Of a stretch of 64,000 bases of DNA, positions 1 to 64,000 are shown piece after piece. The position numbers were made by a program, and so were the translations under genes. How positions within the stretch are numbered: position 1 is the stretch's first letter; the number at the start of each line of letters is the position of its first letter. This DNA is from a virus. The stretch is from positions 1 through 64,000 of the IMG/VR virus record IMGVR_UViG_3300012685_000001, one strand, 5' to 3'. The notes under the pieces are model-generated. The model saw only the letters and a list, made by a program, of their open reading frames with translations, was not told where the DNA came from and did not search any database.

Positions 1-439
1 ACTCTTCAGTCAATCGCCACGGCTTGTCAAGGAGCTTGGCCATATTCTCAATGACCTTAACACCAACAGATCGTTCTCCACGTCCGGCACGGAGAATGTC
101 ACGAGCTGCACATGTCTGCATGGCAATATGAGTGAAGTCCTGAATCTTGAACAAAACATCACCATCAAAGAGATTCTTATAACGCTTAGGCATATTGGAA
201 CGCAGATGGGTATTATCCACAATGACATCCTTACCTGCGTCAACAGCGGCAAGGATAGCCTGATCCTGAATACTGAGCGCAATAGCCTCAGCATCCTTAC
301 TATAAGGAAGACTCAGCATCGCACGGATATCATCCATATTCACACGGACAATCTTACCGTTCGAATTCTCAACCTCTTCCTTAGCCCACATGCTCTTCCC
401 TGACGCCGGAAGCCCGTATGTCAGCGTGATCGTCTGCAC
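1..439 (-). CDS. Polynucleotide kinase (T4 PseT-like kinase domain), truncated by window start
   Basis: Not in ORF track. Manual translation from GTG at 439 after AGGAGG RBS: MQTITLTYGLPASGKSMWAKEE..IVRVNMDDIRAML..GKDVIVDNTHL. Walker A, R-x-x-x-D-D-x-R and DNT motifs typical of PNK. Confidence 0.85.
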   Translation of the reverse strand, partial: MQTITLTYGLPASGKSMWAKEEVENSNGKIVRVNMDDIRAMLSLPYSKDAEAIALSIQDQAILAAVDAGKDVIVDNTHLRSNMPKRYKNLFDGDVLFKIQDFTHIAMQTCAARDILRAGRGERSVGVKVIENMAKLLDKPWRLTEE

Positions 440-644
440 TCTTTCCTCCTTGATAAAAGTTCTTGGCATAAAGACCTGCGTACATTACACAGACCCAGAT
501 GAATCCATATTGATGAGTCATAACAGCATAGACAATCCAGAGGATCTGATATAAAAAACCTATAGCCCATCCCCATCTACTCTTTGCTGTTATATATACA
601 CCAAGGGCTCCAATCGCAGAGAGGAACCAGCTTGCTATCTCCAT
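381..644 (-). CDS. Small membrane protein, PnuC-like (nicotinamide riboside transporter-like)
   Basis: Three hydrophobic segments with K-x-R-W-G-W and W-x-x-Y-A..Q-Y-G-F patterns seen in short phage PnuC-like proteins; GGGGAG RBS. Confidence 0.55.
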   Translation of the reverse strand: MEIASWFLSAIGALGVYITAKSRWGWAIGFLYQILWIVYAVMTHQYGFIWVCVMYAGLYAKNFYQGGKSADDHADIRASGVREEHVG

Positions 645-733
645 TACTCCCCTAAGATAGATCCAAGAAGACCGGGGGACTCTCCGTTATACCTTGTGGT
701 TGCGGCACTACCCCCGACCCTGTTGAACTGACC

Positions 734-961
734 TTAGTTGTACTCACCCTCAGTTTCGTTATAGCCTTCGTCGTAACCACGTTCAAAGCCTATGTCAAAA
801 CCATCATCATAGGCTTCATCAGCAGCATACTTGAAATGCTTCTTAAGAAACTCAGCTATGGTCTCCTCAAGATTGATTGCACCATACGGATCATACGGAA
901 AAACTACACCGTAATCCTCAAGTTCAATCTTCAGTTCAGCAGCCACCTGATAAACATCCAT
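734..961 (-). CDS. Hypothetical acidic protein
   Basis: ORF coupled to neighbours by stop/start overlap. Confidence 0.6.
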   Translation of the reverse strand: MDVYQVAAELKIELEDYGVVFPYDPYGAINLEETIAEFLKKHFKYAADEAYDDGFDIGFERGYDEGYNETEGEYN

Positions 962-1197
962 CAGAACTCTTTCTCCTCGTTGTATTTAACAGCACACTTG
1001 TCCAGCACATCCATTACAGTGTCCATCTCAGTTTCGAAATCACCATAACGATCAGCCATGGTTTCCCATGCTTCCTTCAGTTCATCCGGAACATCGTAAT
1101 CATCAATGCTGCGCTCACCATAATCAAGAATTCCAGTGATACCACCCTCCCAGTCGATCTTTCCCAGAAGGTCGTAAATATTTCGTGATTCTGTCAT
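961..1197 (-). CDS. Hypothetical acidic protein
   Basis: ORF coupled by ATGA overlap. Confidence 0.65.
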   Translation of the reverse strand: MTESRNIYDLLGKIDWEGGITGILDYGERSIDDYDVPDELKEAWETMADRYGDFETEMDTVMDVLDKCAVKYNEEKEF

Positions 1198-1873
1198 ATA
1201 TTCTCAGTCTTTCGTGTATCAGGACCCACTATCACCAGCGGATCAAACGCATCATGTCGGAAACTGTCAAATGATTCACCATAAACCTCAGGAATTCTCG
1301 ACAGACTTACATTGGTAGTAGCGATAGTAGGCAACGCTCCCTCATACCGTACACGAAGAAGCTCATGAAGAGAAGACTCGGTAAAACCTGAAGCTGTACG
1401 GTGTTCCTGACCAATGTCATCCAAACACAGGAGATGAGCTTGTTCCACTTTACGCAGAACAGCCTTTGCTTTTACCTTGTTATCAGTATCTTCCTTCTCA
1501 AAAGTATCAGTAAGAGCCTTCTTCCAGTCGGAGAAACGAATATAATAAACCTTCCCTGCTGGATTCAGGTATTGAACTTCCGTCAGAAGAGTTGCCGCCA
1601 GAGTGGACTTGCGAGTACCATTACGGCCAACAAGAAGCAACCCCCGACCAATATTGTTTCGATTATCCGGGAATGTTCCTGCCTTTGCTCGTCTAGTCGA
1701 TATATAATGCTCTTCAAAATTCTCAACGAATTCCTGCGCCTTCTTCAGTGCGTGAATACCCGATGCGTGAACATGTTCGTAGTCCTTGAGAAGAAGCCCC
1801 CGAAACTTTACCGGAATGTTGGATACTTCCCACTGGCTCGCCCAATAACTAGGTGGAATCTTACCTATTGCCA
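1194..1873 (-). CDS. DnaC/IstB-like AAA+ ATPase (helicase loader)
   Basis: IPVKFRG N-terminal motif, variant Walker A GRNGTRKST, Walker B LLCLDDIG, LLRVRY..LPTIATTN; start placed at MAIGKIP. Confidence 0.8.
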
Positions 1874-2247
1874 TGTGTCTTTTCCCACTCCTCTTCAATG
1901 AGATCCCACTCGCTCTTCACAGTTGCTGGATTCAATCTAGCACTGATCTGTTCAGCATGTGAGAGAAAATCTGACCATCCCGGAGTCTTCCCTCTCAGAG
2001 AAGAATCTTTCATGTACAGATCTATCATGGTTCTGACTGTAGCAGAATCTGTATGGGATTTCCACTTGGCAAACTGTGCAGACAGAGCTTGAATATTTAC
2101 CATACCAAAACCTGAGTGCCAGGAAGCGCCTATGAATTTGTTCTGAAAATACTTGGCCAGTTCAACTGAGTTATAAGACGACTTAGTGGGAATCTCCTCT
2201 TCCTTTGAAGACCCCCACAGATCGTCCCAGAATTCCTGAGAACTCAA
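1861..2247 (-). CDS. Hypothetical protein, possibly a replication partner of the DnaC-like ATPase
   Basis: 128-aa ORF directly upstream of and overlapping the ATPase. Confidence 0.6.
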   Translation of the reverse strand: MSSQEFWDDLWGSSKEEEIPTKSSYNSVELAKYFQNKFIGASWHSGFGMVNIQALSAQFAKWKSHTDSATVRTMIDLYMKDSSLRGKTPGWSDFLSHAEQISARLNPATVKSEWDLIEEEWEKTHGNR

Positions 2248-2248
2248 A

Positions 2249-2518
2249 TTATTCTCCTAGCGAATGAACATGACGTACCTTAATGGCTACATCAGTAGGA
2301 ACATCATTCTCTACCATATGATAAAGGCCCTTACACACAAAGTCCCAATTGAGACGAGTATTCTTGGCGTCTTCACTGGTAAAAAACTCAGAAAAAGCTT
2401 CCTTGTAATCCTGTTCAGCACAGAACTTCGCATACCCGAAATCACCATAGAGTTCATTCCCTGGCCATTCCGGCCAGTCATCCATGATAACTTCGAAAAC
2501 ATAGTCAGACTTGCTCAC
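2249..2518 (-). CDS. Hypothetical protein
   Basis: ORF in tightly packed operon. Confidence 0.65.
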   Translation of the reverse strand: MSKSDYVFEVIMDDWPEWPGNELYGDFGYAKFCAEQDYKEAFSEFFTSEDAKNTRLNWDFVCKGLYHMVENDVPTDVAIKVRHVHSLGE

Positions 2519-2829
2519 TTGTGATCTCCTTCAAGCTCTCGGAATTCATCCCACCAGGTACGTTCAGCAGGCTTGGTCTTGAATGTGTCCTTGTAAAGCA
2601 TCTCAGCAGTATTGCGAATAGCTTCCTTGGGAGGCAACTTCACCAGTTCATTGTTCTCACCACAAACATAGTCCCCTCCCATGAATTCTGCAACAGTCTT
2701 GTCCCACAGATGCTTACGCGGCTGCTTGATAGCTACATAAAAGAAAGCCCATGGGTCACTGCGCACACGGTAGTACAGATCATCGGGAAGTTCTGGTGCT
2801 CCAAGATCAAGCATCTCCTGCATAGTCAT
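2515..2829 (-). CDS. Hypothetical protein
   Basis: ORF in tightly packed operon. Confidence 0.65.
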   Translation of the reverse strand: MTMQEMLDLGAPELPDDLYYRVRSDPWAFFYVAIKQPRKHLWDKTVAEFMGGDYVCGENNELVKLPPKEAIRNTAEMLYKDTFKTKPAERTWWDEFRELEGDHK

Positions 2830-3041
2830 CAGGCATTCCCCAAATCATATCGAAGTGTACTGACTACAGCATAGGCACTGTTAATTGCATTACGCAGATT
2901 ATTGACTTCATTCTGCAAACTCTCTGCGTACTCAGTCATATCCTGACCATTAGCAGCAGAATAAAGCTTCTGATACTCCTCATCAGACAGGAAATAACCT
3001 GACTCTCCGTCAATACTCATAGGGGTATAGATAACATCCAT
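2829..3041 (-). CDS. Hypothetical protein
   Basis: ORF coupled by TGATG overlaps. Confidence 0.65.
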   Translation of the reverse strand: MDVIYTPMSIDGESGYFLSDEEYQKLYSAANGQDMTEYAESLQNEVNNLRNAINSAYAVVSTLRYDLGNA

Positions 3042-4015
3042 CAGTTCTCCTTAAGAATCCGGGTAAAGGTATCCATGATCTTGCCGAAAGATTCAGTGAG
3101 TTCCTTGATACCTGCGCTCAATTCAGACAGGTCATCCTTCTTGACGTAGACCATACCACGCTGCTCAATCTGTGCATGGTTCAGCATCACGTCATCCCAG
3201 ACTTCCTCTGTCTTCTTGGGAAGAATTACATTGGCAGAGAGTACAGCATCCTTAGGAAGAGGCTCACGGAAAGGATTGGGACCAGTCTTAACAAATTCCA
3301 GCCCAGCAACCTCCACAGTAGTACCTACAGGAAGGCTCTCAGCAGCCTTCTCAGGCTCTTCCACGGGCTTGGTGACCTTGGGTGTCACTGCCTTCCTGGG
3401 AGCCCGCTTACGGGGCACTGAGGGCTTTTCGTCTACAGGAGTCTCAGCCCTCTGCTTCTCCTCAAACTCCTTCTTCAGTTGAGCCTCCTTCTCAAGTTCT
3501 TTAACTGACTTATATCCCTCAAAGGAATCAATAAGTCCTTCACAGAGATTCAGAGTAGTCAACCAATCACAACTTTTGGCATCCCCAATAATCTCGAAAT
3601 CAGAAAGAGAAGAATCACCCTGTTCATAAGTACTCTTCGGGTTATAGGCCATGATGAAAGCAGTCTCATCTTCGTCATTGCACTGATCAAGGAAATTCAA
3701 TCCCCATTCCAGGGCCTCCCTTTCCCCATCCACACGGACAAAGGATTCCTCTGGCAGGGCAGAAAGCTCACGAGTCATTGGAGCATCCTTGGCCTGAATA
3801 ACCGTGAACTTGAACTGCCAAGTAGTTCCCAGCTTGATCAGATTACGGACACCTGGACCCATCTGGGAAAGCAGAGGAATAATCACATGAACTTCCCTCT
3901 CGGAATCCTCAGTGGGGAAAACCCATTCACCAAGAGACTGCTCCAAATGCGGCACAGTTACATTGCCGGAACCAGTGACCATAATGGTAAGATCCCGATC
4001 GAAATCGCGAGTCAA
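3041..4015 (-). CDS. Hypothetical protein with alpha/beta N-domain and Lys/Pro/Glu-rich linker
   Basis: 324-aa ORF; AGGAG RBS before TTG start. Confidence 0.7.
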   Translation of the reverse strand: MTRDFDRDLTIMVTGSGNVTVPHLEQSLGEWVFPTEDSEREVHVIIPLLSQMGPGVRNLIKLGTTWQFKFTVIQAKDAPMTRELSALPEESFVRVDGEREALEWGLNFLDQCNDEDETAFIMAYNPKSTYEQGDSSLSDFEIIGDAKSCDWLTTLNLCEGLIDSFEGYKSVKELEKEAQLKKEFEEKQRAETPVDEKPSVPRKRAPRKAVTPKVTKPVEEPEKAAESLPVGTTVEVAGLEFVKTGPNPFREPLPKDAVLSANVILPKKTEEVWDDVMLNHAQIEQRGMVYVKKDDLSELSAGIKELTESFGKIMDTFTRILKEN

Positions 4016-4024
4016 TTTATTCTC

Positions 4025-4294
4025 CTAAGGTGGTGGTGGAATACTTGAACGTCTTTGTGGTTTGACAGCAGTCTTGGGTACAGATAAATCTCTGTTGGTC
4101 AAAAGCTGCAACAGCATAAGTCCACCAGCCACAGCCAGAATGTTCCTGGTCTCTGTTGGGGTATGCCAACAACCATAGGCAATCAAAGGTATAACTGTCA
4201 AGTGAATCAGCCAGTCGGTTAAGAACCGTGTGATGTATCCTCTGATGAACATCCAGATCCATGCAGCCATCAGAACTGTTGTAAGAATTTCCAT
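4025..4294 (-). CDS. Small membrane protein
   Basis: MEILTTV.. start after AAGGAG; three hydrophobic segments and basic tail. Confidence 0.6.
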   Translation of the reverse strand: MEILTTVLMAAWIWMFIRGYITRFLTDWLIHLTVIPLIAYGCWHTPTETRNILAVAGGLMLLQLLTNRDLSVPKTAVKPQRRSSIPPPP

Positions 4295-4337
4295 ACGCTC
4301 TCCTTGGTAGGGCATCAGAGTACCAGACGATCAAAGC

Positions 4338-4366
4338 TTGACAGGTACCACGATTCTCCGTATACT
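4338..4366 (+). promoter_or_regulatory. Sigma70/HrdB-type promoter
   Basis: TTGACA-17 nt-TATACT. Confidence 0.6.
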
Positions 4367-4406
4367 TTTCTTTATAATCTTTTAAATATAAGTACTTATA
4401 TAAATA

Positions 4407-4441
4407 AAAAGAGAGATATAGATTATCTATATCTCTCTTTT
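4407..4441. terminator. Perfect inverted repeat, likely bidirectional terminator of the tail operon
   Basis: AAAAGAGAGATATAGA-TTA-TCTATATCTCTCTTTT just past the stop of the last tail gene. Confidence 0.7.
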
Positions 4442-4454
4442 ATGTTTTTAAATA

Positions 4455-6842
4455 TTAAGTTATAGGTTGAGCAAATTTAAGATTATAAGATTCACCTATA
4501 GGAGTTACTAAAGATAAAGCCCTATTAAGTCTAAGAAATTTATTATTATAATCCTTATAGAAATAAGAACGGGAAAGATTAGCTGTTCCACCTGATTCCC
4601 ATTTATAATCAGCAGAAGCAAAACCGCCGTCAAAGTAACCTTGATAATTAGTTGCTTCTTCCACCATCAGAGAATCTACCCAGAAAGAAAATGGAGCATG
4701 AGCTAAGTCAGGAAATTTCACATAGAAATACATGTAGTATTCAGTAAGCCCATTAGGAGGAACAGTATAAGTGGTCTGAATTCTCGTCCAGTTACCATCT
4801 ATATTTTCTGGATCGGTTATTTTTGTAGTGTTGGTACTTATAGCATCAAGACCAAGAACATTACTGTCCTTGAAGTCCATATAAACATCTGGACAGTTGG
4901 TTCCCTGTCTTATCCAAGCGGTAATAGTATAAGTATGTCCTATCTTCAATCCTTGGATAATAGGAATTCTTCCTGATGCTCCAAAATTAGCAGTAGTAGA
5001 AACTCCTACTCTTGCATTACTTCCTCCAGTAAAGGTTCCACTGAGAGCTGCAAAATCCACACGCATTGAACCTGCGGATTTGTATCCAACAGTATTGTCC
5101 CAAGCCATTGTTGCCGGATTAGGAGAACCTGATGTACCAATGGTTCCCACGAACCACTCAGACGTCCCTGTATTGAACCCTGAATTCAATACGTAGTTAA
5201 CTCTGTCAGCTTTCACGTTTACCTGAGCTGTTCTGGGATCAGAATAATCTGCTGGTGCTTCCGAGATAGAAAGAGAAGCCCCAGTAATAGTGTGATTACT
5301 CATATAGGTCGTCTCTACAATTCCGGAGGAAACATTTACAACAGGAACCACAGCAGCCCATACAGCGGTATTAGGAACAGACGTAGCCAGTACAGTTCCT
5401 GGTTGCCATACTCCGCCACCAGGATGTGTATTCTTATTTGTAATAGTTGCCTGGTTATATGTAGTAGCACTAAGAATTACATAATTGGCATCAAAGAATA
5501 CAAGACTGGCAAACCATGTTGTACTAGCTCTGGCAGTAGACAGGTAAACAACTCCAAAGAGACTTTCTGCAACCCCACCACTTTGCTGTACAGGTATTAA
5601 TGCTCCTGACTGAGGTAAAGGAAGATAAGCCAGAGTTCCATCCCCAATAGTTGCTGGAGAAGTATTGCTTATCATCTTTCCAGAATATTGACCTGTAAGA
5701 GGATGTTCAGTACTTCTCATTACACTGCTGAGTGTTCCTCTCCCCGGACTATAAGCACAAAGTGTGTCATAAATGCTGGCATCAAGAGAAAGACGATTAT
5801 TCAGGCCAGGAGTTTTTTCTATCTGAAAATTAGTACTCGCGGCGCTGACATTGCTGGCACTGAGACCAATACTATGTTCGAATGAAGCATATGCCGCAGG
5901 TTGCCAATAACTACCATCACGATAAGGAGCAGGATAAGTACTAGGATTAAATACTCTGGTCCATGTCGCCTGAGTAAGAGGATTAGCTGCTGATAAATTA
6001 GTAGCAACCCCAGGCTTCCATGAAGTAAACATTTGAGGATCAATAGTTCTCAAAGTTGTATAGACAAAATCTGTAAGGCCTCCATCAGGAATTCCCAGAG
6101 TTGCAGTAAAGGATGATTTAAGATTTCCTGTACCGTTTACTCGGCCTGACAGTTCATTTGGATTAGTAACAACGGCATTACCAGCTACAGCACTGATACC
6201 GTTCGCACTACCTGTAAGAATCAGACCGTTATTAGATGTATTGACACTGGAAATATAGGAACGAATACCTGAACTTTCCAGTCCTGTGAAACCTGAAAAG
6301 AATGTCACTGTTACAGAAGAAGCATCCCATAAATAAGGAACACTCCCCTGCTGGGTCCAGGTAATACCATTGGGTGAAGTATCGAAGAATAAAGTCACAC
6401 TGTTCTGATTACGGATACGCCAATAAGCATGGGCTGTTGGATCATATGTAGGCATCTGAGCAATAGTGACATTAGAATTGTCAGACACGTAGGCATTGAA
6501 CTGACCATTGGGTCCATAAGACATTTCTACATAGTTATGAAGATTGTCCTTAATAAGGATTCCAGTCTGTATCCCTGATGTAGATACAGGAGGAGTTATC
6601 TTCGCAAAGAAATAACTGTTCTCCAGATCATAAGAAGAAGCTCCTACATAACTGGGAGAATCTGACGCTTCTGCATAGGACATTAACTGAACAACATCAA
6701 AACCATAACTACCACTATTAGTAGTCCACTGAGGATTAAGAAGTCTGTCAGTTCCCCCAAATCCTCCATCACCGAAACCGAAGAAACCGAAGTCGTCTCT
6801 AAGAAAGACGTCACCTATTGAACTTGTTTTTGGAAGTGACAT
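4455..6842 (-). CDS. Tail fibre/baseplate-associated protein with carbohydrate-binding-like beta-sandwich domains
   Basis: 795 aa, S/T/G-rich; NYVLNSGF..W..G motif typical of CBM4/9-like jelly rolls; end of tail module. Confidence 0.65.
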   Translation of the reverse strand: MSLPKTSSIGDVFLRDDFGFFGFGDGGFGGTDRLLNPQWTTNSGSYGFDVVQLMSYAEASDSPSYVGASSYDLENSYFFAKITPPVSTSGIQTGILIKDNLHNYVEMSYGPNGQFNAYVSDNSNVTIAQMPTYDPTAHAYWRIRNQNSVTLFFDTSPNGITWTQQGSVPYLWDASSVTVTFFSGFTGLESSGIRSYISSVNTSNNGLILTGSANGISAVAGNAVVTNPNELSGRVNGTGNLKSSFTATLGIPDGGLTDFVYTTLRTIDPQMFTSWKPGVATNLSAANPLTQATWTRVFNPSTYPAPYRDGSYWQPAAYASFEHSIGLSASNVSAASTNFQIEKTPGLNNRLSLDASIYDTLCAYSPGRGTLSSVMRSTEHPLTGQYSGKMISNTSPATIGDGTLAYLPLPQSGALIPVQQSGGVAESLFGVVYLSTARASTTWFASLVFFDANYVILSATTYNQATITNKNTHPGGGVWQPGTVLATSVPNTAVWAAVVPVVNVSSGIVETTYMSNHTITGASLSISEAPADYSDPRTAQVNVKADRVNYVLNSGFNTGTSEWFVGTIGTSGSPNPATMAWDNTVGYKSAGSMRVDFAALSGTFTGGSNARVGVSTTANFGASGRIPIIQGLKIGHTYTITAWIRQGTNCPDVYMDFKDSNVLGLDAISTNTTKITDPENIDGNWTRIQTTYTVPPNGLTEYYMYFYVKFPDLAHAPFSFWVDSLMVEEATNYQGYFDGGFASADYKWESGGTANLSRSYFYKDYNNKFLRLNRALSLVTPIGESYNLKFAQPIT

Positions 6843-9212
6843 TTATAGTGCTCCAGTTGCTGAATACTTTTGAATAAGACCAACCTTACCAACTACTGTA
6901 GGACCATTTACATTCAAAGCAAGAGTAGCCAAAGTTCCTGCCCCATCCCTGGCATATTTGTAAACAGTAGTTGAAGTTGTATTGATATCAATTATCATAC
7001 GGTCTCCATCAGAAAGTCTGGTCCATGTAGCTACTACAGATTCAACTCCAGCCACTACTTTGAACAGTGTCTTTCTTGTGGCATACCAGAAATTGGAAGC
7101 ATCCACAAAGGCAAAGATTATTCCGTGTGTCTTTGTTGTTACGTCTGTATAGTCAGTAGCAAAAGTCACGCCAACTCTTCCAGCAGTCGGAGCAGAAGCA
7201 GGAGATAGCAAACTGTATATATAAGTAGTAGTGCTTGCTAGCGTCTGATCCACAGAAGCCATACCATAATTTGTTTTCCATAAATTTGCTGTTGCTGGGG
7301 TACTGGCCCAAGTACTTGTACTCAATCTTCCTTGTGTCACACAGTTGATAAGATTTGCTTCTGTTGTGCCCTGTAGATCTGAATAGTCGATAATAAAGTT
7401 TGCCAGGACTCCTACTGTTCCACGATTATACACAGAATAGTTGGCAGCAAAGTTATTGACAAGATTTCCTTGCTTGTCATAAAAATAAAAAGCATCAGTA
7501 GCTGTGGCACTGGTAGATGCAGCAATCATTGCGGTATATGAAGATTGCACAAGAGATTCCTGTGCTGGAGCAATGAATGTCCATGAACCATTTGAGTAAT
7601 AACTACCTGTAGGCAGACTATTCTTATTGTCTTGTGCTGCACGATAGACTCTGCCGAAATATTCTACATAATCATCTTGTACATAACTTACTGTGGCACT
7701 CCAAACAGGAAATTGCTCTATAGGATTTCCATCAAGAACAGTATTAGGTGTATCAGATGTTGTGTAATAAACAGGCATCCAAAAACTGTTATCCAGATTA
7801 GGGGCTACTGCACCATGAGGCTTTGCTGGTCCTGATGGTTTTAAAGCTTTGTAGTAGTAACCATCAGTGAAAAGAACAAAATTGTCTATCTCATAATTTA
7901 CTACAGCTGAATAACTAGGAGTAAATAATGTAGCCAGACTCAGTATGTTATATGTACCTGTAACTGTCTGATTGGAAACAATGGCATTCCAGTTATTGAT
8001 TGCCGTATCTGTAGGATGCGGAAGACTAGTCATTACACCAAGAATAGATCCACTGGTCACCACATTTGTATGCCAGGACCACGTTGAATACTGATTAGTA
8101 CGAGGATTCTTATTGACTGTAGTATCAAGTACTTGACTTTGTACCTGCCACCACGTGTTATTTGTATTGGTTCCTGTAGGAGCTTGCGCTTGTCCTACAG
8201 ACTGAACAAGATTCTTGTAATTGTAACCATTATATTGAATAAGATTATTTACAAAATAGGTGGTATTCGAACTCCATAAATCATAACTAGGATGATAGAA
8301 AGAAGTCTGATCAGCTGTGTTCATTACATTGGGACCATAGGTAATATCAGAATCCCAGCCACTCAGTTCAGCAATCAGATTATGAATGCTCTGAGTTTCT
8401 CCCTTAATACGATAATTTACAGCCGCGTTCTTTACACGCTGTCTTCTTTGTTGTGGTGTAGAAAGATAATCAGTATTGATTCCTAGTTGCTGTCCCAGAA
8501 TATCCAGAGAAGTAGCAGAAACTGTATCTACATTATTCAGATTCAAATACGAATCATATTGAGCCTTAAGAATATCAAGACCAAATCCAAAAAGAGATTC
8601 ATAATGATAAAGAGAAAGATTATCAATAGTTGTATTGGAGAACGTATCTGACGTATTTGTCTTGTAAGGCTGTGGAGTTCTGTCATAGAGTCTCTGGGTA
8701 TATCCTTGATCTCCGAGCGCCAGAGAGGCAGCAAAGCCTGCTGGATACCATGTAGGAACATAGTCTGAAGGAGACCAGAAGGCGGAACCAGCAGCAGGAA
8801 TATGGTTGGTATTACCATTCTGGATACTTGTCCAGTAGAAACCATTGTAAAGAACCTGTTGGTTCAGAACATACGTAGATGCGGAGTTCCATGTAGGTGC
8901 TTCAATAGAAATAAACATGGAATAGTAATAAATTGTTCCGGCATCAAGTCCTGGATCATCATAGGTTCTTATGATAGTTCCAGGATAAATTGTTGTAAGT
9001 ACTATTCCATCTTCAGGTCTGTTGGGATATCCATAAGTACTTCTTACCAACTCCATCAATTTCCACGAAGTAGTATTAGGAGAAGCCCAGGAAAGTACGA
9101 TATCTCCATAAGCTGATTGCTTGGCAGTAAAAGGTGCAATGCTGTAATCAGCAGGCTGTGAGTATCCGTAGGTTGCTAAACCATAGATATCAACACCGTA
9201 TCCTTGGCTCAT
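6843..9212 (-). CDS. Baseplate wedge / tail protein (P2 gpI-like core) with four CBM5/12-like repeats
   Basis: LDILGQQLG..QRRQRVKNA..YRIKG core; W-x5-Y-x4-V-x-Y-N-G-x2-Y repeats; follows baseplate J. Confidence 0.7.
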   Translation of the reverse strand: MSQGYGVDIYGLATYGYSQPADYSIAPFTAKQSAYGDIVLSWASPNTTSWKLMELVRSTYGYPNRPEDGIVLTTIYPGTIIRTYDDPGLDAGTIYYYSMFISIEAPTWNSASTYVLNQQVLYNGFYWTSIQNGNTNHIPAAGSAFWSPSDYVPTWYPAGFAASLALGDQGYTQRLYDRTPQPYKTNTSDTFSNTTIDNLSLYHYESLFGFGLDILKAQYDSYLNLNNVDTVSATSLDILGQQLGINTDYLSTPQQRRQRVKNAAVNYRIKGETQSIHNLIAELSGWDSDITYGPNVMNTADQTSFYHPSYDLWSSNTTYFVNNLIQYNGYNYKNLVQSVGQAQAPTGTNTNNTWWQVQSQVLDTTVNKNPRTNQYSTWSWHTNVVTSGSILGVMTSLPHPTDTAINNWNAIVSNQTVTGTYNILSLATLFTPSYSAVVNYEIDNFVLFTDGYYYKALKPSGPAKPHGAVAPNLDNSFWMPVYYTTSDTPNTVLDGNPIEQFPVWSATVSYVQDDYVEYFGRVYRAAQDNKNSLPTGSYYSNGSWTFIAPAQESLVQSSYTAMIAASTSATATDAFYFYDKQGNLVNNFAANYSVYNRGTVGVLANFIIDYSDLQGTTEANLINCVTQGRLSTSTWASTPATANLWKTNYGMASVDQTLASTTTYIYSLLSPASAPTAGRVGVTFATDYTDVTTKTHGIIFAFVDASNFWYATRKTLFKVVAGVESVVATWTRLSDGDRMIIDINTTSTTVYKYARDGAGTLATLALNVNGPTVVGKVGLIQKYSATGAL

Positions 9213-9227
9213 TTAAACTCCTTGTTG

Positions 9228-9896
9228 TTAAGCTGGTAGATCTCTTAGGTAAGCAATAGTAGCAAAAGCTGTGGCTGTAAGATTACCTGCATGATAAACA
9301 CTCTGATAAGCACGCACATAAACAGAATTTCCCTTGTACCAGGGAAGAGTAATAGATGCAGACTGTCGTATAAAGTCCTGCAAACCTATAGGAGCATAAT
9401 CTGTCTGACATGTAATAAATGAATTGGTACCCGTGAACTGAGCCTCTACCTGAAGTTTTCCATTTCTGTCAAAAGTAGGAAGAAGATTGGGAGTGACTAC
9501 ACTGTCTCTGTGCCATCTTATATAGAAATCAAAATGGTATATACCATCTCGCGGACAAGTAAGAGTAGTACCACCATTCCACATATCATGTGTGTCCATA
9601 AGTTTTGCATTCCACGAAGGAATCTTATCAGTGTTATAAGCCACAGACATATTATTAGCAACTACACCCACATAAGGATTTTCTAGACCTCTTCTTACCG
9701 CTGAGATTCTAGAACTTACTGTTGTATAGCTCTTCTTGACATTATCAATAGTTTCCTGTTGGGGATTAACACCAAGAATTGTCTGTACAGCTCTGATTTC
9801 ATCGTAGGAAACATTGACATCGGCAGCTTCTACTAGCTCTGTATAGTCTTCTCTGTACGAAAATGTTTTAATTGCTGAAGGATAAACCGCTACCAT
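9228..9896 (-). CDS. Minor tail/baseplate protein
   Basis: Position in baseplate cluster; C-terminal beta-rich domain. Confidence 0.6.
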   Translation of the reverse strand: MVAVYPSAIKTFSYREDYTELVEAADVNVSYDEIRAVQTILGVNPQQETIDNVKKSYTTVSSRISAVRRGLENPYVGVVANNMSVAYNTDKIPSWNAKLMDTHDMWNGGTTLTCPRDGIYHFDFYIRWHRDSVVTPNLLPTFDRNGKLQVEAQFTGTNSFITCQTDYAPIGLQDFIRQSASITLPWYKGNSVYVRAYQSVYHAGNLTATAFATIAYLRDLPA

Positions 9897-9906
9897 ATCA
9901 TTCTCC

Positions 9907-11433
9907 TTAGGTAGTTGAAGTTACAGTGACGATGATATTTCCAGCAGTAGGCAGCTCATAATTTCGCATAAGAATATCAGCAGCTCCTGATTGTGTGGCA
10001 TCGCTTCTGACGAATAGAGGAATAGTAACATACTGTACACCTGGAATAGTATACAGAGTTGAAAATACGGAACTTAAACTTACTCTTCCACCCAGAATTA
10101 CATTAGATGGTGCAAATAGATTTTGAATAGCTTGAACAGCCAGAATCTGAATAGATGTCGGATTGTATCTGGAGCTGCATCCAATAATGACTGGGCTTCC
10201 AGAGGAACCTACATTGATAGGAACCTGTGTAGCAGCAGTACATGTAACGCTGGTGCCTGCCAGGGATCTTTCCTGTAGATAGGCTGTTACAGTATCCAGC
10301 GTTGTCTGTGTGGGAATAGTATTTCCCTGACCTGTTATATACACTGTGATGTTCTTGTATGTATTGGCAATGGCCTTTGCCTGAGAAACAATAGGCAGAG
10401 ACATAGCAAGATTTCCATAATCAGCCAAAGTCACCGCACGCTGTTGAGTAGTAAAAGCAAGTGGAGCATTAGCTCTGATCTGATCAATTGTTTCTGCTTC
10501 TGTTCCACCACTTGTAGCACTGGAAGCAGAAATAGAAATACCTGTAATAGCTGAAGCAATATCAACAATAGAATTCGCTGATAAGTTTCCTATAGTTCCC
10601 CCACCTACACGATAATTCGCATAAATATTGAGACCAGCCGCTGGAATAGCGCCATTGATTCCGTCACCAAAATGCACGGTAACAACACCATGAGCATCTA
10701 CTGACTGAGACCAAGCGAGATCAGAAGAACCAGACTGCTGGAGAGACTGCACACTGTTCCAGGGATTAATTGGATCTTCACCACTGGTACTTCCAAAAGC
10801 AGGATTCTGTATATATACAGTAATAGAACCACTTACTACTGGATTACTGGATAATGTAAATGTCTGTAATTCGGAACCATCGGATGATCCAATAAGTTCT
10901 GTGGTAATAGCGTAAGGAGAAGCTGTTGAATTACCGATAGTGAATACGGCAGATCCCTGTGTTACTCCTTGAATAACCGGAACTGTTACTGTTCCACCTG
11001 ATGCTGGAACTGTTGAAGCAACAGTAGTTTCAAATACAATAGGTCCATTAATACTGGATACATAATTCGTTGTCACTGGTGTAGCAAGTGGAACTGCTAC
11101 TGCACTGGAAGTAATATCTGTTGTAAAAGTAACTGTTCCAGTAGCAGCCAGTGCTTGTCCTGGTGTATAACCAAGTAGAGCAGCTAGTTGAAGAACAGAA
11201 GAAAGCTGAGTAGCCGTACCAATGTATGCCTCAGAAACAATACGGTCTCCGTAGTAAGAAAGAACATCTAACTCTCGCGCAAGAGATTCCAAAAGCATAA
11301 CTTCAAGACTACCAGGATTCTGATTAGTCCATTCCGGAAAAGCTGTCGTAGCAAAATCCAGCATGGAATTAATAAAGCCTGTGTAGTCTTTACTTGTATA
11401 GTCGATAGCCTGAACACCATTAACCGTTGCCAT
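9907..11433 (-). CDS. Baseplate J / T4 gp6-like wedge protein
   Basis: IDYTSKDY..FPEWT..PG..YYGDR; FGDGING.IP; YRVGGG..GN; RAVTLADY motifs. Confidence 0.9.
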   Translation of the reverse strand: MATVNGVQAIDYTSKDYTGFINSMLDFATTAFPEWTNQNPGSLEVMLLESLARELDVLSYYGDRIVSEAYIGTATQLSSVLQLAALLGYTPGQALAATGTVTFTTDITSSAVAVPLATPVTTNYVSSINGPIVFETTVASTVPASGGTVTVPVIQGVTQGSAVFTIGNSTASPYAITTELIGSSDGSELQTFTLSSNPVVSGSITVYIQNPAFGSTSGEDPINPWNSVQSLQQSGSSDLAWSQSVDAHGVVTVHFGDGINGAIPAAGLNIYANYRVGGGTIGNLSANSIVDIASAITGISISASSATSGGTEAETIDQIRANAPLAFTTQQRAVTLADYGNLAMSLPIVSQAKAIANTYKNITVYITGQGNTIPTQTTLDTVTAYLQERSLAGTSVTCTAATQVPINVGSSGSPVIIGCSSRYNPTSIQILAVQAIQNLFAPSNVILGGRVSLSSVFSTLYTIPGVQYVTIPLFVRSDATQSGAADILMRNYELPTAGNIIVTVTSTT

Positions 11434-11839
11434 TCACAGTCACCTCTTTCACTGTTCCTCCTACTTCTACAGTTACTACATTGGCTACAGAACTTGCAGC
11501 AGCAGCCTGTAGGATTGGACGGTAATTTACATCAACAGCAGCTACACCATCATTGGCCTGATCTGTCTTGGGTAATACGGAAACAACTTCAATTCCTGGC
11601 TCATATATATTGAGCTGCTGTGTAACCATGTTGCCAAGTTCAGTAGAAATAAGATTATTATTGGGATCAAACAATAGTCTGGAAAGAGGCAGTCCCATCT
11701 CTGCGCGCATGGCTCTTTCGCCCACCTCTGTGGAGACTATGGCATCTATTCTCTGCGACACTTGTATATTTGTATCAGTCTCTACTGATACTGAACCGTT
11801 TTCTAAAACGGAAAAAGGAATGCTTATCTGTGTACCCAT
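11420..11839 (-). CDS. Baseplate wedge gp25/GPW-like protein
   Basis: T.VGERAMR.EMG..L..LLFDP and YEP.I motifs. Confidence 0.85.
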   Translation of the reverse strand: MGTQISIPFSVLENGSVSVETDTNIQVSQRIDAIVSTEVGERAMRAEMGLPLSRLLFDPNNNLISTELGNMVTQQLNIYEPGIEVVSVLPKTDQANDGVAAVDVNYRPILQAAAASSVANVVTVEVGGTVKEVTVNGNG

Positions 11840-11856
11840 ATATTTATTATCCCATA

Positions 11857-12666
11857 TTAAGAAAGATTACCCAGCGGAAATTTACCATTAATAAATACCT
11901 GAGTACCTGAGGCTACCGTAACTCCTGTCAAGGCTGTAGCTATATTTACAGAACCTGCTTCTGTAACTTGTGCCATAACAGCCTTAGGGGTTCCTGCGTC
12001 CAACACCCAAGCAGAAAGAAGATGACGTACTGCGGCATTGTGGTAAGCAGCCGGGAGATTGAATATAGTTCCACCAGTTCCTGACGAAATTGCTCCACCC
12101 ATAACCCACACATTATCCTCAGCATCTCGACGATATTGCATACCGCGATAGCCACTTGTTCCGTTCAATGTATTTGTGGATGACCAAGTTGATGTAAAAG
12201 TAGGGGTAATCCAAATCTCTGGAGTACCGATAAGATTACTGGAGAAGACAGAACCTGACACTGATACATCAGCAGCAGAAGTCCCATTGTTGTCGGTGAC
12301 CAGCAAGGTAGGGGTATTGAATGTACCTGAAGGCTGACTGTCATCTCCTGAGAGAGCCAGTACTCTTATAGGATCAGCATCATCTGCTGTAGCAAGAGAA
12401 GTCAGAGAGACAGAGCCATTGGGATGCGCCTCTGTAAAAGAACTGTTACTGAAATAAATAGGTTTTGTAAGGTCTCCGCCATTGAATGCGATCCATACAG
12501 TTGTACCTACAGTAGGTATCCTGTCTGCTGGATTGGCTGGCTCTGCTGCCCTGATTTCTGCCGTACCAGAGATCTGCGGGCACTTAACCTTGATCTTTCC
12601 TGAGTTAGTCGGATCTGCTACAGAAGTAACCAAGGCTCTGTACATTGCGTCATAACTAAGTTGCAT
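11857..12666 (-). CDS. Baseplate spike (gpV/Gp5 OB-fold) with C-terminal extension
   Basis: YRALV...DP..SGKIKV.CP..P.VG..VWIAF.GGD..KPIY OB-fold signature. Confidence 0.85.
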   Translation of the reverse strand: MQLSYDAMYRALVTSVADPTNSGKIKVKCPQISGTAEIRAAEPANPADRIPTVGTTVWIAFNGGDLTKPIYFSNSSFTEAHPNGSVSLTSLATADDADPIRVLALSGDDSQPSGTFNTPTLLVTDNNGTSAADVSVSGSVFSSNLIGTPEIWITPTFTSTWSSTNTLNGTSGYRGMQYRRDAEDNVWVMGGAISSGTGGTIFNLPAAYHNAAVRHLLSAWVLDAGTPKAVMAQVTEAGSVNIATALTGVTVASGTQVFINGKFPLGNLS

Positions 12667-13897
12667 AAACTGTTGCTCCTACATTTGAAGATCTCCATTT
12701 ACCACCAACGAGTTTAGCAGGAACTGTCTGAATAATATCCTGTGTCTGAGATAACGCTGTCGTATTGGCTGTATAGATCTGATCTCTCACCAATTCTGTG
12801 CAAGTGGTATATGTAGCATCATACTTTGTTCCGGACGGAGCTGGTTTCGTAAGGGTATGAACAGCACTTTGTACCAACCACAAACCTGCGTCATCGGCAG
12901 GAAGAGCGGAACCAATAAGATTTACCAAAGTATTAGGTCTTATACGTGCATCTCCTCGTAACTCACTGTCCGCAGTATTCCAATAAATATTTCTAAGGGA
13001 ATCAGCAGTTACTTTTTGGGATGCCTCATAATAAGATTCTGCTGGGTATTCCGTATAGTATTTTGTAATAGTTGAAGCAAGAGGAGTCGAATTTGTAGCG
13101 GAGACAGTAATATCTGAAAGAACAGTAGCTTGAGTAATAGCATTAGTCGTAGGATTTAATCCTACGACATTTCTATTTGCCACAATTCCACCGTCAGGAG
13201 TAATCGTTCCTACCACAGGAGAGAAAGATCTTACTGTGTCATAGAATCCTGGCTGATTATATGACCAGAACTGTGGAGTAGTTCTGATATTTCCTCTGTC
13301 CAAAATTTGTTTTGGATTGATGAAATACAAATCTGTATTATCTACATAAAATCTGAAACCAATTTCATCAGCCAGTTGGGCAAGAAATTTAAAATCACTT
13401 GCGTTCTGTAGACGATAGTCAATAGCTGATTGATAGGTATGGATTATTCCACGGAAGCCATTTTGTGCAGCTATATTTCCTGCGATAGTAGATGGACTTG
13501 TATGTTTCCATGAAGTGTTATTAGTAGATTGCATTACTTGAGAAGTACCTGTGATTGTATATTGCACAGTAGTCCATATCACATTGGCATTACCGGGATC
13601 AGTTCCAGTCTTGAGCAACTTGTACGAAGAAATATAACCTAGAAAAGGTGCTACATAATGAGGACTTTGACCATAACTAATCTGTACAGGAGTTTGTTCT
13701 TTCAGGTAACTCCACTTATACGCTGTTCCGATACCTGTAGTACCCACGCTTTTTCCCACGTAAACAACATCAAGAAAAGCAATTGGATGGGCGTTAGTAG
13801 TCTGTACGATCTTCAAACAAGGAGTGTACTGAGGTAGCACAGTAGTTCCATTTATTAGCACACTGAAATACGGAAGTGACGGAGAGGAATTAAGCAT
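12656..13897 (-). CDS. Baseplate hub (gpD/gp27-like)
   Basis: Q.ASDF.FL..LA...GF.FYV..TDLYF and GDARIRP motifs; synteny. Confidence 0.85.
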   Translation of the reverse strand: MLNSSPSLPYFSVLINGTTVLPQYTPCLKIVQTTNAHPIAFLDVVYVGKSVGTTGIGTAYKWSYLKEQTPVQISYGQSPHYVAPFLGYISSYKLLKTGTDPGNANVIWTTVQYTITGTSQVMQSTNNTSWKHTSPSTIAGNIAAQNGFRGIIHTYQSAIDYRLQNASDFKFLAQLADEIGFRFYVDNTDLYFINPKQILDRGNIRTTPQFWSYNQPGFYDTVRSFSPVVGTITPDGGIVANRNVVGLNPTTNAITQATVLSDITVSATNSTPLASTITKYYTEYPAESYYEASQKVTADSLRNIYWNTADSELRGDARIRPNTLVNLIGSALPADDAGLWLVQSAVHTLTKPAPSGTKYDATYTTCTELVRDQIYTANTTALSQTQDIIQTVPAKLVGGKWRSSNVGATVYAT

Positions 13898-14171
13898 TAG
13901 GTACTCGAATCTGTGTACCTGGAATTATATTGTTCCAGAACAGAATCTCAGGGTTGACATCAGCTATCCTCCACCACTGTGTTTCATCTCTATAAGCAGA
14001 ATAAGCAAGATAGTCAATCTGATCTCCTGTTTGCCATGTATAAATACTAATACTATAAGTAGCAGGGACAGTAGGAGGATTAATGAGAATAGTAGATCTT
14101 GTCACTCCTGCTTTATCTGCTAATGGAGTAACAATGTCATTAGCATATCTACTATAAATACTGATAGTCAT
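13890..14171 (-). CDS. LysM-like / tail X baseplate protein
   Basis: GD.ID.LAY..Y.D..QWW.IAD.NP..PG..IR.P. Confidence 0.85.
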   Translation of the reverse strand: MTISIYSRYANDIVTPLADKAGVTRSTILINPPTVPATYSISIYTWQTGDQIDYLAYSAYRDETQWWRIADVNPEILFWNNIIPGTQIRVPNA

Positions 14172-14180
14172 TTCTTCTCC

Positions 14181-14939
14181 TTAACTTGTGCTTCCAGAAA
14201 TCTTGGACAGAACAGTGAAACCGACATCTACCGCACAACGTACTGGAACCATCTTAGCTGTGAAATGCGTATAGGTAATTCCTACACTAGAAATATATCC
14301 AAAATACTCAAGTGCATTATCTGAATTATTTCCAAAATATAGGTAAGCAGGATTAAAGGTCATAGGACCCTGAACAACTTGAGTGGAACGTCCACCATTA
14401 CTATTACGAATTTCTGATGATGTCGTATCAAAAGTATTAATACCCAATAGATTATAAAAAGCTTCTACATCTACACGTACACCGTAATTTCCTGACAGAG
14501 TATTCAAATAAGCCTTATCCCACATCTCAAAAGTTCTGTCGAACAAAAGAGAAAAACTTATTGTAGTATTCAGGTTGGTTGCATAGCTTCCTGGGTCATC
14601 TGGATTTCTGGCATACGAAGGAAGAATTCCACTGTTTAGATCAAGTGATCTACTTTCTGAAATAGTAGAAGGATTATACAAAAAATTAATCTTGTACTGA
14701 ACATTTCCTTTGGCACCAGGAATAATTCCAGCACCCGCAGCTATCATTCCTCTGTGAAAACTTCCGGATCCTTGACTGAAATCATTGGCGCTGGCTGGTC
14801 TTGTTGATTTATTGGCACCACCCACATTCAATACATTGGGATGAAAAGGAGGATTCTGGAATACAGTTACCCCTGGTTTCCCTTTGATTACTGGATATGG
14901 TAATCCGGAGATAGGCTCTGATGGTAGTTTAGTCGCCAT
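14181..14939 (-). CDS. Tail tube initiator-like protein
   Basis: FLYNP.TI..SR, ISFSLLFDRT, GYI.SV..TYTHF...MVP.RC; lies between tape measure and LysM genes. Confidence 0.7.
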   Translation of the reverse strand: MATKLPSEPISGLPYPVIKGKPGVTVFQNPPFHPNVLNVGGANKSTRPASANDFSQGSGSFHRGMIAAGAGIIPGAKGNVQYKINFLYNPSTISESRSLDLNSGILPSYARNPDDPGSYATNLNTTISFSLLFDRTFEMWDKAYLNTLSGNYGVRVDVEAFYNLLGINTFDTTSSEIRNSNGGRSTQVVQGPMTFNPAYLYFGNNSDNALEYFGYISSVGITYTHFTAKMVPVRCAVDVGFTVLSKISGSTS

Positions 14940-17900
14940 TACTGTCCTGTCTGTAGATTCTTTAGACGTAGTTGTTCTGCAATTGCATCAGCAACCATCT
15001 TACCAGCTGCTCTCGCATCTTGAGCACTTCCACTATAAGTATTTGGCATATTCACATGAATATCACCAAATTGAATAGTACCGTTACTTCCTGTTCCCGC
15101 AGCCTTTTGAAGATTAGGATTGAAAGTATTGTTCAGAAGAGTCTGACGAATTGTTTCAGCCTGCTGAGCTGGAATAATCATCTCTCCCTTGTGAACAGTT
15201 GCGGGCTGATCCTTGTCGATATCCCAAGCTCCCTTGTCATACCAGTTATTACGCTGGTGGAATGACCAAGCCTTGGCAGGAGAGCCGTAACGATTTTCGA
15301 TGTAATCCATCATCCAACGAAGTTGAGTCCCACCATTTGTCTTCCAGTCACTACCAGCACTGGCATATTTTTCTTTTGGAAGAGCCTGAGCCAGACCATA
15401 GGCACCCGAAGAAGGATTAACCGCTGTTGGATTCCATCCCGCCTCAGACATTTCAAGAGCATTGAAGTCGTTCCATTGACTTGACCAGCCATGCTGCTTC
15501 AGAAGAGACTTGGCATAATTCTGCAAATCCTTGCGCTTATTACTCGAAGGAGACTTAGTAGAGGTAGATGTAGAAGTAGTGGCAGAACTTGAGGAAGAAG
15601 TCTGACTAGTCAGTCCAGTACTTCCAGCGGAGATCCCTCCACCAAGCGCTGACATAATTGCTTCTAATTCAGACGTTCCACCATAAACTCCTCCTATATC
15701 TCCTCCAGTATTACCAGCAGTATCCCCAAGAGTAGTAGCTGAATCTGTAGAAGAATTAGCAAGACTGTTCATATTACCGACTGATCCCAGAATTCTTCTG
15801 GCATTAGTGAATTCTCCTGGCTTGAAAGAACGGATACGAACATTAAGTCCTGTGCGAGGAGCTTCAATAATCTTTCCACCACCAATAGCCATAACAACAT
15901 GGTGCGCAGGATTACCATTGAACAGAAGATCTCCGGGCTGAACCTTGTCAGTATCCACAGGCTTACCAATCTTCTGCTGAGCAGAAGCAACGCGAGGAAT
16001 CTTTACACCAGCTTGTTTGAAAGCCCATTGGGTAAGACCGGAACAATCCCAGCCATTAGGACCAGTTCCACCCCAGACATAAGGGTCTCCCAATTGCTGC
16101 TCGGCATAACCGATTACCTGTGCAGCAGTAGCACCGCCATTAGTTCCTGTTGCTGTTCCAGAACCTCCTGATCCTCCACCACTTGTTGGAACAGCAGCTC
16201 CTCCGCCTATACCATCTGTAGCAGTAGTTCTGGAGGACCATTGCTTCTGAGATCTCTTCTCACTTCCAAAGGGATTAAGAAGACTCAACCAGGATTCATC
16301 GTTATCTCCAGTTAGTTTATCCTTTACTCTCTTGAGAGAACCACCAGCACGATAGGCATTGCCCAAAGGAGACAGCACATCATAATTAGCCAATGATTTA
16401 TGTGATGCCTGGCTATATCCCAAAGCACCGACACCAACCATGGCTCCAGCTCCAGCAGCATATGTTCCTGCACCCGCAGTCGCTCCGGCACTACCAAGAG
16501 AAGTAACGTTGTAAGCTCCTCCTGCTCCTCTTGTTGCATTGATCAAACCACCAGCACCACTAGCGCCACCTCTACCGAACAAACCTCCTAGAAGGCCGCC
16601 TGAGCCCCCAAAAAGACGAGAAGCACCATAGAGACCCACGCCTGCTCCTAGACCACTAGACATGCCTCCTAGGGCGTTAGAGACAGGTGCCAGAGTTCCA
16701 GCTCCCACACCAATTGCCTTGTCCAGGCCAGTTGCTTTCAAGAAGGCTGTAAGAGCTTCACTGAATTTACCTACAGCTTGTGTTGCCTTGTCGAAAGCAG
16801 GAGCAAGAGAATTAAGAATATCGTTCTGACGGGTAAGACGAGTAGCATTAAGATTTCTCTGGTTCTCAAACATGGAAGTACCCATACCAGTAGTTTTAGC
16901 CAACTGATTAATAGCTGACTTGTTTCCACCAGAAGCCTGACCCAATAGAGAATAGTATTTATTGGAGGACATTCCATTACTCTGTGCCGCAACCTGTCCT
17001 TGAAGAACATTACGGTATTCCTGAATGGTTCCACTGCTCCAGCCCATTTGCTGACCGAAGTACTGAAGATTCACATCAAGAGATCCACCCTGAGACAAAG
17101 CGGCATTCATCTGTTTATTGGAAACTGCCTGCTGACCAAAGGTACGAGTCATGATGGACTGAGCAATATTGCCCATGGAATTCTTTACTCCACCAGCAAG
17201 ATAAGGACTGGCAAGACCTAATCCAGGTGCCACCATTGCAGCTCTTGCCGAATAAGTCTGTTGAGCTGCAAGCGCTCCACCATAAGCACCTTGTGTCGGA
17301 TTGGCATAGGCGAAACCACCAGCCTGTCTCATTCCTGAAGCAAAAGCAGGATTGGCAGCACCATTGAATTGTGCAGAACCAAATGTATATTGATTTATAT
17401 ATCCAGACTTAGCTGCATCAGTAGCATTTAGAGCAGTGTAATTATTATTGAATACCGCAGCTCTGGCAACCTGATTGGCTCCCTGATAGTTACCATTACT
17501 GAATCCACCCATGGTTGCAGACTGAGTACCATAATAATCCATCTGCATATTGGAAGACATGTTCTTATTGGCATAAGAAACCAGAGAAGATGCCACACCC
17601 ATAACGGCACCACCAGCAGCGGACATTCTTGACATACCCATAAGGTTGCCGAAGTTTCCGCCTCCGCCATTAGGAGAAGATCTTCCTAAAGCACCTCCAG
17701 TAAATCTGCCACCACCACCGTTGGAAGCATAATTAGATCTGTTGGAAACAGTATTCCAATTGCTTCCGACATTGCTGGTACCGGAAACACGAGTAGCGGC
17801 CCCACTTACTTGTGAGCCGCTAGACATTCTGCCAACATTATTGGACAGTCTGTTTACTTGTGTTGTTAAAGAATCAACCGCCTGCTGTAAACCGTTAGTT

Positions 17901-17959
17901 CCAAGCAGACGGCTGGTTCCAATGCTTTGTCCTGAATTGGACGGAGTAGGGGTAGCCAC
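14939..17959 (-). CDS. Tape measure protein with NlpC/P60 peptidase and lytic transglycosylase domains
   Basis: 1006 aa, G/A-rich; PYVWGG..WDCSGL..QPGDLLF..HHV (NlpC/P60); E.GWNP.A.NP.SGAYGL.Q (SLT-like). Confidence 0.9.
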   Translation of the reverse strand: MATPTPSNSGQSIGTSRLLGTNGLQQAVDSLTTQVNRLSNNVGRMSSGSQVSGAATRVSGTSNVGSNWNTVSNRSNYASNGGGGRFTGGALGRSSPNGGGGNFGNLMGMSRMSAAGGAVMGVASSLVSYANKNMSSNMQMDYYGTQSATMGGFSNGNYQGANQVARAAVFNNNYTALNATDAAKSGYINQYTFGSAQFNGAANPAFASGMRQAGGFAYANPTQGAYGGALAAQQTYSARAAMVAPGLGLASPYLAGGVKNSMGNIAQSIMTRTFGQQAVSNKQMNAALSQGGSLDVNLQYFGQQMGWSSGTIQEYRNVLQGQVAAQSNGMSSNKYYSLLGQASGGNKSAINQLAKTTGMGTSMFENQRNLNATRLTRQNDILNSLAPAFDKATQAVGKFSEALTAFLKATGLDKAIGVGAGTLAPVSNALGGMSSGLGAGVGLYGASRLFGGSGGLLGGLFGRGGASGAGGLINATRGAGGAYNVTSLGSAGATAGAGTYAAGAGAMVGVGALGYSQASHKSLANYDVLSPLGNAYRAGGSLKRVKDKLTGDNDESWLSLLNPFGSEKRSQKQWSSRTTATDGIGGGAAVPTSGGGSGGSGTATGTNGGATAAQVIGYAEQQLGDPYVWGGTGPNGWDCSGLTQWAFKQAGVKIPRVASAQQKIGKPVDTDKVQPGDLLFNGNPAHHVVMAIGGGKIIEAPRTGLNVRIRSFKPGEFTNARRILGSVGNMNSLANSSTDSATTLGDTAGNTGGDIGGVYGGTSELEAIMSALGGGISAGSTGLTSQTSSSSSATTSTSTSTKSPSSNKRKDLQNYAKSLLKQHGWSSQWNDFNALEMSEAGWNPTAVNPSSGAYGLAQALPKEKYASAGSDWKTNGGTQLRWMMDYIENRYGSPAKAWSFHQRNNWYDKGAWDIDKDQPATVHKGEMIIPAQQAETIRQTLLNNTFNPNLQKAAGTGSNGTIQFGDIHVNMPNTYSGSAQDARAAGKMVADAIAEQLRLKNLQTGQ

Positions 17960-17998
17960 GTGTGATCTCCTAGGATAAGGTTGTTACCTTCAATTATA

Positions 17999-18238
17999 TT
18001 ACCTGTAAGGCACTCCACCGAAAGTAACGCCCTGTCCTACAGACCGCATATTGACTTGAGTTGAATTATTCTGTTGGTGCATTCTGTCGTATTCTTGCTC
18101 CAACTTATAAACATATCTCTTTATCCAGTGCTTTCGTTCTCTGTAGGTCAGTTTTCTTGACTCAGAAATCGGCCATTGAAAGGCATCTGTCAGTTGTTCG
18201 TATTCTGCGTACAACGATCTGTAATCAGAGTTCACGAA
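17999..18238 (-). CDS. Small tail assembly chaperone-like protein (start uncertain)
   Basis: LY.EY..L...F.W...E...L..RER..W pattern just upstream of the tape measure gene. Confidence 0.6.
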   Translation of the reverse strand, partial: FVNSDYRSLYAEYEQLTDAFQWPISESRKLTYRERKHWIKRYVYKLEQEYDRMHQQNNSTQVNMRSVGQGVTFGGVPYR

Positions 18239-19109
18239 ACAGGATACCCACATTCAGTGGGACAGGTACCTCTCCTTCACAGGAAGGACAAACAGCTCTG
18301 ACTTCATCGTATCTGGGACCAGGCTGCTTATTGAAAATAAATTCCTGCACAGTATTCCTGTCAGTCACACTCATTCTTTTTACATCGGCCAGACCATTGG
18401 ACATTACTTCTGCGCCATTTGATTCAATAAATGAGATAACACATTCAGCAAGAGTCAAAGAATTCATTTCAGGAATTGTCAAAGTGTTCTTGAATATGGC
18501 ATTCTGAACTGCTCCAGTCGGGAACTGTACCTTTGCCTTTCTGCCCTTACGTAGATCCACAAGGAACTCACGAGTCTCAGGATCAGCTAATTCTCTTACA
18601 GGAATATCTTTCAGATTCATAGTCAAGTCGCTGAGTTCACCACAGTTAGGACATTCTACTTCGAATACTTCGAATTCATCTCCAAAGGTGGCTCTTCTGA
18701 TTCCCAGAATCAGCATATCCAAATCTCCCTGAATAAGACTGTCAAGAATTTCAGGAGTAGCAGGCTTGTCACCAATAGCAACTGTTCCACATTGAAGTAG
18801 TGTACTGACGTACTTGGCAGCATTGTTGGATGTACGAGATTTGGCAAGTCTTTCTTCATGCTCACCATTGAGTTCCTGAACTTCAGCATCCTGTATCACT
18901 TGCTTACCGGAAACAAAACCAGCAGGAAGCTTCACATAAGTATCAGGTAAGTCATCAATGACAGGGACAGGATTCATGGATTGTAAGACCTTCTTCGTAA
19001 GCAAATTAAGGTCTTCTACATTTCCTGATGCTACCTGTCCCTCAATGTCATCAAAAGTCATTGAATATTGTGGTGCTTGGGGTTCCATACATTCTCCAAA
19101 TATTGTCAC
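18225..19109 (-). CDS. Tail/baseplate hub assembly chaperone (T4 gp26-like, two CxxC zinc motifs)
   Basis: GD...L.L.IR..TFG, CPNC and CPSC motifs; follows tail tube gene. Confidence 0.75.
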   Translation of the reverse strand: MTIFGECMEPQAPQYSMTFDDIEGQVASGNVEDLNLLTKKVLQSMNPVPVIDDLPDTYVKLPAGFVSGKQVIQDAEVQELNGEHEERLAKSRTSNNAAKYVSTLLQCGTVAIGDKPATPEILDSLIQGDLDMLILGIRRATFGDEFEVFEVECPNCGELSDLTMNLKDIPVRELADPETREFLVDLRKGRKAKVQFPTGAVQNAIFKNTLTIPEMNSLTLAECVISFIESNGAEVMSNGLADVKRMSVTDRNTVQEFIFNKQPGPRYDEVRAVCPSCEGEVPVPLNVGILFREL

Positions 19110-19133
19110 GAAAGATTAGTACTTTATTCTAGC

Positions 19134-19709
19134 TCAGAACGATACTCCGCTGAGACCAATCTTGCTGGCCAACTTGAAATCAAATCCCTCATGAGCAAGG
19201 GATAGCTGCTGCATGAACACAGCATTGGCTCCGGCATCTAGGTCAGAGAAAGCAATACTTGTAGGCCACGCGTTATATACACGGTAAATAGCCTTTACAG
19301 GAACAGTGGACGTAGTCACTGGGTGGTCCAGAACCATGATATCTACAGTCGCACGGAAGTCCTTACCTGGAGAACCTGTTCCAGTTCCCTGCATAACCGT
19401 AAAGAGTTCCTGCATCCATTGCCACATAGGGCCCGAACCTACAGCAACTCCCTGAGATAGGGTAATAGGGGCGAAGTCTGACTGGCCGGGCATCTTTTGG
19501 GTTGTTGTGTTCATTCCGCCCTCACGGTACGGAATCACCTCAGTCGTAATATTAAGACCTGAAACAGTCATAAAGCCAAGGGTTGCGAAACCCTTGATAC
19601 TAGGATGCATAATATTTACATTGAACTTAAAATTTCTTAATGGGTCAGTGGCAAGATGAGCAATAGAGGGAGTTGCCTTTGCCAGCGGCGCAACGTTTGT
19701 TGTAGCCAT
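19134..19709 (-). CDS. Tail tube protein (T4 gp19-like)
   Basis: DPLRNFKF, GF..VSGL, YREGG, KMPG, ITL..G, NAWP, L.HEG motifs. Confidence 0.92.
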   Translation of the reverse strand: MATTNVAPLAKATPSIAHLATDPLRNFKFNVNIMHPSIKGFATLGFMTVSGLNITTEVIPYREGGMNTTTQKMPGQSDFAPITLSQGVAVGSGPMWQWMQELFTVMQGTGTGSPGKDFRATVDIMVLDHPVTTSTVPVKAIYRVYNAWPTSIAFSDLDAGANAVFMQQLSLAHEGFDFKLASKIGLSGVSF

Positions 19710-19720
19710 TTAGTTACTCC

Positions 19721-21628
19721 TTAGCTGGAAGTGGTTGAAGAAGCGGCCATCTGGTTAATGTCAATGACAATGAACTCAGCAGGACTATTCAGTGCCAATC
19801 CAACTTGAACATGCACTTCACCAGATGCGATTGATGTAGGAGTATTATTTCCAGAGTCACACTGGACAAAGTAAGCAGCGTCTGCTGTATCTCCCTGTAG
19901 AACTCCTGTCTGCCAAATTCCCTGCAAGTATTGAGTTACGATGGCACTCAATGTTGCCCATAGATTGGCATTATTATTCTCAAACAGAGCGAACTGTGTA
20001 AGCTGCTCTAGTGTCTGAGTAATATTCATCAGCGTGCGCTGAATAGAAACATAACGGTTAGGCATGTTAGGAAGAAGTGTTCTTGCACCCATTACACAGA
20101 ATCCATAGCTGGAAACATTACGAATAATATTTACAGCATTTGAATTCAAGGTATCAAGATTACTGTTCTGGAATGCCAGTTCCACTCCAGCTACTCTTTG
20201 AACTGGAATAGTTACACCAGCAGGAGATTTCTGTACTCCGTACTGAGCGTCAGTCTGTGAGTACAAGCCTAGAACTGCTCCGCCAGGAGGAAGCTTTCTC
20301 GTAGCTCCTGGTGTAGACGAAACAGGATCTGGAATTTCTAACCATGGTGCGTAAACAGAAACTGTTGCTGAAGGAGTAATCTCAGAATTTCCTACCACCA
20401 TAGCCAGATAATTATTAACAGTAGCGGACTCAGAAGGAGTAACACCATCACTTCCCAGGATAGCCTGAGGAGCATCAATTACTACAAAGATATTTTCCTT
20501 TGTCTCTGTCCAGTTAAGAATAGGATTAAGAGTAGCTGTATCAGAAATACCTGGCAGATTCAAATCAAGATTTCCATCAGTAGTAGAAAGTCTTTGTGTA
20601 GCTGTAAGAAGACTTGGAGTAGCCACTCCATCAGAACCTGAAGCAAGAGCTGTTGCACTTTGTAGACGAGGAGTTATATCTGTTGTCCAAGTAGTATAAG
20701 CTCCCAAATCGGTAGCCTGAATATACTTGGAACCCAGCAATGTGGAATTAAGCATGGCTACAGCATAACGAGCATCTGTACGATTCATAGTAACGTCAAG
20801 GAATCTCTCAACAATATTTGAATCAGATGTTCCACCATAACGAACAATAATATTAAATCTGCCTGCTCCTGTTGTGCTATTTGTAATATCTACATAGATA
20901 CTATTTCCCCAAACTCCAACGGACACACATGCAAGCTTGAGAATAGGAACTGCTGTACCTGTGTTATTGAATGTAGGAATTGCTCCAGCTGGAGTAAAGG
21001 AACCATCATCAGTGAAAGTAACTGTTGTACGACCAGAAACAGCACCAAGTAGCAATGGTGTAGAAGTTACCCCACCAAGTGTCAAGTTTCTACGATAGAT
21101 CTTATAACCAGTAGTAGCTACAGGAACATTGGCAGTCCAAGTAAGAACTACATCATTTGTTGGAGTAAGTGTCTGATTGGCTACAGCAGTAACAGGTGTT
21201 CCACCATCTGTCTCACCAGTAGATGTGGTAGCTGTAATTGTGTATTCATAAGTATAAGAAGGAGTAACAGTTCCACCCGGTGCTGCTGCAACACCTACAG
21301 GAGGCTGAATAGCACCAACACCATCTTCTCGGTCATTAAGAGTAGAAGTTGCTGTAATAGCATCCGTAGCTGAGGCACGGACTACATAACACTGGTTTCC
21401 GTTATTGGCGAAGTACTGCCATACAGCAAAGGGAAGATAGCTAGAGGCATTTCCGAATCCTCCGAAAAGATTAAGGAAGTCACTCCAACTCTGAATAAGA
21501 GTCGGCTGTGTGGGACCCTGAGTATGTACACCTATAAAGGCAGCTGTTGACTGTCCAGGAGAGGTAGTTCCTGTAGACAGCGGAGTAAGTGAGGTATTTA
21601 CGTATACCCCTGGACGTTGATAAGTCAT
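19721..21628 (-). CDS. Tail sheath protein
   Basis: Y.RPGVY, TAAFIG, YF.NGG..CYVVR, KSPAG, GARTL..RY, FE.N...LW, P.EFI. Confidence 0.95.
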   Translation of the reverse strand: MTYQRPGVYVNTSLTPLSTGTTSPGQSTAAFIGVHTQGPTQPTLIQSWSDFLNLFGGFGNASSYLPFAVWQYFANNGNQCYVVRASATDAITATSTLNDREDGVGAIQPPVGVAAAPGGTVTPSYTYEYTITATTSTGETDGGTPVTAVANQTLTPTNDVVLTWTANVPVATTGYKIYRRNLTLGGVTSTPLLLGAVSGRTTVTFTDDGSFTPAGAIPTFNNTGTAVPILKLACVSVGVWGNSIYVDITNSTTGAGRFNIIVRYGGTSDSNIVERFLDVTMNRTDARYAVAMLNSTLLGSKYIQATDLGAYTTWTTDITPRLQSATALASGSDGVATPSLLTATQRLSTTDGNLDLNLPGISDTATLNPILNWTETKENIFVVIDAPQAILGSDGVTPSESATVNNYLAMVVGNSEITPSATVSVYAPWLEIPDPVSSTPGATRKLPPGGAVLGLYSQTDAQYGVQKSPAGVTIPVQRVAGVELAFQNSNLDTLNSNAVNIIRNVSSYGFCVMGARTLLPNMPNRYVSIQRTLMNITQTLEQLTQFALFENNNANLWATLSAIVTQYLQGIWQTGVLQGDTADAAYFVQCDSGNNTPTSIASGEVHVQVGLALNSPAEFIVIDINQMAASSTTSS

Positions 21629-21676
21629 TAATATCTCCTAGCTAATTTAAAGTAATGGCTACTATCAGTATATCGA

Positions 21677-22297
21677 TTAGAGTTGTGGCGGAAAAATAGT
21701 GATAGTATCCACAACTTGTGTAACCTTAGAGTAGGCTTCAATCTCAATAGGAAGAAGTTCAGTAGAAACTCGCACAGTGTAAGCAGTATGGAAGATTCTC
21801 TTACCATCAGCATCATGTGTATTAAGTCTTTCAGGACCAGCCATCAAATCAAGACGACGTACCGTTCCATCTTCTTCAATAGCCAGATAACCATGCCGAG
21901 TACTTAAATAATCAGGCCCTGATAGCACAGCAGTCAAGAAAGTTGAATGCTGATTATTTCTGGACAATACTTCTATTTGATAATCAATATTATACGGTAT
22001 AGGCGTAAAAGCCCAGTAAGGTGAATTAGTTACATCGTTATTCTCGTCTGTTATCCAATCAGAGAAATTTTCTGGAGTGTATGGAAGCTGAGCCCACCCT
22101 GAATGGGCTCTTTCTGCATCAAATGAAATTCCAGTATTGGCTATGACAACAGATGGATATGTAAGGTTGGTAAGTTCTACATCTGAATCCAGCCAGATGA
22201 CTTGTACTGGTCTCCCTGTATCAGGGGCATTGACATCAGTAACAACTAAGTTGGAGAACTTAGTTTTCATAGCCTTGTCTTCATTGAACAGCCACAT
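21677..22297 (-). CDS. Tail completion/terminator protein
   Basis: Upstream of sheath; P.PYNIDYQI motif like T4 gp15-type proteins. Confidence 0.65.
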   Translation of the reverse strand: MWLFNEDKAMKTKFSNLVVTDVNAPDTGRPVQVIWLDSDVELTNLTYPSVVIANTGISFDAERAHSGWAQLPYTPENFSDWITDENNDVTNSPYWAFTPIPYNIDYQIEVLSRNNQHSTFLTAVLSGPDYLSTRHGYLAIEEDGTVRRLDLMAGPERLNTHDADGKRIFHTAYTVRVSTELLPIEIEAYSKVTQVVDTITIFPPQL

Positions 22298-22306
22298 AAG
22301 TTCTCC

Positions 22307-24217
22307 TTAGATGAGATCTTGAATAATCCAGTTATAAACTGAGGTATCGCCAGTAGAAGACTTAATTTGAAATGACGTACCAGCAGTAACGGCAGACATA
22401 TACGGAGCCTGGGTAGCTGCTGTACCCGCAGCAGTTTTAAGTCCAAAAATAACTACACTGTTGGCTGTAATAGCAGTAGTAGTAATTGTTACAGCAGTAG
22501 TACTATTAGCAGTCACAGTTCCAGCTTTAGCGTTAGTTCCACTGGTAGTCTTAAAACCCTTACCAGCTAACGTGACCGCAATATCAGAATCAGATGAACC
22601 GATCTGAGCTACGCCTGTTCGTCCCCATGTAGTATCTCTGGCAGAAGTTCCGATACCAAATTGCTGGGTACCAGTACCAAGAAGACGGAACCTGTCATTG
22701 GCATCGGCGCCATTGACGTTCGTTGCCAGCACGTTGTTACCAGAAGCTGATGGTTGCAGTGAGACACGCCCGGCGCCCTGGAAACTGTGGTTAATATTTC
22801 CGTATGTTTCATAGGCTGTGGAATCTACGTGACTCATAATTTGTGGAAAAGCGGTCAACCAGTTAGCTGAGCTATTACCAGTTCCCTGGAAGTCTGCATC
22901 GAGAACACGTACATTCTGGGCAGCAGTCACATTGATAGAGAACTGAACTCCAATTGTTCCGCTGGATACGATTGGAGAAGAGAAGCGACAGAAGGTAACA
23001 AATCCAGTAGAAGTACCAGACCAATTCAAATCATAGATAGTTCCTGTTGCAGCCTGCCCATTAAGTGAGAAGAACAGACGATCAAGATTAATACCCGCGC
23101 CAGTTCCAGTAACTGATACACCATGAGTCTGGTTATTAATAATACGCATAGTGCTAACTCGTACTTGAGTTGCTGCGCCAGAAATAAGCAGACCAACATT
23201 ACCTTGCTGGATAACTCCACCAGTGATCTGAACATTCTGTGGAGAACCATTAGGCCCATCTTCAAGAACTACGTTAGTTCCTGTCTGTGGACCCAGAGCA
23301 TCAAGATTTTGAATGAATGCGGCAGCACAATCTCCCTTTATACGAAAAGCTGCGCCAGTTCCACCCAGAGTTGCTTGCATCCAAGCAAAACAGTTTTGTA
23401 CCAGGACATCCCAAGAATCCTCAATGTGAATGCCATCAAGGTTTGCATTAGCTCCACTGTTAACTCCTAGAAAGCGCGTGAACACATTGGAGAGCATAAA
23501 ATTAGCTGCGGTATTAGTACTGTCTGAGAATATATAGATTCCACCAGCACAACTTTGAATCTTTGTGTTGTGAACCATTCCACCATGAAGTGTCTGGCTT
23601 GCTGTGCCTATAGCACGAATAGCATAACCGTTAATATTCAAGAAGACAGTGTTGAATACCTTGAAGGACTGAACACCAGTAGCAGTGACACCATGAGCAG
23701 CTGGATTGGTTGTAGTTGTTGTACTAGCTCCGTGAATACTGATATCACGAATAGTTCCGCTATTACCTGTAACACTGAACAAACTGGTACCTGTAAAGCT
23801 GGCTCCGATAACAATTCTAGTACTGTCAGTTCCTGACCCTTGAATAGTTACCCCAGCACCACTGAGAGTAAAACCAGTTCCACTGTTGATTAAATACTGT
23901 CCAGGTGGAAAATAAATAATTCCACCCGCAGCATTAGCAGCAGTAGCAGCACTAGCTACAGCAGTAGCATCATTGGTTACATTATTTCCGGCAGCACCAT
24001 AATCTTTTACATTGAACTGGTTTACACCTTTAGCATAGCCTGCACTAATACCTAAATTACTAACAGCCAAGGGTTTATTCGGCAGATCAGAAAGATTATT
24101 AGCTGCCTGAAGACCATTATTTGAGGAAGTAGTAATAGCTGCATCAAGCGCTGCAAAAGCATTATTAACAGGAACATCCCAGTTCTCAGTACCCCTTGGA
24201 ATGGGTGTAAATGTCAT
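22307..24217 (-). CDS. Virion appendage with right-handed beta-helix (pectate lyase 3-like depolymerase)
   Basis: FNVKDYGA.G..VTND..A..IIYFP.G.Y motif followed by beta-helix repeats. Confidence 0.8.
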   Translation of the reverse strand: MTFTPIPRGTENWDVPVNNAFAALDAAITTSSNNGLQAANNLSDLPNKPLAVSNLGISAGYAKGVNQFNVKDYGAAGNNVTNDATAVASAATAANAAGGIIYFPPGQYLINSGTGFTLSGAGVTIQGSGTDSTRIVIGASFTGTSLFSVTGNSGTIRDISIHGASTTTTTNPAAHGVTATGVQSFKVFNTVFLNINGYAIRAIGTASQTLHGGMVHNTKIQSCAGGIYIFSDSTNTAANFMLSNVFTRFLGVNSGANANLDGIHIEDSWDVLVQNCFAWMQATLGGTGAAFRIKGDCAAAFIQNLDALGPQTGTNVVLEDGPNGSPQNVQITGGVIQQGNVGLLISGAATQVRVSTMRIINNQTHGVSVTGTGAGINLDRLFFSLNGQAATGTIYDLNWSGTSTGFVTFCRFSSPIVSSGTIGVQFSINVTAAQNVRVLDADFQGTGNSSANWLTAFPQIMSHVDSTAYETYGNINHSFQGAGRVSLQPSASGNNVLATNVNGADANDRFRLLGTGTQQFGIGTSARDTTWGRTGVAQIGSSDSDIAVTLAGKGFKTTSGTNAKAGTVTANSTTAVTITTTAITANSVVIFGLKTAAGTAATQAPYMSAVTAGTSFQIKSSTGDTSVYNWIIQDLI

Positions 24218-24235
24218 ATGTGATCCTTAAGTTGA

Positions 24236-26257
24236 TTAATTCTTAGTGTACCAATTCCAGGCGGAAGAAACTCTTGCAGGATAAACAGTAACTGAAGATC
24301 CTTGAGAAGACAAAGTATAAGTAGTTGCTGGTACCCCAGTTCCTTGTATTGTTTCACTGTTCACGGTATGAAGAACTACAGTATTAGCACTGGAGTCTGT
24401 TTTCTTAATTGTATAGGTATTAGGTGTCCACGCGGCACTGATCAATGTTATTGAGATACTTCCAGACGTAGCATTCACAAGAATAGTGTCATCCACTACT
24501 GATACTGAATAATTTGAAGATACCTGAGTTACTGGGTAAGCTTTCTGACCATCAATGATCTTCAAACCAGTGGGAGCAGTAACACTAATATTGGCTGCTG
24601 TATAAAGACCAGTAAGAGTAATACTACCCAAGGCTGCATTAAGTGCTACACCTGAATTCCGATCAGTAAAAGTAGGTGCTCCAGATTCTGTATCCAGTTG
24701 ATCAATATTGATAAATGGTCCTGTACCCGCTGATCCCGCACCAACAATATTGATAACATTAGAGCAAGCTTCAATGGATATCTGGTTCACCCATATAGCA
24801 TGAGTAGCTCCTACAGAACTGTAGTAAACACCTACAGGACAAAAACCAGACCAACAATAAAGGATTCGCATGTTGTCTACAGTTGTGTGTTCCGTAGCAA
24901 AGAATCCAAAAGTAAAGCCCCCATGGCAAGTAACATTGCTAATAGCACAGTTATCGTTATTTCCATTGGCTGGCATTAACCAACCGATAGAAAGACCATT
25001 GGCAAAACTATTAGGGCTGGTAAAGTCATTGTGCGGAACAGTCCCAGTAGTACCATAAGCAAAATCAAACAAATTACAGTTGGACATTCCTGACATGTCA
25101 CCAGCACTATAACTAAGTCCGAAAGAACTATAGGTAGTAAGGATAGACATATCCTTAAAGGTCACACCCATATTACTGAAAATTCCTGGTGCAACCCCGT
25201 AACCTCCTGGCTGAGAAGGGCCACCAATTACACAAGCATTTCCATTAGTATTTATACTAGTTGTCTGAGCCCCAGAGGAAGCAAACACTCCAAAGGAAAC
25301 CCATGTACTTCCAGAAAATTGTGGATAAAGTTGTTCCCAATGTTGAAGTAGCGAACCATTGGATATACCTAGGAAAGTAAGACCACTCTTGTTTCCTGTC
25401 GTTACTACTGGTGGAATATACAGCTGAGAATTACCTAAATGTGCTGTATTAAGGCTTCCGGCAATTCCATAATAAAGACCTGAACCAGCTGGAGTAAACA
25501 CTGTGGCAGCACCATGAAGAGCAGCATAAGAAACAGCTGCATTGATAGCACTCTGAATAGGCGTAGTGTCATTTGTAGCCCACAAAACCATGGCATTAGT
25601 AACAGTCGTTGTAGCTGTCGTACTGATAGTTACTTGTCCTGCATTGGTATAAGTAGTAATAGTACCGATAAGGGAAGTTACTCCAGTAGCCGCAGCTCCT
25701 TTAATCATTACGTATTTACCTACATCACCAGAAGTAAAACGATTGGATGCAGAAGTAAGTATCGATTGTCCTGATGTAATAGCTCCGTCCAGGACAATCT
25801 GTCCGTCTCCTACCGCTCCATAAGTAGCTACATTGAATACATCAGTTCTTTTAGCTGTATAAGCATTATTGGCTCTTGTAACTTCAGAAGATAGCTGTGT
25901 GTCCGTATAAGCCTCTGCATTTACTTGTGCGGTATTCGCTGCCCCTGCTGTGTCAAAGGCGCTTACAGAGGCTTGTGCAGCCGTTCCCAGACCTAAATTA
26001 GAACGGGCTGTAACTGTGTCCTGTAAATCAGAAAGATTATTGGCAGCCAATAAAGAACCAGCACCAGAAGGAGATGCCCAATCAGCAGTAGTCGTACCAG
26101 TAGCTGTAAGAACTTTTCCAGTCGAAGGGGTTCCACTTACAATTACGCCGTTGATTTGGTCAGCACCAGCAAGTATTTCAGTCTCTAATTCCTGGAGCGC
26201 GGTATTAAGTGTCACGTCCCAATCTGGTTGTCCCTTTGCGGGAAGTACTAAAGCCAT
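24236..26257 (-). CDS. Second beta-helix virion appendage protein
   Basis: FNVATYGAVGDG..DT.PIQSAIN..VF.PAG..Y motif; shares N-terminal motifs with 22307-24217. Confidence 0.75.
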   Translation of the reverse strand: MALVLPAKGQPDWDVTLNTALQELETEILAGADQINGVIVSGTPSTGKVLTATGTTTADWASPSGAGSLLAANNLSDLQDTVTARSNLGLGTAAQASVSAFDTAGAANTAQVNAEAYTDTQLSSEVTRANNAYTAKRTDVFNVATYGAVGDGQIVLDGAITSGQSILTSASNRFTSGDVGKYVMIKGAAATGVTSLIGTITTYTNAGQVTISTTATTTVTNAMVLWATNDTTPIQSAINAAVSYAALHGAATVFTPAGSGLYYGIAGSLNTAHLGNSQLYIPPVVTTGNKSGLTFLGISNGSLLQHWEQLYPQFSGSTWVSFGVFASSGAQTTSINTNGNACVIGGPSQPGGYGVAPGIFSNMGVTFKDMSILTTYSSFGLSYSAGDMSGMSNCNLFDFAYGTTGTVPHNDFTSPNSFANGLSIGWLMPANGNNDNCAISNVTCHGGFTFGFFATEHTTVDNMRILYCWSGFCPVGVYYSSVGATHAIWVNQISIEACSNVINIVGAGSAGTGPFINIDQLDTESGAPTFTDRNSGVALNAALGSITLTGLYTAANISVTAPTGLKIIDGQKAYPVTQVSSNYSVSVVDDTILVNATSGSISITLISAAWTPNTYTIKKTDSSANTVVLHTVNSETIQGTGVPATTYTLSSQGSSVTVYPARVSSAWNWYTKN

Positions 26258-26260
26258 TGT

Positions 26261-27007
26261 CTATCCTCCATAGGGACCATCACCATAAAGTCCTTCTCCA
26301 TATCCTGTGATGTTTGGAACTACATATGCAGGAGAACGCAGAGAAGGTGTTACTTGATTGACCATCTTGGTCATATTGTTATTCTGATTACCAGTGTAGC
26401 CAAGAGGGAATACTCCACGGCCACTATTATAAGGATCATATTTCGCATCTGGAATACTCAGTCTATTAGAGAATTGAGTATCGTTAGGTGTTGCATATTG
26501 TGCAAACTGAATGTCATTGACCAGTTCATCAGGCTTTACTTGAGTAGCATCAATAGCCACAATAATATCGCGCTTCTGAATCTGACCAAGTATCTGCACA
26601 CTCGTTACCCTGAACACCTTAGTATCATATACAAATCTGTCCTTGAGATAGTTCTGAGTATTCAGATCCATCTTGTTCAGGCCAGTTCTTTTCAATTGAT
26701 CAAAAGATAGTGTTACATGTGCTCGATCATTATAGTAAAAACCATTGACCGTATTATCGTTTTCGCCTTCAACATGGATAACATGAAGAGCTGGAATAAT
26801 ATTGGGACCAAAATAAACTCTTCCCAATGTTCCAGCAGCTTCTCCATAAGTAGGATCTACAGTCGATTGGTCATAAGCAAATCTGAAGTAATTGACTTCA
26901 TCTCCAGTCCATCTTTGCCAATCACGAAGACCCTTATAGATTTCTGATGTTTCCCAGTCTACGGAGAAACGGCCACCTTTCCAGCCAATTCTTCCCATTC
27001 GAAACAT
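26261..27007 (-). CDS. Neck / head closure protein
   Basis: Position after adaptor; DP.YGE, LKDRFVY...VFRV. Confidence 0.6.
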   Translation of the reverse strand: MFRMGRIGWKGGRFSVDWETSEIYKGLRDWQRWTGDEVNYFRFAYDQSTVDPTYGEAAGTLGRVYFGPNIIPALHVIHVEGENDNTVNGFYYNDRAHVTLSFDQLKRTGLNKMDLNTQNYLKDRFVYDTKVFRVTSVQILGQIQKRDIIVAIDATQVKPDELVNDIQFAQYATPNDTQFSNRLSIPDAKYDPYNSGRGVFPLGYTGNQNNNMTKMVNQVTPSLRSPAYVVPNITGYGEGLYGDGPYGG

Positions 27008-27033
27008 CCTTTTCTATAAGGGTCTTCATTAAT

Positions 27034-27858
27034 TTACAAGCCCCACATACCACCGAAAATAGGGCTCTGAAGGTTAGACTCATCTTCATCTCTAGAATCA
27101 ATAGAGGGAAGCTGACGACGAGGAACGTCATAATCGTCATACTCTCTATCCTCAAAGATAGGTACAAGACGGTTGGTAGTCTTGGACACTCTTCTGATCT
27201 TGGACATTTCAATACGATTAAGACCAATATTAAGCATGGCACAAAGCTGATTATACCTAGCAGTCATACCGTCAATCTGCTCACGTAGCTGTTGGTAACG
27301 TTGACTACGCGGAACAGTAGTTCCATCGGCACTTGAGATATCAATATCAGTACTGGCATCTGTAGCCAAAGCCCATAGAGCATCTACAGTTGCACGTAAT
27401 GCAACCAGTGTGCCCTCAATTTCTGGCAGATTGGAAAGATCCATGGGAACAGTTACATACTTGATAAAACCATTTGAGTCTTTAAATCGTGTCTTAGCTG
27501 TTCTGCCATTAGTGTGCTGAATAACTGCGTCATTGATAAACGCACCTAATTCTTCGTCCGAGAACATTCCTCCAGCTTGACCAGAGATAACCAGTGTATC
27601 TCCTTGTGGAAGAGGTGAAGAAGTTCCTGTAAGAAAGATACGACCTTCTTGATAATTCATTGTGTAATCAGTACCCTTGACCAAAATCACTGGCGATTGA
27701 TTTCTGATCCATGTCACTGTCTCATTCCAGATATTAAAATCTGTAAGATCATAAGTAGACAGCATTCCCGTACCGAGAAAGGTATCCGAGAAAGGTGCGC
27801 CAGTATCTCCTAGCTCAATACGGACTCTGTTAATAATGTCCTGTGTTGTAAAAGCCAT
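27034..27858 (-). CDS. Head-to-tail adaptor
   Basis: I.RVR.ELGD..FSDEEL..FI motif; synteny. Confidence 0.7.
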   Translation of the reverse strand: MAFTTQDIINRVRIELGDTGAPFSDTFLGTGMLSTYDLTDFNIWNETVTWIRNQSPVILVKGTDYTMNYQEGRIFLTGTSSPLPQGDTLVISGQAGGMFSDEELGAFINDAVIQHTNGRTAKTRFKDSNGFIKYVTVPMDLSNLPEIEGTLVALRATVDALWALATDASTDIDISSADGTTVPRSQRYQQLREQIDGMTARYNQLCAMLNIGLNRIEMSKIRRVSKTTNRLVPIFEDREYDDYDVPRRQLPSIDSRDEDESNLQSPIFGGMWGL

Positions 27859-27864
27859 GAATAC

Positions 27865-28317
27865 CTACTGTTGTGTGATAGTGATATTGGCAATCGGAAT
27901 AGTGATGGACTGGTTCTGTGGAGCCGTAATAGGATTATCCCACTGCCATACACAGATGACTTCTCCTGTTGTACCTGAAGCCACATTTACTAAAGCTCCA
28001 TAAGTCACTGGTGTACCCGAACCTGCCGCAGCAGTAAAAGGCCCAAAGGTGATAAGGGCACTGTTCTGAATCTGACTTGTACCATTTGATGGAGACGTAG
28101 AAGAAGTAAAGGCACAAGCCTGTCGTGAATAACCTGTAGCAGCTAATTCAGTCAGCTCAGATAATTGAGGATCAGTTGGTATAGCTGACGTGGTACTTGG
28201 ATCTACTGTAAGCAGAGCAATATATGAAGTAGTTGGCGGAGTCCAACCACCCAGTGACGTACCAGTTACCCAATTGAGAAAAGCACGGTCTGTCGTATCA
28301 GTGAAATTACCTGACAT
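27865..28317 (-). CDS. Putative virion structural protein
   Basis: YIALLT.DP..E....GYSRQ..F..N...ITF pattern common in virion proteins. Confidence 0.6.
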   Translation of the reverse strand: MSGNFTDTTDRAFLNWVTGTSLGGWTPPTTSYIALLTVDPSTTSAIPTDPQLSELTELAATGYSRQACAFTSSTSPSNGTSQIQNSALITFGPFTAAAGSGTPVTYGALVNVASGTTGEVICVWQWDNPITAPQNQSITIPIANITITQQ

Positions 28318-28331
28318 ATTTTAATTCTCCC

Positions 28332-28709
28332 TTAGCGGTAACCGCCCTCCCAAAGAAGGCCCTTACTTGATAGATGACGTGCTAATTCTACAGGAACTAC
28401 ATACTTGCGTCCCTCTTCAAAATCATAGTGCTTTCCAGCACCGAAAGTAACTTGTTCCAAAGTTACCAATGGAATAATAGTGCGAGTAGGGGTCTCAAGT
28501 TCGATGTCCTTACTTACTTCCAAGTCATCAACTACTACTGAAGTAGCAGGACCGCTGGAATAATCAACAGGAACGTCATTGATTTCATTCTGTACTTCTG
28601 CCATCATGGCAATTTCTTTAGCACGTTCTTTCAGTTCAGCTTGATTTTCCCTCTGAAGCTGCTCAGTTGTAATACCGGTCAAATCTCCGGGACGCTTACG
28701 TGGTGGCAT
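28332..28709 (-). CDS. Hypothetical protein downstream of capsid gene
   Basis: ORF with GGAG RBS. Confidence 0.7.
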   Translation of the reverse strand: MPPRKRPGDLTGITTEQLQRENQAELKERAKEIAMMAEVQNEINDVPVDYSSGPATSVVVDDLEVSKDIELETPTRTIIPLVTLEQVTFGAGKHYDFEEGRKYVVPVELARHLSSKGLLWEGGYR

Positions 28710-28753
28710 TTAATTCTCCAAATTTAGTAGCTCATGTATTAGTTAAATTATAT

Positions 28754-28787
28754 AAGAAAACCCTGCCCATAACAGGCAGGGCTTCCT
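28754..28787 (-). terminator. Rho-independent terminator after major capsid gene
   Basis: Minus strand GCCCTGCC-TGTTATG-GGCAGGGT followed by TTTCTT. Confidence 0.7.
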
Positions 28788-28809
28788 ATGATCTGAAACT
28801 CTTTAATAA

Positions 28810-29847
28810 TTAGTTAGTACTTGCAATTACAACAGAGATGTCAGTGATAAGACCTAGACCCCAAATAGCGTACCACGCTAATGCATGTTCTCTTCCAAAA
28901 TCGAGAATTCCGCCATCGCGTAATTCAACAGGAAGTGAAATAGCATGTCCGAATGCATTGTCTCCAATGAAGATGGAATCATAACGGTTAGCTGCACCGT
29001 TACCAGTTGTAACACCACCAGTAGTTGTGTCAGTTGTCCAACCAGTTCCAGCTCCACCTACAACGTTACGTACCTGAGTTGTCTCGATAAATACGACATC
29101 GTTCAAACGTCCGATTTCTCCCAGCATAAAGTTACCTGGGGCTGCATACTTAGTCATCTCGATGAACTGAGGGTCGTTACGTAGCCAACGGCTCTGGTGA
29201 GGATGGACAAAACAGACATATGTCTCGCCTAAGCGGGGGACGTTTTTTGTCGCAAGTGTCTCGACTGCGTCATATACAGTCTGAGACGTCAGGTTGAAAT
29301 CACCTGTCATAGTGGCATTGGAGCTTCCAGGAGTTCCTACGTTGTAGTAAACCTGATTGTTAATTGCGCCAGTGTCCTTCTGGTATCCGAAGATCTGTGA
29401 AGAAGCCTGAAGCAAAGTGTTACGAGCACTTACGTCAAGGTAAGTAGCCATGTTACGGCCTAGAAGACGAGAAGCAGATGCCATTACGTCATCGAAGGAT
29501 GCGTTCAATAGAAGCTCAGAAACAGCTACAGCAAATCCCTGCTCAGCAACAGTGATACTGAACTGAGAAGCTGTAAGTGGAGCTGTCTGCATACGAATAC
29601 CTTCAACAAGCTGAGAAGCATTGCCTAGGTTGTTGTAACGCATAAAGTTAATAGTAAGACCTGGTGTAACTCCAAGTTCTGTCTTCTTAACTGCGAATTG
29701 CTCGAAGCGAAGAATAGGCATTGCTTGGAATAGAATTTCCTTTGACCAAATCGTTTGAATAGCTGGAGAAAGTGCAGAACTTCCACCAGGATAAGCTGTT
29801 GGAGCACCAGAGATATTCGGTGTGCCCGTAATTGCTGAACCAGCCAT
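28810..29847 (-). CDS. Major capsid protein (HK97 fold, N4-gp56-like family)
   Basis: G.TINF.RY..L..L.EG, YV.FVHP, GEIG....V.FIET motifs; follows scaffold. Confidence 0.92.
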   Translation of the reverse strand: MAGSAITGTPNISGAPTAYPGGSSALSPAIQTIWSKEILFQAMPILRFEQFAVKKTELGVTPGLTINFMRYNNLGNASQLVEGIRMQTAPLTASQFSITVAEQGFAVAVSELLLNASFDDVMASASRLLGRNMATYLDVSARNTLLQASSQIFGYQKDTGAINNQVYYNVGTPGSSNATMTGDFNLTSQTVYDAVETLATKNVPRLGETYVCFVHPHQSRWLRNDPQFIEMTKYAAPGNFMLGEIGRLNDVVFIETTQVRNVVGGAGTGWTTDTTTGGVTTGNGAANRYDSIFIGDNAFGHAISLPVELRDGGILDFGREHALAWYAIWGLGLITDISVVIASTN

Positions 29848-29905
29848 ATTTAGTCCTTATCGATTATATGGGTTCGGGCACTAGCCGTACCCAGTGTGTT
29901 TAAGA

Positions 29906-30790
29906 TTATCCGAGAATTCCGCGTTGTCTCGCTGCGTCATTTCTGGCAAGTCCCGATTCCTTACGGAACTCTGCGTACTCAGACATTGACATGTTATTAA
30001 TGTCTTCAGGTGTAAATGTCTTCTGACCCACAGCACCATCCAATGGTCCTAGGGCTGTAAATCCTGTAGGTGATACTCCACGCTGCTGAGCCATCTGCTG
30101 TTGTCTTGCTGCGGCAACTTCTGCTGCAATAGACTGAGTAGCTTCCTTTGCCTTTGCTATAGCGGTATCAATTTCTTCCTTGGAATTACCCTTGATAAAT
30201 CCGTGGAATTGAGGAGCGATATTCTCAACATTAGCTTGTAATTGTGAAGTAGTGTAATCTACAATCTCATTATATGCTCTTTCCTTGGCAGATAGAGCAC
30301 GTTCTTGTTCTCTCTCAAGTTGAAGAGTATTAAAGCGCTCTTCCCAAACATTATTAGTTTCCTGCAACTTCTTTTCAAGGAGTGCCTTTGCAGACATTTC
30401 CTCTTCCTTCTTAGCAGTTTCTGTTGCTAACTTTTCAGATTGCTTACGTTCGACTTCAGCAAGTTCCTGTGCCTTCTGATCCTGAATTTCTTGAAGTGTC
30501 TTCTGCGCGCCAGAGAACTGCGTCTTCAAAGATTCTATTTCAGTATAAAGCTTATCCTTTTCTTCCTTACGCGCCTTGGCAATATCTGCTTCAGTGAATA
30601 CTCTCTCACCTGTTGCACCATGCTGGAAGGCTGCTGGGGAAGCTGCTGGACTTTGAGCACCATTAGTAACTGGCTCTACTGATGTAGAACCTCCTTTGAT
30701 TGGATAGATAGGTGCGAACAAAACATTCTCGTTTGCACGACTCTTTCTCCAGCCTACAGGGTTGTTCTTAAAGGTATTTGGAATTGCCAT
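29906..30790 (-). CDS. Capsid scaffolding protein
   Basis: Coiled-coil, FTEADI.KAR.EEK.KLY and MSMSEYAEFR C-terminus; between portal and capsid. Confidence 0.8.
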   Translation of the reverse strand: MAIPNTFKNNPVGWRKSRANENVLFAPIYPIKGGSTSVEPVTNGAQSPAASPAAFQHGATGERVFTEADIAKARKEEKDKLYTEIESLKTQFSGAQKTLQEIQDQKAQELAEVERKQSEKLATETAKKEEEMSAKALLEKKLQETNNVWEERFNTLQLEREQERALSAKERAYNEIVDYTTSQLQANVENIAPQFHGFIKGNSKEEIDTAIAKAKEATQSIAAEVAAARQQQMAQQRGVSPTGFTALGPLDGAVGQKTFTPEDINNMSMSEYAEFRKESGLARNDAARQRGILG

Positions 30791-30861
30791 TTTCTTATCT
30801 CCTAGAATTTAACTTGGTGTTTTCCGAATATATCCCGAATGAATTTACTTAAATGTGTTCA

Positions 30862-32568
30862 TTAATCGTCGGTTGGAAGCTGTCTGGTTCCTAGTTTTGT
30901 ACCATAAGCATTAACTACAGTTTCACGAAGGGCGTTCATAGAAGCCACTCCATCTAATTCCTGCAAGTCAATCTTATTGATTGTTCCTGGACCACCAGAA
31001 GGAGGAACAGGATTTCCTTCAGCGTTCTGCTGAGCCTGTACAGGCTCAGAAGTTCCATCAGGTTGTGGAATCATTCCCGTAAGTTCCTGGATCACAGAAT
31101 CGATCTGAGTTCTTAGCATACGAAGAGCACCATCTCTAACTGCATCCTCGTGCAATTCATCAAAGATTTCCTGAAGCTTTTCATCTGGGAACTGCTCACC
31201 CAGATCTTTCAATGCTCCTCTACGAGATTCAAGATCCATATTCATCATGGCTCCAATCTCATTGAGCTTTACCAACTTGTCCACTGGAAGTGGTGAAGGC
31301 CAGTCGATATCACTGAAATAAACAAGAGGATCTGTCGGATCAATTACGAAAGGCTGACCTTCTTGAATAATTCCTTCTGTATCTGGATTATACAAGGTAG
31401 CTTCAGGTTCAAAAATAAATAAAGTTTTTAATGCCAACTCATTTATCTTTTGTAGTCCCTTACCATATTGTATCTTCTTTAGCTCAAACTTTTGCATAAG
31501 AGGTAAAAATTGCATAGCAAGAGCTACACCAGAAGTATTTGAAATAGCTTGACTTTGACCTAGAGCAGTCTCAGGAACACCAGTCATTTCATGCATAGCA
31601 ATCTTGAGCATATTCAAGGCATCAAGGGGACCTTCTAGTTCCACACCATTTTCAAGGTTATGGATAGTCACGTCCTTATTTCCAATGGACCACACGCGGT
31701 TGGTTCCCTTCTCAAGCTGAGAGGGCTTCGCACCGATAACAACAGTAATGGGAGCTGCGTGATAATTCACAATGTCAGCAATGTCAGTAGCAGTCTCATT
31801 GTACTGACGATTAAGACTGATCAGATTCTGCACATCAGACATTCCCCAAGGAGATCCGGAAGCAGGGTGGTTAGCAATATGCACGATAGGAATAACTCCT
31901 AGTGCATTAGGACGCTCATCAATCAACTCATCATTTACATACTCACGAATAATATCAGAGCGAATAAGTTCGGTGTAAGTATATACCGATCTAGTACCTT
32001 CTGTATTAGTTCCCCAGAAACGATACTTAAGTTTGAATTCTAAAAGTCTGTCCCTGTCATGAGGATGCCATGTAGGAAAACAATAAGCAGAGTTAAGAGG
32101 GAGGATACGTACTCGTCCAGCATGATTGTTGCTTGCTTCATCAACCCATGCAGATTCATAAGCCACCTTAACGAACGAATCTCCAGAGACACCCCCTTGC
32201 TGACCCATCTCCCAAGTAACGGCCTTCATGTTGTTATCCATCTGCCAAATTCTCTTCAGCAGTGCGGGAACAATGTGGTCGTACTCTTTGACAGTGTCAA
32301 AGGAAATGCCTCTGGAGAAACAGAAGCTATTTATATAGTCGGCAAAAGCCTGCACGTAATTGAAAGTAAGTTGTGGATCACCGAACTCACGACGAGTTCC
32401 CCAGTGATGACCTAGATACCATGCCCAGTATTCTGCATATCTATTAAGACGTGGACCATGCATTTCAAACTCTTCATCAGAAAGTTCGACCAGACCTAGT
32501 GGCGAAATCGCAATAGCTAGATCTGATGCTGCGGCTCTCATTGACGGAGAGTAGAAAGTCATTGACAT
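30862..32568 (-). CDS. Portal protein (SPP1 gp6-like)
   Basis: GDSFVKV, N.LG.IP.VH..N, WG.SD..LI.LN..YN, SG.AL motifs. Confidence 0.92.
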   Translation of the reverse strand: MSMTFYSPSMRAAASDLAIAISPLGLVELSDEEFEMHGPRLNRYAEYWAWYLGHHWGTRREFGDPQLTFNYVQAFADYINSFCFSRGISFDTVKEYDHIVPALLKRIWQMDNNMKAVTWEMGQQGGVSGDSFVKVAYESAWVDEASNNHAGRVRILPLNSAYCFPTWHPHDRDRLLEFKLKYRFWGTNTEGTRSVYTYTELIRSDIIREYVNDELIDERPNALGVIPIVHIANHPASGSPWGMSDVQNLISLNRQYNETATDIADIVNYHAAPITVVIGAKPSQLEKGTNRVWSIGNKDVTIHNLENGVELEGPLDALNMLKIAMHEMTGVPETALGQSQAISNTSGVALAMQFLPLMQKFELKKIQYGKGLQKINELALKTLFIFEPEATLYNPDTEGIIQEGQPFVIDPTDPLVYFSDIDWPSPLPVDKLVKLNEIGAMMNMDLESRRGALKDLGEQFPDEKLQEIFDELHEDAVRDGALRMLRTQIDSVIQELTGMIPQPDGTSEPVQAQQNAEGNPVPPSGGPGTINKIDLQELDGVASMNALRETVVNAYGTKLGTRQLPTDD

Positions 32569-32626
32569 TTAAGTACCTTATTCTTCGAATTAATATCTCT
32601 ATGCGTATAGGGTATCACAAACTTAG

Positions 32627-32959
32627 TTAATTCTGATCTCCAATAACAGTTATATAGATAACATGTCCTGCACCCACTGTTGTAATTCCTAAAAGACCTA
32701 ATACGGCAACAGTGGATTGATAGGCCACACCACCAACAGAAGTCGTGCTCAAGGAAGATACAGCAACTTGAATTGCGTTGGACAAGGTGTTATTAGTCGC
32801 TAAGGAACTAGCTTGTACGCCATGTACGTGAGTAAGACCTGCATTGGAAATGTCTACAGTGAATGTACCGTTTGACGCTGTGGTTGCTGTAGTGTGTACC
32901 AGCATTGGACTTTGCGTCAGGTTTCCAGATTCATCTTCTACAAAGAAATCAAAAGGCAT
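32627..32959 (-). CDS. Small putative virion protein
   Basis: T/S/V-rich ORF in cluster between terminase and portal. Confidence 0.55.
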   Translation of the reverse strand: MPFDFFVEDESGNLTQSPMLVHTTATTASNGTFTVDISNAGLTHVHGVQASSLATNNTLSNAIQVAVSSLSTTSVGGVAYQSTVAVLGLLGITTVGAGHVIYITVIGDQN

Positions 32960-32971
32960 GTTAACTCCATT

Positions 32972-35569
32972 TTAAGGGTTAGCGAATCTAGCTACTGTAA
33001 AGAACTGAGCTTGTCCAGTGTTATTAAGAGTAGTGGCATTCTTTACTGATGTGATATAACCAATAAGTGTTGCCTGACTACCAATAAGATCTGGATTAGG
33101 AAGGTAAACTTCCTGACCAATAGCAGCATTGGCAGCAGCTAGGTTGGAATATAAAACCTGTCCGTACTGGATAACAATCTGAGTTCCAGCAATACCTGTA
33201 GGAAGTAGCCATACTCTATGGATGGCTGCGTTGGCATTAGCCCCTAGAGCTGTAATAGTTCCACCAACATCATAGTTAGCTACATCAAGAGTAGTACGAG
33301 TAGCAGACTGTGAGTTAGTATTCTGCGTTACATATCTAAATGTAGCACTGCTCTCTACAGGGTTACCAACTAGATTAGGTGTCTGTACACCACCATTAGC
33401 ATAGTTATACCCTGCCGCAAGTTGCGTACCTACTGCCTTAGAGATATTTAAGTTAGCACCATTTGCAGAAACTCTATTCCCTGATACAGAGAAAGAGCCC
33501 ATATTTAGGAAGATACCCCATAGAGTATCTGTGTCATATGGCAGCAGAACAGGGGCGGATAGTACGTTGTACAAGTTACCTGTACCTGTGGTTCCCCATG
33601 TTGTCCCCAGAAGAATATTGGCTCTACGCTGGAGACCTGTTAGCGGAGTAGTCTGAGACAAAATAGTTCCAGAACTATTTGCATACCAGTAATTAACTGA
33701 CTGAGAAAGCTGTCCACCAGAAAGAGTGACTGTCTGAGCATTAATAGTTATTGGCGTAATTATAGGAACAGTAGGAGTGGTGTGATAATCAACCACATAA
33801 CCACTGGCAGCAGTGATATCGAAAGCATTCAAAATGCCACCATTTTGTGTCATTACTCCACCGGAATAAATACCAGAGCTAGCAAAGGTTGGCAAAATAT
33901 TCCATGCTGATGCTGAAGAAGATGTAGCTGTAGGACTACTACCATAAGCAGCTGTGCCTGTTATAGCTACTCCATTAATCTTTGCCACAGTTGGATTAGG
34001 TAATGTTCCTGAAAGATCTCCAGCTACTGTCGGATTCTGCCATGAAGCAGCAGAAGTTGAATTGGCAGAGATTATCTGACCAGATGCAGGAGTTCCTGTA
34101 ATGGTAATTCCATTAACCTTAGCTACTGTAGGAGCTGGATATGATCCTGAAAGATCTCCAGTAGCCAGACCATTCGGAGGTAAAGTTGTTGGTAGCTGTC
34201 CAAACGCAATAGCGTCAGTTGCCAGAGTTGCATTTGCAAGACTTGTGATCTTCTGACTTCCCATATTTACGGATGCTGTAGGAGCAGTCATTTGATCTAG
34301 TCTATTAGTGCGAACCACTGACTGAACATTTGCAGTATTGGACAGAGTAGGAGCTGGATATGTTCCAGTTAGATCTCCAGTGGCAGCACCATTAGGTGGC
34401 AGTGTTGCAGGGATCTGCCCGAATGCCGCGCTATCTGTAGCTGCTGTTCCATTAGCAAGAGAAGTTAATTTCTGGCTATTCATAGGTACTGAGGTAGTAG
34501 GAACATTGATCTGGTTCAGAGTGGGCATTGCGTGAATATGCCCTGCATCCGCTACAGAACCTACAGCACCTGCTGACTGTGTTCCCAAAGGCGCTATATT
34601 GCCTCCTGTGGAATTAATATTCGCAGTGGCAGAGTTTCCTAGGGCAAGAGTTGTTCGTGCCCCAGCGGCCGTTGTAGCGGCTACTCCACCCTGTGCCAAC
34701 GGTAATGGTGAAACTAGATGAGTAGCTATAACTGTAGGAAGTACCGCAGTTCCACCTAAGTCATTAGCCAACTCAACAACACCTTGGATAGAAGTGGTAG
34801 CTGGAGGCAGATTGCTTGGGTCAACCGGAGTTGCCAGACTAATGGTATTTCCTGCAAGGCCTAAACCTATACCAACATTAATCAATCCAGGAGATGTGAA
34901 CTGGGTCCAATTGACTGCTGTAGTTCCTACAACATACGGAGGAGTTCCGACTACTACCCAACCAGAACCGGTATTCGTTGTTCCGTGATTAATAAATGCC
35001 GCAGCCGCAGAAAATTCTGCCGCCTGATCCATATCAGTGGCACGAGTAAGAATATAAGCAATACCTACAGTTCCTAGGGTGGTCAAAGTATAGATACCAT
35101 TATTGGCTGGCAGTACTTCATTTTTAACCATAATTCGGTCGTTTAATAAAACAGTATAGCCATCAATAATAAGAGCACCCAAAGTTGTAGCAGTAAGGGT
35201 AGCTCCTACACCCAATGTGCCATTGGCATATGTGTTAGTTGGAAGAGCTACAGTTGTTCCTACAGCTACAGAGTTCTTTACTGCTATACCAGCGGAGATA
35301 CCATCAGCATATCCTTTAGAAGCAGCATCTCCGCTACTACTAGGAGTAGGTACAATAACGCGGTCAGTAAAAGTTTTAATCCCAGAAACATTCTGATCAG
35401 TTGTCAGATCTACATAATTTTGTGTAATGCTACCTGTTCCACCCTGTAAAACAGGTAGTGGGGCAGTTAGATTTGTAGACTTAACTGTTGGTGAGGGATA
35501 AGCACCTACAAGATCACCACTTGCAGAACCTGTAGGACTACCTCCGCCAAAACTACCTCTGGTAGACAT
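32972..35569 (-). CDS. Large fibre-like virion protein with internal GDL-x-G-x-YP-x-PTV repeats
   Basis: Start at TAATG overlap; five repeat copies, LP.LQGG motifs, DRIMVKN...NGIY..LTRA.D head-decoration-like segment. Confidence 0.7.
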   Translation of the reverse strand: MSTRGSFGGGSPTGSASGDLVGAYPSPTVKSTNLTAPLPVLQGGTGSITQNYVDLTTDQNVSGIKTFTDRVIVPTPSSSGDAASKGYADGISAGIAVKNSVAVGTTVALPTNTYANGTLGVGATLTATTLGALIIDGYTVLLNDRIMVKNEVLPANNGIYTLTTLGTVGIAYILTRATDMDQAAEFSAAAAFINHGTTNTGSGWVVVGTPPYVVGTTAVNWTQFTSPGLINVGIGLGLAGNTISLATPVDPSNLPPATTSIQGVVELANDLGGTAVLPTVIATHLVSPLPLAQGGVAATTAAGARTTLALGNSATANINSTGGNIAPLGTQSAGAVGSVADAGHIHAMPTLNQINVPTTSVPMNSQKLTSLANGTAATDSAAFGQIPATLPPNGAATGDLTGTYPAPTLSNTANVQSVVRTNRLDQMTAPTASVNMGSQKITSLANATLATDAIAFGQLPTTLPPNGLATGDLSGSYPAPTVAKVNGITITGTPASGQIISANSTSAASWQNPTVAGDLSGTLPNPTVAKINGVAITGTAAYGSSPTATSSSASAWNILPTFASSGIYSGGVMTQNGGILNAFDITAASGYVVDYHTTPTVPIITPITINAQTVTLSGGQLSQSVNYWYANSSGTILSQTTPLTGLQRRANILLGTTWGTTGTGNLYNVLSAPVLLPYDTDTLWGIFLNMGSFSVSGNRVSANGANLNISKAVGTQLAAGYNYANGGVQTPNLVGNPVESSATFRYVTQNTNSQSATRTTLDVANYDVGGTITALGANANAAIHRVWLLPTGIAGTQIVIQYGQVLYSNLAAANAAIGQEVYLPNPDLIGSQATLIGYITSVKNATTLNNTGQAQFFTVARFANP

Positions 35570-35868
35570 TAGACACCAGCTTGAATTGTAAATGTACAAG
35601 CTGTTGCTGTAAGAAGTCTTACTTCGGTATTTGATGTAATCCCAGTCGCAATCTCCGGTGGAAGTTTAGGATTATTAACAGCGATAAAACTTTGTGCTGG
35701 AACGAAGAAGCATTCGTCTCCACCAATTGTTGGATCTACTCCGTCAAAACGAGCCCACATATCTGCGGAACCACGGTTGACTACTTCGATAGGTCTATAC
35801 CACGATGTAAACGTAACTGTAGTAACGACATTACTCACAGTAGTTCCACTGGTGATGTGAATAGCCAT
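35569..35868 (-). CDS. Small beta-rich protein, paralog 1
   Basis: SGT..VVT.V.F..I.VVNRG..DMW.RFDG..P motif. Confidence 0.65.
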   Translation of the reverse strand: MAIHITSGTTVSNVVTTVTFTSWYRPIEVVNRGSADMWARFDGVDPTIGGDECFFVPAQSFIAVNNPKLPPEIATGITSNTEVRLLTATACTFTIQAGV

Positions 35869-35946
35869 AAGGCTCTCCCAAAATTGTGGGGGATGGATAG
35901 AGGAGAGTCCAAATAATGGGTCTAATTAATTTCTGATAGTTTCTCG

Positions 35947-36249
35947 TTAAGAACAATATATCGTGAAAGGAACAGCAGTATCAGAAATAAGTTGAATACT
36001 GGTTCCGCTAATCACGCGAGTAATGGGTTCTTGTGTCAGAATCCCATTAGGAAAAGTCATAGCCTGTCCTGGAAGAACAGGAAGATTGTCATCAGCAAGA
36101 ATTACTGGAGCTGTTCCATCCGTACGTAACCAGATTGTTCCAGTAGTTCCACGATGTATAACAGTAATATTTGCAAAATACTGTGGAAAATCAACAGGTG
36201 TTGCTGTATCTATAACCAAAGTACCCGAGTGCGCTCTGCTCGCAGCCAT
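35947..36249 (-). CDS. Small beta-rich protein, paralog 2
   Basis: SGTLV..AT.V.F..I.V.HRG...IW.RTDG..P motif. Confidence 0.65.
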   Translation of the reverse strand: MAASRAHSGTLVIDTATPVDFPQYFANITVIHRGTTGTIWLRTDGTAPVILADDNLPVLPGQAMTFPNGILTQEPITRVISGTSIQLISDTAVPFTIYCS

Positions 36250-36449
36250 ACTATTCCTATCTCATATCGACTACTGAAGCAGTCTGGTCTACTGGATACT
36301 GTTCTTGGATATCACTGATTGATGGTAGTTTTCCACCACTGTATTGAAAATTATGTCCGGAGATACCAGTTATTAGCTCAACTGGCTCTCCGGACAATTC
36401 AGTATAAGCAGCTTTACGTCTGTCATAGAAGACTGTCACTGCTTACTCC

Positions 36450-36839
36450 TTAACTATAAACTGGAAGTGTTCCAGGATCTTCAGCCAGATCGACACTGAA
36501 CGGAGCAGCTAGATCAGAAATTACAGAAACCTTTGATCCATAAGCAGTAAATGCTGTGGAAGCAGAAGGATCTGTAGCTAGAGGAGTAGTTGTAGAAAGG
36601 GCAGGGCGAGGGAAGTTGTTCTTAACTGCAACACTCACAGAACCACTGGCAGGAATTCTTACAGAAGCTGTGTCGTTACCATTAACGGTAGCAGTTGTTC
36701 CATCAGTAGTTACAGAAAGAGTTCCAGCCACGGTGCTAGGAGCGGTAGCAGTAACAATAATATACTTCTCCCAGCCAGTTAAAACAGCAGGAGTAGCTGT
36801 GCTGGCTACTAGGGTTCCGCCAATTGCGTGTACGGCCAT
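36450..36839 (-). CDS. Small beta-rich protein, paralog 3
   Basis: GGTLV.STATP..I.V..TTDG..ISD.A.PFSV motif. Confidence 0.65.
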   Translation of the reverse strand: MAVHAIGGTLVASTATPAVLTGWEKYIIVTATAPSTVAGTLSVTTDGTTATVNGNDTASVRIPASGSVSVAVKNNFPRPALSTTTPLATDPSASTAFTAYGSKVSVISDLAAPFSVDLAEDPGTLPVYS

Positions 36840-36871
36840 AATTCACGTCCAAAATAATAAAGGGATAGTTA

Positions 36872-37144
36872 TTAAGAGATGGCCTTATCCACTGCGTCAT
36901 CAGCAGCATCAACAGCCTGTACCGCTACGTCTACATCAGAACGTAGGGTATCTGCAATAGCTTCTACATGAGAAGCAGCAGCATGAATGTCAGTAGAGAT
37001 AGCATGCTTTAGACCATCAGCTACCTGAGCTTGATGAACTCTATTGAATACTGCCTCCAACTTTAGAACAAGTGCGTGAAGATCTCCTTCAGCCTTATCC
37101 TTCAAGGCAGTAAACTTTGCCTCTAGTTCGTTAACAAAAGTCAT
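36872..37144 (-). CDS. Hypothetical helical protein
   Basis: Ala/Asp-rich ORF with AAGGA RBS. Confidence 0.65.
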   Translation of the reverse strand: MTFVNELEAKFTALKDKAEGDLHALVLKLEAVFNRVHQAQVADGLKHAISTDIHAAASHVEAIADTLRSDVDVAVQAVDAADDAVDKAIS

Positions 37145-37153
37145 TTTAATTCC

Positions 37154-37360
37154 TTAGTGTCTAGCCACAGCGGCATTAAACCACATGACTGTTTGATCCA
37201 AATTAGTAAGAGCCAATGACTTCTCTCGGCTTTCAGGAGCATTCTCATCCATCCATAATGCCAATTCTAAAGCCTTGGCTCGCATCGCTTCATAAGTAGC
37301 TGCGGTTATCGAAGTCGATGGATGAAAAGTAAATCTGTTCCATAAATCTGCGTGATCCAT
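37154..37360 (-). CDS. Acb2/Tad1-like helical-hairpin protein (putative immune-signal sponge)
   Basis: RF.FH..YE.MR..A.ELA..AP.SREKSLA.T.L...VMW.NAA.AR resembles the Acb2/Tad1 hairpin family; AAGGA RBS. Confidence 0.65.
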   Translation of the reverse strand: MDHADLWNRFTFHPSTSITAATYEAMRAKALELALWMDENAPESREKSLALTNLDQTVMWFNAAVARH

Positions 37361-37382
37361 TTAATATTCCTTTATAAATTTC

Positions 37383-37820
37383 TTAGTCCGTAATTACAGC
37401 TGCATGTAGTCTTTCATAACGTCCACCACTACGATTTACTTCTTCAAATCTACGTGCGGAAGTAGCATCTACATGTACTCCGTGCATAAACTCTCCAGTC
37501 ATACTTGCAGAATCCAGCCAAGCGGCAGAACCAACATGTGCACGAGCTGCCATTGTTTCCTCTGCTGTCTTGATAAACACAGGCTTATTGTGATTAGGAC
37601 GTCCAGGTGCAGTTACATAACCCTGCATAGCTCCAAGTTGGAAACCACTAGGAACGTCAGTATCTGTCGCCAGACCTTCCTCAAAGCGCAAAGGTCCACG
37701 ACGCTCTGAATTAGTTGCACTCTTGGCTTCGTAATTAACTGCGCCACGATCTCTTTCTGGGAAAGTAGGATTTGGGGCAAGTTGAACGTTGCTTCCTGCT
37801 TCCTTATACATATCTGCCAT
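37383..37820 (-). CDS. Hypothetical protein downstream of terminase
   Basis: 145-aa ORF with AAGGA RBS. Confidence 0.7.
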   Translation of the reverse strand: MADMYKEAGSNVQLAPNPTFPERDRGAVNYEAKSATNSERRGPLRFEEGLATDTDVPSGFQLGAMQGYVTAPGRPNHNKPVFIKTAEETMAARAHVGSAAWLDSASMTGEFMHGVHVDATSARRFEEVNRSGGRYERLHAAVITD

Positions 37821-37866
37821 ATTAATTTCCTTAAGTTAAAACACTAGTGTTAATTAATGATATCAG

Positions 37867-39453
37867 TTAAGAACGCTTTCTATCATAGAACGGATTGTTC
37901 GAGATCTCCACTTCCTCAGTCTTATTCTCAGGAATAACGCTCAAAGCAATAGCCAAAGAATCACAGTAGTCGTCATGAGCATTGACTTCCTTTGGTGCTT
38001 CCGCCAACATATATGGTCCTTCGAACTTCACCTGTAAATCAGACATCTGCTGAATGAAGTTCCTATATGTACGCAAATTCTTAGTCTTGGCATGAGAAGG
38101 CCATCCAATGCGCCCTCTGTCCAACATCTCTCTGAGGTATTTCCATCTGTCAGACTGAGCTGGTCTCTGAGAAGATACATCTACTACTTCTATATGTGGT
38201 AATAGCACTCTAAGTCTGGAGATAAAGATATCTCCCATTCCTCCTGCGTCTACTCCAATGGCCCAAACATTATATTTGGATACAAACTCAACAATTCTAT
38301 GATACTGGGATTCCCAGTCCATACCTTGTAGGTCCAACCAGTTCAATACACGACAATTATAATAACCGTATTCATCTTGATGATCCCAGTCCACAAATAC
38401 GGCAGTAACAATAGTACTGTCGATCTTACGTGCAGGATCAATACCAATAATAATAGGAGAAGTGTAATAAGACTTAACCACCTGCATTGATTTGTCCCCA
38501 AGCTCGTCAAGACGCTCAGAGGTTGTAAACATTCCTTGTTCCAGTAGCCATAGCAGACGATAAGAAAGCTTGAACTCATCAGAGTCGTAGCCCATACGAA
38601 GCATGTCTCCAGCTACAGCCTTCTCGTATCTCTTGTTCCACTTTGAAACTTCTCTGTAATCGGCTTCAAAATGATTAGTACGAGCACCACGCTTTGTAGC
38701 ATTACGCTTGTTGTGCTGAATCTCTCTATAAAAAACTCCCTTTTCATATGTAGGAGTTCCAGTCATACAGAAAGTACCATTGGTAGAAGCAAGCATTGGG
38801 CGAATAGACTTGTCTACTACCTTTTGATCAGCTACCTGAGACTCATCTAGAAGGGCAATATGATATGTCTTACCTTCAATATTGGCGCGAGGGTGAGCAG
38901 TTTGCCTTCTTACTAAAGAACCACAGCGTTCCAGCCGCATTTCTGAGCCACGCCCTCTTACCTTCTCATCAATAGAGGAATCAGAAAGAATCTCTTTCGC
39001 TCTCTCAGATTCAAACATAGAAACAATACGAGAATAAAGAGTTTTGGCCATGTCATCTACAGGGGCAAAAGCACCAACCCAGACACCTTCCTTGAAGTCT
39101 TCCAACAGTTCGCTGAACTGAGGAACCTTTGCAAGGCGGGGAAGCATAATCATAAGAGTAGCTACTGTTACTGCTACCGTTTCAGTCTTTCCAGACTGAC
39201 GGGAAAATAGGGCTGTTACAGTAGCTCCGTCATTAATAACGACAGATTCCATAAGTCTGGCGGCAAAAGGTCTCTGATACCCATAAAGAGGATGCCCGGA
39301 CAGTTCGTCTGCGAAAAGTAATAATCCTTCTACAAGTTTATCGACGAAGGCTTGAGATCTAGGATCAAGATCAATAGTGATTTTCTGGTGTGCTTCAAGC
39401 TCTTCTGCGGTTAATTCATCTAAATCGATATCAGTTTCCATATTATTCTCCAA
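37867..39453 (-). CDS. terL: Terminase large subunit
   Basis: LYGYQ, SRQSGKT Walker A, LLDE Walker B, TGTP, GIDPA nuclease Asp, HDDYCDS. Confidence 0.95.
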   Translation of the reverse strand: MENNMETDIDLDELTAEELEAHQKITIDLDPRSQAFVDKLVEGLLLFADELSGHPLYGYQRPFAARLMESVVINDGATVTALFSRQSGKTETVAVTVATLMIMLPRLAKVPQFSELLEDFKEGVWVGAFAPVDDMAKTLYSRIVSMFESERAKEILSDSSIDEKVRGRGSEMRLERCGSLVRRQTAHPRANIEGKTYHIALLDESQVADQKVVDKSIRPMLASTNGTFCMTGTPTYEKGVFYREIQHNKRNATKRGARTNHFEADYREVSKWNKRYEKAVAGDMLRMGYDSDEFKLSYRLLWLLEQGMFTTSERLDELGDKSMQVVKSYYTSPIIIGIDPARKIDSTIVTAVFVDWDHQDEYGYYNCRVLNWLDLQGMDWESQYHRIVEFVSKYNVWAIGVDAGGMGDIFISRLRVLLPHIEVVDVSSQRPAQSDRWKYLREMLDRGRIGWPSHAKTKNLRTYRNFIQQMSDLQVKFEGPYMLAEAPKEVNAHDDYCDSLAIALSVIPENKTEEVEISNNPFYDRKRS

Positions 39454-39483
39454 ATTAATCTCAATAAATCTATTGTACCTGAG

Positions 39484-39512
39484 TTGACAGTGAGCACTAC
39501 ACCTTCTAGACT
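39484..39512 (+). promoter_or_regulatory. Sigma70/HrdB-type promoter of the antisense-oriented gene
   Basis: TTGACA-17 nt-TAGACT upstream of AAGGAG RBS. Confidence 0.7.
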
Positions 39513-39543
39513 TCCCGTATCACCCACTATCAAGGAGAACATC

Positions 39544-39774
39544 ATGGACAACAACCCATTTGACAACATGCAATCGCAGCATCACGGTTCTGAATTCGTT
39601 CGAATAGCAGCTGCTACATTTGTTGGGGCATGGATTGGATCTCGTCTGGACAACACACAATTCGGCCGATGGTTCAATACAAGCAAGTTCATAGGTCTAC
39701 TATTCAAAATAATTGGTATATACGTTCTGTACCTTGCTGGTGTATTTATTTACGAACTGATCAAGATTTGGTGA
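39544..39774 (+). CDS. Small membrane protein on opposite strand (moron-like)
   Basis: AAGGAGAACATC-ATG start; two hydrophobic helices; own promoter. Confidence 0.7.
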   Translation: MDNNPFDNMQSQHHGSEFVRIAAATFVGAWIGSRLDNTQFGRWFNTSKFIGLLFKIIGIYVLYLAGVFIYELIKIW

Positions 39775-40021
39775 TTCTTTCTTCTATGACTTGCATAGCA
39801 GCAAGAAGAGATGTAGCTCCTATCCTTATATCTTCTATATTAATGAGAGCCTGATCCTTTCCACTAGGGGTCAGGCTCTTTCTCATTTCTGAAACATTCT
39901 GACCCAGGGCAGTATGAATATTATCCACCCAACGAATTAACTCTGTATCTGATGTCTTGCGTAGTCTATTGAGTAACCTTGTTCTTATCTTCTCATCAGG
40001 TTTCATACTTCTATTGAACAT
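39761..40021 (-). CDS. Hypothetical protein
   Basis: ORF coupled by TAATG. Confidence 0.65.
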   Translation of the reverse strand: MFNRSMKPDEKIRTRLLNRLRKTSDTELIRWVDNIHTALGQNVSEMRKSLTPSGKDQALINIEDIRIGATSLLAAMQVIEERITKS

Positions 40022-40374
40022 TAAATATCCAGGGCTTCTACTAGTAGTTCTTGCTGTTCGGCCGAAAATTGATTCTTGATCATTGTTCTTCTTATATGCA
40101 CTTTCTCAGCAGAAGAGAACTCATTGTCAGTCATCTGACGGCCTTCCAATGCCTCAAGGAGCATCTGTTCCTCTGTACGGCTGGTAGAGCGCCACAGACC
40201 TACTACAAGGCCCTGACGACACCATGGGATACGTACTATAACTGAGTTAGACCACCGGTATGGTGCCTCAACTTCATGAGAAGGATATCTATGAAAAATA
40301 GGAGATTTCTTTTCCAGTTTAATTCTATGTACGAATAGTGGTCCCAAATCATGCTTCTTATTATGTATAGCCAA
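40021..40374 (-). CDS. Hypothetical protein
   Basis: ORF in operon. Confidence 0.6.
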   Translation of the reverse strand: MAIHNKKHDLGPLFVHRIKLEKKSPIFHRYPSHEVEAPYRWSNSVIVRIPWCRQGLVVGLWRSTSRTEEQMLLEALEGRQMTDNEFSSAEKVHIRRTMIKNQFSAEQQELLVEALDI

Positions 40375-40375
40375 A

Positions 40376-40831
40376 CTAAATCAATCCTCTTGTATATGGG
40401 AACGAGTTAAGTCTTGAGTTGATAAACCTTCCAGGAGACTGCGCCCTCTGAAACTGCCACCACACTGACGGGGGAACATTGTAGTAAGTATAGTACTCTC
40501 CATTTCTGAACTTTATACGAAGAGACTGACTTCTCTCGTCATATCCTGCCGCAAGAGTTCTCGGTCTTCCAGGATTAATTGTAGGAGTCGGCTGATAAGG
40601 AAGCAGTTCATCGTCATCTCCATTAAGAGCCAATTCAATTTCTTGATATAAACGCCCGTCTGCAATACGTGCTGATTGAGCCCTGATGGCGTTTATATCA
40701 AGATAAGAAGATGGAACTACTCTATTCGTCTCAGGAACATTACCCAGAAAGGTATTGTCCCATGCTGACCCAGCTCTTCTTGTAGGTGGTGTAAGTCTGG
40801 GAATTCTGCTGGAAGCTTTTCTTCGCGCCAT
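40376..40831 (-). CDS. KTSC-domain protein
   Basis: GYD....L.I.F.NG..Y.Y.NVP..VW..F..A.S.G.FIN. Confidence 0.85.
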   Translation of the reverse strand: MARRKASSRIPRLTPPTRRAGSAWDNTFLGNVPETNRVVPSSYLDINAIRAQSARIADGRLYQEIELALNGDDDELLPYQPTPTINPGRPRTLAAGYDERSQSLRIKFRNGEYYTYYNVPPSVWWQFQRAQSPGRFINSRLNSFPYTRGLI

Positions 40832-40894
40832 TATTTCTCCTTAAAATAGAAATATCCCCACACCCTAGATACTACAGGGCTGGGGATATTTATT

Positions 40895-41107
40895 TTATTG
40901 CTGCACTGTCCAACCTGGATTCAAGTCATCAACAGTGTCATGAGGACAATTAGGCCCCTCATAGTGAACACCATCCAGATACATACAGGAAAGATGTTCT
41001 TGTGCTGTTAGATCCCAAGGAACTTCCTGGGCAGAATGAGCTGTCCAGCTTTCTTCTCGCCAGACATCTCCTTCATCATGTACTCGTCGATAGAAATTGA
41101 TTGTCAT
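40895..41107 (-). CDS. Hypothetical protein
   Basis: ORF overlapping the MazG-like gene end. Confidence 0.5.
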   Translation of the reverse strand: MTINFYRRVHDEGDVWREESWTAHSAQEVPWDLTAQEHLSCMYLDGVHYEGPNCPHDTVDDLNPGWTVQQ

Positions 41108-41513
41108 GGATGAAACTCAAATCTGGTGGTGCGTATGTCGACGGCTTCAGTATCTTGCCAAATTCATTACGCTTAACTGTACCATCAGACTCAGCCTTGG
41201 ACATATTCGACTGATGAACTACTTGAAACACTTGTTCTAGAGGTATATCCAATTCCTCAGCAGTTCCATAGACTACATAGAGAAGGTCAGCCAATTCCTT
41301 AGCCACTTCCTCCTTAGCCCCATTCAGCGTACTGGAAGTTTCATTGAAGAATGTGGACTCCATATATTCTAGGGCATCAATTGTTTCTCTGGCCTCTTCT
41401 GCAATAAGATTGATCCTACGAGTCAATTTCATAGGCAGAAAATCCTTGCTCTGCTCTGGAACAAAAGTACTATGAAACTCTTGCAGATCTCTCATAGGTG
41501 TATGACTAAACAT
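41076..41513 (-). CDS. MazG-like / PRA-PH family NTP pyrophosphohydrolase
   Basis: EFH..F, LI.EE..E, ELADLLYVVYG, VH.SNMSK, GKILKP..Y.PPDL. Confidence 0.9.
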   Translation of the reverse strand: MFSHTPMRDLQEFHSTFVPEQSKDFLPMKLTRRINLIAEEARETIDALEYMESTFFNETSSTLNGAKEEVAKELADLLYVVYGTAEELDIPLEQVFQVVHQSNMSKAESDGTVKRNEFGKILKPSTYAPPDLSFIHDNQFLSTST

Positions 41514-41701
41514 CAGTAAACAGCCTTTCCGCACCACGTGCATTGTGTAGCCAGTCCTGGAGGTTTATCATGTAAATTTAACCGATGTCGTATTTTTCTG
41601 GTAAATACATAAACTCGGAACCATAACCAATAGGTCCAACTAATTGGATCAGCTTCGTCACCAGACCATGGGCACTTAATCCCTAATACTGTAGGAGTCA
41701 T
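41513..41701 (-). CDS. Hypothetical protein with CxxC
   Basis: TGATG-coupled ORF. Confidence 0.55.
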   Translation of the reverse strand: MTPTVLGIKCPWSGDEADPISWTYWLWFRVYVFTRKIRHRLNLHDKPPGLATQCTWCGKAVY

Positions 41702-42759
41702 CAGTAGATCTTTCCCTCATAGCGGAAGGTTCCATTGTTCTGGCCAAGTACAAGTTCAGTGTAATTCTGTCCTGCCTCGCGGGTAATAACTACAATACCC
41801 TTGGACCAGTTGGGAGAGGTTCCCTTGATGTAGCCACCATTGGATTCCATCGCCTTCTCAAAATCCATGATACAGCCAGCATTCACATATACATGCTGGG
41901 TACCCTTACCTTCATACCCGATGAACACTGGACGCAAAGCAGCCTGATGAACATGTCCCGCAAGAATAGACTTGCCTGTACGCATAACATGCTCAGTACC
42001 CTTGATGACGTGAGTCTTGGAAGTCAATTCCCACTGATGTCCATGACCAAGCAAATAATCAGGAAGAAACTCAAATACCTTGTGCTGATAGTTGATATCC
42101 AGGCTATCAAGCTCATACATGACCTCAGGAGTCAATGCACGGAGTGTGGCAAGACCAGGCAGACGGGTTTCAACTGCCCTTGTAATCCAGTGCATATGAT
42201 TGGAATGCGCCATATGAATAGTTGCATTGGGAGCAGCTTCCCGAATACGGGTCAGCCACTGAACAGTCTCATCAATCTGAGCCTGAAGATTGGACTCGTA
42301 CTCTTCCTTCATACCCTTGGCCCAACGGCCGACAGCACTGTTGTCACTCTCGTCTCCAGTCAGACAGATCATATCCGGCTGCTGATCACGAACAAACTCT
42401 ACTGTCTTGGCAAGGAACGCAGGATCATGCTTATTGATCTGGAAATCTCCGAAAGCAATAACTCGCTGATCCTTCTTCTCAGCCTTCAAAGTAGCGGCAG
42501 GCTTGGAGCCATATACATTCATGGCATGCTGATGACTCTTTACTATATTGGCTACGGAAACTTCTGCCAAAGTTGCCTGTACAGGCTTGTTCTTGTCCCG
42601 CCAGGTACGAATGAGTTTCTCGGATACGAGGAAACCCTTCTCAATAAGACGTGCCTTGACTGATAGACGGCCAAGACTTGAATCACTCAGAATATTATAA
42701 ATCTCCTGGTCAATCTTGGCCCAGACTTCAAGTTCTGTAATACTCACTACAGAATGCAA
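41701..42759 (-). CDS. Calcineurin-like metallophosphoesterase
   Basis: GDFQ, GDESD, SNH, HGH, GHVH motifs. Confidence 0.85.
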   Translation of the reverse strand: MHSVVSITELEVWAKIDQEIYNILSDSSLGRLSVKARLIEKGFLVSEKLIRTWRDKNKPVQATLAEVSVANIVKSHQHAMNVYGSKPAATLKAEKKDQRVIAFGDFQINKHDPAFLAKTVEFVRDQQPDMICLTGDESDNSAVGRWAKGMKEEYESNLQAQIDETVQWLTRIREAAPNATIHMAHSNHMHWITRAVETRLPGLATLRALTPEVMYELDSLDINYQHKVFEFLPDYLLGHGHQWELTSKTHVIKGTEHVMRTGKSILAGHVHQAALRPVFIGYEGKGTQHVYVNAGCIMDFEKAMESNGGYIKGTSPNWSKGIVVITREAGQNYTELVLGQNNGTFRYEGKIY

Positions 42760-42824
42760 CGTTCCTCCTCCAATAGTAAGACCCGCATAATGCAGTACAT
42801 CCTACACTATGCGGGTCCTCGTGT

Positions 42825-43298
42825 CTACTTCTTGCTGGCTATAAGCTGTACTAGCGCTATTGCTATAGGGATCATAACCATAGACAACAACCATCTGAAC
42901 TGATCCTGCCTAGAAGCTATATAAGACTTGTGCTGTGTCTCTCTAGCCGCAGTTTCACGATTGATTGCTGCCTCATAACGCTCACGTTCAACGGTTATAT
43001 CATGTCTCAGTCCTTGAAGCGCTTCCCTCAGTTCAGCCTTTAAGGCTAAAAGATCATCTTCCCCGTCTTCAAGTTTTTCATTTAAATTACTGAAACGTAA
43101 TTCTAATGAACGCTTATCAGCATCGTATTCAATTAAAGTTAGTAGTTTGTCCAAGCGGCTGGAAAAGTCAATAAGCCGAGTTTCAACATTTCGCTGCAAA
43201 CCGTCTAGTTCTCTCTGTACCGCCCCGGACCATGTAGGTGTTTCTGGTGTTGGCATCAACAACTCACTTGGGGCTAGATTCGAAAAGGACAACAGCAA
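42825..43298 (-). CDS. Coiled-coil protein with C-terminal membrane anchor
   Basis: Heptad-rich body and hydrophobic C-terminus; start uncertain. Confidence 0.55.
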   Translation of the reverse strand: MLLSFSNLAPSELLMPTPETPTWSGAVQRELDGLQRNVETRLIDFSSRLDKLLTLIEYDADKRSLELRFSNLNEKLEDGEDDLLALKAELREALQGLRHDITVERERYEAAINRETAARETQHKSYIASRQDQFRWLLSMVMIPIAIALVQLIASKK

Positions 43299-43423
43299 AA
43301 GACCATGTCATCCATTCAATTCTCCAAATTTCCTGCCCCAAATGTACTATGAGAAGAGGTCTAGTGCTATTACTCCTTAAGGATAACATTAGACCTCTTC
43401 TGTTTCATGTATACAGAAAGTAA

Positions 43424-44479
43424 TTACTCTGCCTCAGGCTTTACCAGATCATACACCTTGGAAGTAATGTCCTTGTCATCAAGGATCATGAACATGAAAC
43501 CAGGGTACTGTGTGTCCTTCACTCTAATAGCAAAATCCTTTCTGGTCCAGCCGTCTGGGTACTTGAAACTATTCCACATATCCAATTTTACTAGCCAATA
43601 ATCGTGCTCAATATTATTTCGAGTAATCCTGAAATCAATGGATATCTCTGAATATGTATCCTTCAGCCAGTCATGCCACTCATCAGGAATGATGCTACAC
43701 ATCTGCTCAAGCGTCTTGCCTGCCTTTATGTTCTCCCAGACACGACGCTTCGTCAAACCGGTAACGATCTTGTGCAGAGCAATATAGTCAGCCTGCTTGA
43801 TCTTCAATCGGTACTCATTGTGCGGAAACGATACTACGTAGCCCTCAGCGTTCACCCTTTGCGGAGCCTCCAGAGCCTCTCTGAGCGTCTTATAGCGGAA
43901 GGTAGTAGTCCTGGGCCCCCGCCACTCTACAAGGCCCTCAGGAGGAAGCGTATAACCTTCCTCGATATCCCGGGCACCCAATAGAACCAGATCATCGAAA
44001 CCGTAGTTCAGAACGATACGGTTCTCTGGATAGATGATCTCAAACATATAAGTGAGATCAATACCAGCATCCTCTATGAACTTCTTATAACGGCTCTTCA
44101 GAAGATACGTGGCGTGAATTGCTTGATCCGAAGCAAAGGAACCTCGGGTAGCAATTCCCCAGTCTGCCTTGTACTCCCAGTAGATACCAAGAGAACCGTC
44201 CATCTTATCGGTAATAGTCGCAGGAGAATCAAGATACTGATTGTCCTCATCAGAATAGTTGTGGAACTTGTCGAATGGCCGCGCAATTACCTTGTCGTGA
44301 GAATTCACAATAAGACCACGGCACTGAGATGTTACATCATTCCACAGATTGTCATACTGAGCTTTCTCTGTATAGTTCAGGATAGAAAGATCATGGTAAG
44401 GATGAGTCTGCTCACGTACGTAACCTTCAGTCTTCAATTCCAAGTAGTCTTTGATCGAGAACAGATCATACAGATACAT
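43424..44479 (-). CDS. RNA ligase, T4 Rnl1 family
   Basis: CRGLI, ARPFDKFHN, KMDGSL adenylation motif, ATRGSF, FEIIYP.NRIV, EGYV, KIK..DY. Confidence 0.92.
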   Translation of the reverse strand: MYLYDLFSIKDYLELKTEGYVREQTHPYHDLSILNYTEKAQYDNLWNDVTSQCRGLIVNSHDKVIARPFDKFHNYSDEDNQYLDSPATITDKMDGSLGIYWEYKADWGIATRGSFASDQAIHATYLLKSRYKKFIEDAGIDLTYMFEIIYPENRIVLNYGFDDLVLLGARDIEEGYTLPPEGLVEWRGPRTTTFRYKTLREALEAPQRVNAEGYVVSFPHNEYRLKIKQADYIALHKIVTGLTKRRVWENIKAGKTLEQMCSIIPDEWHDWLKDTYSEISIDFRITRNNIEHDYWLVKLDMWNSFKYPDGWTRKDFAIRVKDTQYPGFMFMILDDKDITSKVYDLVKPEAE

Positions 44480-44653
44480 TGTCTTCCTCCTCTAGATACT
44501 CTTTGCAGGGACAAGTGCAATTGCCTTCAGGTGGACCATAACCCATTGCCTCATTGTGTTCAACATCATCAGGACCCCACCAAGGATGAGGATCAGGATT
44601 ACAGAAGCCGAATTTACATGACCAGCAGGTTACATAACAAATGATTACGCTCA

Positions 44654-44917
44654 TCAATAATCTCCCATAAGCCACATCAGACAAATACGGTCAGGTACTG
44701 TTCCATCTTTTACCCAGGCATTTATCTCATGCTCCTCAAGACCCAGGAAATCATAAAGCCGTACAGTCTCTCCAGCAATGTTGAAGTTCGTTTCTGCGTC
44801 ATGCCAGACATCCACCAGATTCTCTGTATAGTCCTCTACCGTGTCAACCCGTCGCAGGTAATCCTCAACGAAGGGTGCTCGATCTGCCTTGGTCCATACG
44901 TGTGTGTTGGTATTCAT
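44654..44917 (-). CDS. Hypothetical protein, probably leaderless
   Basis: ATG 7 nt downstream of a -10 box. Confidence 0.6.
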   Translation of the reverse strand: MNTNTHVWTKADRAPFVEDYLRRVDTVEDYTENLVDVWHDAETNFNIAGETVRLYDFLGLEEHEINAWVKDGTVPDRICLMWLMGDY

Positions 44918-44924
44918 GTGGTAC

Positions 44925-44953
44925 ACATTAAGGCATGAAAAAACCTCTGTCAA
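44925..44953 (-). promoter_or_regulatory. Promoter for the RNA ligase operon
   Basis: TTGACA-17 nt-TAATGT on minus strand, with -35 embedded in the terminator stem. Confidence 0.55.
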
Positions 44954-44987
44954 GAGAACTGATTGTTCAATCTTGACAGAGGTTTTT
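44938..44987. terminator. Terminator hairpin ending the tRNA array
   Basis: AAAAACCTCTGTCAAGA...TCTTGACAGAGGTTTTT inverted repeat directly 3' of tRNA-Tyr. Confidence 0.8.
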
Positions 44988-44990
44988 AAG

Positions 44991-45074
44991 TGGGTGCAGA
45001 GAGACTTGAACTCCCAGAGACCGAAGTCGACGGCTTTACAGGCCGTAACGCTACCAATTACGTGTTATACACCC
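44991..45074 (-). tRNA. tRNA-Tyr(GTA)
   Basis: Cloverleaf; ACGGC-CT-GTA-AA-GCCGT; long variable arm. Confidence 0.9.
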
Positions 45075-45188
45075 ATTGTGCGCCGATGCCAATTCTTCGC
45101 CTGCCCCGGTATCCCGGACGCGCAAGCAATCAGCGCATTCCCCAGAGGTGGATTTTTCTATCGGGGACCCATATTTTATTATATTAAA

Positions 45189-45261
45189 GGGTGAAGTACG
45201 GGGATTGAACCCGCGAATCCTGAGTCACAGTCAGGTATGTTACCACTACATCAACTCCACC
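45189..45261 (-). tRNA. tRNA-His(GTG)
   Basis: CCTGA-CT-GTG-AC-TCAGG; G-1:C73. Confidence 0.9.
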
Positions 45262-45264
45262 ATA

Positions 45265-45341
45265 GCCGCAAGAAAGGGATTCGAACCCCCAACCTTCCCT
45301 CGAACATCGGGAATGCTCTTCCAATTGAGCTATCTTTTAGC
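45265..45341 (-). tRNA. Atypical or degenerate tRNA (9-nt anticodon loop, mismatched acceptor stem)
   Basis: Normal D and T arms; TTCCC-GATGTTCGA-GGGAA. Confidence 0.6.
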
Positions 45342-45343
45342 AG

Positions 45344-45415
45344 TCCGCCCACCGAGAATTGAACTCGGAACTAGACTTTATCAGAGTCTTGTGATAACCA
45401 TTTCACTACAGGCGA
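45344..45415 (-). tRNA. tRNA-Ile(GAT)
   Basis: AGACT-CT-GAT-AA-AGTCT. Confidence 0.88.
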
Positions 45416-45419
45416 TTAT

Positions 45420-45728
45420 TCAGTTGTGTTCTTTAATTATACCCATAAGTTTGAACTTAGGAAGTGCACCTACCTGATATTCTACTATCTTTCCCTTCTT
45501 GAAGAGAAGGAGAGTAGGGATAGATGATACATCATATTTCTTAACTGATACAGGATTTTTATCTGCGTTGATCTTTACTACTTCCAGCCACTCGTTCTCT
45601 GTTGCTATAGATTCTAACACAGGCGCCATCTGCTTGCAAGGACCACACCATGGAGCCCAGAAATCAACTAGTACTGGCTTCTCCGAGATCAAAACCTCAT
45701 CGAAAGTTCCATCAGTAATATCCCGCAT
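45420..45728 (-). CDS. trxA: Thioredoxin
   Basis: PVLVDFWAPWCGPCK, SIPTLLLFK.G. Confidence 0.95.
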   Translation of the reverse strand: MRDITDGTFDEVLISEKPVLVDFWAPWCGPCKQMAPVLESIATENEWLEVVKINADKNPVSVKKYDVSSIPTLLLFKKGKIVEYQVGALPKFKLMGIIKEHN

Positions 45729-45751
45729 TTATTCTCCTTATAGTATCAACG

Positions 45752-45825
45752 TACGCCCATCGGGATTTGAACCCGCATCGACTGCTTATAAGACAGTTGC
45801 TCTCACCTAATTGAGCTATAGGCGC
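45752..45825 (-). tRNA. tRNA-Ile(TAT)
   Basis: ACTGT-CT-TAT-AA-GCAGT; discriminator A. Confidence 0.88.
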
Positions 45826-45952
45826 ATGTCCCACTAATATAGCAGTTCTGCGAACGTCTGCATAGTCGATCTCTTTTCGCAGCTTACTTAAATCTTTATA
45901 CAAGATCCTGACTATGCGTAGTCCTTGTAAAGGGTAGTGAGCATACCCTAAG

Positions 45953-46037
45953 CGGAAGCAGAGGGATTCGAACCCCCAAGGCTTTTCAAGACCCAGCCGT
46001 TTTCAAGACGGTGTCCTCATCCGACCGGATTACTTCC
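45953..46037 (-). tRNA. tRNA-Ser(TGA)
   Basis: CCGT-CT-TGA-AA-ACGG; long variable arm; G73. Confidence 0.88.
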
Positions 46038-46108
46038 ATTAGGGGAATCATCCTCTACCCCCGTGTGTGGCCCCACCTTGAATGCATCCTTTGCCACTTC
46101 TGTTTAAT

Positions 46109-46204
46109 TCAACCTTTAGGATACTTACATTTAAAACAAACTCTATCAGTATCCCTATTCTTATATCTACAGTTATTACGAGAACATTGCCAAAATTCTA
46201 GCAT
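46109..46204 (-). CDS. 31-aa RanBP2-type zinc-finger microprotein
   Basis: AAGGAG RBS; MLEFWQCSRNNCRYKNRDTDRVCFKCKYPKG fits W-x-C-x4-C-x3-N-x6-C-x2-C. Confidence 0.7.
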   Translation of the reverse strand: MLEFWQCSRNNCRYKNRDTDRVCFKCKYPKG

Positions 46205-46222
46205 TAATCTCCTTAAGTGCTG

Positions 46223-46307
46223 CGGAGAGTACGGGATTTGAACCCGCTCAGGCTTGAGACCCTTACTACGTTTCCAACGTAGCTGCTAACCAATTCGCTT
46301 ACTCTCC
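46223..46307 (-). tRNA. tRNA-Ser(GGA)
   Basis: CTACG-TT-GGA-AA-CGTAG; long variable arm. Confidence 0.88.
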
Positions 46308-46312
46308 ATGCG

Positions 46313-46397
46313 AGGAAGAGATGGGATTCGAACCCACGGAGCTTTTACACCCTCAGTCTTAGCAGGACTGCCCGATAGACCTCTCTGGCACTCTTCC
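46313..46397 (-). tRNA. tRNA-Ser(GCT)
   Basis: CAGTC-CT-GCT-AA-GACTG; long variable arm. Confidence 0.88.
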
Positions 46398-46403
46398 ATT
46401 GTA

Positions 46404-46580
46404 CTATTTACGTATTAGATTACTCTCAAGAAAACATTGAGTTTCTCCCTTGGAACGTCCAGAAAGAATCTTTACTTGCCACAGTCTGTAACCTTCATGC
46501 CAGCCAATAACTTCTCCATCACGATTACCATGAACATTAAGAATATTGACCTGTGTATTTCCTGTCCATTGCTTAACCAT
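46404..46580 (-). CDS. Small SH3-like beta-barrel protein
   Basis: GGAGG RBS before MVKQW; G.VIG..WQVKI..G pattern. Confidence 0.55.
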   Translation of the reverse strand: MVKQWTGNTQVNILNVHGNRDGEVIGWHEGYRLWQVKILSGRSKGETQCFLESNLIRK

Positions 46581-46591
46581 ATCTCCTCCAG

Positions 46592-46669
46592 AGCGGATAG
46601 TCGGATTCGAACCGCAACCCAACAGCTTTGCAGGCTGTTTCCATCACCATCAGGATTAGGGCTATCCGC
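46592..46669 (-). tRNA. tRNA-Cys(GCA), atypical fold
   Basis: ACAGC-CT-GCA-AA-GCTGT; U73; 8-bp acceptor GCGGATAG/CTATCCGC and short T stem. Confidence 0.75.
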
Positions 46670-46677
46670 ATATTCAG

Positions 46678-46866
46678 TTATCTCTTATCAAGAGACAAGT
46701 ACATTGCGGGGAACTTAATGCTCTGTCCGCCATCCTCATAAATAAGGATGTATTTCTTGGTGAAGAATCCCACACGTTGAATAACTGTTCCTCGACGGCC
46801 CGTAAAAGGTCCACGAGTAATAACTATAGGATCACCTATAGAGTATACAATTTCATGTTTACCCAT
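46678..46866 (-). CDS. KOW-motif small protein
   Basis: IGDPIVITRGPFTGRRGTVI. Confidence 0.75.
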   Translation of the reverse strand: MGKHEIVYSIGDPIVITRGPFTGRRGTVIQRVGFFTKKYILIYEDGGQSIKFPAMYLSLDKR

Positions 46867-46883
46867 TTTAATATCCTTAAGTT

Positions 46884-46997
46884 TTAACTAGTAGAGTAAG
46901 AACACTTAGTACACACCAATGTAGGTGACTTGCTCCCATCACCATGAACAATAGGGGCACCAGATACCAAATTATGGGGCTTTCCATCTACACACAT
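46884..46997 (-). CDS. 37-aa putative zinc-ribbon microprotein
   Basis: AAGGA RBS; MCVDGKPH...LVCTKCSYSTS. Confidence 0.5.
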   Translation of the reverse strand: MCVDGKPHNLVSGAPIVHGDGSKSPTLVCTKCSYSTS

Positions 46998-47027
46998 TTA
47001 TTTTCCTTAGTTCCTAATTATATAATT

Positions 47028-47109
47028 GTGGAGCACTGGAGATTCGAACTCCAGTCTCAGCCCGTCCGACGTGCGGCTTTAAAGGCTGATCGACACCAAT
47101 TTGTGCCCC
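47028..47109 (-). ncRNA. Minimal tmRNA-like RNA (tRNA-like domain only)
   Basis: GGGGCAC/GTGCTCC-A acceptor with G3:U70; stemless D-loop AAATTGGTGTCGA; CAGCC/GGCTG helix; GAC then T arm TGGAG-TTCGAAT-CTCCA. Confidence 0.75.
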
Positions 47110-47117
47110 ATAGGAAG

Positions 47118-47181
47118 TACAGAAGTATGCTGCCATTACACCATACCCGGGCTGACGGAATCGAACCGTTCCTCTTCTATA
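47118..47181 (-). ncRNA. Circularly permuted tRNA-like element
   Basis: TATAGAAG, T arm, short linker, D arm TGGTGTAATGGCAGCAT, CTTCTGTA; T arm precedes D arm and the ends pair over 8 bp. Confidence 0.6.
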
Positions 47182-47186
47182 CAACG

Positions 47187-47257
47187 TACCCCGTAACAGA
47201 ATCGAACTGATGTCTACGCTTTGTAAGAGCGCCGCTCTCCCATTGAGCTAACAGGGC
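47187..47257 (-). tRNA. tRNA-Val(TAC)
   Basis: GCGCT-CT-TAC-AA-AGCGT. Confidence 0.88.
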
Positions 47258-47280
47258 AGGTGCCCCGAAGGGCTATTGAA

Positions 47281-47460
47281 TTATTTTCCCGGTTTCTTAT
47301 GAAACTCATCGCGCTTAACATTGCGAATCGTAACATCTTCAGAACCAGGGGTGTCATTCAGCGTAAGAGTATACTTATCACGCCTAATCGCACGAACTGT
47401 AGCAGGTCTACCCTTGTAGTGACCTCTGTCAATAACGACAACATCACCAACAATAATCAT
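47281..47460 (-). CDS. 59-aa KOW-motif protein
   Basis: Below ORF-track cutoff; AGGAG RBS; MIIVGDVVVIDRGHYKGRPATVRAI. Confidence 0.7.
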   Translation of the reverse strand: MIIVGDVVVIDRGHYKGRPATVRAIRRDKYTLTLNDTPGSEDVTIRNVKRDEFHKKPGK

Positions 47461-47468
47461 TATAACTC

Positions 47469-47645
47469 CTACTGCTTCTCAAGCTCTCCAGAACGATAAG
47501 TACGCTCAGCGCCCTTACTGGCACCAACACTTGCCTCTGTTGCCTTAACGGCAACAAGATCACGAGCTGAATCAACAGCTATAACCTTACCCACAAGGCC
47601 GTCAACAGCGCCTACCTTATCGCCAACATGAAGCTTCTTACCCAT
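47469..47645 (-). CDS. 58-aa SH3/KOW-like protein
   Basis: AGGAGG RBS; MGKKLHVGDKVGAVDGLVGKVIAVD..LVAVK. Confidence 0.65.
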   Translation of the reverse strand: MGKKLHVGDKVGAVDGLVGKVIAVDSARDLVAVKATEASVGASKGAERTYRSGELEKQ

Positions 47646-47668
47646 ATCATATCCTCCTTATTTGGAAG

Positions 47669-47746
47669 CGCCTCAGACAGGATTCGAACCTGCATACTCC
47701 GTTACCCTTTTAATGACCGGTTAGAAGCCGGGGGGGATACTAAGGC
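47669..47746 (-). tRNA. D-arm-less tRNA-Arg(TCT)-like RNA
   Basis: Normal acceptor and T arm; CCGG-CT-TCT-AA-CCGG nested in TCC/GGA and CCC/GGG stems; no 5' D loop. Confidence 0.65.
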
Positions 47747-47771
47747 AAGTCCGCCCGAAGGCGGGGTAATA

Positions 47772-47924
47772 CTAAAGCTTCTTAACAGGCACTGCAATAA
47801 CCGTGTGCATTCCGGTACGGACATCCTGAACCTCTACACCCTTAACGATCTTGGGAGCAGTCTCAACAGTTCCCGAGCCAACACCAGGAACATTCACCTT
47901 CGCGCCGACCGACTTCTTACCCAT
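47772..47924 (-). CDS. 50-aa SH3-like protein
   Basis: AAGGAG RBS; MGKKSVGAKVNVPGVGSGTV. Confidence 0.55.
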   Translation of the reverse strand: MGKKSVGAKVNVPGVGSGTVETAPKIVKGVEVQDVRTGMHTVIAVPVKKL

Positions 47925-47937
47925 TGCTTCTCCTTGG

Positions 47938-48405
47938 TTAGTCCCACCAGTAAGAACTATCATACTTGGAATCTGTGTGGGTGTCCACATCCCAGCAATC
48001 TTCTTCTGTGCAGCCACCATGGTCTCTGATGGCATTGTGCAGTACTTGTCTTATCTTAGAACGCTTGGCACCATTCGTCAAGCGCTTATAGTCCTTGTTA
48101 CTCTTCACATTGGGGTAATACTCAAGCCAGTAATGACAGTTCTTGTCACGTCTCCAACTATGGCCGCTGATCTCTGGAACATCAAGATCACAGTCTACCT
48201 GTTCAACGTGACATCTGAAAAGAGAACGCATGTACATCAACTCATCATGCCAGTGCCAGCCGTCTTTATCAAGAACGTAACGGTAAACTGGCTCTTCACC
48301 AATCTTTTCACGAATAGTAACAAGGTGATCATGACTAGCATAACGATCCATAGTGGGGTCATTCTTCATAACCCAATAAGGTCTGTCTTTACGAGTACGG
48401 GACAT
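47938..48405 (-). CDS. Hypothetical protein (MSRTRKDRPYWV N-terminus)
   Basis: GGAG RBS before ATG at 48405. Confidence 0.7.
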   Translation of the reverse strand: MSRTRKDRPYWVMKNDPTMDRYASHDHLVTIREKIGEEPVYRYVLDKDGWHWHDELMYMRSLFRCHVEQVDCDLDVPEISGHSWRRDKNCHYWLEYYPNVKSNKDYKRLTNGAKRSKIRQVLHNAIRDHGGCTEEDCWDVDTHTDSKYDSSYWWD

Positions 48406-48551
48406 TTCAACTCCCAAGGTAGTACTAAAGAAAAAATGTGCTTTGATCCGGAGCACTAACCGACCAGCTTGTATGTACGTGCTGGAACGCACTCTATGAC
48501 CTACGTGTTTAAATAGGGACAACCCTAGCATAGAACAGTCCTATGTCCCTG

Positions 48552-48623
48552 TAGTTCCAGGGAGACTCGAACTCCCACCAACGGCTTCGTAGGCCGGTAT
48601 GCTGTCCATTACACCATGGAACC
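48552..48623 (-). tRNA. tRNA-Arg(ACG)
   Basis: CGGC-CT-ACG-AA-GCCG. Confidence 0.88.
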
Positions 48624-48627
48624 AAAA

Positions 48628-48777
48628 TTACTGATGCTTCTTCTTATCGTGCTCTAATCGCATATACACTGCTACAGTTCTATAGAAATACCTATCAGAT
48701 ACAAATGTAGGATTACAAGCAATACAAGAAAATATGTATCTCTTATCCTCACCTTTACCTACTGAAGTTACTGCCAC
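48628..48777 (-). CDS. 49-aa CxxC...HxxxxH zinc-finger-like microprotein
   Basis: GTG overlapping upstream TAG; FSCIACN...EHDKKKH. Confidence 0.45.
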   Translation of the reverse strand: MAVTSVGKGEDKRYIFSCIACNPTFVSDRYFYRTVAVYMRLEHDKKKHQ

Positions 48778-49310
48778 TAGTTTCCCCGAACTTGCTTGGC
48801 AAGCTTACTATAGCCACGACGCTCATGCAAGTACTTTGTAAGCTTGCCTGGAGTCACAAGATACGGCGGAAGGTCTGTAAGAGATACACCTTCAGCATCA
48901 TAATCTGTTGCAACTAATTGAGAACAGATAAGATGATCAGAATCCTCAACGCGCTTAGAAATACCTGGATGTTTGATATGAAGACGATACAAAGCAATTG
49001 CTAAGTAATCAAGAAAACTATAAGGAATTCCCTTTTGATATATGGCTCTGGAAACAATATTATTACGTTGTATTGCTGTAAGGTGAATTAAATCAGTAGA
49101 CCACATGATAGCTCTACCATCGTACTCAGACAAATCAGATAATAAGGCACCACCAGGCATGGCTTCTACAATCTTCCCATTACCTACATAAATGAAGGCA
49201 TGCTCATAATTATAAAATCCATCTCCATTAAGAAATTGACCTAGGCGAATAAGAAAGCCTACGCCACCTTCAATGGATACTAAACCGAAATCCCCGGCAA
49301 TTGGTGCCAT
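48777..49310 (-). CDS. Permuted papain-like NlpC/P60 amidase (YiiX/YebB-like)
   Basis: HAFIYVG.G.IVEA, G.PY.F, ICSQLV (His before Cys); AGGAGG RBS. Confidence 0.8.
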   Translation of the reverse strand: MAPIAGDFGLVSIEGGVGFLIRLGQFLNGDGFYNYEHAFIYVGNGKIVEAMPGGALLSDLSEYDGRAIMWSTDLIHLTAIQRNNIVSRAIYQKGIPYSFLDYLAIALYRLHIKHPGISKRVEDSDHLICSQLVATDYDAEGVSLTDLPPYLVTPGKLTKYLHERRGYSKLAKQVRGN

Positions 49311-49330
49311 ATTTCCTCCTATTAGTAAAG

Positions 49331-49403
49331 TGATCCATGTCAGACTCGAACTGACGCGCTTCGGATTAAAAGTCCGCTGCTCTACCAACTGAGCTAATGG
49401 ATC
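49331..49403 (-). tRNA. tRNA-Lys(TTT)
   Basis: CGGA-CT-TTT-AA-TCCG. Confidence 0.9.
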
Positions 49404-49536
49404 ATGTGTCCATAAGAGACCCCCTTCGGGAACCGCATACAGGACTGGTATGGCCAGATCAGGTGCGCACGCTGTCTGGTAGGCAATTTACGGTACAAAG
49501 CCGTAGGGATTGTTCCTAGCTACACTATCTTAAAGT

Positions 49537-49986
49537 TTACTTACCAGTTCCAGCCTTGGCAGTAATGGTAGGAACACCAGCTTCACCAGAAGGAACATAG
49601 ATAACAGTGTTATTCTTACCAGACTTAGCAATACTTTCCATTGCCTGAATCATCTCGAACTGAACATAAAGAGGAGTCAGAGTCTTGGCAATCTCATCCT
49701 GAGCCTTACGAACACCTACAGACTGCTCATAGCGAATCTGAGCCTGCTGCTTTGTAACTTGAATACGCTGCTTCTGATTACGAATCTCAATATCCGTTAC
49801 CTTAACAGTATTATTCGCGTGAATCAATGCGATATTAGCGTTATTCTTAGCATCCGCAGTATTTTGACTACGACTGAATGCCTTGAAGCCTGCTGTAGCA
49901 CCCATGATAATACCTAGCAGAAGAAACAATCCAAGCGCGCCTGCCAGAACAATCCTGACACCATTCTTAAAATCTTCCTTGTCCAC
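49537..49986 (-). CDS. Membrane-anchored coiled-coil protein (band-7/SPFH C-terminal-like)
   Basis: N-terminal TM helix; IA.TLTP.Y.Q...I..VIYVP.G..G.P ending. Confidence 0.65.
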   Translation of the reverse strand: MDKEDFKNGVRIVLAGALGLFLLLGIIMGATAGFKAFSRSQNTADAKNNANIALIHANNTVKVTDIEIRNQKQRIQVTKQQAQIRYEQSVGVRKAQDEIAKTLTPLYVQFEMIQAMESIAKSGKNNTVIYVPSGEAGVPTITAKAGTGK

Positions 49987-50020
49987 TGTGCTCCCAATTA
50001 GTATTCCATTTAAACTAACG

Positions 50021-50103
50021 TGATTCGGGTGGGATTCGAACCCACGTAGGATTTCTCCGGCAGATTAAGAGTCTGCTCCAATTGGCCGCTCTGGCACCGA
50101 ATC
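50021..50103 (-). tRNA. tRNA with CTT (Lys) anticodon and long variable arm
   Basis: GCAGA-CT-CTT-AA-TCTGC; variable hairpin GGA-GAAA-TCC. Confidence 0.85.
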
Positions 50104-50150
50104 ATGTCCCGGTTCTTTCTTATAGGGGAACCGCGCTACTAAGACCCAAG

Positions 50151-50222
50151 TGGAGCTACGGGGACTCGAACCCCGAATTGAAGTATGCAAAACTTCCGTG
50201 TTACCGTTCACACTATAGCCCC
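50151..50222 (-). tRNA. tRNA-Ala(TGC)
   Basis: GAAGT-TT-TGC-AT-ACTTC; G3:U70. Confidence 0.9.
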
Positions 50223-50277
50223 ATTGTGAGGACTTAACCGGTCCTCAGCGGGTATAACTACTTTAGCAGACTAGATC

Positions 50278-51858
50278 TTACTTTGCAACCCAAGGCCACG
50301 TCTGTGATATTCCAGCTTCTATCAAAGGAATCATCTGGAAACCCTTGTCAGTCAGTCCACCAAAGGTGTGACGCTTCTTGGAACCAGATTCACTCTGGCC
50401 AACAGCATACCCTCCGAGGTTCCAGGTGTAGACAGGAACATTAGCAGGTACAGAAGCAACAGGATCTCCACCGTAACCATTGTACTGCTCATCAGTGATG
50501 ATCACAATACGGTCATGGTTCTTGAAGTTGCCGTTGACTGCTCCACGGGTATCAGTTCCACCCATGCTCTTGAACTTACTCAGCATAGGAAGAACAGACT
50601 GACCCTTACGGAAAGAAACTGTTTCGAAAGAAGGTCCACGCCATGCGTCACCAAACTGTACCAGATCTGCATTTTCAGCACGAAGTGCTAGTGCTGAACC
50701 AAAGATAGCAGCCGTGTCAGCTCTGTCAAGTCCCTGAGTTCCTCCGTTAGAAGTAAACATGGAACCAGAACGGTCAACCAGAACCAGTGTACGTCCCTTC
50801 AGAGAAGGCACATTGCTCAGAGAAGCCTCAAGGGCAGTCTCAAGCGCCGCAGCGATCTGAAGAGTATCCTTGTTGGCCTGGTAAGCAGCAAGGAATCGGA
50901 AAGGGAACTGCTTACTCTTGGCAACCTGCGCAGGATCAGCAAGTTTTGCAAGAACATTCTGCATCACTGGGACACTAATTCGGGCATCCTGGAAGTTCCG
51001 CAAGTTTCGAAGAAGTGCCATATATCCCATGGAAGGAATAACAGCTTCCCAGGCAACAGCATCCATAGGACCCTGAAGCCATCCGGAAAGAGCTTCCCAA
51101 GTCATTCCAGCATTCTTCATACGAGTAGCGTCCAGAAGGCCAGTAACTATTGCGCCCTTACGGTTTTCTACTGGAATACGCATTATATACTTTCGCGTAT
51201 TAATCATCTCTAGTACGCCTGGAACAATCTCTACATTTCCATAACGACTAGCAAGAGCGTACTTGAACAACTGCTCCTGAATCTCGTTATCAGGCTTAGG
51301 GTGAGTCAACTGAAGAACATCCGCGAAACGGTATCCCACAGAAGTATCGTACTTAAGAAGACTGTACTCGTTATACAACTTCTTGGCACCATCCGCAACA
51401 CCCTTCTTAAGGAAGGATGGGAAGTTCTTCCCGTACTTGGACTCGTAATAAGCCAGCACCTCACCAGGCTCATCAGCACGAGCCATAGAAGCGGCTACAA
51501 GGCCCCTAGGAGTCCCATTCAGCTGTCCTGAGTCCCAAAGGGCCTTGGCACCTTCTACACCCGCTACAATCGCCGCTGAACGCATGAAGGCAGAGTTACG
51601 AAGCCAATAGACGAAACCGGCAAACCAGAATGAATTAGTTACCGCTACTTCGGCACACAACTTGGAGAAACGGTCATCACGGCTCTTGGCGTTCTCATAG
51701 AACGTATCCTGACCGACAAAGTTGGAAACTGCTAGCAAGAACAACTCAGATTGCTTAGTGCGCACAAAACCTGCCTTGAAGTCAGCATTCAGTGCTGCCT
51801 GAGTAGTCTTGACAGGAGAAGTAGTTCCTGTCTTCTTTACCTGATTGAACTTGCCCAT
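50278..51858 (-). CDS. rsr: Ro60 / TROVE-domain RNA-binding protein with C-terminal vWA domain
   Basis: ELFLLAV..TFYE, RADEP, DVLQL.HPKP, TWEAL, MGYMALLRNLRN, SKQFPFRF, MIDAS DRSGSM, GGT, IITDEQ. Confidence 0.93.
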   Translation of the reverse strand: MGKFNQVKKTGTTSPVKTTQAALNADFKAGFVRTKQSELFLLAVSNFVGQDTFYENAKSRDDRFSKLCAEVAVTNSFWFAGFVYWLRNSAFMRSAAIVAGVEGAKALWDSGQLNGTPRGLVAASMARADEPGEVLAYYESKYGKNFPSFLKKGVADGAKKLYNEYSLLKYDTSVGYRFADVLQLTHPKPDNEIQEQLFKYALASRYGNVEIVPGVLEMINTRKYIMRIPVENRKGAIVTGLLDATRMKNAGMTWEALSGWLQGPMDAVAWEAVIPSMGYMALLRNLRNFQDARISVPVMQNVLAKLADPAQVAKSKQFPFRFLAAYQANKDTLQIAAALETALEASLSNVPSLKGRTLVLVDRSGSMFTSNGGTQGLDRADTAAIFGSALALRAENADLVQFGDAWRGPSFETVSFRKGQSVLPMLSKFKSMGGTDTRGAVNGNFKNHDRIVIITDEQYNGYGGDPVASVPANVPVYTWNLGGYAVGQSESGSKKRHTFGGLTDKGFQMIPLIEAGISQTWPWVAK

Positions 51859-51860
51859 TC

Positions 51861-52064
51861 CTATTCTCCTATTTTCTCGAAGCGCTGCATACGCTTGCCA
51901 TCACGTTCTACATACTCAACAAACTCATCCAAGGGACGCACTGAAATAATACCTTCTCCGTATTGCGCTGCATAAACTACCACATCTCTCCAGGAGCCAC
52001 TTTCCTTTGCAAGGAACAGGACTCTATAAAGATTTCCCTTAAAATGTCTGTACAGCCCATGCAT
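51861..52064 (-). CDS. DUF1653-like SH3-fold protein
   Basis: G.YRHFKG..Y.V, VVVY, VRP..EF, RF. Confidence 0.85.
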   Translation of the reverse strand: MHGLYRHFKGNLYRVLFLAKESGSWRDVVVYAAQYGEGIISVRPLDEFVEYVERDGKRMQRFEKIGE

Positions 52065-52149
52065 TGTACCTCCTATTTGTAGTACGTTATAAAGACAAAA
52101 ATAATCCCCTAAAGTGCACTTTCGTGGACCTAGGGGAGGATTAAAAATA

Positions 52150-52258
52150 AGTTCCTAGAAAAAACGGTGTGAGGTATATAGGCGCCGTGCCTTAAGGGGA
52201 CTCGAACCCCATGGGTTTCATATCAATTGAAGTAACCCCGTACCTTCGCATCGGAACT
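52150..52258 (-). ncRNA. Y RNA-like gene C (Ro-binding stem plus isolated T arm)
   Basis: Shared CGATGCGAAG..GTTACTTCA and TTTCTAG terminal stem; internal GGGG-TTCGAGT-CCCC. Confidence 0.75.
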
Positions 52259-52266
52259 AAAAAATA

Positions 52267-52341
52267 TACCCTAGAAAAAACGCCTACAGTGCTTTTTGAT
52301 TACCAATTAATTTGAAGTAACTGTTGGCTACGCATCGGGTA
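52267..52341 (-). ncRNA. Y RNA-like gene B (Ro-binding stem only)
   Basis: CGATGCGTAG..GTTACTTCA and TTTCTAG stem closed by short AU-rich loop. Confidence 0.72.
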
Positions 52342-52359
52342 AAGCTTATTAAATTTTAA

Positions 52360-52500
52360 GACAACTAGAAAGAATCGATAAAAGTGCTTTATATACCGCT
52401 GCTCTGCCTCTGAGCTATCAACCATAGAATTGGCTGAGAAGGATTCGAACCTTCGTCACGCGGTTCCCTGTGAAGTAACTCTTATCTTCGCATCGCTGTC
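52360..52500 (-). ncRNA. yrlA: YrlA-type Y RNA A (Ro-binding stem plus full permuted tRNA-like domain)
   Basis: Terminal stem; ACCGC..T arm GAAGG-TTCGAAT-CCTTC; closed acceptor TCAGCCA/TGGTTGA; D arm TAGCTCAGAGGCAGAGC; GCGGT; next to Ro60. Confidence 0.85.
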
Positions 52501-52568
52501 AAACTTAATAGATCTAGGCTCGGTTTCGACGTATCGCAAGATACCCTTGACAGCGTTCAAGATCTAAG

Positions 52569-52640
52569 CTCCCCGAGCTGGATTCGAACCAACAACCGGT
52601 CGATTAACAGTCGACTGCTCTGCCGTTGAGCTATCGGGGA
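52569..52640 (-). tRNA. tRNA-Asn(GTT)
   Basis: GTCGA-CT-GTT-AA-TCGAC. Confidence 0.92.
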
Positions 52641-52676
52641 ATAAACTCTATCCACAAGGAATAGAGTGGGTTAAAG

Positions 52677-52747
52677 CATGAGCTAGAGGATTTGAACCCC
52701 TGATGGCGGTTTTGGAGACCGACGTGTTACCACTACACTAAGCTCAT
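52677..52747 (-). tRNA. tRNA-Trp(CCA)
   Basis: CGGT-CT-CCA-AA-ACCG. Confidence 0.9.
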
Positions 52748-52763
52748 ATAGCCCGAAGGCTTT

Positions 52764-52970
52764 TTACTTAATGGAATTAACTACACCCGTTAATCCATCA
52801 TTTACAGCACTAGGCAACTTAGGGAAATTCGATACTAGCAGAATTCCCAACATAGCACCAGCTACAATCTGTGCCAGCTTCCAACCCTGCTTAAGAATCA
52901 TAACCCAAATGAAAAGGCCCATAAGTCCAACAGTTCCCAGAAAAGCTAGCAATGCATGTACGATATCCAT
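52764..52970 (-). CDS. Small two-helix membrane protein
   Basis: Hydrophobic 68-aa ORF. Confidence 0.65.
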   Translation of the reverse strand: MDIVHALLAFLGTVGLMGLFIWVMILKQGWKLAQIVAGAMLGILLVSNFPKLPSAVNDGLTGVVNSIK

Positions 52971-53045
52971 TTTTAACCCCTAGAAAGTTCTTGTCGTTCT
53001 CTCTTGTAGAGAAGCTTACTAAGAGTCTGTGGTACTTGTCAAGCG

Positions 53046-53119
53046 TACCCACGGGGAGACTCGAACTCCCAAGCTCCTGAGCCTAAATCAGACGGCTGTG
53101 CCAATTCGCCTACGCGGGC
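53046..53119 (-). tRNA. tRNA-Leu(TAG), short variable loop
   Basis: TCTGA-TT-TAG-GC-TCAGG. Confidence 0.87.
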
Positions 53120-53197
53120 ATAACGACAGTTTTTCTGAAGCCCAACTTAATGGATGCTGTGCTCTTACTCTTCAGAGGGCAAACTGTCAACCTCACG

Positions 53198-53270
53198 TAG
53201 TCCTAGTCGGATTCGAACCGACGCTGTCTCGATTTTAAGTCGAGTGTCTCTTCCGCTGGACTATAGGACC
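53198..53270 (-). tRNA. tRNA-Leu(TAA), short variable loop
   Basis: CTCGA-CT-TAA-AA-TCGAG. Confidence 0.88.
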
Positions 53271-53276
53271 AAGATG

Positions 53277-53350
53277 TACTCCTGGTCGGACTTGAACCGA
53301 CACTAACATAGTTTTTGAAACTATGGCCTCTGCCTTTGGGCTACAGGAGC
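53277..53350 (-). tRNA. tRNA-Leu(CAA), short variable loop
   Basis: ATAGT-TT-CAA-AA-ACTAT. Confidence 0.88.
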
Positions 53351-53494
53351 ATAAGTGACTGTCTGGATTCTCAATCCAGCGCCACTACACAGGTCTTTAG
53401 CGTTTAGTCGGATCATATCTTGGCTTTTATTGTACCCCGGAAGTACCTTCCAAGTCAAGACGACCGTGCCAGGAGTTACTGTGCAGAACCTAAG

Positions 53495-53566
53495 AGCCCC
53501 TTCCCGGATTCGAACCGAGCACTTGGCTTTACAAGAGCCGCGCTTTTCCTACTAAGCTAAAGGGGC
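53495..53566 (-). tRNA. tRNA-Thr(TGT)
   Basis: GGCT-CT-TGT-AA-AGCC. Confidence 0.88.
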
Positions 53567-53603
53567 AAGAGCCATTGTACTAGCCCAATGGCAGGCTGTC
53601 AAA

Positions 53604-53918
53604 TTATGCTGTTCCAGTAGCCTTTACCACAAAGTCAACAGTATCGTTGATTGTGGCCTGGTTTGGAAGAGCGAAAATAGAAGCGTTGTTCACATAAATT
53701 GTCCATAGGACAGAAGTATTGGTAACAGGATTACCCGCACTATCAGTTCCAGGTGGAACATCAGCGGCTACGATCTTCTTAACTGTAGAAGGAAAAGAAG
53801 CACCACCAGTTGTAGGAACTGGGAACACATAAGCATGTCCATCAGCACATACAATAGCACGAACCTGATCATTCACAGCAAGAGCATCAGCCTTGACAAT
53901 CGTATAAGTAAAAGCCAT
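53604..53918 (-). CDS. Hypothetical protein
   Basis: 104-aa ORF between tRNAs with AAGG RBS. Confidence 0.65.
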   Translation of the reverse strand: MAFTYTIVKADALAVNDQVRAIVCADGHAYVFPVPTTGGASFPSTVKKIVAADVPPGTDSAGNPVTNTSVLWTIYVNNASIFALPNQATINDTVDFVVKATGTA

Positions 53919-53994
53919 TTGTTAAACCTTTCTAGAAAGAATCACTAAGTGATCGCTATAGCTCTTTTAGTATATAGCATTTCTTTCTGAAACG

Positions 53995-54066
53995 TACTCC
54001 CAGAGGGAATTGAACCCTCTCCTAGGGCTTGAAAGACCCTGATACTAACCAATATACGATGGGAGC
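53995..54066 (-). tRNA. tRNA-Glu(TTC)
   Basis: AGGGT-CT-TTC-AA-GCCCT. Confidence 0.88.
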
Positions 54067-54263
54067 ATAACTATTGGTACTGGTAGGGCTTGCCAGTTTC
54101 GAACCTGAGCCTTTATTTCAGAATATCCAATAGTATCCGAGTCTAGTCCCACACATACTTCCTCGGTTTGCAGCATCTGACAGGCAGCCTATCTCTATTT
54201 TGGCTAGCAGTCTGTAGGAACCGATAGTCCCCCAGCGTCTTTGAGACCTGTCAGGTGTGATGC

Positions 54264-54337
54264 TGGTATCCCTACAGGGACTTGAACCCTGTCTAGAAGC
54301 TTGAGAAGCTTCCGTACTACCTATATACGATAGGGAC
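54264..54337 (-). tRNA. tRNA-Glu(CTC), CCA encoded
   Basis: GAAGC-TT-CTC-AA-GCTTC. Confidence 0.88.
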
Positions 54338-54519
54338 ATTAAATGGCTGGTGGTCTCATCCCTTGTGACTACTTAGTTCCGCCACAAACTAAGGTTACTC
54401 CCACCTGGCGGCACCTGCCCTGTCTCTCGCCGCTTCTCAACACGGACAACCATCGGATGGATGATAATTGCCAGCACTCCTCGTCTTCCTTGTGGGAAGA
54501 ACTGTCCATCACGTGCACG

Positions 54520-54591
54520 CGCCCCATACGGGAATTGAACCCGCCGATTCAAGCGTGACAAGCTTGTGACCACCCAGCAGTCTCATGGGGC
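54520..54591 (-). tRNA. tRNA-Asp(GTC)
   Basis: CAAGC-TT-GTC-AC-GCTTG; G73. Confidence 0.85.
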
Positions 54592-54624
54592 AACAAAGTG
54601 CCCTTTAAGGTAGGACACAAACCT

Positions 54625-54927
54625 TTACTTCTTTAAATCTGTCTCAGGCCACGATAATATCGCCCTTTGCTCAACAACCGTACCATGGTTAACTACAGCT
54701 CGGGAAATATCTGAATAATCTTCGCCATACCGCAGAATTATCAAGTAGTTGTTGGGATAAAGCTTAGCAACCTCTTCCAGATCTGTCAACCAGGCATACC
54801 ATTTGGAAGCTGACAGAGTTATATTTTCCTGCCACTCATCCCACTTGTAGCCAGAAGCACCATTGAGAACATCAGCTACAAAAGGTATATCTGTTCCATC
54901 TACTTCAAAATTTGAGTAATAACCCAT
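54625..54927 (-). CDS. Hypothetical protein
   Basis: AGGAG RBS; MGYYS.F..KWY..GED pattern. Confidence 0.7.
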   Translation of the reverse strand: MGYYSNFEVDGTDIPFVADVLNGASGYKWDEWQENITLSASKWYAWLTDLEEVAKLYPNNYLIILRYGEDYSDISRAVVNHGTVVEQRAILSWPETDLKK

Positions 54928-54944
54928 ATTTATCTCCTAACGCG

Positions 54945-55016
54945 CTGGAGTACTAGGATTCGAACCTAGACTGTCCTGATCCAAAGTCAGGTGGGCTGCC
55001 GTTACCCCATACTCCA
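54945..55016 (-). tRNA. tRNA-Gln(TTG)
   Basis: CCTGA-CT-TTG-GA-TCAGG; U1-A72. Confidence 0.9.
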
Positions 55017-55313
55017 AAGTGGTCCCTCGTGAGTGCCTTACCAAGATAATAGTCTTGACGCACTGCTTTTCAGTATCTTCCCGGCACTTTCCCACACCTT
55101 TACCATGGTTATTACATGTGTTCCAGATTCGTTCTTTTCCCAATTCTGTACGAGCGTTTAACAACTCTACCTGCCAAAAGATAGAGTAAATGGTTGGACG
55201 TAGCTTGGCTTATCCCCAAGTTTCGACCTTGTCTTCATTTGCAACTTATCTAGAAAACGGCAAACTATCATCCGGCTTATCCTTGCTCTTGTGCACTGAG
55301 CTTTGGCGTCCAG

Positions 55314-55384
55314 CTCCCCGACCTAGATTCGAACTAAGTCTAACGGTGTCAGAGACCGTTGTGCTGCCGTTACACCATCGGGGA
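55314..55384 (-). tRNA. tRNA-Gln(CTG)
   Basis: ACGGT-CT-CTG-AC-ACCGT; U1-A72. Confidence 0.9.
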
Positions 55385-55489
55385 ATAAACTAGGTGCGGA
55401 TTATAAATACCTTTATCGCTCCAGAAGAGCAGTTGGTCCCTAGCAACCAAAAATAGTGCCCTGCTATTACTAGCTGTTTATGGGCTAAG

Positions 55490-55562
55490 AGCGGTATGCC
55501 AGATTCGAACTGGCTCTTATAGTTTGGAAGACTATCGTGCTGCCGTTGAACACTAATACCGC
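55490..55562 (-). tRNA. tRNA-Gly(TCC)
   Basis: ATAGT-CT-TCC-AA-ACTAT; U73. Confidence 0.9.
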
Positions 55563-55669
55563 ATTGTATGGATTTTTATTGACCGTGCTTCCCCGCAGGG
55601 GCTAGACTTCCATGTCGTATGACCTACCATACTTCAGACACACTAGGTCGTCAAACTGATCGAATTGGG

Positions 55670-55742
55670 AGCGCAGGTGGGAGTCAAACCCTACTACTTT
55701 CCAGGTTATGAGCCTGGTGAGACATCGTTTCTCTATCCGCGC
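55670..55742 (-). tRNA. tRNA-Met(CAT), atypical, possibly initiator-like
   Basis: CCAGG-CT-CAT-AA-CCTGG; D loop lacks GG and T loop is TTTGACT. Confidence 0.7.
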
Positions 55743-55744
55743 AG

Positions 55745-55816
55745 TGGTTATGAAGGGACTCGAACCCTCGCGTACCGGGATATGAATCCGGCGCTCTGCC
55801 TCTGAGCTACATAACC
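55745..55816 (-). tRNA. tRNA-Met(CAT), elongator-type
   Basis: CCGG(A)-TT-CAT-AT-(C)CCGG. Confidence 0.85.
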
Positions 55817-55870
55817 ATAATCATGGTTTTTTATTGTGTTCCGCTACGGGATAACCATAAACCCGTAAAG

Positions 55871-55941
55871 TGGCCCCCACCGGACTTGAACCGATATTCA
55901 GCGGGCTTCAACCGCTTGTATTTCCTTTATACGAAAGAGCC
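55871..55941 (-). tRNA. tRNA-Phe(GAA)
   Basis: AGCGG-TT-GAA-GC-CCGCT. Confidence 0.87.
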
Positions 55942-56020
55942 ATAATGAGTTATTACCTGGTATTGAACATCATATCTATTATTTATTATGAGGATGTATA
56001 TACGTGCTGATAACTCAAAG

Positions 56021-56092
56021 TCGGATGCCTCAGAGTCGAACTGAGTTTATCTTGGTCCCAAACCAAGCGGATTACCGTCTTCCTCGCACCCG
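56021..56092 (-). tRNA. tRNA-Pro(TGG)
   Basis: CTTGG-TT-TGG-GA-CCAAG; C1-G72, A73. Confidence 0.9.
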
Positions 56093-56158
56093 AGAACTCC
56101 TAAAGATTGGATCCATTAACGAAAGAGATCTCTAGGAGCTTTTTAAGGAGGCTATGCC

Positions 56159-56187
56159 ATTATAACATGTGGTCCAACAGCTCACAA
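56159..56187 (-). promoter_or_regulatory. Promoter at head of the tRNA array
   Basis: TTGTGA-17 nt-TATAAT with extended TG. Confidence 0.7.
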
Positions 56188-56275
56188 GTCCCGAAGCTTG
56201 ATGCCATTCTTGACATGATCTCTGCAAACCTTGATCTCTTTACCGTTATGGTACAAGATTACCGCAACTGGAGTC

Positions 56276-56515
56276 TTATTGCAACGGGTCATCCAACAGC
56301 GGTTCTGTATTCCCGTCATCTGTTTTCTCCACGACTAGTTCTATCACATCATTACTCATTACCGCAACTGTGATATATCCAGGTTCCGATGTTGTATCCA
56401 ACACTAATCTAGTGGGAAGCATATTGTCAAGCAGATCTTGAGAAATTGTCCAGGAGCCCCCGAAGTTATGGACAGCCAGAGCTAAGAACCTAGCAAGGTC
56501 TTGTTCAAGAGTCAA
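56276..56515 (-). CDS. Hypothetical protein
   Basis: Overlap-coupled ORF. Confidence 0.6.
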   Translation of the reverse strand: MTLEQDLARFLALAVHNFGGSWTISQDLLDNMLPTRLVLDTTSEPGYITVAVMSNDVIELVVEKTDDGNTEPLLDDPLQ

Positions 56516-56744
56516 GATGTTCTCTATTCTTCAGATCATTGAGAAGAGAAATCTTTTCATCAGTAATTCTTTTAATAGTATCTTTCAGATAAGTTACTGA
56601 CTCTTCCAGATCAGAAACATATTCTTGAGCACCAGAAGAAGCCAGAGAAACTAGCTTATCCAGTACTCTTCTGTCTTGTTCTGTTTCTGAATCAAGAATC
56701 TCTGTTAGAGAGAAATAAATAGAATCATATAGTTCTTGATTCAT
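56505..56744 (-). CDS. Hypothetical coiled-coil protein
   Basis: AGGAGG RBS. Confidence 0.6.
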   Translation of the reverse strand: MNQELYDSIYFSLTEILDSETEQDRRVLDKLVSLASSGAQEYVSDLEESVTYLKDTIKRITDEKISLLNDLKNREHLDS

Positions 56745-56937
56745 AAGAATCAGCCTCCTCTATTCTTTTTTCCATTTCTCTCTGATTATTAAGATTGTCA
56801 ACCAAAGATTCAAGAACCTTACGAATATAGACTGTAATCCCTAATTCTTGGTAATCAGCTTGTTCCTTCAATATTTCTAATGTTTCCTTCTTTAATCTTA
56901 AGCTTCTGGAAACCATAGCCTTACTATCTTTGGTCAT
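56725..56937 (-). CDS. Ribbon-helix-helix-like DNA-binding protein
   Basis: SRSLRLKKE.LE.LK..A...G.TVYIR..L pattern. Confidence 0.6.
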   Translation of the reverse strand: MTKDSKAMVSRSLRLKKETLEILKEQADYQELGITVYIRKVLESLVDNLNNQREMEKRIEEADSYESRTI

Positions 56938-57425
56938 ATATTCTTCTTCCCTATATTCTTGGTATCTCTTCTTTATAGAGAGTAAGTATACAGGTTGTAG
57001 TACATATGTCAATCTCTGGTTGGATCTTCATATTCAAGCTTGGGAGTGAAACGACCAAGCTATATGGTTGACAACCACTGTTTTTAGAGATAGATATAAA
57101 GACTCTTAAGTACTTAACTGCTTTTCGATCGGTAGTGCTTCGATCATACACTACGGTTCCAAAGAATTCAACCTGTTGTGGTTCATACCTGAAACTGGTA
57201 GAGTATTTCCTATGGGGAAACTGGTGGGGGTACTACTAGTACAGAGGTTTTAATATGAAGTTCAAAGATATGGACATTGGTAAAGAAGGTCCCTGCATGG
57301 TACCTGGCCACAAGAAAAGTCATGTACTGACTCTGGCTTGCTGGTCAGAAATGCGCAGATTCCTTTTCGACCATAGTTTTCAGGATTTTCTGGAAAAAGT
57401 AGAGAACAAGTAGAAAGAGAAAATT

Positions 57426-57833
57426 ATGGGACATGCTGTACAGAGTTCCTACTACTCTAAACCTATAACACGGATTCACGCTGATTTCAACGGTATCTGT
57501 GCTTTGTGCGGTGAGTATGTAGAACTTGAAGACGCGTCCCGTGACCATATTATCCCCCGTTCAGCAGGCGGGGGTAATGGTCCGGACAATATCCAATTGA
57601 CACATAAGCAATGCAACAACCTGAAGGGAGATCAGCTTTATCCATCTGACTGGCAGGAACAACTTAGTCGCAATATTCCTATTCCACGCGACTACCATTG
57701 CCAATATTGTTCCAATCCGATAGTCAAGTGGCATAAGTCACAAGGCTATACAACAAAGATTTTCCACAAGGGAAAGATCATATTCCTCCACACCTGGTGC
57801 AATGAAGGGAGATTGAAGTATGGACGCCTTTGA
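57426..57833 (+). CDS. HNH endonuclease
   Basis: CALC, DHIIPRS.GG.N..DNIQL.H..CN..KG. Confidence 0.9.
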   Translation: MGHAVQSSYYSKPITRIHADFNGICALCGEYVELEDASRDHIIPRSAGGGNGPDNIQLTHKQCNNLKGDQLYPSDWQEQLSRNIPIPRDYHCQYCSNPIVKWHKSQGYTTKIFHKGKIIFLHTWCNEGRLKYGRL

Positions 57834-58017
57834 AGAATTCGACAGGTTCATGTCGGAAGATCCGGAAGACAGACGAATCATGGAGAATCACGGTTTCACC
57901 TATGAAGATGATTTCAGAGATTTAACGCTGCTTTGTAGGAACGGCTGCGGACTGACTTATCTCGAAGTGGTTCAGGACAAGATTGAGAAATGCCGAGGAA
58001 AGGATGACAATGAATAA
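57820..58017 (+). CDS. Hypothetical protein
   Basis: Coupled ORF with GGAG RBS. Confidence 0.55.
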   Translation: MDAFEEFDRFMSEDPEDRRIMENHGFTYEDDFRDLTLLCRNGCGLTYLEVVQDKIEKCRGKDDNE

Positions 58018-58248
58018 ACCAGCAATACTGCTGGACGAAGATGTTCCACAATGGAAAACTGATAGCACTGCATTCCTGATGCAATAAGGAGAGACTGAAG
58101 TATGGAAGACTCTAAAAAAGATAAGGTCCGCAAGGGGGACCATTACTGTTCCCGTTGTGATAAATTTCTTCGTATCTGGCAGACATGCAAGCATAATCCG
58201 ACAATACTGAAAAGAGACCGGATATGGTAATTTCGAAAAGTTGTCACA

Positions 58249-58890
58249 ATGTCTAGGCCTACTATTCTCCTAGACGTTGACGGGCCTCTGAATCCATGGA
58301 GTGCCCGTCATGGGCTTCCAGAGGGGTATACAGAGCATTTGATGCGTCCTAGGGGCTGGGAGACGGGTAAGCCTCTGAAAGTCCGTCTACGGGCTTCTGA
58401 CGGCTTCAAACTTCAGAAGCTGGATTGTGAACTGATATGGGCTACCGCGTGGGAAGAAGAAGCCAATAAATGGATCGGTAAAGAAATAGGTCTTCCGGAA
58501 CTTCCCCATATCGACTGGACAGACAAGAATCACTGGAATATTGAACGACTCCACTGGAAAACAAAGAGAATCGTCCAGTGGATGAACGAGAACAGACCAG
58601 GAATCCCGTTTATCTGGCTCGATGACGAAGTAACAAAGCGAGATCGTCTCTGGATTGCTGATTCTTGCGCAAAAGGAAGCACTATTTTGCTGATTAATCC
58701 AAAAACAGGGCTGGAAGACGAATATTTCGAAAGAATTAAGGCATGGAAGAACTATATGGTTCTAGAAAATCTTAGAAAAACTATAGAAACTATTCCGGAC
58801 GGGCGTAAAGAAGAGATTCGTAAGGATATAAGAACTTTTCACGATAAGCATGGGAGACCTGGCGATGAAGTTAACAGCAAGAACCCCTGA
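58249..58890 (+). CDS. HAD-family phosphatase (Swiss-army-knife RNA-repair-like HAD)
   Basis: LLDVDGPLNP, LIWATAW, K, PFIWLDD motifs. Confidence 0.8.
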   Translation: MSRPTILLDVDGPLNPWSARHGLPEGYTEHLMRPRGWETGKPLKVRLRASDGFKLQKLDCELIWATAWEEEANKWIGKEIGLPELPHIDWTDKNHWNIERLHWKTKRIVQWMNENRPGIPFIWLDDEVTKRDRLWIADSCAKGSTILLINPKTGLEDEYFERIKAWKNYMVLENLRKTIETIPDGRKEEIRKDIRTFHDKHGRPGDEVNSKNP

Positions 58891-59209
58891 ACTGCTGGAA
58901 TATGCGTTCAAACTGTTCAAGATTCCCGCCCAGATCAGAGATCTACCCAAAAATAGTCTCTACAAGGTTCTTTTGGACTATGGAATTCAAGCAGATCCTG
59001 AGGTAATCGACGAATGGAAAGACAGTGCTTGCTAAGCGATTGATCGAAATTCTAAGTAAGTTCCCTGATTACAGGGTCCAGATAGAGACAGAGACACTTA
59101 TTACGGACATTGACAGAGTCGAAGTGGATTGTTTCGACAGAGATGACAGTTTTGTATTTGTTATTGTCCCCGATTTTGAGGCCTGATGAACAGGAACAGG
59201 GAAATAGAG

Positions 59210-59469
59210 TGAATTACGGGGAAGAATACGATCTTACTGTCTATATGGATGGTATAGATGTGAAAGATGTAGCTGCTGCGGCCAGAAGACTCGATGCTAC
59301 ATCTTTCTTCAGAAATCAGATGTCTCATGAAAAGTTCCAGAAGAGTATTCAGAGAACTGATGAAGAACTCTTCGCCGAAAGAGAGAAATTCCGTATTCAG
59401 GAAGAAAAAGAACGTAAAGAACTAGCAGTTCAGAAACTATTGGCAATCAGAGATTCCTGGGGGCAGTAA
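59210..59469 (+). CDS. Hypothetical protein (start uncertain)
   Basis: Distal part of ORF 59110-59469. Confidence 0.5.
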
Positions 59470-59632
59470 GTGGCTAAGCGTGAATGGGAACCAGTAGAAG
59501 AACTTCCGGACGGTAAGTGTATTGCTTACAACAACAGAACAAAGCGCTGGTACCTCTACAACAAGCGAAGCGTACTCATTACATCCAACAGAAAGAAGCA
59601 AGTACTACTGGACTGGAAAGAAGGAGAATAAC

Positions 59633-60196
59633 TTGAACATTTACTACGACTGCGAATTCCTGGAAGACGGAAATACTATCCGGTTAATCAGTATAGGAAT
59701 GATCAGGGAAGACGGTACGAAGTTATACAGAATTGTCGAAGACAACCAGTTGATGGTTGATGTATGGCATCACGACTGGCTGAGAGAAAATGTTGCACCT
59801 TCTCTTCCTGTATCCGCAGAATACGAGATGCACGACCTTGACGGTACGTACAAGCCTCTAGTAGTGTGGGAGACGGCACATCCGGACTACAAATATGTAG
59901 CACCAAGAGAGAAGATCAGAGAAGACATAAAGAGATTTGTACTCGATACACCAGATCCACATCTATGGGCTTACTATTCCGCATACGATCATGTAACTCT
60001 CTGCCAGTTGTTCGGCCGCATGATCGATCTTCCCACAGGCTTTCCCATGTACACCAATGATCTGAAGCAAGAAGTGGTAAGACTGGGTAATCCGCAGCTT
60101 CCCCAGCAGAAATCGGGGGAACACAATGCATTGGAGGACGCTTTGTGGAACAAGGAAGTAATGGAATATCTCCTGAGTTATCAGGACAAGTGGTAG
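59633..60196 (+). CDS. DEDDh 3'-5' exoribonuclease (Rv2179c/RNase AS-like)
   Basis: AAGGAG + TTG start; YYDCEFLEDG.TI.LISIG, WAYY.AYD.V.L.QLFG.M..LP, HNAL.DA.W. Confidence 0.88.
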   Translation: MNIYYDCEFLEDGNTIRLISIGMIREDGTKLYRIVEDNQLMVDVWHHDWLRENVAPSLPVSAEYEMHDLDGTYKPLVVWETAHPDYKYVAPREKIREDIKRFVLDTPDPHLWAYYSAYDHVTLCQLFGRMIDLPTGFPMYTNDLKQEVVRLGNPQLPQQKSGEHNALEDALWNKEVMEYLLSYQDKW

Positions 60197-60822
60197 AGAC
60201 AACAGGAATAAAAATGAAGAATGTAAGACCCATAACCATACCGGACAAGTCAGTGAGAAAATGTCCCAAGTGTACTCTGAGAACTTCTCTTCTACGATGT
60301 CCCACCATTGCCTGCAAAGGCGTACAGACAATAATCGATGATGGTTCCATAGCGAAACGATAAGAGAAAATGTCCAGACCAGCAACAGATCCAAAGAATC
60401 CTGTCTACATATGCAGAAAATGCAAGGCTGAAAGCACCAACCCCAATAGATGTCCCAGACAGGAATGCCCAGGGGAAATGACCAGAGCAGAAGACTACAA
60501 GTAACGGAGGATTACAAGTAATGGGAAAAATGGGGGCAGTAACAGTAGTCTGTACCAACTGTGGATATCAGGCAGCAACTTCAAAACCGAAGAATGCTCT
60601 GAAGGACAAACCCTGTCCGATGTTCCGCTGTAACGGTACGATGAAAGACATGGAACAGTGACCATACAATATGATGACGACAGCCAGGACAAAGCTTCAG
60701 TGTATGTGAACGGCTATGCAATTTCCTACCACTATCCGAACTGGAAAGCTGTGAAGAAGGGAATAGTTCACTTCTATCATAAGAAGAAGGACAAAGTAAT
60801 CAAGTGGGCCGAGGCCAACTAG

Positions 60823-60867
60823 AAAAAAAGGACCCTAATCTCTTCTTTGAGAAAAGGGTCCTTTTTT
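60823..60867. terminator. Bidirectional terminator between convergent units
   Basis: A-run-GGACCCT...AGGGTCC-T-run. Confidence 0.75.
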
Positions 60868-60883
60868 AACACCAAACTTTAAA

Positions 60884-61075
60884 TTACTTCTTGACAATAA
60901 TCACAGGATAAAATTTTGCGCCCTTCTTACGGACACCAGTACTCACATCATGACCAAGTCCTCTCAGTTTCATAAGCATACCGTTGTCCTTCTTACGAAA
61001 AGCCATAATCTCTTTCCATGCATCTTCTTCCCTAATATGACCAGGGCTGTCCAGCCAGGTAATTTCTTCAGTCAT
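60884..61075 (-). CDS. Small basic protein, probably leaderless
   Basis: TTTACT-17 nt-TAGTAT-6 nt-ATG. Confidence 0.65.
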   Translation of the reverse strand: MTEEITWLDSPGHIREEDAWKEIMAFRKKDNGMLMKLRGLGHDVSTGVRKKGAKFYPVIIVKK

Positions 61076-61559
61076 TACTGGATACTAACAGATACCTATT
61101 AAAAAGTAAAGTACTTGATTCAATATAAATAGATACTGTACACAGAAAAGAATGCATATTCATAAATCAAACTAGGGCTGCCCCTTTCCTACACATATGT
61201 CCTTAAAGGTGGGGGTGTCCATATATATAGCCCTGATGTCCCTTGTGTGCTATCCATCCTGTATGTCCGAATTGGCCTTGATGAGCATGATAAGGTGTAT
61301 GTCCTATGCCTCCTGGTATGCCTATTATGCAATAGTTACAGAGAGTTTGTATCATATTAACTGCTATTGTCCTATATCACAATGTGTAATGGCTGATTAC
61401 TCTAAATCAACAGTGAATTGGATACATGTATTCAGGAATTGGGAATATGAATGGATTATGAATAGCCTGGTATAAGAGGGAATTCGATATCAGAGTAGTT
61501 GATATTGTATTGAGGGGCTCTATATGCCTGTGTAAGGGTATAAGAGCCCCTCAGTGTGC

Positions 61560-62033
61560 TTAGACCCCAGTGAGGTAGTCAAAGGCTCTTAGACAGGCAT
61601 ATGGGCTGTCTCTCAGGTAGCCTAAAGCTGTGTTGCACAGTCGGCAGAGCAGTCCTCTTACACACTTGCCACAGGATTGTTTATCAGCACAGCATGAATG
61701 ATCGTGGTCTATGTGCGGTGGGCTGTTCTTAGTGAACGGCTCATTACATATAGGGCATGCATAGTTACATGTATCCAGCATAAGCAGATAGTCATACCAG
61801 GTGAGGTTATACAGTGTGTTTAGTCTATGCGTCTTGGCTATGAATGACTGCTCCCGTTTCTCATTCTTTCCGCGCACCATTTTTGGGGGAGTAATAGGCA
61901 TTGGTATTGGAGTTGTTGATATATCCCGTGTACATCTGTATTCAGCATCCCTCTTTATGACGGTGACAATGCCATTACACGCTAAGCAATAGCCTTGCAT
62001 TGTTTTCTTTGAGTAATTACGTAGTATGTGCAT
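61560..62033 (-). CDS. Recombination endonuclease VII-like protein
   Basis: Y.L...DY, CPIC, HIDHDH.CC....CG.CVRGLLC..CN..LG. Confidence 0.88.
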   Translation of the reverse strand: MHILRNYSKKTMQGYCLACNGIVTVIKRDAEYRCTRDISTTPIPMPITPPKMVRGKNEKREQSFIAKTHRLNTLYNLTWYDYLLMLDTCNYACPICNEPFTKNSPPHIDHDHSCCADKQSCGKCVRGLLCRLCNTALGYLRDSPYACLRAFDYLTGV

Positions 62034-62440
62034 GGAGTTAACCTACCATCTGTCAAGAGCTATGACCAAACCTTTGTAATCTGATCCCCCATCATATGTC
62101 ACTCTCTGTAAAATCGCTCTCTAAGGGCCTGCCAGGAAGAGAGTGGAGTAAGGAGACCATGACTATGATCAAAAGCTGTTAGACGGGCCTCTATGGCTTT
62201 CTCTCTTATACTATCCAGTACTCTTGACATCCTTTGGACTATCTGCTTCCCCAAAATTTCCTTGCGAAATGGATCTTCCCTGGTGAGAGTGATGTGTCCT
62301 GGTGTGTCCATTATGGGTATACGTCTTGGTCTTGATTGGGCAAAGACTTGGTCACGATCATGAGTGTGATGGATGAAAAGGCCTGGTCATGGGGGAGAAT
62401 CCTCCCAACGCACACATGAGACACGACAGAGGAGCACATC

Positions 62441-63763
62441 ATGAGCACTGTCTACATCCTCAGCACGAACGGCATCGAGTCACAGCGCTTCACCTCTAAG
62501 GCGAAGGCGATCACGGAAGCTGAGATGATCAGCAAGGTTGCTGAGGAGCGCAATGTGGGTGATGTCATCACTGTCACTACTCAGAAGACGGGCAAGGTCG
62601 TCTACACCTACACGAATGAGATCGACTTCTCTCTTCCCGCGCCGACCATTGAGATCCAGGGTGAGTACGTGGAAGCGGAAGACGCTCATGGTCACATCGC
62701 GGAGCAGACGGCATGGATGACCCAGGAAGGTGTCTGTGTGGGCCTGTGTGCCGTTGGCACGGGTTGCATGCACTGTGATGAGCAGTACGGAGAGATCGAG
62801 CCTGAGACAGACGCTGAGAGCCTTTCAGAGGTAATCCAGCGCGTTGAGACTGTCTGTGTCATTCAGAACATTCCTGGCACCAATGGGAACATGCACTACC
62901 ACACTCCAGGATGCCGTGACATTCAGCGCGAGATGAAGCGTCATGGACAGCAGAAGGACGATGCCTTCGGGGGAAGGTTCAATTCCATTGCCGATATCCT
63001 CGCGCACGAATACGGGGACGTCTGCAATGACGATGCCTATGACATGGTGTGCGAGGCGAATTCGGAATGGTTCGGTGTTCGTGTCATGCCGTGCCTTTCC
63101 ATTTCTTTCGGTGAATTGAATTCCCGCCCGCTTTCTTTCGTGAATGGCATGTGGGTATTGGGAGACGCTCCTGAGACCCTTGTGGAGGATGACCAGACGT
63201 CCTATGAGGTTCCCTCCCACACCCGCTACCCGCACGGTCGTAAGGGCCCTGAGGACACCACTGCTGAGACTGAGGTGTTCGAGCCTGGCACGCGTGTGAT
63301 CAGCAAGGTCACAGGGGAGCGTGGAACAGTGGTCCAGCCCTACATGACTGGCGTGATCTACGGCATCGGTGAGCGTATGAGTGCCGTCACCCTGGAAATG
63401 GACAATGGCTCTCTCCAGTCGGCATTGATTGGGGATCTGATGCTGAATTTCGCTTGCAAGGGTGAGGACGGAAAGGCCGTTCACATTGCGCCCTGCACAG
63501 AGGCCACAGGTGAGGATGGTGCGTGCTGTGCCCTTGAGGATGACGGAACAGACCTTGACGTCACCATGATCGAGATGGAGTTCCACCTGAGTGTTGAGGT
63601 GGAGACGGGTGTCACTGTGGATCTCGGATGGCACACCTTCGATGTTCCTGCCACCTGGAACGGCGACTTGATCGCTGATCTCTATGGTGCTCGCCACGGT
63701 TCGGGCAATCCCAAGGATGGTTGGTCCTCCATCATCCAAGTCATTGACTTCGCTGCCCTCTAG
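62441..63763 (+). CDS. Acidic multidomain hypothetical protein in GC-richer segment
   Basis: 440-aa ORF with GAGGAG RBS and GC-ending codons; Cys/His clusters and an SH3-like segment (FEPGTRV..TGERGTVV). Confidence 0.8.
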   Translation: MSTVYILSTNGIESQRFTSKAKAITEAEMISKVAEERNVGDVITVTTQKTGKVVYTYTNEIDFSLPAPTIEIQGEYVEAEDAHGHIAEQTAWMTQEGVCVGLCAVGTGCMHCDEQYGEIEPETDAESLSEVIQRVETVCVIQNIPGTNGNMHYHTPGCRDIQREMKRHGQQKDDAFGGRFNSIADILAHEYGDVCNDDAYDMVCEANSEWFGVRVMPCLSISFGELNSRPLSFVNGMWVLGDAPETLVEDDQTSYEVPSHTRYPHGRKGPEDTTAETEVFEPGTRVISKVTGERGTVVQPYMTGVIYGIGERMSAVTLEMDNGSLQSALIGDLMLNFACKGEDGKAVHIAPCTEATGEDGACCALEDDGTDLDVTMIEMEFHLSVEVETGVTVDLGWHTFDVPATWNGDLIADLYGARHGSGNPKDGWSSIIQVIDFAAL

Positions 63764-64000
63764 AAAGCCCTGTAGGGCACCTAGGACGCTCTTACAGACT
63801 CTAGGTGCCTCCCTGGTCCACTCCACCCGAACGATCTCGTTAGAACGCCACTGAGAGGTTTTCTCATGAACATCACAACAGGCGCCCGACTTCATGGCTC
63901 AGTGCGTCACGTCATCGTCAACGCTCAGGTCACTGCCTGTGGGCGTGTGGTCATTGTGGGCATGGGTAAGGGGTTCAGGTTCTGCAAGACATGTGTGCGC

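What the first reader, a model, noticed from the sequence alone, without database searches (positions are those of the whole stretch)
47669..47746. Rewired cloverleaf: D-arm-less tRNA-Arg(UCU) with loops moved 3' of the anticodon
After acceptor and TA the chain runs TCC-CCC-CCGG straight into a canonical CT-TCT-AA loop and returns CCGG-TCATTAAAA-GGG-TAAC-GGA to a normal T arm. All seven consecutive Cs are accounted for by pairing, which argues for selection. It is the only candidate AGA decoder in the set, sits next to Arg(ACG) in the isoacceptor order, and AGA codons are common in the phage genes.
Basis: partly seen in the sequence, partly recalled or inferred. Interest (0 to 1): 0.72.

Follow-up and report, generated by a model that had tools for sequence, protein, structure and literature searches.

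The report
Rewired non-cloverleaf phage arginine tRNA
This 78-base gene in a Streptomyces-type phage is very probably a working arginine tRNA (reads AGA) with no D hairpin: a short helix formed by strands on either side of the anticodon arm replaces the D stem, a layout shared by well over a hundred phages and described in no paper I could find.

Summary
ARAGORN misses it and the Rfam tRNA model scores 28.3 bits, just under its cut-off of 29.

It is not a decayed tRNA. I collected 160 distinct relatives from phage genomes and viral metagenome contigs. Every helix covaries, including a 3-bp helix X that joins the bases just after U8-A9-N10 to three bases 3' of the anticodon arm. A D-loop-like UAAYUGGA...AU follows, then a normal T arm.

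The supported pairs are C11-G42, C12-G41 and C13-G40.

Evidence for function:
- Four cultured relatives (BRock, GiJojo, Alone3, pSt2308) carry an ordinary tRNA-Arg(UCU) in exactly this slot.
- This genome has no other AGA reader, yet AGA makes up 32% of its arginine codons.
- A syntenic relative keeps the gene at 94% identity against about 70% in the flanks, with a compensatory change in helix X.
- The base after GG is A in arginine-type members. It is U in sister genes with isoleucine anticodons. Both match the known position-20 identity rules.

Charging and decoding are untested. Earlier notes of this scan record the same family on other DNA.

The parts
47669..47746 (-). Whole rewired tRNA-Arg(UCU) gene, 78 nt (tRNA position p = 47747 minus the coordinate)
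   Evidence: Rfam RF00005 hits the same coordinates at 28.3 bits. Family model R1 scores it 77 bits, E 6e-22 (the gene is part of the model's training alignment).
47740..47746 (-). Acceptor stem 5' strand GCCUUAG (positions 1-7)
   Evidence: Pairs with 47670-47676. In the family 6 of the 7 pairs show double changes and 99.4% of cells are paired.
47737..47739 (-). U8 A9 U10 connector
   Evidence: UA is present in 98 of 98 members when that motif was not forced. Position 10 is U 74, C 18, G 4, A 2.
47734..47736 (-). Helix X, 5' strand CCC (positions 11-13)
   Evidence: Pairs with GGG at 47705-47707. Family pair types are GC43/UA26/CG13/AU8 and CG41/GC39/UA5. C11 is present in 98 of 98.
47728..47732 (-). 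Anticodon stem 5' strand CCCGG (positions 15-19); the first pair is C.U here
   Evidence: Covariation. The C.U first pair recurs in 11 of 90 members.
47721..47727 (-). Anticodon loop CUUCUAA; anticodon UCU at 47723-47725
   Evidence: Sequence read. In the family the anticodon is UCU in 128 genes and UCG, ACG or CCU in 10.
47716..47720 (-). Anticodon stem 3' strand CCGGU (positions 27-31)
47708..47715 (-). 8-nt bulge CAUUAAAA between the anticodon stem and helix X (positions 32-39)
   Evidence: The 8-nt class has consensus CRUUAANN. Other members have 3 to 5 nt here. No pairing partner was found by mutual information.
47705..47707 (-). Helix X, 3' strand GGG (positions 40-42)
   Evidence: The syntenic ortholog L035 has CGC/GCG, a compensatory change.
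47694..47704 (-). D-loop-like connector UAACGGAGUAU (positions 43-53), read by analogy as A14, A15, Y16, G18, G19, A20 ... A21, U48
   Evidence: With the motif not forced, GG is present in 98 of 98 members and GGA in 96 of 98. The base after GG tracks anticodon identity: A for Arg, U for Ile.
47677..47693 (-). T arm GCAGG-UUCGAAU-CCUGU (positions 54-70)
   Evidence: Its first 16 of 17 bases are identical to the T arm of BRock's canonical tRNA-Arg(UCU); only the last stem base differs.
47669..47676 (-). Acceptor 3' strand CUGAGGC plus discriminator G; followed by C, then no CA
   Evidence: Nearly all other tRNAs of the array have the same N73-C74 then non-CA context.
47751..47764 (-). Upstream hairpin CCGCC-UUCG-GGCGG, ending 4 nt before the gene
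   Evidence: Sequence read. A similar UUCG hairpin precedes BRock's canonical gene. Its function is unknown.

Best explanation
The gene encodes a functional elongator tRNA-Arg that reads AGA (and perhaps AGG) for a low-GC phage related to Streptomyces phages. It has a normal acceptor stem, T arm and anticodon arm, but its core is wired differently from a cloverleaf. After U8-A9-U10, three bases (C11-C13) pair with three bases (G40-G42) that lie 3' of the anticodon arm. This helix X encloses and stacks on the anticodon stem, giving a three-way rather than a four-way junction.

From helix X the chain runs through a D-loop-like UAACGGAGUAU into the T arm. Inferred: G47 and G48 play the role of G18 and G19 and contact the T loop to form the elbow. 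A49 plays the role of A20, the main ArgRS identity base. The stack of helix X plus the anticodon stem (3 + 1 + 5 layers) keeps roughly the length of the normal D-stem plus anticodon-stem stack. The three new chain joins connect residues that are neighbours in the canonical L shape.

The RNA is presumably cut out of the array transcript by RNase P and the 3' processing enzymes, completed with CCA by the host enzyme, and charged by host ArgRS.

Shown here: the helices, the conservation, the syntenic replacement of a canonical gene, and the codon demand. Inferred: the 3D shape, processing, charging and decoding.
For: - Family and covariation. 90 distinct relatives came from one IMG/VR pattern scan and 160 in all. 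98.3% of cells are paired, against 64% in shuffles and 38-46% in slid controls. Helix X shows four Watson-Crick pair types and almost no mismatches.
- Independent structure predictions. RNAalifold predicts the same structure unprompted. Mutual information recovers helix X separately in three length classes.
- Synteny. BRock, GiJojo, Alone3 and pSt2308 (portal about 78% identical) each have a canonical 74-nt tRNA-Arg(tct) in the slot Arg(acg) - gene - [here] - small genes - Val(tac). The flanking genes are homologous. None of the four has a rewired copy.
- Purifying selection. The syntenic IMG/VR relative L035 has the rewired gene at 93.7% identity against 66-75% in most flanking DNA, with CCC/GGG changed to CGC/GCG.
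- Demand. The 113-kb genome has 28 called tRNAs and no other UCU tRNA. AGA is 32% of Arg codons.
- Identity elements. Members with Arg anticodons have GGA in 96 of 98 when the motif was not forced, and discriminator G, A or U. Sister genes with UAU, GAU or CAU anticodons have GGU in 20 of 22 and A73 in 22 of 22. This matches the bacterial identity sets: Arg uses A20, C35, U/G36 and A/G/U73; Ile uses U20, U21 and A73 (PMC9976931 Table 1).
- Substitution. In 49 tRNA arrays that carry a rewired UCU gene, at most 4 also have an ARAGORN Arg(tct) call, and some of those calls are the rewired gene itself.
- End context. The 3' context (N73, C74, no CA) is the same as for the other tRNAs of the array.
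- Tolerance. E. coli translation accepts an engineered tRNA that lacks the D arm (PMC11551756).
Against: - There is no expression, processing, aminoacylation or decoding data for this gene or, as far as I could find, for any member.
- The first anticodon-stem pair is a C.U mismatch here.
- The 3D argument rests on textbook tertiary contacts, not on a model.
- Many family members were retrieved with patterns that fix some motifs, so the conservation of those motifs is only partly unbiased.
- The host is inferred from relatives only.
Confidence: 0.8

Rival explanations
1. It is a tRNA-like decoy or regulator rather than a decoder. On this reading a conserved RNA mimics tRNA-Arg(UCU) to soak up or mislead a host factor, for example an anticodon nuclease or a tRNA-modifying or tRNA-degrading enzyme, and is not used by the ribosome.
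For: The core is non-canonical and standard finders reject it. The window holds other odd tRNA-like RNAs, including a mini-tmRNA-like element and a Ro60/TROVE gene, so this phage plainly deals in RNA mimics. No functional data exist.
Against: It sits where relatives keep a canonical tRNA-Arg(UCU), and the genome has no other AGA reader despite 32% AGA usage. The position-20 equivalent and the discriminator track the synthetase identity rules for Arg and Ile, which a nuclease decoy would not need. Anticodons are limited to Arg and Ile sets rather than to one target.
Confidence: 0.12
2. It is a functional tRNA that folds: one long anticodon hairpin with all seven Cs paired (TCC/GGA, CCC/GGG, CCGG/CCGG) and two 3' bulges.
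For: This is the minimum-energy fold of the single sequence, -22.9 kcal/mol.
Against: In 90 relatives the inner helix in that register is paired in 34% of cells and the variable outer pair is unpaired in 51 of 90. The ortholog L035 cannot form it. The GGA it consumes is the conserved, identity-linked GGA.
Confidence: 0.05
3. It is a decaying tRNA pseudogene, a canonical tRNA-Arg(UCU) that lost its D arm and gained junk sequence.
For: It falls below the Rfam cut-off, ARAGORN does not call it, and it has a C.U mismatch in the anticodon stem.
Against: The same architecture with compensatory changes occurs in at least 160 distinct genes from phages of Streptomyces, Escherichia, Klebsiella and many uncultured viruses. 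It is 94% conserved against about 70% in the flanks in a relative.
Confidence: 0.02

Closest known systems
Canonical bacterial and phage class I tRNA-Arg(UCU) (Rfam RF00005), for example the 74-nt gene in the same slot of Streptomyces phage BRock (NC_048650.1, 97773-97846)
   Same: 7-bp acceptor stem; a T arm that matches BRock's in its first 16 of 17 bases; 5-bp anticodon stem with loop CUUCUAA; U8 and A9; a GG-A motif; discriminator A or G; the same position in the array; and the same presumed job.
   Different: There is no D hairpin between position 9 and the anticodon stem. A 3-bp helix is formed across the anticodon arm. The D-loop-like bases lie between that helix and the T arm. The junction is three-way, not four-way.
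D-arm-lacking mitochondrial tRNAs, such as metazoan mt tRNA-Ser(AGY) with anticodon GCU or UCU
   Same: There is no D hairpin, and the connector regions on either side of the anticodon arm take over. They read AGN codons. (This rests on general knowledge and on the papers listed.)
   Different: The phage RNA keeps the GG motif and a canonical T loop, so the elbow contact is probably retained. It is 74-89 nt long, not shortened. It works, if it works, with bacterial cytoplasmic enzymes. The sequences show no relationship.
Engineered 'mini HisT', a D-armless tRNA used by evolved E. coli (PMC11551756)
   Same: It shows that bacterial synthetase, EF-Tu and ribosome can use a tRNA without a D arm.
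   Different: It is artificial, has a different amino-acid identity, has no replacement helix or relocated D-loop, and needed a pnp mutation for stability. That paper states that all known bacterial tRNAs are cloverleaves.
Rewired tRNA-Ile-type genes (anticodons UAU, GAU, CAU) in viral contigs, for example L148, L165 and L190
   Same: They share the same architecture and motifs: GUAUC, helix X, GUA..GG, and the T arm.
   Different: They have A35 in place of C35, GGU(U) in place of GGA, and A73 in all 22.

Membership tests
Canonical cloverleaf tRNA (Rfam RF00005 / ARAGORN) | 7-bp acceptor stem with a discriminator base | tested here: met
   GCCUUAG/CUGAGGC plus G. The family covaries at 6 of the 7 pairs.
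Canonical cloverleaf tRNA (Rfam RF00005 / ARAGORN) | T arm of 5 bp with a UUCRANY loop | tested here: met
   GCAGG-UUCGAAU-CCUGU.
Canonical cloverleaf tRNA (Rfam RF00005 / ARAGORN) | Anticodon arm with a 7-nt loop, U33 and a purine at 37 | tested here: met
   Loop CUUCUAA. Four Watson-Crick pairs plus C.U in this gene; most relatives have 5 bp.
Canonical cloverleaf tRNA (Rfam RF00005 / ARAGORN) | D hairpin (stem 10-13/22-25 and its loop) between position 9 and the anticodon stem | tested here: not met
   Only 5 nt lie between A9 and the anticodon stem. The Rfam alignment shows 4 nt where the model has 15.
Canonical cloverleaf tRNA (Rfam RF00005 / ARAGORN) | Reaches the curated score or is called by gene finders | tested here: not met
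   28.3 bits against a cut-off of 29. ARAGORN gives no call in bacterial, mitochondrial or intron modes and misses 123 of 127 relatives.
   R1 scores 77 bits, though the gene is in R1's training alignment. Helix X covaries.
   UAACGGAGUAU in this gene. With the motif not forced, GG occurs in 98 of 98 relatives and GGA in 96 of 98.
Bacterial tRNA-Arg identity set (A20, C35, U/G36, A/G/U73; PMC9976931) | C35, U36 and a permitted discriminator | tested here: met
   Anticodon UCU and G73; identity set taken.
Bacterial tRNA-Arg identity set (A20, C35, U/G36, A/G/U73; PMC9976931) | A20 in the variable pocket | tested here: inconclusive
   An A follows GG, and across the family it switches to U exactly in the Ile-type genes. 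That it occupies the position-20 pocket in 3D is an inference.
Bacterial tRNA-Arg identity set (A20, C35, U/G36, A/G/U73; PMC9976931) | Charged by ArgRS | not testable with these tools
   This needs an aminoacylation assay.
Permuted, split or intron-containing tRNA genes | 3' half encoded before the 5' half, or a removable insert that restores a cloverleaf | tested here: not met
   The acceptor halves are in normal order. No contiguous deletion yields a D hairpin. ARAGORN's intron mode finds nothing.

The most novel reading that the evidence does not exclude
The rewired core is not a neutral oddity but an adaptation. On this reading these phage tRNAs (Arg for AGA and CGN codons, Ile for AUA and AUY codons) keep every surface that the synthetase, EF-Tu and the ribosome need. 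They present a different D-arm face, so that host tRNA-targeting defences, host tRNA-degrading enzymes, or the phage's own attack on host tRNAs do not recognise them. That would make them a natural class of shape-orthogonal tRNAs.
Probability: 0.2. Interest if true: 0.92.

Novelty: new variant of a known kind. Interest (0 to 1): 0.8.

Why it matters
The cloverleaf is treated as universal outside animal mitochondria, and a 2024 paper states that all known bacterial tRNAs have it (PMC11551756). If this reading holds, a widespread natural tRNA class uses a three-way junction with a relocated D-loop and still works with bacterial ArgRS and IleRS, EF-Tu and ribosomes. That would show the L shape can be reached by a second wiring. 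It would give ready-made scaffolds for orthogonal tRNA design. It would also mean phage tRNA inventories are systematically undercounted, because ARAGORN missed 97% of the relatives tested here. For this phage it fills the otherwise missing AGA decoder.

Tried and rejected
- ARAGORN with lowered thresholds, mitochondrial modes and intron mode gave no sensible call.
- I tested a crossing hairpin between the bulge (CRUUA) and UAAYG after helix X, which would give a pseudoknot. The R/Y positions do not covary, short-bulge members cannot form it, and mutual information finds only nested helices.
- A fourth helix X pair (14 with the last bulge base) is mostly A.C or C.A and is not supported.
- I searched for a second rewired copy in this genome and in four cultured relatives and found none.
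- Seven literature searches on phage tRNA, D-arm and non-cloverleaf terms found no description. Subscription-only papers are not covered.
- The promoter and terminator scan around the gene showed nothing informative.
- Folding the gene with its flanks gave no significant structure, z = +0.6.

Full report
**Observation**

On the minus strand, 47746 to 47669 reads GCCUUAG-UA-UCCCCCCCGG-CUUCUAA-CCGG-UCAUUAAAAGGGUAACGGAGUAU-GCAGG-UUCGAAU-CCUGU-CUGAGGC-G. ARAGORN lists 28 tRNAs in the window, all on the minus strand, but not this one. It also fails in mitochondrial, intron and low-threshold modes. The Rfam tRNA model matches exactly these coordinates at 28.3 bits (cut-off 29), with the D arm reduced to 4 nt and a 19-nt insertion before the T arm. 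So the sequence is as described, and the single sequence alone proves little.

**Relatives**

A blastn search of the surrounding 700 bp against 50,697 phage records matched only these 65-80 nt. The matches were in 131 records:
- Streptomyces phages (Francob, Yaboi, Mildred21 and others);
- phi92-like phages, 121Q, and Bas93/94 of E. coli;
- phages of Klebsiella, Proteus and Serratia.

In those records the stretch is unannotated or is called tRNA-OTHER, Val(aac), Phe(gaa) or Leu(taa). This shows that annotators' tools also stumble on it. Over all loci fetched I count 160 distinct genes with this architecture.

**Structure**

On the 90-sequence alignment, the structure I propose has these helices:
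- the acceptor stem;
- helix X (columns 11-13 with 45-47);
- the anticodon stem;
- the T stem.

It is paired in 98.3% of cells, against 64% in column shuffles and 38-46% when partners are slid by 1 to 3 columns. The covariation score is 0.86 against 0.20.

Helix X is the new element. C11-G is invariant. The next pair is GC 43, UA 26, CG 13, AU 8 with no mismatch. The third is CG 41, GC 39, UA 5. RNAalifold predicts the same consensus structure without being told. A position-anchored mutual-information scan recovers the helix X pairs separately in the 8-nt, 4-nt and 5-nt bulge classes, and finds no crossing pairs.

Its inner helix is paired in 34% of cells, and the only variable pair of its outer TCC/GGA helix is unpaired in 51 of 90. 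In this gene the supported pairs are C11-G42, C12-G41 and C13-G40. C14 is free, C15.U31 is a mismatch, and C16-G19 pair with C27-G30. The C run makes both possible on paper, but the ortholog L035 (CGC/GCG) can form only the family register.

**Unbiased conservation**

A scan that fixed neither the 5' motif nor GGA gave 98 good members. All have U8-A9 and C11. All have GG in the 3' connector, and 96 have GGA.

The layout is therefore: acceptor, then U8 A9 N10, then helix X 5' strand, one free base, the anticodon arm, a bulge of 3-8 nt, helix X 3' strand, then U-A-A-Y-(U)-G-G-A-...-A-U, then the T arm.

The 3' connector reads like a D loop (A14, R15, Y16, Y17, G18, G19, A20 ... A21) fused to Y48. 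My 3D reading is inference from the textbook tertiary contacts of the L shape:
- Helix X stacks on the anticodon stem in the place of the D stem. That is 3 + 1 + 5 layers against the canonical 4 + 1 + 5.
- GG reaches the T loop.
- The three new chain joins are 9 to the top of the helix, the bulge to its bottom, and the A21-like base to U48. Each joins residues that are neighbours in a normal tRNA.

**Function: context**

The genome is 113,467 bp with 44.6% G+C. It has one tRNA array and no other UCU tRNA. AGA is 32% of Arg codons, level with CGU.

The portal protein is 78% identical to those of Streptomyces phages BRock, Alone3, LuckySocke, GiJojo and pSt2308. The host is therefore probably a Streptomyces. 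By general knowledge these hosts have about 72% G+C and very rare AGA codons.

In BRock the array reads Arg(acg), gp181, Arg(tct), two small genes, Val(tac). GiJojo, Alone3 and pSt2308 have the same canonical 74-nt Arg(tct) between Arg(acg) and Val(tac). Here the rewired gene occupies that slot. It lies between a gp181 homolog (49% identity, E 2e-53) and a small-gene homolog. A UUCG hairpin lies just upstream in both phages. The four relatives have no rewired copy.

An uncultured relative, L035 on a 111-kb contig, has the same gene order with the rewired gene. That gene is 93.7% identical over 95 nt, while most flanking segments are 66-75% identical. It carries compensatory changes in the acceptor stem and helix X. 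So a canonical AGA reader was replaced by the rewired one in a sub-lineage and has been kept under selection.

Across the family, of 49 arrays that carry a rewired UCU gene, at most 4 also have an ARAGORN Arg(tct) call, and some of those calls are the rewired gene itself. The loci are partial, so this count is approximate.

**Function: identity**

With the anticodon left free, the architecture carries only two sets of anticodons. One set is Arg: UCU 128, UCG 6, ACG 2, CCU 2. The other is xAU: UAU 11, GAU 7, CAU 4.

| Anticodon set | Base after GG | Discriminator |
|---|---|---|
| Arg-type | A in 96 of 98 (motif not forced) | G, A or U |
| xAU-type | U in 20 of 22 (often UU) | A in 22 of 22 |

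The published bacterial identity sets are A20, C35, U/G36 and A/G/U73 for Arg. For Ile they are U20, U21, A35, U36 and A73 (PMC9976931 Table 1). A base that switches with the anticodon exactly as position 20 should is hard to explain unless these RNAs are read by ArgRS and IleRS. It also supports equating GGN with G18-G19-N20.

The gene's 3' end has G73, then C, then no CA. This matches the rest of the array, which suggests shared processing and CCA completion by the host.

**Distribution**

The same strict pattern found only 21 places in 596 Gb of bacterial and archaeal genomes. Most are MAG contigs of phage-like size or contigs with phage tRNA arrays. One, in Brucella cytisi, lies among PHROG-matching genes. 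In viral contigs, by contrast, related pattern scans stopped at their limit of about 120 rows. The family is therefore essentially viral.

**Known or new**

Rfam 15 has no family for it beyond the sub-threshold tRNA hit. Seven full-text searches found no description. A 2024 paper states that all known bacterial tRNAs are cloverleaves, and shows that E. coli can use an engineered D-armless tRNA (PMC11551756).

Earlier notes of this scan, made by other agents on other genomes, describe the same family and also found no paper. One of those notes was marked 'part of it fell', without saying which part. One describes a pseudoknot, for which I find no support in the subfamilies examined here.

**Verdict**

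The gene is a member of a large, apparently undescribed class of non-cloverleaf phage tRNAs, and here it is the phage's AGA decoder. Charging, decoding and the 3D fold remain to be shown.

Noticed in passing
window 47026-47109 (-): An 84-nt mini-tmRNA-like element. Rfam tmRNA scores 36.4 bits (cut-off 47, E 1e-12). The tRNA-like domain is intact, but 15 nt stand in place of the roughly 300-nt message and pseudoknot part.
   Followed up: partly
window 45954-46037 (-): An 84-nt tRNA-like gene with loop CUUGAAA (anticodon UGA, Ser). ARAGORN does not call it. Its best match is the tRNA-Sec model at 36.2 bits (cut-off 47). The relative L035 has an ARAGORN Ser(tga) at the matching place.
   Followed up: partly
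window 46596-46666 (-): A weak tRNA-Sec-like match, 26.9 bits, E 0.01. BRock annotates a tRNA-Cys(gca) in the corresponding interval.
   Followed up: no
window 50278-51858 (-): A 526-aa protein with a TROVE (Ro60-like) domain (E 5e-17) and a weak vWA match, encoded in the middle of the tRNA array. BRock calls its counterpart an RNA-binding protein.
   Followed up: partly
IMG/VR loci, e.g. L148, L165, L190, L144: The same rewired architecture with anticodons UAU, GAU and CAU (isoleucine-type), with GGU(U) instead of GGA and A73 in all 22. UCU and UAU differ by one base at position 35.
   Followed up: partly
window 47281-47460 and 47469-47645 (-): Two ORFs of 58-59 aa between the rewired gene and tRNA-Val. 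One has weak KOW and uL24-like matches (E 0.0015-0.004). Both are conserved in L035; for BRock only the 47469-47645 ORF was compared, and the match is weak.
   Followed up: partly
window 44990-56092 (-): Nearly all tRNAs of the array end in N73-C74 followed by a non-CA trailer, so none carries a full CCA except possibly Glu(ctc) and one Met.
   Followed up: partly
L328 (Brucella cytisi NZ_JBCAUP010000002.1): A rewired UCU gene in a cultured bacterium's scaffold, next to PHROG-matching helicase and methyltransferase genes. It is probably in a prophage.
   Followed up: partly
L325 (Pyrinomonadaceae MAG contig, 636 kb): A phage-style array of 19 tRNAs within 6 kb, plus a rewired UCU gene, in a contig binned as bacterial.
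   Followed up: no

What the first reader, a model, noticed from the sequence alone, without database searches (positions are those of the whole stretch)
52150..52500. Three tandem Y RNAs forming a modular series: full tRNA mimic, stem only, T-arm only
All three share CGATGCG(A/T)AG-N6/7-GTTACTTCA at the 5' end and CG..TTTCTAG at the 3' end. Their helices differ in sequence but keep pairing (GACAGC/GTTGTC, TACCC/GGGTA, AGTTCC/GGAACT; inner GATAAGAGT/ACTTTTATC versus GCCAACAGT/ACTGTAGGC), which is internal covariation. The effector modules differ in size (141, 75 and 109 nt overall). Inference: one Ro60 is programmed by three interchangeable adaptor RNAs into distinct RNPs, with the minimal one perhaps a gate or a sponge for host Ro60.
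Basis: partly seen in the sequence, partly recalled or inferred. Interest (0 to 1): 0.87.

Follow-up and report, generated by a model that had tools for sequence, protein, structure and literature searches.

The report
Phage Y-RNA trio beside Ro60 gene
Three small structured RNA genes sit in a row just upstream of a soil phage's Ro60 gene; by sequence and fold they are Y RNAs, the known RNA partners of Ro60, so this is an unannotated example of a known system and not a new kind of one.

Summary
On the minus strand, between tRNA-Asn and a TROVE/vWA Ro60 gene (50278-51858), lie three units (52360-52500, 52266-52342, 52150-52258). Each has a unit-specific closing helix, the constant 5' block GAUGCGWAG-N6/7-UUACUUC, an inner helix and a constant 3' UUUCUAG. 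The 5' pattern occurs three times in 64 kb; none is expected by chance.

A covariance model built only from the short unit and its orthologues finds the other two with exact ends, and nothing else in the 113-kb genome. In BRock-like Streptomyces phages and IMG/VR relatives the same slot holds 3-5 such units. Both helices covary strongly.

Unit A has a YrlA-type permuted tRNA-like module. Unit C is a reduced version of a second such module that is complete in relatives. Unit B is the core plus a conserved loop.

Streptomyces chromosomal rsr loci carry 1-3 units of the same build. Chen et al. 2014 already described several Y RNAs per locus (tRNA mimic, hairpin, T-arm form) and phage YrlAs; phiLo (2025) has two Ro60-binding Yrls. 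This scan has noted similar phage arrays on other DNA.

Verdict: new member of a known kind. Expression, Ro60 binding and the adaptor or sponge idea remain untested.

The parts
52360..52500 (-). Y RNA unit A (141 nt), YrlA type. Closing helix 52495-52500 with 52360-52365. Ro motif GAUGCGAAG at 52486-52494. Inner helix 52478-52486 with 52377-52385. UACUUC at 52472-52477. Permuted tRNA-like module at 52395-52464, made of T arm 52438-52454, 7-bp 'acceptor-like' stem-loop 52418-52437 and D arm 52401-52415.
   Evidence: Sequence. Rfam YrlA local match 52397-52462, 31.4 bits, E 9e-5. R1 match E 4.4e-6. Consensus fold of 9 orthologues has 39 pairs, 20 of them with compensatory changes.
52266..52342 (-). 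Y RNA unit B (75-77 nt), the minimal form. It has the closing helix, Ro motif GAUGCGUAG at 52328-52336, inner helix 52320-52328 with 52282-52290, UACUUC, and a 22-nt A/U-rich loop with a conserved UGG..A.
   Evidence: Alignment of 9 orthologues. Model R1 scores 90.8 bits. Consensus fold.
52150..52258 (-). Y RNA unit C (109 nt). Closing helix, Ro motif GAUGCGAAG at 52244-52252, inner helix with a 2x2 mismatch, T arm GGGG-UUCGAGU-CCCC at 52196-52210, and a short GC hairpin at 52181-52191. It is a reduced derivative of a second full tRNA-like module that is present in BRock, pSt2308, GiJojo and Alone3.
   Evidence: R1 match E 8.6e-8 with exact ends. Alignment and fold of 8 orthologues.
52095..52137 (-). 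Hairpin (52105-52137) followed by a U-run. This is the likely intrinsic terminator closing the tRNA plus Y-RNA transcription unit.
   Evidence: Fold -16.9 kcal/mol, z -2.7. A GC hairpin with a U-run sits at the same place after the last unit in every relative.
50278..51858 (-). Ro60/Rsr orthologue (526 aa) with a TROVE domain and a vWA domain. This is the presumed protein partner of the three RNAs.
   Evidence: Pfam TROVE E 4.9e-17, VWA_2 25.1 bits. PHROG 850 RNA-binding protein E 4.9e-48. PDB phiLo Ro60 9KOP/9L5Y E 7.5e-22 and D. radiodurans Rsr 2NVO E 2.7e-5. 62-64% identical to the 'Ro-like RNA binding protein' of BRock-like Streptomyces phages.
51861..52064 (-). Small DUF1653 ORF (67 aa) lying between the RNA array and Ro60. 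It is not seen at this place in the relatives examined (L002, L005-L010).
   Evidence: Pfam DUF1653 E 9.9e-22. Relatives.
52568..52747 (-). tRNA-Trp (52676-52747) and tRNA-Asn (52568-52640) directly upstream on the same strand. They are part of a 28-tRNA array in which the Y RNAs are embedded.
   Evidence: ARAGORN and Rfam. The order tRNA-Trp, tRNA-Asn, Y units, Ro60, tRNA-Ala, tRNA-Lys is the same in BRock, pSt2308, GiJojo and Alone3.

Best explanation
The stretch encodes three paralogous Y RNAs of the actinobacterial YrlA/YrlB type.

Shown here:
- Each RNA has a constant Ro60-binding core. The core is a closing helix, an asymmetric internal loop with 5' GAUGCGWAG opposite a U-rich 3' strand ending in CUA, an inner helix, and an apical UACUUC.
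- Each core carries a different apical module. Unit A has a full permuted tRNA mimic. Unit B has a short conserved loop. Unit C has a T arm plus a remnant hairpin.
- The units sit beside a phage Ro60 gene.
- The build is conserved and covaries across phages and host chromosomes.

Inferred:
- The RNAs are transcribed with the upstream tRNAs as one precursor that ends at the hairpin/U-run at about 52100.
- They are cut out at the short A/U-rich spacers and trimmed back to the closing helix.
- Each binds the outer face of the phage Ro60 ring through the constant core.
- As in Deinococcus, Salmonella and Thermus phage phiLo, the variable module would then decide what the particle does. The tRNA-like module would tether Ro60 to a host partner such as PNPase, since the phage encodes no RNase PH-fold nuclease. 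The minimal RNA would mainly occupy or gate the ring.
- The setting is a 28-tRNA array with a T4 Rnl1-like RNA ligase and a phosphoesterase nearby. This suggests a role in quality control or turnover of tRNA-like and damaged structured RNAs during infection.

The confidence of 0.8 is for the identity as Ro60-partner Y RNAs. The mechanistic steps listed as inferred are less certain.
For: (1) Motif and architecture. The pattern gives three exact matches against zero expected. A model trained only on unit-B orthologues finds A and C with exact ends and nothing else in the genome.

(2) Ro60 linkage.
- A TROVE/vWA gene lies 292 nt downstream of unit C on the same strand.
- Units of this build also sit next to Ro60 in L002, L005, L006, BRock, pSt2308, GiJojo and Alone3, with 3-5 units each.
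- The same holds in the distant L004 (48% Ro60 identity), L090 (4 units, then a Ro60 N-terminus at the contig end), Arthrobacter phage Atuin and Gordonia phage VanLee.
- L044 and L053 carry units, and a TROVE gene is found elsewhere on the same contig; their adjacency was not examined.
- It also holds upstream of chromosomal rsr in five of the six actinobacterial rsr loci fetched: three Streptomyces, one Mycobacteriales MAG and, by motif reading only, one Actinomycetota MAG. In the sixth locus, L137, a motif-bearing unit was seen only by eye.

(3) Covariation.
- On 31 model-aligned units, 87.5% of cells pair against about 40% in slid registers, and 12 of 15 pairs show double changes.
- An anchor-only test that uses no structure gives 92.9% pairing for the closing helix of 35 units against 29-39% when shifted. 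None of 2000 shuffles reached the observed value.
- MAFFT-based consensus folds show compensatory pairs in every helix.
- One inner-helix position is G.U in 14 sequences. That fits RNA on this strand and not a DNA palindrome.

(4) Family link.
- Unit A matches the T arm, AS stem and D arm of Rfam YrlA.
- In L004 the whole YrlA model aligns, placing the UGCGNAG block on the model's GGCGAA and UACUUC near its CUAC.
- Chen et al. 2014 (PMC4201824) define GNCGAAN0-1G and YUAY as the conserved elements of YrlA RNAs, the GNCGAA motif being shared with YrlB, and report several Y RNAs per locus.
- phiLo Ro60 is the closest solved relative of this protein. It binds two upstream Yrl RNAs that carry a CGAA loop, and it forms a complex with host PNPase (PMC12135203).

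(5) Transcription context. The tRNAs lie directly upstream on the same strand, and a conserved terminator follows the last unit. No RNase PH fold or RtcB is encoded in the phage.
Against: - There is no expression, end-mapping or binding datum for any of the three RNAs.
- The units score below the Rfam YrlA gathering threshold: 31.4 bits against 69 for unit A, and no match for B and C.
- The motif departs from the published consensus at its first position (U instead of G). Unit B has U where the consensus has A.
- Single-sequence folding energies are not significantly better than shuffles (z -1.7, -1.0, -0.3).
- The choice of effector (PNPase) and the division of labour among the three RNAs are borrowed from other systems.
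Confidence: 0.8

Rival explanations
1. The RNAs are real, but they act mainly as decoys and not as adaptors of the phage Ro60. They might soak up host Rsr, whose own Y RNAs share the same core. Or their tRNA-like modules might distract host tRNA-targeting enzymes while the phage tRNA set is expressed.
For: Streptomyces chromosomal Y units share the core motif and are found by the phage-derived model at E 1e-8 to 1e-11, so cross-binding is plausible. The array sits in a tRNA cluster with an Rnl1-like ligase nearby, the classic answer to anticodon nucleases.
Against: Every array examined is linked to a phage-encoded Ro60 gene. A pure decoy of host proteins would not need that gene. No test of binding to host proteins was possible.
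Confidence: 0.12
2. The units are cis-acting elements of the DUF1653-Ro60 transcript. They would be leader structures through which Ro60 regulates its own synthesis, or processing signals, and not stable trans-acting RNAs.
For: They lie upstream of Ro60 on the same strand. In M. smegmatis the Y RNAs are processed from a precursor encoded upstream of rsr (PMC4201824).
Against: A hairpin with a U-run separates the array from the Ro60 gene in all relatives. Atuin has one unit downstream of Ro60. Each unit closes on itself with its own covarying terminal helix, as free RNAs do.
Confidence: 0.06
3. The units are decaying tRNA-derived remnants or repeat elements of the tRNA array, with no Ro60-related function.
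For: They sit in a tRNA array and contain tRNA arms. ARAGORN even calls tRNAs inside orthologous units of GiJojo, Alone3 and L004.
Against: The constant blocks are kept and the helices covary across phages whose Ro60 proteins are only 41-64% identical, and across host chromosomes. Neither ARAGORN nor the Rfam tRNA model calls a tRNA at 52150-52500.
Confidence: 0.03

Closest known systems
YrlA / YrlB Y RNAs of bacteria and mycobacteriophages (Chen et al. 2014, PMC4201824; Rfam RF02553)
   Same: - Encoded next to Ro60/Rsr and on the same strand.
- A 5'/3' stem with the GNCGAA-type motif and a YUAY element.
- One RNA with a permuted tRNA-like module (T arm, acceptor-like stem, D arm), accompanied by shorter Y RNAs, including hairpin-type and T-arm-bearing forms.
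- In D. radiodurans the Y RNAs are co-transcribed with a tRNA.
   Different: - Here and in close relatives the set is expanded to 3-5 tandem units inside a phage tRNA array.
- The motif reads UGCG(A/U)AG, with U in place of the first G.
- The 3' strand (UUUCUAG) is also conserved, whereas only the 5' strand was recognisable in the Salmonella and M. smegmatis RNAs.
- All units score below Rfam's threshold, and units B and C are invisible to it.
Thermus phage phiLo Ro60 with Yrl1 and Yrl2 (NAR 2025, PMC12135203; PDB 9KOP, 9L5Y)
   Same: A phage-encoded Ro60 that is the best solved-structure match of this protein (E 7.5e-22). Two Y-like RNAs lie upstream, with a stem, an internal loop carrying CGAA, and a second stem. 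Binding to the phage Ro60 and a ternary complex with host PNPase were shown in vitro.
   Different: Model R1 finds no unit in the phiLo locus, and the upstream sequence shows no UACUUC-type build. phiLo has two RNAs, and they are not embedded in a tRNA array.
Streptomyces and other actinobacterial chromosomal rsr loci (L137-L142)
   Same: One to three units with the same core (GGUGCG(A/C)AG ... YUACUUC ... GAUCUCGG) lie directly upstream of rsr. They are again a mix of short, T-arm and full tRNA-like forms. Their Ro60 proteins are 47-51% identical to the phage protein.
   Different: They are high in G+C, not embedded in tRNA arrays, and have fewer units. The 3' strand reads GAUCUCGG where the phage has UUUCUAG.
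Metazoan Y RNAs (Rfam RF00019)
   Same: A terminal stem that holds the Ro60 site, with variable apical modules. Several paralogues occur per genome.
   Different: There was no match to RF00019 at E up to 10. Metazoan Y RNAs have no tRNA-like module.

Membership tests
Bacterial/phage Y RNA, YrlA class (RF02553) | Encoded within a few kb of a Ro60/TROVE gene, on the same strand | tested here: met
   The units at 52150-52500 (-) lie 292-642 nt upstream of the TROVE/vWA ORF at 50278-51858 (-).
Bacterial/phage Y RNA, YrlA class (RF02553) | 5' motif GNCGAAN0-1G, followed by a conserved YUAY | tested here: met
   Units A and C read UGCGAAG and unit B reads UGCGUAG. Each is followed after 6-7 nt by UUAC. 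The first position is U, not G, and unit B departs at a second position, so the match is to a lineage variant. The correspondence to the Rfam consensus is shown by the full-length alignment of L004 units.
Bacterial/phage Y RNA, YrlA class (RF02553) | Stem formed by the 5' and 3' ends | tested here: met
   The closing helix is 5-6 bp in all three units. It is 92.9% paired over 35 units against 29-39% in shifted registers, and each of its variable positions takes several different Watson-Crick pair types.
Bacterial/phage Y RNA, YrlA class (RF02553) | Permuted tRNA-like module (T arm, acceptor-like stem, D arm) | tested here: met
   Met for unit A only: Rfam YrlA positions 23-85 match, E 9e-5, and all arms covary in orthologues. 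Unit C keeps only the T arm. Unit B has none.
Bacterial/phage Y RNA, YrlA class (RF02553) | Score at or above Rfam's gathering threshold (69 bits) | tested here: not met
   Unit A scores 31.4 bits as a local match. Units B and C have no match. The best relative, in L004, reaches 54.8 bits. The model is trained mostly on other lineages.
Bacterial/phage Y RNA, YrlA class (RF02553) | Accumulates as a stable small RNA and is bound by Ro60 | not testable with these tools
   No RNA run holds this DNA. There is no RNA-protein docking tool.
Hairpin-type Y RNA (YrlB, Yrn2) | [quoted passage not shown] | tested here: inconclusive
   Unit B has the motif and two covarying helices. Its loop is about 30 nt and A/U-rich, with a conserved UGG..A, so it is not a small pyrimidine-rich loop.
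Ro60 / Rsr protein | TROVE (HEAT-repeat ring) domain followed by a vWA domain | tested here: met
   TROVE scores 62.7 bits against a cut-off of 23. VWA_2 scores 25.1 bits, just under its cut-off of 27. Homology to phiLo Ro60 and D. radiodurans Rsr structures. NCBIfam Rsr equivalog scores 39.5 bits, far below its cut-off of 900, so the protein is not an Rsr equivalog.
tRNA genes | Cloverleaf in the normal order, recognised by tRNA finders | tested here: not met
   Neither ARAGORN nor Rfam RF00005 makes a call within 52150-52500.

The most novel reading that the evidence does not exclude
BRock-like phages carry an evolving toolkit of three to five Y RNA paralogues. These share one Ro60 handle but differ in their effector modules, and they gain, lose and strip down tRNA-like parts between lineages. 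On this reading each paralogue directs phage or host Ro60 to a different task during infection. One such task could be countering host tRNA-targeting defences, with the tRNA-like modules acting as decoys or as guides for clearing cleaved tRNAs. That would make the array a multiplexed RNP system and not a redundant set.
Probability: 0.12. Interest if true: 0.7.

Novelty: new member of a known kind. Interest (0 to 1): 0.38.

Why it matters
Y RNAs are poorly annotated. None of the three units here is reported by Rfam at its gathering thresholds, and units B and C match no Y-RNA family even at E up to 10. None of the 3-5 units in BRock, pSt2308, GiJojo or Alone3 is annotated as a Y RNA in GenBank. 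Two orthologous units are annotated there as tRNA-Arg and tRNA-Ser, probably wrongly.

The conserved core defined here is GAUGCGWAG, an inner helix, UACUUC and a 3' UUUCUAG, and model R1 captures it. It gives a simple way to find minimal Y RNAs that lack a tRNA-like module, in both actinophages and actinobacteria.

The cultured Streptomyces phages offer a tractable system to ask why a virus needs Ro60 and several Y RNAs. The module-reduction series of unit C gives natural variants for testing what the tRNA-like part does. The biology is an extension of a described system and is not a surprise to specialists.

Tried and rejected
- Expression: the look-up of sequencing runs listed no RNA holder. 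Only the probable source soil metagenome and small-share DNA runs were listed.
- Rfam at gathering thresholds finds only tRNAs in the window. Metazoan Y_RNA gives no match at E up to 10.
- Single-sequence folding z-scores are weak and were not used as support.
- The simple terminator scan missed the hairpin after unit C because its loop is longer than the scan allows. It was folded directly instead.
- A pattern scan of IMG/VR gave mostly single matches, which are expected by chance for 14 fixed bases. One four-match locus, L035, proved to be a protein repeat inside an ORF and was discarded.
- An apparent 'array without Ro60' in L090 was explained by the contig ending inside the Ro60 gene.
- The phiLo Yrl region shows no unit of this build.
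- Two reviews by Sim and Wolin (PMC10870794, PMC6047535) are not held in the library. I therefore could not check whether tandem arrays of more than two phage Y RNAs are discussed there.
- I noticed a resemblance of unit C's 5' part to human Y1 RNA from memory only. It was not pursued, because RF00019 did not match.

Full report
**Setting.** The window is part of a complete 113,467-bp virus record with direct terminal repeats. Its minus strand carries an array of 28 tRNA genes between about 44990 and 56092. The reported stretch lies inside this array. Reading the minus strand, the order is:
- tRNA-Trp (52676-52747) and tRNA-Asn (52568-52640)
- a 68-nt spacer
- the three reported units
- a hairpin with a U-run
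- a 67-aa DUF1653 ORF (51861-52064)
- a 526-aa ORF (50278-51858) with a TROVE domain (62.7 bits) and a vWA domain

The 526-aa protein matches PHROG 850 'RNA-binding protein'. It also matches the solved Ro60 of Thermus phage phiLo (E 7.5e-22) and D. radiodurans Rsr. It is 62-64% identical to the 'Ro-like RNA binding protein' of Streptomyces phages BRock, pSt2308, GiJojo, Alone3 and LuckySocke, whose genomes are 112-116 kb. The phage is therefore a BRock-like actinophage from soil, and it has a Ro60 gene.

**Check of the observation.**
- The units are 52360-52500 (A, 141 nt), 52266-52342 (B, 75-77 nt) and 52150-52258 (C, 109 nt).
- Each starts with a unit-specific 5-6-nt strand that pairs with its last 5-6 nt.
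- Next comes C-GAUGCG(A/U)AG, then the 5' strand of an inner helix, then (G)UUACUUCA, then a variable module.
- The unit ends with the 3' strand of the inner helix and CG-(U-rich)-UUUCUAG. The final G of that block is the first pair of the closing helix.
- The 5' pattern occurs exactly three times in 64 kb and never in 100 shuffles.

**Are the three units one family?** I aligned unit B with its eight orthologues (A1). From that alignment alone I built covariance model R1, giving it the two helices as structure. It finds no other place in the window or in the whole genome. The family is thus real and confined to this slot.

**Relatives.**
- The order tRNA-Trp, tRNA-Asn, gap, Ro60, tRNA-Ala, tRNA-Lys is conserved in BRock, pSt2308, GiJojo and Alone3. 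The 580-700-nt gap carries no Y-RNA annotation in any of them, and in GiJojo and Alone3 its only feature is one tRNA call, discussed below.
- Reading those gaps and four IMG/VR loci shows 3 units in the window and L002, 4 in BRock, and 5 in L005, L006, pSt2308, GiJojo and Alone3.
- Orthologous units keep their own closing-helix sequence across phages. GACAGC, for example, is found in all eight. The paralogues are therefore older than this phage group.
- The window lacks two unit types that relatives have: the 'GUGUC' type right after tRNA-Asn, and the 'GCGCC/AUGCC/GUACC' type.
- The same build also occurs next to more distant Ro60 genes:
  - L004 (48% identity; GGUGCGCAG ... UACUUC ... GAUCUCGG)
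  - L090 (four units, a terminator, then a Ro60 N-terminus cut by the contig end)
  - Arthrobacter phage Atuin, with one unit upstream and one downstream of Ro60
  - Gordonia phage VanLee
- L044 and L053 also carry units, with a TROVE gene elsewhere on the same contig; I did not check how close the two lie.
- It occurs directly upstream of chromosomal rsr in Streptomyces and other actinobacteria, with 1-3 units.

**Structure and covariation.**
- On the 31 model-aligned units, 87.5% of cells form pairs against 36-48% when the partner is slid by 1-3 columns. Twelve of 15 pairs show changes on both sides, and no shuffle reaches the observed covariation.
- That alignment is fitted to the model, so I repeated the test for the closing helix with sequence anchors only: GATGCG on the 5' side, and the last xCTAG before the next unit on the 3' side. 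Among 35 units, 92.9% of positions pair at register 0 against 29-39% at shifts of -4 to +4. None of 2000 partner shuffles reaches that value.
- MAFFT alignments of each unit type, folded with RNAalifold, show compensatory pairs in the closing helix, the inner helix and all arms of the tRNA-like module. The counts are 20 of 39 pairs for A, 10 of 21 for C and 6 of 19 for B.
- One inner-helix position is G.U in 14 sequences. That fits an RNA read from this strand.

**The three modules.**
- Unit A carries, in permuted order, a T arm (UUCGAAU loop), a 7-bp acceptor-like stem-loop and a D arm (AGCUCAGAGGCAGAGC), joined to the core by a 5-bp stem. Rfam YrlA matches this part (positions 23-85, E 9e-5).
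- Unit C has a canonical T arm and a short GC hairpin. Its orthologues form a series. BRock, pSt2308, GiJojo and Alone3 have a second complete T arm, acceptor-like stem and D arm. L005 and L006 have lost a recognisable D arm. The window and L002 have also lost the acceptor-like stem. 'T-arm only' is thus a reduced YrlA.
- Unit B is the core plus a loop of about 30 nt whose UGG..A is invariant even in L004. RNAalifold pairs it with part of UACUUC, but without covariation.

**Relation to what is known.**
- Chen et al. [quoted passage not shown]
- They found YrlA candidates next to Ro60 in 254 bacteria and 22 phages. [quoted passage not shown]
- They also report that D. radiodurans Yrn2, tRNA-Asp and Yrn1 share a precursor.
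- The full-length alignment of L004 units to the Rfam model places the UGCGNAG block on the model's GGCGAA.
- phiLo Ro60 binds two upstream Yrl RNAs that have a stem, a CGAA loop and a second stem. It forms a complex with host PNPase in vitro (PMC12135203).
- The present locus is therefore a member of this system. It differs in the lineage variant of the motif (U for the first G), in the conserved 3' strand, in expansion to 3-5 tandem units within a phage tRNA array, and in scoring below the Rfam threshold.
- Earlier notes of this scan describe similar phage Ro60 and Y-RNA arrays on other DNA.

**How it most likely works.**
- Shown: the conserved, covarying architecture and its linkage to Ro60.
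- Inferred: the array is transcribed together with the tRNAs. A strong promoter-like site lies at 53602-53574 on the minus strand, and tRNA-Asn lies 68 nt upstream. Transcription would end at the hairpin and U-run at 52095-52137, which has a counterpart in every relative.
- Inferred: the short A/U-rich spacers (7-18 nt) are cut and trimmed back to the closing helices. Each RNA then binds Ro60 through the constant core, and the apical module selects partners.
- The phage encodes no RNase PH-fold nuclease and no RtcB, so any nuclease partner would come from the host.
- A T4 Rnl1-like ligase (43424-44479) and a metallophosphoesterase (41701-42759) lie just beyond the tRNA array. This recalls the bacterial rsr-yrlBA-rtcBA linkage of Ro60 with RNA repair.

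**Verdict.** The identification as Y RNAs is supported. The functional programming and sponge ideas are untested. The case is a new, unannotated member of a known kind, of moderate interest.

Noticed in passing
L009:2269-2343 (GiJojo gene 29) and L010:2274-2347 (Alone3 gene 36); also L004:2578-2645 and 2818-2888: GenBank annotates tRNA-Arg(cct) and tRNA-Ser(gct) at places that begin at the Ro motif of a Y-RNA unit and run through its T arm. ARAGORN repeats these calls, but the Rfam tRNA model gave no match at the Alone3 site (L010); the GiJojo locus (L009) was not among the sources searched. They are probably mis-called Y RNAs.
   Followed up: partly
window 52501-52568 (-): The 68-nt spacer between tRNA-Asn and unit A folds into a hairpin. 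Its 7-bp closing stem shows one compensatory change between the window and L002 (U-A to C-G). It sits where relatives have an extra Y unit, and it ends in CUAG plus a closing strand but lacks the Ro motif. It may be a decayed or diverged fourth unit.
   Followed up: partly
L005:1563-1726, L007:4579-4742, L010:4467-4699: The manA RNA motif (RF01745) matches inside the tRNA arrays of relatives, once above the gathering score (57.1 against 55.2 bits). There is no such match in the window at gathering thresholds.
   Followed up: no
window 52066-52095 (-) and the same place in L002, L005-L010: Between the terminator after the last Y unit and the ribosome-binding site of the next gene, all relatives share an ACGTACCAC-like box (ACGTACTAC in the window). 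It may be a phage promoter or an operator for the Ro60 gene.
   Followed up: no
window 51861-52064 (-): A DUF1653 ORF (67 aa) is inserted between the Y-RNA array and Ro60 in this phage. It is absent from that position in L002 and L005-L010, where the intergenic sequence was read; the CDS table of BRock (L007) also lists no gene there. Domain match.
   Followed up: no
window 41701-44479 (-): A T4 Rnl1-family RNA ligase (43424-44479) and a metallophosphoesterase (41701-42759) lie just downstream of the tRNA array. This is a likely tRNA-repair pair. Streptomyces phage Kela has an RNA ligase gene directly upstream of its Ro60.
   Followed up: partly
L137-L142 (actinobacterial chromosomes): Chromosomal rsr genes 47-51% identical to the phage Ro60 are preceded by 1-3 Y units of the same core build, in a mix of short, T-arm and full tRNA-like forms. 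Phage-derived model R1 detects units in four of the six loci, at E from 1e-10 to 0.5; in L137 and L140 a unit was seen only by reading the motif. Loci.
   Followed up: partly
L035:6203-6886: Four evenly spaced matches to the Y-RNA 5' pattern turned out to be a repeated peptide (..SDAQ..DYFG..) inside a 568-aa ORF. This is a caution for pattern-only searches.
   Followed up: yes
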